A stretch of 24,563 bases of DNA from a virus (taxonomy: Duplodnaviria > Caudoviricetes): positions 1-24,563 of the IMG/VR virus record IMGVR_UViG_3300007541_006062; one strand, given 5' to 3'. Of the stretch, positions 1 through 24,563 are shown in pieces. Position numbers and translations under genes: made by a program. The notes beneath the pieces were generated by a model. That model did not search any database. It worked only from the letters and a program-made list of their open reading frames with translations, and was not told the origin of the DNA. How positions within the stretch are numbered: the first letter of the stretch is position 1; the number at the start of each line of letters is the position of its first letter.

Positions 1-4
1 AACT

Positions 5-388
5 ATGTTTAATATTCACAGGGCCAAAAAATTTGGCGACCACGTGATAATAGTGGAGTCTAGCTTTGATGCAATCCGTGTGCATCAGGCTGGATTCCCT
101 AATGTTATTGCCACGTTAGGTGGCCACATTTCTCATGACAACATTAAATCAATCAACAGATACTTCAATACAATAACATTAATGACAGATGCTGATGAGG
201 CTGGCAGAGAATTAGGAATATCAATTGCTTCTAAATTAAAAAATAAAAACATCTTGTGGGCTTCGCACTCATATGGTAAGATATATCCTAATGGCGCAAA
301 AGACGCAGGCGATATGTCTGATGAAGACATTAAGGCATGCATAAATAACGCAATTTCCGATTTCGAATATCGATCTTGGAACCCATGA
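5..388 (+). CDS. DNA primase, C-terminal TOPRIM part (gene probably begins before the window)
   Basis: TOPRIM motifs VESSFDA, ATLGG, MTDADEAG and KDAGD; sits directly upstream of SSB and DnaE. Confidence 0.85.
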   Translation: MFNIHRAKKFGDHVIIVESSFDAIRVHQAGFPNVIATLGGHISHDNIKSINRYFNTITLMTDADEAGRELGISIASKLKNKNILWASHSYGKIYPNGAKDAGDMSDEDIKACINNAISDFEYRSWNP

Positions 389-394
389 TATAAT
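386..394 (+). promoter_or_regulatory. Extended -10 promoter (TGaTATAAT) for the SSB/dnaE operon
   Basis: TGATATAAT overlaps the primase stop; AAGGAG SD precedes the ATG at 443. Confidence 0.5.
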
Positions 395-442
395 GGAAAT
401 ACAGATGGATATATACCATCAAATATATTAAGGAGATACAAA

Positions 443-1105
443 ATGGGTATAGCAAAAGGTTTGGCAAACCTAAAATTAGATAAGCCACAGGTAAATTCTG
501 GTGAAGGAAGCAAGGCACGTTGGGTTAAATTAGAAGATGGTGAAAGCGTTAAGATAAGATTTTTACAAGAGCTTGATGCTAATTCTCCAACATACAACGA
601 TAAATTAGATGTAGGTATTTTTGCAGTAGAGCATACAAATCCAAAAGACTATAGAAAGAAACTGGTCTGCTCTTTTGAAGATGAAGATAGATGCTGGGGT
701 TGTGAACAGCATAGAAAAGATTATACGGCTGGATGGAAAGCACGTCAAAGACTTTATATTAACGTTTTAGTAGACGATGGCAAAAATGATCCATATGTAG
801 CAATATTGTCTCAGGGTATGAGTGGTAAAACAATTACCCCTACTTTAATTGAGTACGCTAACGAAATGGGTTCAATTAGTAACTTAATGTGGAGAATGAA
901 AAGAACTGGGAAAAAGACAGATACTAGTTATACCATTATTCCATTAGCTAAAGACGATTCGGCATTTGATGTTTCTGGACTGGAATTATATAAGCTAGAA
1001 GAATCTGCTGTACGTCAGTTACCCTATAAAGATCAAGAAGTCTTTTTTTCAGGAAAGGCTGACCCCGAAGAGGCAGAGTCTACATCACAAGATGTAAGCT
1101 GGTAA
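443..1105 (+). CDS. T4 gp32-like phage single-stranded DNA-binding protein
   Basis: KIRFL motif, His plus C-x7-C-x2-C putative Zn site, acidic C-terminal tail ending in W, position between primase and polymerase. Confidence 0.7.
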   Translation: MGIAKGLANLKLDKPQVNSGEGSKARWVKLEDGESVKIRFLQELDANSPTYNDKLDVGIFAVEHTNPKDYRKKLVCSFEDEDRCWGCEQHRKDYTAGWKARQRLYINVLVDDGKNDPYVAILSQGMSGKTITPTLIEYANEMGSISNLMWRMKRTGKKTDTSYTIIPLAKDDSAFDVSGLELYKLEESAVRQLPYKDQEVFFSGKADPEEAESTSQDVSW

Positions 1106-1125
1106 TTTAGAAAGGCGGAGAGTTA

Positions 1126-4100
1126 GTGTCATTTGCACATTTGCATGTACATTCTTATTATTCATTAATGGATGGGCTTAACTCTCCTGCCGATCTCGTA
1201 AAGGCAGCAAAGGATGCTGGTCAAAGCTCCATAGCCATAACAGACCATGGAACGCTAGCATCACATAGAGAATTTCAAATAGCTTGCAAAGAACAAGGCA
1301 TAAAGCCCATTCTTGGCGTTGAAGCTTATATATCTCCAACAGATAGGTTTGACAGGTCTTCTAAAACAGATAAATCTATTCAGGCATACAATCATATAAT
1401 TTTGCTCGCAAAAAATAAAAAAGGTTTACAGAACATAAATGCATTACAAGAAATAGCTTGGAATGAAGGATTTTATCACAAGCCACGTATTGATAGAGAG
1501 ATATTAAAAGATTATGCTGAGGGTGTTATTGTTCTTACTGGATGCCTCAATGGGCTTGTTAGTAAATGTATCGAACGTGGCGATTTATCGGATGCCAAAC
1601 TTTTACTCAAAGATTTTAGTAAAACTTTTGGCGAGGATCTATATGTGGAAGTTCAGTCTCATAACCCGCCAGAAATCAACAGAGTACTACTTGAATTAGC
1701 AGATGAATTAAAAATTAAGGCGGTGGCAACAGGAGATGCTCATTTTGCTAAAGGTGAAGATAAGGTATTAGAAGAAGCCATGCTAATATTATCTACAAAC
1801 CCTAAGATGGACAAAGATGCAGACTTTGAAATGTCTCGTAATATGAAAGACATGTTGGATAGATTTAATTACTTGTATCCAGACAGAAGAATATCATTTC
1901 AGGATTATAATTTATTTATTCAAACATTTGATGAAATTTCAGAAGACTTTCGTAAAGCAGGAATTGAGCGCACAGATATATATTCAAATACATTAGAAGT
2001 TGCTGATAAGGTTCAAGAATATGATTTTTATAAGGGTCTAGATTTATTGCCTGTGCCCAAAAGAAATGCAGATGATAAACTAAAAGAATTAGCATATCAA
2101 GGGCTAAAGGCAAAAGGATTAGACCAAGATATTAATTATATTGAGCGTGTTGAAGAAGAGTTAAAAATAATTAAAGATAAGAAGTTTGCTTCTTATTTTT
2201 TAGTTATTGCTGATATGATTAATTGGGCCAAGACAAATTCTATTATGGTAGGTCCAGGCCGTGGTTCGGCAGCAGGTTCTTTGGTTTGTTACTCATTAGG
2301 AATTACAGACGTTGACCCAATTAAATATGATTTATTGTTTTTTAGATTCATTAATCCAGAAAGAAATGACTTCCCAGATATCGATACTGACTTTGAGGAT
2401 CGACGCCGCAAAGAGGTCAAGAACTATCTGAAGCAGAAATTCAAACATGTTGCCTCCATTTCTACATATACTTATTTTAAGGATAAGGGAGTAGTCAGAG
2501 ATGCTGCACGAGTATTCATGGTTCCACTTTCAGATGTAAACCGTGCACTAAAATCCATAGATACGTTTGAAGACTATTTAGAATCTCCAAACACTCAAGA
2601 ATTTAGAATGAAGTATCCAGAGGTCACATGGCTAGCAGAAAGACTACGTGGAAAAATTAGAAGCGTTGGCGTACACGCTGCTGGCGTAGTTGTTGCTAAA
2701 GATGAGATAAGAAACTATGCCCCAATTGAATCTCGTGAAGATGCACAAGATAAGGTGTCTGGAAGAATTCCAGTAGTTGCTTATGATATGGATACCGTAG
2801 CCGATATAGGACTAATTAAATTAGACGCTCTCGGACTTAAGACCCTTTCGGTTATTTCAGACACACTGTCCTCTATAAAAGAGAGACACGGCAAAGAAAT
2901 CAACCTTTCAAGTATACCACTAGATGATGCAGACATATATAAGAATTTGAGTGACGGATATACAATGGGTGTGTTTCAAGCGGAAGCCACACCATACACT
3001 AACCTCTTGATAAAAATGCAGGTCTCAACATTTGAAGATCTTGCTGCATCTAACGCCCTAGTAAGACCAGGGGCTATGGACACTGTTGGTATTTCATATA
3101 TTAAGAGAAAGCACGGGCAAGAGGCAGTAAAATATATCCACCCAATAATGAAGCCTTTTACTGAAAACACATATGGGGTTATCATTTATCAAGAGCAAGT
3201 GATGCAGGCTTGCGTTTATTTAGGTGGAATGACCTGGTCTGAAGCAGACAAGGTTCGAAAAGTAATTGGAAAGAAACAAGATGCAAAAGAACTCAGTCCA
3301 TTCAAAGATAAGTTTATTCAAGGCGCTACGCAGCATATCAGCAGAGACGAAGCAGAGCATCTCTGGAAAACCTTTGAAGCCCACGCAGGTTATTCGTTCA
3401 ATAGGTCTCATGCTGTTGCTTACTCTATGCTTTCTTATTATACCGCTTGGCTTAAGCATCATTATCCTATTGAATTTTTATTCTCGATCCTTAAAAACGA
3501 AAACGATAAAGACGCCAGAACGGAATACTTGATTGAAGCTAAAAGACTTGGCCTAGACATAAAGCTTCCACACATTAATAAATCAGATGTTTATTTTTCT
3601 CTACAAGATAATTCAATTAGATTTGGATTGGCAGAAGTTAAATTCATATCAGATAATATTGCTAATAAGATTATTGATAAAAGACCTTATGCTGATTACT
3701 CAGATTTTATTGCAAAGGCGTCAAAAAAGGGAAGTGGAATTAATTCTAGGGCAATAGCTGCATTAAATGCAGTAGGCGGTGCCACCTTTGATGATAATCC
3801 CAGGACAGGCAAAGAGCAACAGAATTATTATGAGTATTTAAACATACCTCAGTTTAATGTTGGAATGAACCCAAAGATAAAGGCGCAGGCTAAACCTATA
3901 GCAGAGTTTGATGACCTAGGATCCTTCCCCATGTTTGGAATGGTTAAGAACATTAAAAGAGGTTCAGGGTGGGCAAGAATAGAGTTAGTTGATGAAAGCG
4001 GATCAGTTGGGTTATTTCATAATGAACAAACACAAATAGAAGCTGGCAAGATGTATTTTATTTTAGTAGGAGATAATCGAATAGCAAGATATGTAAAGAT

Positions 4101-4392
4101 AGACGATATTAAAGAAGATTCTCCAGACCTGTTTGTACAGTATTTATATTCTAGCGGATATGATATTGACGATAACCAGCAGTTTGTGGTAAGCTTCAGT
4201 CCTTATAGAACAAGTAAGGGTAAGACTATGGCTCACGTAGTTATGTCTGATAAAGATAAAAATCTAACGAGAGCAATTGCATTCTCTAGCATGTATCCAA
4301 TAGCACTGGCTAAAATGCGTGAAGGAATGATATGTAAGCCAATTCTAAAGAAATTAGAGGATGGCACTTTAATGATAAAGGAAATAAAATGA
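1126..4392 (+). CDS. dnaE: DNA polymerase III alpha subunit (family C)
   Basis: PHP motifs HLHVHS, TDHG, GVE and DAH; GPGRGSAAGS; catalytic FPDIDTD; KLDALGL; YSFNRSHA. GTG start behind GGCGGAG. Confidence 0.97.
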   Translation: MSFAHLHVHSYYSLMDGLNSPADLVKAAKDAGQSSIAITDHGTLASHREFQIACKEQGIKPILGVEAYISPTDRFDRSSKTDKSIQAYNHIILLAKNKKGLQNINALQEIAWNEGFYHKPRIDREILKDYAEGVIVLTGCLNGLVSKCIERGDLSDAKLLLKDFSKTFGEDLYVEVQSHNPPEINRVLLELADELKIKAVATGDAHFAKGEDKVLEEAMLILSTNPKMDKDADFEMSRNMKDMLDRFNYLYPDRRISFQDYNLFIQTFDEISEDFRKAGIERTDIYSNTLEVADKVQEYDFYKGLDLLPVPKRNADDKLKELAYQGLKAKGLDQDINYIERVEEELKIIKDKKFASYFLVIADMINWAKTNSIMVGPGRGSAAGSLVCYSLGITDVDPIKYDLLFFRFINPERNDFPDIDTDFEDRRRKEVKNYLKQKFKHVASISTYTYFKDKGVVRDAARVFMVPLSDVNRALKSIDTFEDYLESPNTQEFRMKYPEVTWLAERLRGKIRSVGVHAAGVVVAKDEIRNYAPIESREDAQDKVSGRIPVVAYDMDTVADIGLIKLDALGLKTLSVISDTLSSIKERHGKEINLSSIPLDDADIYKNLSDGYTMGVFQAEATPYTNLLIKMQVSTFEDLAASNALVRPGAMDTVGISYIKRKHGQEAVKYIHPIMKPFTENTYGVIIYQEQVMQACVYLGGMTWSEADKVRKVIGKKQDAKELSPFKDKFIQGATQHISRDEAEHLWKTFEAHAGYSFNRSHAVAYSMLSYYTAWLKHHYPIEFLFSILKNENDKDARTEYLIEAKRLGLDIKLPHINKSDVYFSLQDNSIRFGLAEVKFISDNIANKIIDKRPYADYSDFIAKASKKGSGINSRAIAALNAVGGATFDDNPRTGKEQQNYYEYLNIPQFNVGMNPKIKAQAKPIAEFDDLGSFPMFGMVKNIKRGSGWARIELVDESGSVGLFHNEQTQIEAGKMYFILVGDNRIARYVKIDDIKEDSPDLFVQYLYSSGYDIDDNQQFVVSFSPYRTSKGKTMAHVVMSDKDKNLTRAIAFSSMYPIALAKMREGMICKPILKKLEDGTLMIKEIK

Positions 4393-4613
4393 CGGAAAAT
4401 CCAGAAGAAGTATTTCAAGCAATGAATGCTTCTAGAATTTTAGTAGCCATATTGGCTAAATTAGGTAGTGTAGAAATACCTACAGAGCTTTTTATGTCTG
4501 CTAATAATGAAGATAAAGAATTGTCTGTAACATATAATGATGAAACTTTATCATTCGAGTTTAGCTTGCGTGAAGGTGGAGAACAGGGCGAGTATGAACT
4601 CGTTAATGACTGA
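4389..4613 (+). CDS. Hypothetical acidic protein
   Basis: 74-aa ORF whose start overlaps the dnaE stop (ATGA). Confidence 0.7.
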   Translation: MTENPEEVFQAMNASRILVAILAKLGSVEIPTELFMSANNEDKELSVTYNDETLSFEFSLREGGEQGEYELVND

Positions 4614-4935
4614 TTACGGACTAGACGCCCTTGCTGCAGTTTTACATGAAACTGCATTGAAAAAAGGATTTTGGGATGGAGAATACTCGCATGACAAGGT
4701 TGGCAATAAACTTGCTCTTGTACATTCGGAAGTTACTGAGGTTTTGGAGGCTATCCGCAAAGATCAAGGGTCTGAAAAAATTGTAGAAGAAATAGCAGAC
4801 ATAATTATTAGAATATTAGATCTGTATGCCGCTATGAGAAATCAAGAACATGTGGTTCATAGCCTAGATGAATCTCTACAAAATAAAATGAACAAAAATA
4901 ATTTACGTCCAAGACTTCACGGAAATTTGTTTTAA
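4594..4935 (+). CDS. MazG-like NTP pyrophosphohydrolase (start at 4594 or 4606)
   Basis: LALVHSEVTEVLEA ... EEIADIIIRILD fits the ExxE...ExxD all-alpha NTP-PPase signature. Confidence 0.8.
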   Translation: MNSLMTDYGLDALAAVLHETALKKGFWDGEYSHDKVGNKLALVHSEVTEVLEAIRKDQGSEKIVEEIADIIIRILDLYAAMRNQEHVVHSLDESLQNKMNKNNLRPRLHGNLF

Positions 4936-4944
4936 TGCTATACT
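4936..4944 (+). promoter_or_regulatory. Extended -10 promoter (TGcTATACT) upstream of recA
   Basis: Matches TGnTANNNT in the short intergenic gap. Confidence 0.45.
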
Positions 4945-4963
4945 TATGTAAAGAAAGAGAATA

Positions 4964-5968
4964 ATGACTATACAAATAGATGATATATTGGCAAAGCTTG
5001 ACCCTAAAACTAGAAATAGAGTTCAGTCTGCTGTTGAGGTTACTGTTGAAAAGCAACCTACACCTAGCATAGGATTGAATCTTGCCCTCAGAGGCGGTCT
5101 TGGATTTGGTAGACAGGTTTTGGTTTGGGGCAATAAGTCTGCTGGTAAATCATCTTTTTGTTTGCAAATGATAGCAGAGGCACAGAAAGCTGGAAAGACA
5201 TGTGCCTGGATAGATGCAGAGCACTCCTACGATAAATCTTGGGCGGAAAAGCTAGGAGTTAATTCTGAGGAGTTAATATATTCATCAGCAAAAACAGTAA
5301 ACGATATGGTAGACGTTGCTACGCAATTAATGGAAGCAGAAGTTGATATTATTGTTGTAGATTCCATATCAGCATTATTACCAGCAATATATTTTGAAAA
5401 AGATTCATCTGAATTAAAGAAGCTTGAAGACACCAAGCAAATTGGAGCAGAAGCAAAGGATATGACCCATGCGGTCAAAATGTTAAATTATGCAAACAAA
5501 AATACACTACTTGTTCTTATCTCACAGCAAAGAAATCAATTTGGATCTATGCATGCCAGCCACATCCCAACTGGAGGAATGGCAGTCAAATTCTTTTCCT
5601 CTACAGTCATCAAGCTCTGGTCTTCAGAGGCTGAAGCTAACGCTATTAAGGCTGGCGTTAAAGTTGGCGACAAGATTATTGAGCAGAGGGTCGGAAGACC
5701 AGTCAATTGGATTATTGATTACAACAAGCTTGGGCCCCCGAATTTATCAGGGCAATACGATTTCTATTTCCAAGGAGAAAATTTAGGGGTAGATTCAGTT
5801 GGAGAGACACTGGATGTTGCAGAAATGTGCGGTGTTATAGAAAAAGGCGGAGCCTGGTATACCGTAAATGAAGAAAGGTTTCAAGGTAGAGCAAAGGCAG
5901 TTCAATATTTAAGAGATAATCCAGATGTAGTTAATAAACTTAGAGAGGAAATTAGTGCCAAACATTAA
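4964..5968 (+). CDS. recA: RecA/UvsX-like recombinase
   Basis: Walker A GNKSAGKS, WIDAEH, Walker B IIVVDS, PTGGMAVKF, GAWY...FQG. Confidence 0.93.
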   Translation: MTIQIDDILAKLDPKTRNRVQSAVEVTVEKQPTPSIGLNLALRGGLGFGRQVLVWGNKSAGKSSFCLQMIAEAQKAGKTCAWIDAEHSYDKSWAEKLGVNSEELIYSSAKTVNDMVDVATQLMEAEVDIIVVDSISALLPAIYFEKDSSELKKLEDTKQIGAEAKDMTHAVKMLNYANKNTLLVLISQQRNQFGSMHASHIPTGGMAVKFFSSTVIKLWSSEAEANAIKAGVKVGDKIIEQRVGRPVNWIIDYNKLGPPNLSGQYDFYFQGENLGVDSVGETLDVAEMCGVIEKGGAWYTVNEERFQGRAKAVQYLRDNPDVVNKLREEISAKH

Positions 5969-6149
5969 TGAGTTCATAGGTCCAAAACCAACAAAAGAAA
6001 ATATTTCTAATTTAGAAACTGTTGTTGGGGTTAAGCCATGTTTTAAGTGTGATTTAAATGTGAATGAATATTACTGGGATCCAGTACAATTTATTATGAG
6101 TTGGACCTGTGATGCTGGACACTTAAATACAATAAAGGTTAATGGATGA
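5955..6149 (+). CDS. Small putative Zn-binding protein
   Basis: CxxC ... CxxxH; GTG start behind GAGG, overlapping the end of recA. Confidence 0.65.
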   Translation: MPNINEFIGPKPTKENISNLETVVGVKPCFKCDLNVNEYYWDPVQFIMSWTCDAGHLNTIKVNG

Positions 6150-6460
6150 CAGAGCGTGGAGAAGCAAAGCGTGATGGCGCTAGGCAACAAAAGAATTCTG
6201 GACGTGGGCAATACCAAAAAGGTGACGCTCAATGGTACCAGTTTGTCGTAGATTATAAAGAAACTGCATCTTCTTTTAATTTAAATAAAGATGTATGGTC
6301 TAAAATCTGCACAGATACTTTTAAAGTAAATAGGAATATGCATCCTGCTTTAAAAGTAATTATAGGCGAGGAATCAAAAGTGAGACTCGCAGTTATCGAA
6401 TGGGCTGTTCTGGAAGAGTTAGTGAAAGCCTGGGAAGAGAGTAATAATGCCAAATCCTAA
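6146..6460 (+). CDS. Putative Holliday junction resolvase, PD-(D/E)xK type
   Basis: E...NSGRG...KGDA...VDYK pattern typical of small phage resolvases next to recA. Confidence 0.65.
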   Translation: MTERGEAKRDGARQQKNSGRGQYQKGDAQWYQFVVDYKETASSFNLNKDVWSKICTDTFKVNRNMHPALKVIIGEESKVRLAVIEWAVLEELVKAWEESNNAKS

Positions 6461-6824
6461 CATTATGTTGATAGGTAGACTGGGTCAAGAGCCTGCTCCA
6501 ATTGGAGAAAATGGTATTAGACTTAGGATGGTTACAAATGATCGTCGTAAAAACGAAGAGACTGGCAAGTACGAAGATGCTGCGACATCTTGGTGGACAG
6601 TAAAAGTTTGGGGCAATCTAGCTAATCAAACAAGAAATAATATAAAGAAGGGGCAAGAGATTGTCGTTTCTGGCACAATCTATGAAGATAGATGGACAGA
6701 CAAGAGTGGCGTAGAAAGAACTTCTTATGAGGTTCGTGCTGATAGCGTTGGGCTAACCACATATAGTATTTCAAAAGAAAATGCTAAAGACAGATTTTTT
6801 GAAGAAGTAGAGGCCCCGTTCTAA
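6447..6824 (+). CDS. ssb: Bacterial-type OB-fold single-stranded DNA-binding protein
   Basis: LIGRLGQEP, VKVWGNLA, KKGQEIVVSG, W.DKSGVERT; acidic tail ending APF. Confidence 0.9.
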   Translation: MPNPNIMLIGRLGQEPAPIGENGIRLRMVTNDRRKNEETGKYEDAATSWWTVKVWGNLANQTRNNIKKGQEIVVSGTIYEDRWTDKSGVERTSYEVRADSVGLTTYSISKENAKDRFFEEVEAPF

Positions 6825-6979
6825 TGAGAGAAGTATTTCTAACAACCTTAGTTGGTGCAATTGTTGGTGGAATATTTAGTGCATTTAAATTGCCAATTCC
6901 TGCACCTCCTGTCTTTGCAGGCCTAATGGGAATAGTTGGATTATGGATCGGCTATGCGCTTGTAACTAGGTTGATATAA
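6824..6979 (+). CDS. XapX/DUF1427-like two-TM micro-protein (not in ORF track)
   Basis: Hand translation MREVFLTTLVGAIVGGIFSAFKLPIPAPPVFAGLMGIVGLWIGYALVTRLI; LPIPAPP between two hydrophobic helices; TAATG coupling at both ends. Confidence 0.8.
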   Translation: MREVFLTTLVGAIVGGIFSAFKLPIPAPPVFAGLMGIVGLWIGYALVTRLI

Positions 6980-7314
6980 TGAGCGAGTTGAATACACTAG
7001 AGCTTATTAATAGCATAACAGAGTTTAACGATCTTCATGAATACATGAAAGACGATCAGCTTGATAAGGCCCTGGCAATTGTAGTAAAACTATTAATGAA
7101 CCCAGATGTGCCAGCATCAAAAGCTCCTACATTGATTATAGAGCTTCAGGCAATGTCAACTAAATTCTCTATGATGGCTTCTGTGTATTCAACTATAGCT
7201 AAGGATAAGGCGGGGACAGTAAATAATAATAAAAAGAATATTTATTATTCAGCTAAGGAATCTATAGACAAGCTTGTAGATGCTCTCAAATATGTGGTTA
7301 GGTATAATGGGTAA
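6979..7314 (+). CDS. Hypothetical helical phage protein
   Basis: 111-aa ORF translationally coupled to the upstream gene. Confidence 0.75.
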   Translation: MSELNTLELINSITEFNDLHEYMKDDQLDKALAIVVKLLMNPDVPASKAPTLIIELQAMSTKFSMMASVYSTIAKDKAGTVNNNKKNIYYSAKESIDKLVDALKYVVRYNG

Positions 7315-8083
7315 AGAGATAGTAGCAAACTTAAAATTTAAAAAAGTAGTAGGTAATTTTGATCCATCTACTTTTGCCAAGATGTTAGATGATGCATATT
7401 TGTCTACAAAAAAAGCAGATCAAAAACAAACAAAGACAAGTTTTAGTCCAAGCTCTCTTGGATATGGAAGTGGAAATTGTCCCAGATATTGGTATTTAGC
7501 ATTTAGTGGCGTTATGTTTATAGATAATAATAACTCTCAAGCAATAGCTAACATGTCTCAGGGAACTCAGGCTCATGAAAGAATACAATCTATTATTAAA
7601 AAAATGGGTGTACTGAAGCATGAAGAATATGAAATAATCAACGAATATCCTCCAGTTCGTGGATTTATAGATGTAATTTTAGACTGGAATAATGAAGAGG
7701 TTATTGGAGAAATTAAAACAGCCAAGCAGGAGTCGTGGGACACATATCAATCACGAATGTCTCCAGCACCCAACCACCTTTTGCAGCTTCTTTCTTACAT
7801 GAAGTTAAAAAATGTAAAAGAAGGATTTTTCCTTTATGAAAATAAAAATACTCAAGAAGTGTTGGTTATACCTATAACCATGAACGAAAAGAATACAAAG
7901 ATAATTGAAGATCTATTTACTTGGATGTGCGAGGTATATGATAACTTTAAAAACGGAGGACTCCCAATGAGGCCTTTTGTTAAATCAAGTTCCGCATGTA
8001 AAAATTGTAAAATTAAAAAAGAGTGCTGGTCTGGAGAAACTGGCACAGTACAGATAGAAGCTTTTGAGCCACCTAAACTATGA
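7307..8083 (+). CDS. Cas4-like PD-(D/E)xK exonuclease (likely start 7307)
   Basis: SPSSL..CPR, GTQAHE, RGFID, EIKT, QLLSY and C-terminal CxxC-x5-C (4-Cys Fe-S staple). Confidence 0.85.
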   Translation: MGKEIVANLKFKKVVGNFDPSTFAKMLDDAYLSTKKADQKQTKTSFSPSSLGYGSGNCPRYWYLAFSGVMFIDNNNSQAIANMSQGTQAHERIQSIIKKMGVLKHEEYEIINEYPPVRGFIDVILDWNNEEVIGEIKTAKQESWDTYQSRMSPAPNHLLQLLSYMKLKNVKEGFFLYENKNTQEVLVIPITMNEKNTKIIEDLFTWMCEVYDNFKNGGLPMRPFVKSSSACKNCKIKKECWSGETGTVQIEAFEPPKL

Positions 8084-8358
8084 AGTGTTTTAATACAGAA
8101 TGCAAAAAAGAATTTGAGCCTAAAACTCATAATCAAAAATACTGTTCTGATGATTGTTGTAGAATTGCAACAAATAAAAAAATTATGGAAAAGTATTATG
8201 AAAAAAAGGCAATTAGGCAAGGCAAGCACAGAGAATGCAAGATATGTAAATCTAAATTAAGCAGATATAATCAATCTAATCTATGTTCTAAGTGTGAAAA
8301 AAATAATAATATTAAAAATAGAAAAAATATTTTAGGAATTATAAATGACATTGGCTAG
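8080..8358 (+). CDS. Cys-rich basic Zn-finger protein
   Basis: C-x4-C ... QKYCSDDC ... CxxC ... CxxC; very Lys-rich. Confidence 0.7.
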   Translation: MKCFNTECKKEFEPKTHNQKYCSDDCCRIATNKKIMEKYYEKKAIRQGKHRECKICKSKLSRYNQSNLCSKCEKNNNIKNRKNILGIINDIG

Positions 8359-8911
8359 TTTAGTTAAAACTAAAGCAAGCAGGGTTTTGGGAATAGATGC
8401 ATCCACTAATTCAATTGCATTTTGCCTTTTAGAAAATAATATTCCGATTAAATGGGGTAAGATTAATTTAACTGGAAACGATATATATGAAAAGATTTAT
8501 GATGCTAAGTGCAAAGTGTTTGCAATGATAGGTGAATTAAAGTCAGACTACATTGCAGTAGAAGGAGCAATACTTGTCAAATCTGCTGATGCTGTGATAA
8601 AATTATCTTATGTATATGGGGTTGTCATTGCTGAGCTTATGTCTAGTGGCGCTAGTGTTATTACTATATCTCCTTCATCTTGGCAGGCTCATATTGGAAA
8701 TAAAAACCCGACAAAATTTGAGAAAGACAGACTTAGGGTTGAAAATCCTGGCTATGCTGATTCCTGGTATAAGGCAAAAATGCGGGAGATTAGGAAACAA
8801 AGGACAGTAGATTATTTTAATAAAAAATATAAATTAGAGTTAGATGACTTCGATGTAGCAGATTCGTTTGGAATTGCTTACTATGCAAATGAGGTATTGA
8901 CAAAAAGATGA
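8345..8911 (+). CDS. ruvC: RuvC-like Holliday junction resolvase
   Basis: VLGIDAS, IAVE, PSSW and DVADSFGIA catalytic motifs of the RuvC/RNase H fold. Confidence 0.85.
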   Translation: MTLASLVKTKASRVLGIDASTNSIAFCLLENNIPIKWGKINLTGNDIYEKIYDAKCKVFAMIGELKSDYIAVEGAILVKSADAVIKLSYVYGVVIAELMSSGASVITISPSSWQAHIGNKNPTKFEKDRLRVENPGYADSWYKAKMREIRKQRTVDYFNKKYKLELDDFDVADSFGIAYYANEVLTKR

Positions 8912-9489
8912 CACACAATATAACTAATCAAGAACAGTTTATAATAAGTATCTTAAATGAAAAAAAAGGAGGATACTATGTTGAGCTGGGAGCCTTTCAT
9001 TCTAGCGATGGAAGTAATACATACCTTTTAGAAAAAGAATATAACTGGAAGGGAGTGTCATTTGAAATTATAGATAAGTGGAGAAATGAGTTTAACGAAA
9101 ATAGGTCTAATCCATGTATGGGAGATGCTTTAGATTTTAATTACATATCGTACTTTGAAGAAAATAATTTTCCAAAACAAATTGATTATTTACAAGTTGA
9201 TATAGATGCTGGTTATGATCAAAACGGAAGGCCCGTTGGAAATCCTTACTTGACACTACATGGACTACTAGCAGTTCCATTAAACCAATATAGATTTACA
9301 ATAATAACATTTGAACATGATGCTAATATGTATTGGAGAAATATTGAAATGAGAAATGTGCAGAGAGAAATATTAGATTCTCTTGGCTACTCTCTTGTTG
9401 TTAGAACAGAGCACGAAGATTGGTGGATTGATCCTAAAGTTATTCCATTGCAGGAATATAGGAAATATTTTAAATGGGATCACCTATGA
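8908..9489 (+). CDS. FkbM-family SAM-dependent methyltransferase
   Basis: YVELGA...GSNTYLLE...WKG, IDYLQVDID, ITFEH, LGY, EDWW. Confidence 0.75.
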   Translation: MTHNITNQEQFIISILNEKKGGYYVELGAFHSSDGSNTYLLEKEYNWKGVSFEIIDKWRNEFNENRSNPCMGDALDFNYISYFEENNFPKQIDYLQVDIDAGYDQNGRPVGNPYLTLHGLLAVPLNQYRFTIITFEHDANMYWRNIEMRNVQREILDSLGYSLVVRTEHEDWWIDPKVIPLQEYRKYFKWDHL

Positions 9490-9626
9490 AATTATATAAA
9501 AGTAAAGATTGGCTATATAGAAGATATGTAGTGCAAAGAAAAACTATGGAAGAAATAGCAAAAGAGTGCGGCGTAACTGTTATGACCATACATAGATCAT
9601 TGAAAGAGCACGGTATAATTAAATGA
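9486..9626 (+). CDS. Small HTH DNA-binding protein (not in ORF track)
   Basis: Hand translation MKLYKSKDWLYRRYVVQRKTMEEIAKECGVTVMTIHRSLKEHGIIK; clear HTH; ATGA overlaps at both ends. Confidence 0.8.
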   Translation: MKLYKSKDWLYRRYVVQRKTMEEIAKECGVTVMTIHRSLKEHGIIK

Positions 9627-9955
9627 ACTTAGAGCCAGTATTTCCAGATTCAAGAACATTTGAATGCCAGGATTTATATCTATTAACAGTAGGCACAGAA
9701 GCAGGTCAAGAAATTTGGAAAACCTGCCATGAAATTGCTCATATGCTTATTAGAAAAAATATTGCCTATGGCAACTCAGCTTTAGAGCCAGTGCGTATAT
9801 TTTCTAAAGCGGGACCAAGAGAACAGCTCCATGTTCGTATTGATGATAAATTAAATAGATTAATGAAGGGTACAGAATATCCAGGAGATAATGATATTGA
9901 TGATTTAATTGGATATCTAGTATTATTAAAAATAGCCAAATCTTGGTCTGAGTGA
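9623..9955 (+). CDS. DUF1599-like (nucleotide-modification-associated, MazG-fold-like) protein
   Basis: RKNIAYGNS ... RIDDKLNR ... DDLIGYLVLL pattern. Confidence 0.6.
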   Translation: MNLEPVFPDSRTFECQDLYLLTVGTEAGQEIWKTCHEIAHMLIRKNIAYGNSALEPVRIFSKAGPREQLHVRIDDKLNRLMKGTEYPGDNDIDDLIGYLVLLKIAKSWSE

Positions 9956-9971
9956 TTTTAGTCAACTAAGA

Positions 9972-9980
9972 TGGTATAAT
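9972..9980 (+). promoter_or_regulatory. Extended -10 promoter; probably leaderless transcript
   Basis: TGGTATAAT 8 nt before the ATG at 9989; no SD. Confidence 0.55.
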
Positions 9981-9988
9981 ACCTATAT

Positions 9989-10525
9989 ATGGATATTGAA
10001 TTAGCTGATCACTTTGATCGCATGAATAAGGTGGTAGAGGAATTACTTAAAGGTAATAATCCTACCCAGATTGCCACCCTGACGGGCTTTAAGAGAGCAG
10101 AGGTCATTGGGTATATAGACGAGTGGAAAGAGGTCGTTAAAAACGATTCTGGAGCTCGTGAGAGGGCAAAGCAGGCCATCTCTGGAGCAGATCAGCATTA
10201 CGCCATGCTTATTAAAGAAGCCTGGAAGACCGTAGAAGATGCTGACCAAGCTGGTCAATTAAATGTAAAGGCTACAGCATTAAAACTTATTGCCGATATT
10301 GAAGGCAAAAGAATAGGAATGCTTCAAGAAGTTGGCCTACTCGATAATGCAGAGTTGGCTACACAGTTGGCGGAAACAGAAAGAAAGCAAGAGATACTTG
10401 TAAAGATATTAAAAGAGGTGACTGCTACTTGCCCTAAGTGCAAGATGGAAGTCGCTAAAAGACTATCGCAAATAACAGGTATTGTTGAGCCAGTAGTAAT
10501 ACATGACGAACAAGAAGCATTGTAG
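9989..10525 (+). CDS. HTH protein, candidate terminase small subunit
   Basis: N-terminal HTH (PTQIATLTGFKRAEV), helical body, lies shortly upstream of the large terminase. Confidence 0.55.
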   Translation: MDIELADHFDRMNKVVEELLKGNNPTQIATLTGFKRAEVIGYIDEWKEVVKNDSGARERAKQAISGADQHYAMLIKEAWKTVEDADQAGQLNVKATALKLIADIEGKRIGMLQEVGLLDNAELATQLAETERKQEILVKILKEVTATCPKCKMEVAKRLSQITGIVEPVVIHDEQEAL

Positions 10526-10700
10526 ACATGTGTATGAATATGTTTATTCCTATATTTGTCCAGATTGCGGAAAAGATACGCATGAGCCAGACAGAGAATT
10601 AGACAGTAAATTGTTTAAAGAATATTATGAAAGCGGTAAACACCTTCAGTGGATTTGCCCTGTAGAAGGTGGCACTATTAGAGGATGGTGGTCAATTTAA
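10503..10700 (+). CDS. Small Cys/His hypothetical protein
   Basis: CRH...CPDCG; stop overlaps the terL ATG. Confidence 0.6.
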   Translation: MTNKKHCRHVYEYVYSYICPDCGKDTHEPDRELDSKLFKEYYESGKHLQWICPVEGGTIRGWWSI

Positions 10701-12490
10701 TGGAATTAAATTTTAATGACCTCATTGATATATTAGATGGAGAGGAGTTTGATGAAAGACCAGTCGATCTCAGAACATTTGTTACAGGAAAAGAGTATCT
10801 CGGATTACCCCCACTTTCGGAGTACCAATATACGCTTATCGAAAAAAGCTCACAAATCTATAAACAATCCACTCTTATCAAATTATTTGGAGAAAGAGAA
10901 GGCGAAGATCGTTACAAGCAAACCTGTAACGAAGTAGTAGCGCAGTTAGGTAAAGGTAGTGGAAAAGACTACTGCTCAACAATATCAGTAGCATATATAG
11001 TTTATCTCCTATTGTGCCTTAAAGATCCAGCTACATATTATGGCAAACCTCCTGGAGATTCAATAGATATTATTAATATTGCTATCAACGCACAGCAAGC
11101 AAACAATGTTTTCTTTAAAGGTTTTAGAAATAGAATTGTTGGGTCGCCATGGTTTATTGGAAAGTATTTTGAGAAAGCATCTGAAATTAAATTTAATAAA
11201 AATGTAACAGTTTATTCTGGACACTCAGAAAGAGAAGCATTTGAAGGATATAACGTACTGGTTGCAGTGCTAGACGAAATCTCTGGTTTTGCATTAGAAA
11301 GCACAACAGGTCATGACCAAGCAAAAACTGCAAGCGGTATCTATGAAATGTATAGAGCTTCTGTTGATTCTCGTTTTCCAGACTATGGGAAAGTAATATT
11401 ACTTTCATTCCCTAGATTTAAGCAGGACTATATCCAACAAAGGTATGATGAGATTGTGGCTGAAAAAGAAGTAATACAAAGATCTCATAAATTTAAGGTA
11501 GACCCAGATTTACCAGACAACACAGATGGCAACGAGTTTGAAGTTTATTGGGATGAGGATCATATTATTTCGTATAGATATCCAAAAGTTTATGCCATTA
11601 AAAGACCAACTTGGGAAGTGAATCCTACTAGAAGTATTGATGATTTTAAAATTGCTTTCTATCGAGATACAGTAGATGCGCTAGGAAGGTTTGCTTGTAT
11701 GCCTCCAGAAGCAATTGATGCCTTTTTTAAATCTCGTGAAAAGATAGAAAAAGCTTTTAGTAATATGGCAATAGGCGTGGATCAATTTGGAAGATTTGAA
11801 GAATGGTTTATACCAATTGAAGATAAAGAATATTTTATACACGTAGACTTAGCGCAAAAACATGACCATTGTGCAGTAGCTATGTCTCATATAAATAAGT
11901 GGGTAAATGTTAAAGTTACAGATAATTATTCCCAGCCAGCCCCAATAATTGAAGTGGATGCGGTAAGATATTGGACTCCTACTTCAGATAAATCTGTAGA
12001 CTTTACTGAAGTAAAAGACTATATATTATCTTTAAGGTCTAGAGGATTTAACATAAGGACGTGTACTTTTGACAGATGGAATTCTCATGATATGATGCAG
12101 CAATTAAGACAATACGGAATTAATACAGAAACATTGTCTGTCGCAAAAAAGCATTATGACGATATGGCTATGGTAGTTTTAGAAGAAAGGTTGTCTGGAC
12201 CACATATTAAATTACTTATAGATGAATTATTAGAGCTTAGGATTATAAGGGATAAAGTAGATCACCCAAGAAAAGGTTCTAAAGACTTAGCTGATGCCGT
12301 ATGCGGGTCAATATTTAATGCTATAAGTTTAACCAGACCAGATTTTGGAGCAATAGAAGTTCATACATATAGCTCAATTAAAAAGCAGGAAAAACAACAA
12401 TCTCAGCAAGAAAGTCACAATTTAATTAAGGCTCCATCAGCGATGCCTAAAAGTTTGGCGGAAGCACTAGACGGAATGGAAATAATATGA
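10700..12490 (+). CDS. terL: Terminase large subunit (likely start 10700)
   Basis: Walker A LGKGSGKD, Walker B VAVLDE, coupling motif LLSFP, nuclease motifs IHVDLA, FDRWNS and KDLADA. Confidence 0.9.
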   Translation: MELNFNDLIDILDGEEFDERPVDLRTFVTGKEYLGLPPLSEYQYTLIEKSSQIYKQSTLIKLFGEREGEDRYKQTCNEVVAQLGKGSGKDYCSTISVAYIVYLLLCLKDPATYYGKPPGDSIDIINIAINAQQANNVFFKGFRNRIVGSPWFIGKYFEKASEIKFNKNVTVYSGHSEREAFEGYNVLVAVLDEISGFALESTTGHDQAKTASGIYEMYRASVDSRFPDYGKVILLSFPRFKQDYIQQRYDEIVAEKEVIQRSHKFKVDPDLPDNTDGNEFEVYWDEDHIISYRYPKVYAIKRPTWEVNPTRSIDDFKIAFYRDTVDALGRFACMPPEAIDAFFKSREKIEKAFSNMAIGVDQFGRFEEWFIPIEDKEYFIHVDLAQKHDHCAVAMSHINKWVNVKVTDNYSQPAPIIEVDAVRYWTPTSDKSVDFTEVKDYILSLRSRGFNIRTCTFDRWNSHDMMQQLRQYGINTETLSVAKKHYDDMAMVVLEERLSGPHIKLLIDELLELRIIRDKVDHPRKGSKDLADAVCGSIFNAISLTRPDFGAIEVHTYSSIKKQEKQQSQQESHNLIKAPSAMPKSLAEALDGMEII

Positions 12491-12735
12491 GCATATATCA
12501 AGATAAAGCAAAAGAATGCAAATGTTGTGGAAAACATGTACCGCTTCCAGTTAGACTAAAAGAGTTTAATGGAATTAAGGTCTGCCCCACCACATTTGAC
12601 AACATAATTGAATATAAAAGAATATGGAATGAATTGGGTAAAAGACCTCCAGGAAGTGTTAGAAAACATTTTTCAGATTATGTACAAGGCATAGTGGAGT
12701 CTTCTATTGACAATACCAATAGTTCAAATATATAA
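12487..12735 (+). CDS. Hypothetical Cys-containing protein
   Basis: CKCCG...CPT; ATGA overlap with terL. Confidence 0.65.
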   Translation: MSIYQDKAKECKCCGKHVPLPVRLKEFNGIKVCPTTFDNIIEYKRIWNELGKRPPGSVRKHFSDYVQGIVESSIDNTNSSNI

Positions 12736-12736
12736 T
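12707..12736 (+). promoter_or_regulatory. Sigma70-type promoter for tRNA(CAT)
   Basis: TTGACA-18 nt-TATAAT, 10 nt before the tRNA. Confidence 0.6.
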
Positions 12737-12746
12737 TATCAACTAA

Positions 12747-12820
12747 GCACCAGTAGCTTAGTTGGTTAGAGCCCCCGACTCATAATCGGGTAGTCGTAGG
12801 TTCAAGTCCTACCTGGTGCA
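12747..12820 (+). tRNA. tRNA with CAT anticodon, most likely Ile2 (lysidine type) rather than Met
   Basis: Full cloverleaf: GCACCAG/CTGGTGC, anticodon arm CCCGA-CTCATAA-TCGGG, T-loop TTCAAGT; C4:G69 and C5:G68; no encoded CCA. Confidence 0.85.
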
Positions 12821-12833
12821 CAAAGGAGATAAG

Positions 12834-13169
12834 ATGTTTGATGACGATGAAGAAGATCACTTTGCATTTCAAAGAATGGAACATTATCTAGAGATAGGTG
12901 CAATTAGATTTGCAGGATATAATGAAAATGGCGAGGCTATGTTTGAGTTAAATGAGTCAATAACAAAGAATTTGGCACCAGAGTTATGGGAGGCTCATAT
13001 GGAATATGTAGACAATAATCTTGTCGAACTTTATAAAGAGGGTTTAATGGAAGTTGAATATGATGAAAATCTGGAAGCAATAATGCATTTTACACCAGAA
13101 GGTTTTGAAATAGCTAAAGAAAAAGGAATTATTCCAATAGAAGATATTGACGGATTCGAATTAAATTAG
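12834..13169 (+). CDS. Acidic hypothetical protein (start 12834, after the tRNA)
   Basis: AAAGGAG SD; the longer ORF-track start lies inside the tRNA. Confidence 0.75.
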   Translation: MFDDDEEDHFAFQRMEHYLEIGAIRFAGYNENGEAMFELNESITKNLAPELWEAHMEYVDNNLVELYKEGLMEVEYDENLEAIMHFTPEGFEIAKEKGIIPIEDIDGFELN

Positions 13170-13176
13170 ATATAAT
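13147..13176 (+). promoter_or_regulatory. Promoter for tRNA-Arg/tRNA-Asn/ahpCD
   Basis: TTGACG-18 nt-TATAAT; the tRNA starts 5 nt after the -10 box. Confidence 0.55.
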
Positions 13177-13181
13177 TATAA

Positions 13182-13254
13182 GCCCTTGTAGCTCAGCGGA
13201 TAGAGCGAGGCTCTTCTAAGGCCTGCGTCAGAGGTTCGATTCCTTTCAGGGGCG
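13182..13254 (+). tRNA. tRNA-Arg(TCT)
   Basis: Cloverleaf GCCCTTG/CAGGGGC, anticodon loop CTTCTAA, T-loop TTCGATT. Confidence 0.92.
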
Positions 13255-13259
13255 CACAG

Positions 13260-13332
13260 TGGACCATAGCTCAGCTGGCAGAGCGTAGAGCTGTTAACTC
13301 TAATGTCCCAGGTTCGAGCCCTGGTGGTCCAG
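13260..13332 (+). tRNA. tRNA-Asn(GTT)
   Basis: Cloverleaf TGGACCA/TGGTCCA, anticodon loop CTGTTAA, discriminator G. Confidence 0.93.
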
Positions 13333-13365
13333 CGGGAACAATCCCAAACTATATATAGGAGATAA

Positions 13366-13941
13366 ATGAAAACAGTAGGAAATAAACTAAGTCCATTTAG
13401 AATTGTTGGCGTAAAGCCAGGAAGACTAGATGCCTCTGACGATGTTTTTGAAGTATTAAATGAAAAATCTTTTCCAGGAAAATGGAAGGTAATTGTTTTT
13501 TATCCAAAAGATTTTACTTTTGTTTGCCCAACAGAAATTGTTGCATATGACAAGCTTGTAAATGATTTTAATGATCGTGATGCAGTACTGCTTACAGGAT
13601 CAACCGACAATGAATTCTGTAAAATTGCATGGCGTAACGCACATGAAGATTTAAAAAAGACAAATTCATGGTCATTTGCAGATCAAATTCGTGAATGGAG
13701 TTATTCAGAAATTGATGATGAATCGTATACTGGTCTAGCAGAACAGCTTGGAATCCTTACAAATGATGGTGTTGCTCTTCGTGCGACATTTATTGTTGAT
13801 CCAGATAATGTTATTCAGCATGTAACAGTAAACAACCTTAATGTTGGAAGAAGCCCAGAAGAAACATTACGCATTTTAGATGCTCTCCAAACAGGAGAAC
13901 TTTGTGCGTGTAACAGAAGCCTAGGCGGAGAAACTCTATAA
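13366..13941 (+). CDS. ahpC: Peroxiredoxin AhpC (mycobacterial/streptomycete type)
   Basis: FYPKDFTFVCPTE peroxidatic motif, RATFIVDP, C-terminal ELCACN. Confidence 0.95.
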   Translation: MKTVGNKLSPFRIVGVKPGRLDASDDVFEVLNEKSFPGKWKVIVFYPKDFTFVCPTEIVAYDKLVNDFNDRDAVLLTGSTDNEFCKIAWRNAHEDLKKTNSWSFADQIREWSYSEIDDESYTGLAEQLGILTNDGVALRATFIVDPDNVIQHVTVNNLNVGRSPEETLRILDALQTGELCACNRSLGGETL

Positions 13942-14450
13942 TGTGGGTTGAACAGCTAAAAGAATCTTTGCCAGAATATGCCAAAGATATAAAATTAAAC
14001 CTTGATGCTGTCATTAATCGTAGTACGGTTGATCCAGAGCTAGCGACCCACCTAGCTTTGGCAGCCTCATTTGCTACTGGAAATGGAAAGCTTATTGGGT
14101 TTATTGCCGCTTCTTCTACAAACGAAGTCGAAAAGAATGCAGCAATGACAGCTGGCGCCCTAATGGCTCAAAATAATGTGTGGTATCCATATCTTGAAAT
14201 GGCGGACGATCCAAATCTTTCAGGTCTTCCTGCACAATTAAGAATGAATGCAATTGCTTCTCATGGAGGAACTACAAAAGCTAATTTTGAAGCATACTCA
14301 TTAGCCTCTTCAATAATTGGCAAATGTCATTTTTGTGTTAAAGCACATTATGAAACATTAAAACAAGAAGGATTTAGTGTTGAGCAATTAAGAGATATTG
14401 GAAGAATTGCCGCAACAATAAATGCATTAGCTAAGATATTAAATTCTTAG
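13941..14450 (+). CDS. ahpD: Alkylhydroperoxidase AhpD
   Basis: LPEYAKDIKLNL, MAQNNVWY, LRMN, CHFCVKAH; coupled to ahpC. Confidence 0.93.
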   Translation: MWVEQLKESLPEYAKDIKLNLDAVINRSTVDPELATHLALAASFATGNGKLIGFIAASSTNEVEKNAAMTAGALMAQNNVWYPYLEMADDPNLSGLPAQLRMNAIASHGGTTKANFEAYSLASSIIGKCHFCVKAHYETLKQEGFSVEQLRDIGRIAATINALAKILNS

Positions 14451-14456
14451 TTAAGT

Positions 14457-14530
14457 GGTCCGTTAGCTCAGTTGGTTAGAGCGCTACCCTGTCACGGTAG
14501 AGGCCGTCGGTTCAAGTCCGATACGGATCG
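14457..14530 (+). tRNA. tRNA-Asp(GTC)
   Basis: Cloverleaf GGTCCGT/ACGGATC, anticodon loop CTGTCAC, discriminator G. Confidence 0.93.
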
Positions 14531-14533
14531 CAA

Positions 14534-14606
14534 GCCCCTATAGCCCAGCGGTAGAGGCATGCGACTTAAAATCGTACAAGCGTTGGTTCGATCCCAACTT
14601 GGGGCA
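14534..14606 (+). tRNA. tRNA-Leu(TAA) with short variable loop
   Basis: GCCCCTA/TTGGGGC (T6-T67 mismatch), anticodon arm TGCGA-CTTAAAA-TCGTA, 5-nt variable loop, discriminator A. Confidence 0.82.
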
Positions 14607-14619
14607 CAAAGGAGATAAA

Positions 14620-15291
14620 ATGAAAACAGCAATAGTAACTGGAACTCGACATGGTGTCGGAAGAAAAACAGTAATTGATTTAGTTGATAATGGATATAAG
14701 GTTATTGCTACATCAAGAAATATCAGTAACATAAAAGATTTAGAATCTGAAAATGTCAGCATAGAAGAATTAGATCTAACTAATTTTGAGCAAATAAAAT
14801 TTTTTTATGAAAAGTATAAGAATATAACTTTAGATTTATTAGTTAATAATGCTGCAGGTGGGGTAGATCCAAAAACTTTAGTGAATTCAGATCCAGAAAG
14901 CTTTACCTTAGCTTATGCCTTGAATGTAAGTGGGCCAATGTATTTAACTAGGATGTTCACTAAAAACTTAGAGAATTCAGAAAACTCTACTGTTATATTT
15001 ATAACATCATTTGCGGGTAGATATCCGTATATTGGACAAGCTAGCTACTGTAATTCAAAAAAGGCTGTTAGTGGATTATCTGAGTTATTCAGGCTTGAAT
15101 ATTCTGGTTATGGGATAAAGGTAACGGAGATTTGCCCAGCTTCGATAAACACTCATAGTGACCAAATAAAGCCTGTAGCTTTAGAGTCTGAAGATTTATC
15201 AAGTGCAATATTGTGGATTTCTTCTATGCCTAAAAGATGTAATATAAACTATCTTGAGATTGCTCCTACATATAGTAAAATATTTAATTAA
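14620..15291 (+). CDS. Short-chain dehydrogenase/reductase (start 14620)
   Basis: TGTRHGVG (TGxxxGxG), LVNNA, catalytic S...YCNSK; SD AAAGGAG. Confidence 0.9.
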   Translation: MKTAIVTGTRHGVGRKTVIDLVDNGYKVIATSRNISNIKDLESENVSIEELDLTNFEQIKFFYEKYKNITLDLLVNNAAGGVDPKTLVNSDPESFTLAYALNVSGPMYLTRMFTKNLENSENSTVIFITSFAGRYPYIGQASYCNSKKAVSGLSELFRLEYSGYGIKVTEICPASINTHSDQIKPVALESEDLSSAILWISSMPKRCNINYLEIAPTYSKIFN

Positions 15292-15320
15292 TAGACAAAG
15301 TTTACATAATTTGATATAAT
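15292..15320 (+). promoter_or_regulatory. Promoter for hsp20
   Basis: TAGACA-17 nt-TATAAT with extended TG. Confidence 0.65.
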
Positions 15321-15325
15321 ATAAA

Positions 15326-15375
15326 TAGGTCGCCAAATGGGACCTAATTTAACTTATTCGCTCAAGGAGGAATAA
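15326..15375 (+). promoter_or_regulatory. ROSE-like RNA thermometer, two hairpins, in the hsp20 5'UTR
   Basis: TAGGTC[G]CC-AAAT-GG-GACCTA, then TTATTC[G]CTC-AAG-GAG-GAATAA, which pairs the SD using a U(U/C)GCU motif with bulged G. Confidence 0.7.
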
Positions 15376-15798
15376 ATGGTAACACAATTTGCCATGGATC
15401 TTTTTAAAGATCCTTTTTTTATTGGCTTTAACAGAGAGTTAGAGCGTATTAATAATGTATATCGTGAAGCAACTAATCAATCTTATCCGCCATATGATGT
15501 ATTAAAGGTGGATGAAGATTCTTATGAGATTTCTCTCGCAGTTGCAGGATTTACTAAAGATGATTTATCAATACACATTGATAATGGATCTTTAATTGTA
15601 GAAGGATTAAAAGAGTCAGTTGTGGCTCCAAAATCTTATCTACACAAAGGTATTGCAGCAAGAAAATTTGTTCGCACATTTGCATTATCTGAATATATGG
15701 AGGTGCAGAGTGCACAATTGGCCGATGGAATTCTTAAGATTAATATTGAAAGAATCGTCCCAGAAGAAAAAAAGCCAAAAGCAATTAAAATCAAATAA
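15376..15798 (+). CDS. Small heat shock protein Hsp20 (IbpA-like)
   Basis: FIGF, SYPPYD, LAVAGF, YLHKGIAARKFVRTF, DGILKI, PEEKKPKAIKI. Confidence 0.95.
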   Translation: MVTQFAMDLFKDPFFIGFNRELERINNVYREATNQSYPPYDVLKVDEDSYEISLAVAGFTKDDLSIHIDNGSLIVEGLKESVVAPKSYLHKGIAARKFVRTFALSEYMEVQSAQLADGILKINIERIVPEEKKPKAIKIK

Positions 15799-15800
15799 GG

Positions 15801-15886
15801 TATAATGGTTATGTCCATGAAGATGGACACGGGCCGAATAGTTACGCCTTAGGATACACCTGAGCATGTGTATAAACTGCTCACCA
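15801..15886 (+). ncRNA. Candidate structured RNA (hairpin plus H-type pseudoknot) with its own -10 box
   Basis: TATAAT 15801-15806; hairpin TGTCCAT-GAAG-ATGGACA; pseudoknot ATACAC/GTGTAT crossed by TGAGCA/TGCTCA. Confidence 0.5.
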
Positions 15887-15901
15887 ACATATAGGAGAAA
15901 T

Positions 15902-16084
15902 ATGCCAAGATATGAATATGCCTGCATCGAATGTGATTTTGGCATGGAGATAACAAAATCTTTTTCAGAAGCTGATTCTGTTGAGATGTGTGAAAAATGT
16001 GGAAACGCAATGAATAAAGTTTATGGAACAGTTGGCGTTCAGTTTAAAGGTACAGGGTTTTACAAAACAGATAATTCAAAATAG
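15902..16084 (+). CDS. FmdB-family zinc-ribbon protein (start 15902)
   Basis: MPRYEYACIEC...CEKCG...FKGTGFYKTD; SD AGGAG. Confidence 0.88.
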   Translation: MPRYEYACIECDFGMEITKSFSEADSVEMCEKCGNAMNKVYGTVGVQFKGTGFYKTDNSK

Positions 16085-16089
16085 TTAAA

Positions 16090-16130
16090 TGATATAATTA
16101 ACTTGTTATAATATTTGTAACAAGGGGTTA
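16090..16130 (+). promoter_or_regulatory. Extended -10 promoter followed by an inverted repeat
   Basis: TGATATAAT 16090-16098; CTTGTTATAA-TAT-TTGTAACAAG 16102-16124. Confidence 0.5.
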
Positions 16131-16135
16131 TCTAG

Positions 16136-18237
<2,102 letters not shown>

Positions 18238-18238
<1 letters not shown>

Positions 18239-18432
18239 TGAAAATAATTAAGGCTATCCTGAACTATTTCTGGGAGGCAGTTAAAGAAAGCATTGCTCAA
18301 GTTTGGACTCTATTGGGCTTTTTTATTGCTTGGTTAACCCTTACAGGGACAGCTCAGCAAGTAGTAGGGGTGGCAACAATAGCTGCAACTATTATTTGGC
18401 TCGCAACTATCCCTCTTCGTAAAGACGAATAA
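18238..18432 (+). CDS. Small two-TM membrane protein
   Basis: Amphipathic N-terminus then two hydrophobic segments; TAATG coupling to the PA14 gene. Confidence 0.75.
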
Positions 18433-18433
18433 A

Positions 18434-18442
18434 TGATATAAT
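18434..18442 (+). promoter_or_regulatory. Extended -10 promoter; leaderless lipoprotein transcript
   Basis: TGATATAAT 7 nt before the ATG at 18450; no SD. Confidence 0.55.
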
Positions 18443-18449
18443 TACCAAT

Positions 18450-18671
18450 ATGGTAAGACTAATTGGACTTGCCCTTGCAGGGCTATTTATGCTGTCAGGA
18501 TGTGGATATGATGGAGTTTTCAGATATCCATGTCAGGACCCTGCCAATTTCGATAATCCAGAGTGCAACCCACCCTTGTGTAAGGTTGAGGGACAGTGTA
18601 CAATAGATATACTAGGATTCGACCCCAAGACGGGGGAAGCACCAACTATACAACAGAACGGTAACGAGTAA
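18450..18671 (+). CDS. Small Cys-rich lipoprotein
   Basis: Signal peptide with LSGC lipobox; four more Cys (RYPCQDP...ECNPPLC...QC). Confidence 0.8.
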   Translation: MVRLIGLALAGLFMLSGCGYDGVFRYPCQDPANFDNPECNPPLCKVEGQCTIDILGFDPKTGEAPTIQQNGNE

Positions 18672-19054
18672 TGGCCAAAAGACCACGATTAACTCCATCG
18701 GACTTAGACGCAAGATTAAAATTCACCCTTGGTCTAATCCTTGGAACTATTTTATTATTTACAACTATGGGCATACTTTATGCTCTTATTTTTGTTACAC
18801 AGCCAATTGGAGAGCAGTCTGAAAATGATAAGATGTTCTTTAATGTTTTAGGTTCGGTAGCAACATTTATTACAGGAACCCTTGCGGGATTGTTAATTGG
18901 CAAGAGTGGCGGAAATGAAAGCCAGATTAAATTTGATGAGCCAGAGGCACCAGAAGCTCCAGTACCAGCTCCAACTAATCCAGAGCCAACTGGAAAGCCA
19001 AATGACGAAATGCCAGAAGAAACAGAAATTGATGAAGATTGGGATAAAGAGTAA
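18671..19054 (+). CDS. Two-TM membrane protein with Pro/acidic tail (holin-like candidate)
   Basis: Two long hydrophobic segments; coupled to the lipoprotein gene; upstream of the CHAP amidase. Confidence 0.7.
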   Translation: MAKRPRLTPSDLDARLKFTLGLILGTILLFTTMGILYALIFVTQPIGEQSENDKMFFNVLGSVATFITGTLAGLLIGKSGGNESQIKFDEPEAPEAPVPAPTNPEPTGKPNDEMPEETEIDEDWDKE

Positions 19055-19058
19055 TAGT

Positions 19059-19319
19059 ATGCCATGGAATATTAAACAAGGCGCAGCTGGATGTAAAGGT
19101 TATGCTGTTATAAAAGAAGGAACAAATGAATTGGTTGGTTGCCATGAAAGTGAAACTAAGGCAAAAGCCCAGCTACGTGCTCTTTATGCTAGCGAAGTGA
19201 ATAAGGCTAACCCTTGCTGGGATGGTTATGAGCAAGTTGGTTGGAAAACAAAGGGCGGTAAAAAGGTACCAAATTGTGTACCAAAAGTTAAAAAAGGAAT
19301 TTTTGGAAGGGGTAAATAA
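19059..19319 (+). CDS. Small basic hypothetical protein (likely start 19059)
   Basis: MPW...GCH..KAKAQLRALYASE, then PCWDGYEQVGWKTKGGKKVPNCVP; stop overlaps the next ATG. Confidence 0.7.
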   Translation: MPWNIKQGAAGCKGYAVIKEGTNELVGCHESETKAKAQLRALYASEVNKANPCWDGYEQVGWKTKGGKKVPNCVPKVKKGIFGRGK

Positions 19320-19936
19320 TGGCTGATTTGGGTACAGCAGAAAAGTTAATTGAAGTTGCTAAAGCAGAGATTGGAACCGTAGAAGGTCCTCGTGACAATG
19401 AAACTAAGTATGGAAAATTTACTAAAGCTAACTTTCAGCCATGGTGCGGATCTTTTGTCATGTGGTGTGCAGACCAAGCTGGAGTAAAAGTGCCAAATAC
19501 TGTTTATACACCCTCTGGAGCAGCAGCATTTAAAAAGGCTGGTCGCTGGCACGATCCTCAGATTGCAGATCCAGAGCCTGGAGACATAGCGTATTTTGAT
19601 TTCCCTGGAGATGGAGTTGAGAGAATCTCACATGTTGGCATTGTTGTTAAAGATAATGAAGACGGAACTGTGTGGTGCATTGAAGGTAATACAACTAGCA
19701 AAAAATCTGGCAGCCAAAGAAACGGTGGAGAGGTTTGTCGCCAACTTCGTGCATATAAAAAGAATAAAAAAGGTGTAATGGTTTCAATAGTAGGCTTTGG
19801 AAGACCTAAATTTAAGGGGGTCAAAGCTGAAACCCCAGCATCTCCAGAGATTCAATCTGCTATTAGCTTGCTAGAAGGAAATGGATATAAGGTAATTAAA
19901 CCTTCTGGTGGTGGGTCAAATAATAAGACTGTATAA
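19319..19936 (+). CDS. CHAP-domain peptidoglycan amidase (endolysin candidate)
   Basis: PWCGSFV (catalytic Cys), PGDI, SHVGIV (His), IEGNT, IVGFGRP. Confidence 0.88.
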   Translation: MADLGTAEKLIEVAKAEIGTVEGPRDNETKYGKFTKANFQPWCGSFVMWCADQAGVKVPNTVYTPSGAAAFKKAGRWHDPQIADPEPGDIAYFDFPGDGVERISHVGIVVKDNEDGTVWCIEGNTTSKKSGSQRNGGEVCRQLRAYKKNKKGVMVSIVGFGRPKFKGVKAETPASPEIQSAISLLEGNGYKVIKPSGGGSNNKTV

Positions 19937-19943
19937 TAAATAA

Positions 19944-20054
19944 ATATACTGTAAAATAGAAGAAGAGTGGGATGTAGTGTGCAGTCACATAGAAGAATTA
20001 ATTGATGGTAAAAAATCAGTTATTAATAAATCTAATGAATTATTGTTAGTTTAA
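19944..20054 (+). pseudogene. Start-less relic resembling the C-terminus of the downstream GPx-like gene
   Basis: Open frame IYCKIEEEWDVVCSHIEELIDGKKSVINKSNELLLV* aligns by eye with KIFEEELAYTKNLIKELSENRISELN. Confidence 0.5.
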
Positions 20055-20067
20055 GGAGAGTAAAAGT

Positions 20068-20904
20068 ATGAAAGAGTTTTCTTGGGAAGCAATGACGGAT
20101 ATCAAATCTATCTATGATATAGATTTAAACGCCGCAGACGGAACCCCAAATTTTTTACAGCAGTTTAAAGGCAAGGCTATAATGCTTGTAAACACAACAG
20201 TTGGTTGCGGAAACGCTAATCAGTTAGAAGTTTTACAGTGGTTGCAAGATGAGTTTGGTGGAGACAAATTTCAAGTAGTTGGCATACCAACTAACGATTA
20301 TTGCGGACCTGGAATTACTAAGGGCAAGTGGTCAGAGGGCATCACATGCGGAATGGACTCTCAAAAGTATGGAGAGGATGTTTACGGAACTACGTTTAAG
20401 TATTCTGAAATGATTTCTTCTAACCCTAACGCTGAAGTTATTGCTCAAGTAAGCACCCACCCAGGGAAAAATGGTGTTGGCCAAGACCTTGGGGAGCCAC
20501 ATGACCTTTATGTTGAAGCTTCTAATCATGCTGCATGGCTTTACTCATATCATAAACAAACTGAAGGCGATGACTACGAATCCGATACAGATCAATATTA
20601 TTCATGGTGGCTTAACCAAAAAGATTCTGGAATAAATATGGGTGGGAACTACGAAAAGTATTTTTTTGACAAAGACGGATACCTTGTAAGACATTTACAT
20701 TGTAATGCATTAAATTATGATGCAGAAAAAACAATTAAAGAATCACATGAGCAGGACGGTAGAAAATTTAAAAGATTCTCGCACTTTGCTAGGTCCTCAA
20801 AGATATTTGAAGAAGAACTCGCATATACAAAAAATTTAATAAAAGAATTATCTGAAAATAGAATTTCAGAATTAAACCCAGCCTTTGGGTTTAAGTGGAA
20901 ATAA
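20068..20904 (+). CDS. Divergent glutathione peroxidase-like protein (Cys type)
   Basis: FKGK..LVNTTVGCG, GIPTNDY, GNYEKYFFDKDG correspond to the three GPx motifs; SD AAGGAG. Confidence 0.75.
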   Translation: MKEFSWEAMTDIKSIYDIDLNAADGTPNFLQQFKGKAIMLVNTTVGCGNANQLEVLQWLQDEFGGDKFQVVGIPTNDYCGPGITKGKWSEGITCGMDSQKYGEDVYGTTFKYSEMISSNPNAEVIAQVSTHPGKNGVGQDLGEPHDLYVEASNHAAWLYSYHKQTEGDDYESDTDQYYSWWLNQKDSGINMGGNYEKYFFDKDGYLVRHLHCNALNYDAEKTIKESHEQDGRKFKRFSHFARSSKIFEEELAYTKNLIKELSENRISELNPAFGFKWK

Positions 20905-20912
20905 TAAAATAG

Positions 20913-20942
20913 TTGACAACCGCTATTTAATTCCTGTATAAT
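20913..20942 (+). promoter_or_regulatory. Consensus sigma70-type promoter for the whiB operon
   Basis: TTGACA-18 nt-TATAAT. Confidence 0.65.
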
Positions 20943-20976
20943 AGTATATAGGTACAAAACAATACAAATTGGACCA

Positions 20977-21210
20977 ATGCTGCACTTATATGAAAATGGG
21001 GTAGAGATACTTCGTAAAAAAATATCAAATAAAAATGTAGATACCTATTGGGATAACTATAATTTTATTATATGGAAAAAAGATATAGGCGGATATTCAA
21101 ATACAGATGGTGTATTTAGAAATAATAGTTGGGGAATAGCAAATACTATCTCAATTAACGATAAAGGGACATGGTCTCTTCCGCTAAAATATGTCAAATA
21201 TTTTAAATAA
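20977..21210 (+). CDS. Hypothetical Trp-rich protein
   Basis: 77-aa ORF right after the promoter. Confidence 0.65.
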   Translation: MLHLYENGVEILRKKISNKNVDTYWDNYNFIIWKKDIGGYSNTDGVFRNNSWGIANTISINDKGTWSLPLKYVKYFK

Positions 21211-21505
21211 TTTAAATACAGATGAAGAGTCTATTAACTGGTGGCATCTAGCTGCCTGTAGAGGTATAGATACTAATTTATTTTTTGATAAATATGAACT
21301 AGATATTAATATAGCTAAAAATATAGATCAAGCATGTTTGTCTTGCCCAGTGATCAACATGTGTTATGAATCTGGAATAGAAAATAATGAGTACGGAGTT
21401 TGGGGCGGAGTATATTTGAGCTCTGGTTCATTGGATAAAATGAGAAATTCTCATAAGACTAAACAAATTTGGGCAGAATTAAAAAAGAGGCACAGTGAAT
21501 TCTAA
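21191..21505 (+). CDS. whiB: WhiB-family Fe-S transcription factor
   Basis: W...AACRG.D.NLFF...ACLSCPV...C...YGVWGG. Confidence 0.92.
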   Translation: MSNILNNLNTDEESINWWHLAACRGIDTNLFFDKYELDINIAKNIDQACLSCPVINMCYESGIENNEYGVWGGVYLSSGSLDKMRNSHKTKQIWAELKKRHSEF

Positions 21506-21815
21506 TTTATATGACAAAGGTCATTTTAAACATGGAGTAAACCTGTGGACTGGTGAACCTAACAAGCCAGTATTTTACAACGAAGAAATGAAAAAGAAAC
21601 TTAGAGAAATAAAGAAGCCACTGCTTCTCATGATGGATGTAGTTAAATATCCAGATTTTCTCGCCTTAAGATTATATGAGGATAACTTTATACAGTTTAC
21701 TGGAAGTAAAAAAGAAGAAGTTATAGATTATGTTATGAAGGTAAAAAAGATGATTGAATCATACGGTGTAAGATGCGAACTTGAGGGGGTTCCTGGTGGA
21801 AAATCAATCAATTAA
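21495..21815 (+). CDS. Hypothetical protein
   Basis: GTG start behind GAGG, overlapping the end of whiB. Confidence 0.7.
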   Translation: MNSNLYDKGHFKHGVNLWTGEPNKPVFYNEEMKKKLREIKKPLLLMMDVVKYPDFLALRLYEDNFIQFTGSKKEEVIDYVMKVKKMIESYGVRCELEGVPGGKSIN

Positions 21816-21954
21816 TGTATATATACAATCAGAACAAGTATACGGCACTGTCGAAAAGATGGGAGCCTTTGCCTCAATGGTAAAATATGAAATAGATGGA
21901 ATCCAATACGAGGAGCTATTGGAAAATGACGATTTGCTTTTTATAGGAGAGTAA
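21796..21954 (+). CDS. Small hypothetical protein (not in ORF track)
   Basis: GTG behind GAGGGGG; MENQSINVYIQSEQVYGTVEKMGAFASMVKYEIDGIQYEELLENDDLLFIGE; fills the gap exactly up to the next ATG. Confidence 0.65.
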   Translation: MENQSINVYIQSEQVYGTVEKMGAFASMVKYEIDGIQYEELLENDDLLFIGE

Positions 21955-22191
21955 ATGGAAAAAATATTGTGCTATTCCTGCAACAAAAGTAAAAATAAAC
22001 TATCGTTAAAACAATCAACTGTTTTAAATATTAATTTATTTTTATGCCAGACATGCATAGACGCTAAATACGAACCAAGATGGGCGGTAATTTTAGCAGG
22101 AAGATCAAACGGACATGACACTGTAAAAGATATTATTCAGAAAAAAAGATATCTTGGAAATGAAATTACAGCGTCTGAATTATTAATTTAG
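21955..22191 (+). CDS. Putative Zn-binding protein
   Basis: CYSC...CQTC; SD AGGAG. Confidence 0.7.
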   Translation: MEKILCYSCNKSKNKLSLKQSTVLNINLFLCQTCIDAKYEPRWAVILAGRSNGHDTVKDIIQKKRYLGNEITASELLI

Positions 22192-22219
22192 TTTAATTAT
22201 AAGGTATAATTGTTACATA

Positions 22220-22543
22220 ATGGAAATTAATTATGTGACAATTGTTTTGTCGCTTTTAGCGGCTGTTTTAAGTGGTATGGGAACTGCTGTAATTGCAGGG
22301 CTTAGAGATTCTAAAAAAGAAAAAATAAGGCGGGAAGAGCGAGAAAAAGACCATCTAAAATTAGAGGTAAAAGACCTAAAAATAGAATTATATCAGTTAG
22401 AAAAAGAATTAAATCAATGGAAGGATAAATATTATTCTTCAATTCAGGAATTAATTGCCCTTAAGGCGGAATTAGAAAATGCCCTGACAATGCTTAATCA
22501 TATAGAAATGCACGAGGAGCTGGACTCGGAATATTTAAAATAG
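22220..22543 (+). CDS. Membrane-anchored coiled-coil protein
   Basis: N-terminal TM segment then Leu heptads; TATAAT at 22205-22210. Confidence 0.75.
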   Translation: MEINYVTIVLSLLAAVLSGMGTAVIAGLRDSKKEKIRREEREKDHLKLEVKDLKIELYQLEKELNQWKDKYYSSIQELIALKAELENALTMLNHIEMHEELDSEYLK

Positions 22544-22556
22544 TAAAATAGGGTAT

Positions 22557-23123
22557 ATGACCTGCATAGTAGCCCTATCTCATGGAAATAAAGTATATCT
22601 TGGCGGAGACTCCGCCGCATCAGATGATAAGTCTGGACTTGTTTTACAAGTAACAGATCCAAAAGTTTTTAAAGTAGGTCAATTTGGTATAGGGTTTGTT
22701 GATAGTTTTAGAATGGGACAGATATTGCAGTACAACTGGACTCCACCAATTTATAAGCCTACTGCAGGATTTAAAAACTTAGACAAGTTCATGCGTACCA
22801 AATTTGTAGAGTCTGTCAAAGAAGCTTACCAGGAAAATGGATACGGAAAATTTGGCTCAAACACCGAAGATGGGGATGAGGGTGGAATTATAATAATTGC
22901 TGTTCAAAACACAGGAAGAATATTTTCTATGGATGTAGACTATCACGTATCAGAGTTAAGTACTGATTATTATGCTGAAGGAAGCGGACAGCAAATAGCG
23001 CTAGGATCACTTGCCTCAACATCTTCTATTAAAACCCCACGTAAACGTGTCAGAATAGCGCTAGAAGCGGCATCAAAATTTATTATGAGCGTAAAACCTC
23101 CCTTTACAATAATAGAGGTATAA
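22557..23123 (+). CDS. HslV/proteasome-beta-like Ntn hydrolase
   Basis: N-terminal Thr nucleophile (M-TCIVA), GGDS, KVFK, AEGSG...ALG. Confidence 0.8.
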   Translation: MTCIVALSHGNKVYLGGDSAASDDKSGLVLQVTDPKVFKVGQFGIGFVDSFRMGQILQYNWTPPIYKPTAGFKNLDKFMRTKFVESVKEAYQENGYGKFGSNTEDGDEGGIIIIAVQNTGRIFSMDVDYHVSELSTDYYAEGSGQQIALGSLASTSSIKTPRKRVRIALEAASKFIMSVKPPFTIIEV

Positions 23124-23137
23124 GGTATAATTCTTTT

Positions 23138-23362
23138 ATGGAAGAACCTAAAGACATTAATGATCTTTATCCAGATTATAGTAGATCAATGGATGTTAGA
23201 GGAGTCCCAACCCATATATGCCCATGCGGATGTGAAGTATGGAACTTAAAAGTAATTTTTTATAACTTTGAGATAGCAAGTTATTTCTTAGACATGGAGT
23301 GTGCCGAATGCGGTACACTTGCAACGGCACCAACGCCTATTGATAGAGACGGATCAGAGTGA
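23138..23362 (+). CDS. Zn-ribbon hypothetical protein
   Basis: CPCGC...CAECG; TATAAT 6 nt upstream. Confidence 0.7.
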   Translation: MEEPKDINDLYPDYSRSMDVRGVPTHICPCGCEVWNLKVIFYNFEIASYFLDMECAECGTLATAPTPIDRDGSE

Positions 23363-23529
23363 GAAACAGAGATAGAATAAACCAGCTTGAACTTGAATTG
23401 TATAAGCTTAGAATAGAAATAGATTTAATGCATGAAATTATGCACGGATTTGTTCAAGCACAAGAATTAAAGTCACAAAATATGGATGCTGGAAAATGGT
23501 ATCCACGTAGACTGCCACCACAACAATAA
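23359..23529 (+). CDS. Small hypothetical protein (not in ORF track)
   Basis: GTGA overlap; MRNRDRINQLELELYKLRIEIDLMHEIMHGFVQAQELKSQNMDAGKWYPRRLPPQQ. Confidence 0.6.
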   Translation: MRNRDRINQLELELYKLRIEIDLMHEIMHGFVQAQELKSQNMDAGKWYPRRLPPQQ

Positions 23530-23532
23530 CTA

Positions 23533-23561
23533 TTGACAGTAATCGCATAATTTAGTAATAT
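23533..23561 (+). promoter_or_regulatory. Promoter for a leaderless subtilisin transcript
   Basis: TTGACA-17 nt-TAATAT, 6 nt before the ATG. Confidence 0.6.
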
Positions 23562-23567
23562 TATCTT

Positions 23568-24482
23568 ATGAAAAAGATACTTGTTATTACTATTTTGATA
23601 TTACTATTTCCAATTCAATATGGTTCAAAGGCAAGTTCTAATACTGGATCTTTAGCTATTATAGATACAGCGTTGGATACCTCTATTTTAGATATTAAAG
23701 AAAAAGTTATTCATGAAGTATGCATACTAGATGGACCATACTGTTCAAACGGTAAATCTTTTATGGAGGGGCCTAAAGCAGCCTCATTACCAGACAAAAT
23801 AATAAGATCTAATGGGTTTAAACATGGAACTCAAATGACATCTGTTGCCATAAAGTCAAATAGTGATTTAAATATAGTTTTTATCAGAATAATAGGACAC
23901 TATAACAATGGTTCAAGAAGACCTACTACCTCTAAAACCCTACCTAATGCACTTAAGTGGGTATTAGATAACCACAAACAATATAATATAAAAGCTGTTT
24001 CTATGTCGCAGGGCAGCCACAACTTTGGTAAAAAATATAAAAACTATTGCCCTTTTACTGTAAATAATTATTATATTCAGTACCTACTGGCTAGAGGCAT
24101 ACCAGTATTTTTACCAGCTGGCAATCAGTCTGATCATAGCAGAATAGATTGGCCAGCCTGCATACCAGAGGCTGTAGCAGTAGGAGGTTATGAAGATGAC
24201 GGTACGGTTTCTGAATATAGTAATTATGATAAGACTCTAATAGACGTGTGGGAAAAGATAAACTACAATGTTGTTAGCCCAGGAGGGGTAGAGGAGAAGC
24301 AAAAGGGTACCTCTATTTCTACTCAAATTGCAGCAGCAAATTTTATAAAAATATTAAATAGATATCCAGAATATAATGTAAAGGATATAAATAAATTAAT
24401 TTATAGCAACATGTATCAAATAACTAACTCTAAAGGGATGTTAGGAAAAGTAATAGATATGGATAAAATTATAAATGGGTAA
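23568..24482 (+). CDS. Secreted subtilisin-like S8 serine protease
   Basis: Signal peptide; catalytic AIIDT, HGT, oxyanion AGN, GTS. Confidence 0.88.
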   Translation: MKKILVITILILLFPIQYGSKASSNTGSLAIIDTALDTSILDIKEKVIHEVCILDGPYCSNGKSFMEGPKAASLPDKIIRSNGFKHGTQMTSVAIKSNSDLNIVFIRIIGHYNNGSRRPTTSKTLPNALKWVLDNHKQYNIKAVSMSQGSHNFGKKYKNYCPFTVNNYYIQYLLARGIPVFLPAGNQSDHSRIDWPACIPEAVAVGGYEDDGTVSEYSNYDKTLIDVWEKINYNVVSPGGVEEKQKGTSISTQIAAANFIKILNRYPEYNVKDINKLIYSNMYQITNSKGMLGKVIDMDKIING

Positions 24483-24486
24483 TAAT

Positions 24487-24563
24487 ATGACAGTTTTAGA
24501 AGAAATTATTAAAGAGGTTTCTGCTTCTCTTTATCAAAAATGGTACAACGCTTTACCAGAAAA
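24487..24563 (+). CDS. Hypothetical protein, truncated by window end
   Basis: Open frame MTVLEEIIKEVSASLYQKWYNALPE runs to the edge. Confidence 0.5.
   Translation, partial: MTVLEEIIKEVSASLYQKWYNALPE

Follow-up and report, generated by a model that had tools for sequence, protein, structure and literature searches.

The coremin motif of RNA viruses, an Xrn1-resistant element occurring as xrRNA-C and xrRNA-WCC in beny-, cucumo- and picorna-like viruses, is described in the available portions of two accounts as a 4-bp hairpin (hp1), a UUAAAC-containing spacer and a required second hairpin (hp2), with GAG paired to CUC in the WCC variant (PMC10321173, PMC10520033). The words "phage" and "bacteria" are absent from the available portion of PMC10520033. 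For phages, the available text of PMC3088659 has suggested that intergenic ribozymes process transcripts into short mRNAs.

In this study, we analysed a window of 24,563 nucleotides, namely the whole stretch of a Caudoviricetes record from IMG/VR, in which a compact H-type pseudoknot (the knot) lies downstream of a small heat-shock protein gene. Its closest known counterparts are the coremin xrRNA and the 5′ domain of the Rfam family GP20-b (RF03003), and it was assigned to neither. Like coremin and xrRNA-WCC, the knot has a 4-bp first stem topped by C-G, a 1-nt first loop, a UUAAA-type spacer, a loop end A-D, the GAG/CUC pairing of WCC, a size of about 20–30 nt and a place in untranslated regions. 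Against the consensus given in the available parts of the coremin accounts, it has the 4-bp hp1 and the conserved spacer ending AAAC-U; its hp1 loop (C-UGAGCA-W), set beside the 4–8 nt YGAD/YGNNAD of coremin, is 8 nt long with a Y start, an A-D end and a U before the G, and its first loop base is C whereas the WCC consensus requires G at position 5. The two also differ in that stem 2 of the knot spans 5–6 bp, compared with 3 bp or non-canonical pairs in coremin, in the presence of a hinge base, and in their carriers, which are DNA phages and prokaryotic mobile elements for the knot and eukaryotic RNA viruses for coremin. Furthermore, coremin is a 5′-to-3′ nuclease block, whereas the context of the knot points to its 3′ side and its resistance is a prediction. 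At a 4-bp threshold, which excludes the 2-bp tetraloop form of hp2, a coremin-type second hairpin directly 3′ of the spacer was detected in 18 of 202 viral knots against 20 after shuffling, and none was present in the window; nor was a 2-bp tetraloop hp2 visible there. Because the second hairpin was not enriched, the knot was not filed as a member despite its resemblance to an extended coremin.

The GP20-b members above the cut-off share with the knot the layout NNNC-loop-GNNN-UAAAAC, and a two-stem knot was identified by script in the 5′ domain of 4 of 10 matches, the layout being recognisable by eye in most of the others. Two members matched the coremin loop consensus by eye, and one match (L713, 35.2 bits) formed a full Watson–Crick knot. 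The structure line of the Rfam entry contains only stem 2, drawn as a hairpin. Family knots located before phage scaffold genes scored about 18–25 bits for GP20-b (best 25.4), and the window reached no score of at least 36.2 bits, having no match at E ≤ 1. Neither the second hairpin nor the AAAAAGCGUA tail of GP20-b is present at the window knot, which is followed by a zinc-ribbon gene, not by the scaffold (GP20) gene. As a separate observation, the GP20-b matches L706–L715 (for example L708 and L712) have a 5′ domain that looks like the coremin motif and then a second hairpin, only one of the two stems being modelled in Rfam. The M23 motif (RF03006) had no match in the window and no member among 151 genomes. 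The T4/T2 gene 32 operator, in the available text of PMC3014915, resembles the knot in its two coaxial stems within a phage leader and in the A/U-rich stretch and Shine–Dalgarno sequence downstream, but it serves autoregulation of gene 32, whereas the knot flanks unrelated genes.

Fold, covariation and spread of the knot

Two perfect, interlocking 6-bp stems had been described in the first-pass annotation, and both were read directly on the plus strand: stem 1 as ATACAC (15854–15859) with GTGTAT (15868–15873), and stem 2 as TGAGCA (15861–15866) with TGCTCA (15878–15883). This perfect 6+6 knot was unique in the window when both strands were scanned, and a pattern scan found no second copy of the consensus there. 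Since shuffling the complete window 60 times produced such a knot by chance in 8 cases (compared with 9 in 20,000 shuffles of the spacer), the single copy provided moderate evidence only, and the proof came from covariation.

Among 132 distinct cores collected by pattern, the free positions of stem 1 were Watson–Crick paired at frequencies of 0.96, 0.93 and 0.69, compared with 0.39, 0.31 and 0.31 after shuffling of the partners. The fifth and sixth (outer) pairs of this stem did not covary in the same cores (0.26 and 0.30 versus 0.33 shuffled), and since they stood at background, the conserved stem 1 was taken as 4 bp, ACAC (15856–15859) with GTGT (15868–15871), the part of the element from 15856 to 15871, leaving an A-rich loop AUAAAC of 6 nt (15872–15877). 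The description of two 6-bp stems thus applied to this copy, while the conserved stem 1 was shorter. For stem 2, assayed in 119 cores collected with that stem left free in the pattern, the corresponding values were 0.77, 0.88 and 0.89 versus 0.41, 0.51 and 0.53, with the terminal U-A pair retained in 61 of the 119. The stems are joined by the single loop base C15860 and by the hinge U15867, which lies between the 5′ strand of stem 2 and the 3′ strand of stem 1. With compensatory changes in both stems, the pseudoknot was demonstrated to be conserved.

The fold was also assessed in relatives picked by their Hsp20 protein, from which 18 of 27 distinct cores, those of 29 nt, were aligned. Paired cells amounted to 89.4% and double changes occurred at 7 of 11 pairs, in a selection that confined stem 2 to purine/pyrimidine classes; this level of pairing was reached in 0 of 500 shuffles, and slid controls gave 21–42%. 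The conserved fold thus comprises stem 1 of 4 bp, the loop C, stem 2 of 5–6 bp, the hinge base and a loop of 6 nt that terminates in AAAC. Conservation exceeded that explained by pairing at the loop C, the U and the AAAC. An initial loose descriptor, matched by 464 of 2,450 shuffles, was superseded by a stricter one fixing the loop C, U, A and AAA, so that these bases are invariant by construction in the counts on 187, 202 and 316 knots.

The first-pass annotation could not assign the element to a described family, and the Rfam search agreed: the window element had no match at E ≤ 1, and the knot has no Rfam family of its own. Rfam likewise returned no match at the element in 20 hsp20-related loci, and in 60 further loci the only matches over knots were to GP20-b, all of them sub-threshold. 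The presumed local novelty did not hold, since the element recurs throughout phages and the window has one of its copies. With stem 2 and the flanks as the sole fixed positions, a pattern matched an estimated 5,300 or so IMG/VR stretches (extrapolated from 2 of 64 parts), and about 1,700 stretches matched a second pattern with stem 1 fixed and stem 2 free. Approximately 570 matching stretches were found in GTDB genomes of many phyla; in the 68 of 133 flanking ORFs that were scanned, Pfam matches often marked prophages or mobile elements, such as scaffold proteins, ArdA, ArdC and DUF7249. BLAST placed the motif in cultured phages of Roseobacter, Lentibacter, Arthrobacter, Bacillus, Lactobacillus, Staphylococcus and Clostridium. 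Three BLAST hits were inspected, of which the Roseobacter phage SIO1 carried the full knot, located 3′ of the stop codon of a reductase gene, and the gammaproteobacterial/enterobacterial phages PO103-1 and Berlingot a stem 1 of just 2 bp; no argument was therefore drawn from hosts lacking RNase J. No account of the knot motif in phages was found in the literature searched, to which the supplements of PMC5737381 and parts of PMC10690425 did not belong. The knot is widespread yet absent from Rfam as a family, and the element is real and conserved; its function we infer. Separately, a shared sequence with CAYUG and GARGG was noted directly 5′ of the knot in eight loci from Aminicenantes and other phyla (L392, L403, L417, L432, L439, L444, L449 and L455), without an Rfam match at that sequence.

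The cassette between hsp20 and the zinc-ribbon gene

Pfam and ARAGORN scans revealed that the window encodes DnaE, RecA, SSB, RuvC, WhiB and Hsp20 together with five tRNAs, and the WhiB gene and the habitat label of the best-matching RNA run point to a freshwater actinobacterium as the probable host. Phage-borne redox genes were also noted at 13366–14450 and 20068–20904, comprising an AhpC-like/CMD (AhpD-like) pair and a gene resembling glutathione peroxidase. The spacer with the knot measures 103 nt and separates hsp20 (15376–15798, plus strand; Pfam HSP20, E = 5.8e-18) from a zinc-ribbon gene of 60 aa (15902–16084, plus strand; Pfam Zn_ribbon_8, E = 1.6e-8), a match that bears out the earlier naming of the downstream gene as FmdB. 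This gene is interchangeable, other proteins being encoded 3′ of the same cassette in relatives. The spacer was correctly described as GC-richer, with 43% G+C compared with 36% for the window and 22–30% for the other tRNA-free spacers of more than 40 nt. The terminator scan called no site at this spacer and no terminator-like site 3′ of hsp20; a terminator-like hairpin with a U run was observed inside the start of hsp20, at 15396–15413.

The TATAAT, the hairpin, the two stems, the ACCA and the Shine–Dalgarno sequence were all recovered at their positions in the sequence. The TATAAT, a predicted −10 box read directly at 15801–15806 (plus strand), was part of neither cassette search pattern and was present in 50 of 51 distinct cassettes, which supports the proposal that the element has its own TATAAT; a −35 hexamer was not found at this site, and the two-hexamer promoter scan listed none here. 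The 7-bp hairpin (15812–15829, plus strand; TGTCCAT at 15812–15818, GAAG, ATGGACA at 15823–15829), at which the transcript is predicted to start, had pair probabilities of 0.72–1.0 in nested folding. Its onset lay 5 nt 3′ of the TATAAT in 45 of 50 relatives, and it measured at least 7 bp in 47 of the 50, with varying pair types. These features make a promoter with a 5′-terminal hairpin probable. TATAAT recurs on the plus strand at gene junctions at 389, 9975, 13171, 15315, 16093, 18437, 20937, 22205 and 23126 and at several gene ends. It is often preceded by GG or TGA, and in most cases no clear −35 accompanies it.

Between hairpin and knot, folding and comparison of relatives indicated a middle module (15831–15855, plus strand), a weak GGGC/GCCU hairpin with a UAGUUAC loop followed by UAGGAU, with variants having a short 3-bp or a long 4-bp stem; the UAGUUAC loop was fixed by the search patterns. 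The knot is followed by ACCA (15883–15886, plus strand), whose first A is the final base of stem 2 and whose CCA occupies 15884–15886, and by the Shine–Dalgarno sequence AGGAG (15893–15897, plus strand), read directly before the ATG at 15902. The arrangement TATAAT–hairpin–module–knot was found in 51 distinct copies, placed 3′ of two different genes and 5′ of several, and in 48 of the 51 a Shine–Dalgarno sequence and start codon followed within 45 nt of the knot. Since these copies lead into translation signals and varied genes, the cassette was regarded as a leader more than as a stand-alone sRNA, and the sRNA proposed earlier was not borne out; the local transcript most probably extends into the gene that follows.

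The RNA runs consist of contigs, from which strand, starts and ends are not readable. One contig of low depth (X1), identical over 15702–15894, spanned hsp20 and the element. A contig from a relative (X4, depth 58) stopped at 15883 without a loose end; as it derives from one study and the sequence 3′ of the knot differs between strains, this end was not counted as evidence.

In the slot behind hsp20, 38 of 49 distinct relatives carried the knot, alone or behind other modules, and the remaining 11 carried a different RNA closed by an 11-bp stem. This replacing RNA (L295, L299, L300, L309, L312, L320, L322, L324, L336, L337 and L339), 85 nt long and located about 10–100 nt 3′ of the hsp20 stop, showed compensatory change in 4 columns of its outer stem and an inner UAGUUA loop, had the words UAGUUAC and CUURG in common with the middle module of the window in reversed order, and was without an Rfam match in the five loci scanned. 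Other swappable hairpin modules occurred between TATAAT and knot, 3′ of the hsp20 stop, in six loci (L284, L290, L296, L301, L302 and L333). Five loci (L002, L003, L046, L086 and L306) carried a longer promoter-driven structured RNA with a knot variant with a 3-nt hinge at its end, for which Rfam gave no match in the two scanned, L086 and L306.

Position of the knot relative to genes and processing sites

Under a simple ORF rule, 169 of 202 viral knots had a same-strand coding sequence upstream. On the downstream side, 107 were followed by a same-strand gene, 23 by a tRNA, 41 by an opposite-strand ORF and 31 by none of these. Stop codon and loop C were 9 nt apart in 28 of 187 knots and closer in only 3, so that the distribution has a sharp lower edge, which corresponds to a spacer of 5 nt. 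This spacing matches the length of message held inside a terminating ribosome, and we take the edge as the nearest place at which a folded knot can stand.

Processing sites were found predominantly on the 3′ side. Of 316 knots, 24 had a tRNA 5′ end no more than 40 nt downstream, 23 of them at 0–14 nt, and 3 had a tRNA 3′ end upstream, counts that are not independent because related phages are included and 11 of the 24 are tRNA-Asp. Type III hammerheads called by descriptor had their cut 6–13 nt downstream in 5 of 316 knots, and none lay upstream. A targeted scan gave 10 knot–hammerhead pairs with the cut 5–21 nt downstream and the reverse order in 0 of 75 loci, although the forward and reverse patterns were unequal and several of the hammerheads are alike. 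Rfam confirmed two hammerheads in L424, one above the cut-off, and at E ≤ 0.5 did not report those of L004 and L135; its twisters in L446 and L464 were both below gathering. Matches to Twister-P1 and DUF2800 began 1–2 nt 3′ of knots. The DUF2800 RNA of L456 (1526–1686), 1 nt 3′ of a knot, contains a CUGAUCA word as in the hammerhead core, and it may, speculatively, be self-cleaving. A HEARO-like RNA in L453 (1557–1698, minus strand) was also observed to end about 30 nt 5′ of a knot. U-rich tails followed 39 of 202 knots and preceded 13.

Such cuts leave the upstream piece ending in the knot and a short tail, as expected of a 3′ cap. Structures capping 3′ ends left by processing include the REP stem-loops and the triple helix of MALAT1, which precedes mascRNA. 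Like these caps, the knot would be a structure standing at a 3′ end that a cut further downstream has created, as RNase P does before a tRNA-like RNA; its sequence and fold are unrelated to theirs, and the analogy is functional only.

Function of the knot

We consider it fairly probable that the knot, a covarying H-type motif at transcript boundaries, is a passive barrier to RNA decay, mainly a 3′ cap for the upstream RNA. Of the roles offered in the first-pass annotation, nuclease blocking is accordingly the one that the evidence favours, with the same moderate confidence. In the proposed mechanism, groove triples made by the invariant loop C and by the AAAC loop would lock the two stacked stems, RNase P, a ribozyme or a host endonuclease would cut a few bases 3′ of the knot, and 3′-to-5′ exonucleases would then stall at stem 2. 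At this locus the knot would cap both the message of the upstream gene hsp20, which would finish at the knot, and the transcript from the local TATAAT, which would have a protective hairpin at its 5′ end and extend into the zinc-ribbon gene; the possible leftover would be a stable RNA of about 75 nt. Several observations run counter to a 3′ cap: the knot lies in a 5′ leader before the Shine–Dalgarno sequence in nearly all cassettes, it stands about 10 nt 3′ of the TATAAT in L325, L330 and L335, where a 5′ role fits equally, nested folding pairs the middle module with the knot strands, and the closest validated relative, coremin, blocks a 5′-to-3′ nuclease in the available part of PMC10321173.

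The knot could instead shield the 5′ side of the downstream message by stalling RNase J, obstructing RNase E scanning or holding back ribosomes that leave the upstream stop, a possibility that we regard as considerably less probable although it is compatible with a decay barrier. It is consistent with the position of the Shine–Dalgarno sequence 3′ of the knot, with the same domain in the leaders of GP20-b members, and with the resemblance to coremin, which stalls both Xrn1 and scanning ribosomes (PMC10321173, PMC10520033, available portions). H-type knots of 8–15 coaxial pairs impede RNase E scanning, but a knot of 11 pairs is merely a modest obstacle in the available text of PMC9943677. Moreover, a cut at a tRNA or ribozyme leaves the knot with the upstream RNA, where only 0–21 nt would be shielded, and the second hairpin was not enriched, in a count at a threshold of 4 bp where coremin needs only 2 bp.

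It is improbable, to a further degree, that the knot acts as a folding insulator or is bound by a protein of the phage or host, keeping adjacent tRNAs, ribozymes and ribosome sites from misfolding. The many structured RNAs adjoining the knot and the conservation beyond pairing agree with such a role, but coremin-like tertiary contacts would probably explain this conservation as well, and no neighbouring gene was common to the knots in the 68 ORFs scanned.

A two-state switch or riboswitch, in which the middle module would control the downstream gene or the cap by folding into a separate hairpin or invading the knot, appears quite unlikely. The invading rod, in which 15848–15853 pairs with 15859–15864, had a probability of 0.84–0.93 in a nested fold, was preferred for 30 of the 48 matches that were scored, including one chance match, and was kept by wobble pairs in all variants seen. 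Nested folding, however, cannot score the knot, and all changes in the predicted rod were single-sided, with no compensatory change seen. The rod had an energy of −10.6 kcal/mol and the module hairpin −3.4, and the knot duplexes had −4.3 and −7.0, an initiation term being included in each. The loop penalty of a pseudoknot is 7–10 kcal/mol, and on these values the rod and knot states are close. Many knots lack the module, the Shine–Dalgarno sequence lies outside both folds, and the downstream genes are unrelated instead of having the consistent function typical of a riboswitch, which makes the riboswitch-like leader suggested at first pass unlikely.

It is still less likely that the knot itself cleaves as a small ribozyme, signals recoding or serves as a type III antitoxin decoy. 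Knots do occupy the intergenic slots typical of ribozymes (PMC3088659, available text), and CptI, an H-type knot, combines a 1-nt loop with an A-minor loop (PMC4627078, available text). A separate ribozyme often adjoins the knot, however, and the antitoxin reading is opposed by the single copy in the window and by the absence of any toxin family among the 44 window proteins scanned. For recoding, the stop was TAA in 71 of 95 cases, the frame was open through the knot in 39 of 95 compared with 65 of 190 for the other frames, and slippery sites numbered 10 versus 6 of 202. A frameshift or readthrough pseudoknot was not supported by these slippery-site, stop and open-frame counts.

The tymovirus tRNA-like structure is a pseudoknot followed by ACCA, with an anticodon and a T arm, at the end of the genome. 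The earlier idea of a tRNA-like mimic, taken here to mean that the pseudoknot forms an acceptor arm with an ACCA end and is charged or cut by RNase P, is barely credible: this copy has ACCA after stem 2 and a hairpin 5′ of the knot, but the ACCA is incidental, since in place of the conserved 3′ NCCA of tymovirus-type structures an ACCA follows the knot in just 13 of 132 family cores and 10 of 51 close cassettes, ARAGORN and Rfam call no tRNA at the element, the T-loop consensus and anticodon arm are absent by inspection, and the knot is not at a genome end.

Where self-cleaving ribozymes and tRNAs lie between phage genes, a cut exposes the 3′ end of the upstream piece, and a dedicated cap would explain the survival of that piece. 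Through the knot, phage DNA and GP20-b are linked with the Xrn1-resistant coremin of RNA viruses; being tiny and common, the knot could be a compact RNA stabiliser. More tentatively, phages and mobile elements of many phyla may use a coremin-related knot of 28 bases as a general message cap that, together with RNase P or ribozymes, cuts transcripts into stable pieces in a MALAT1-like manner; in the present lineage, the promoter, 5′ hairpin and knot might bracket a swappable payload, giving a small RNA protected at both ends, with the UAGUUAC module switching the knot off.
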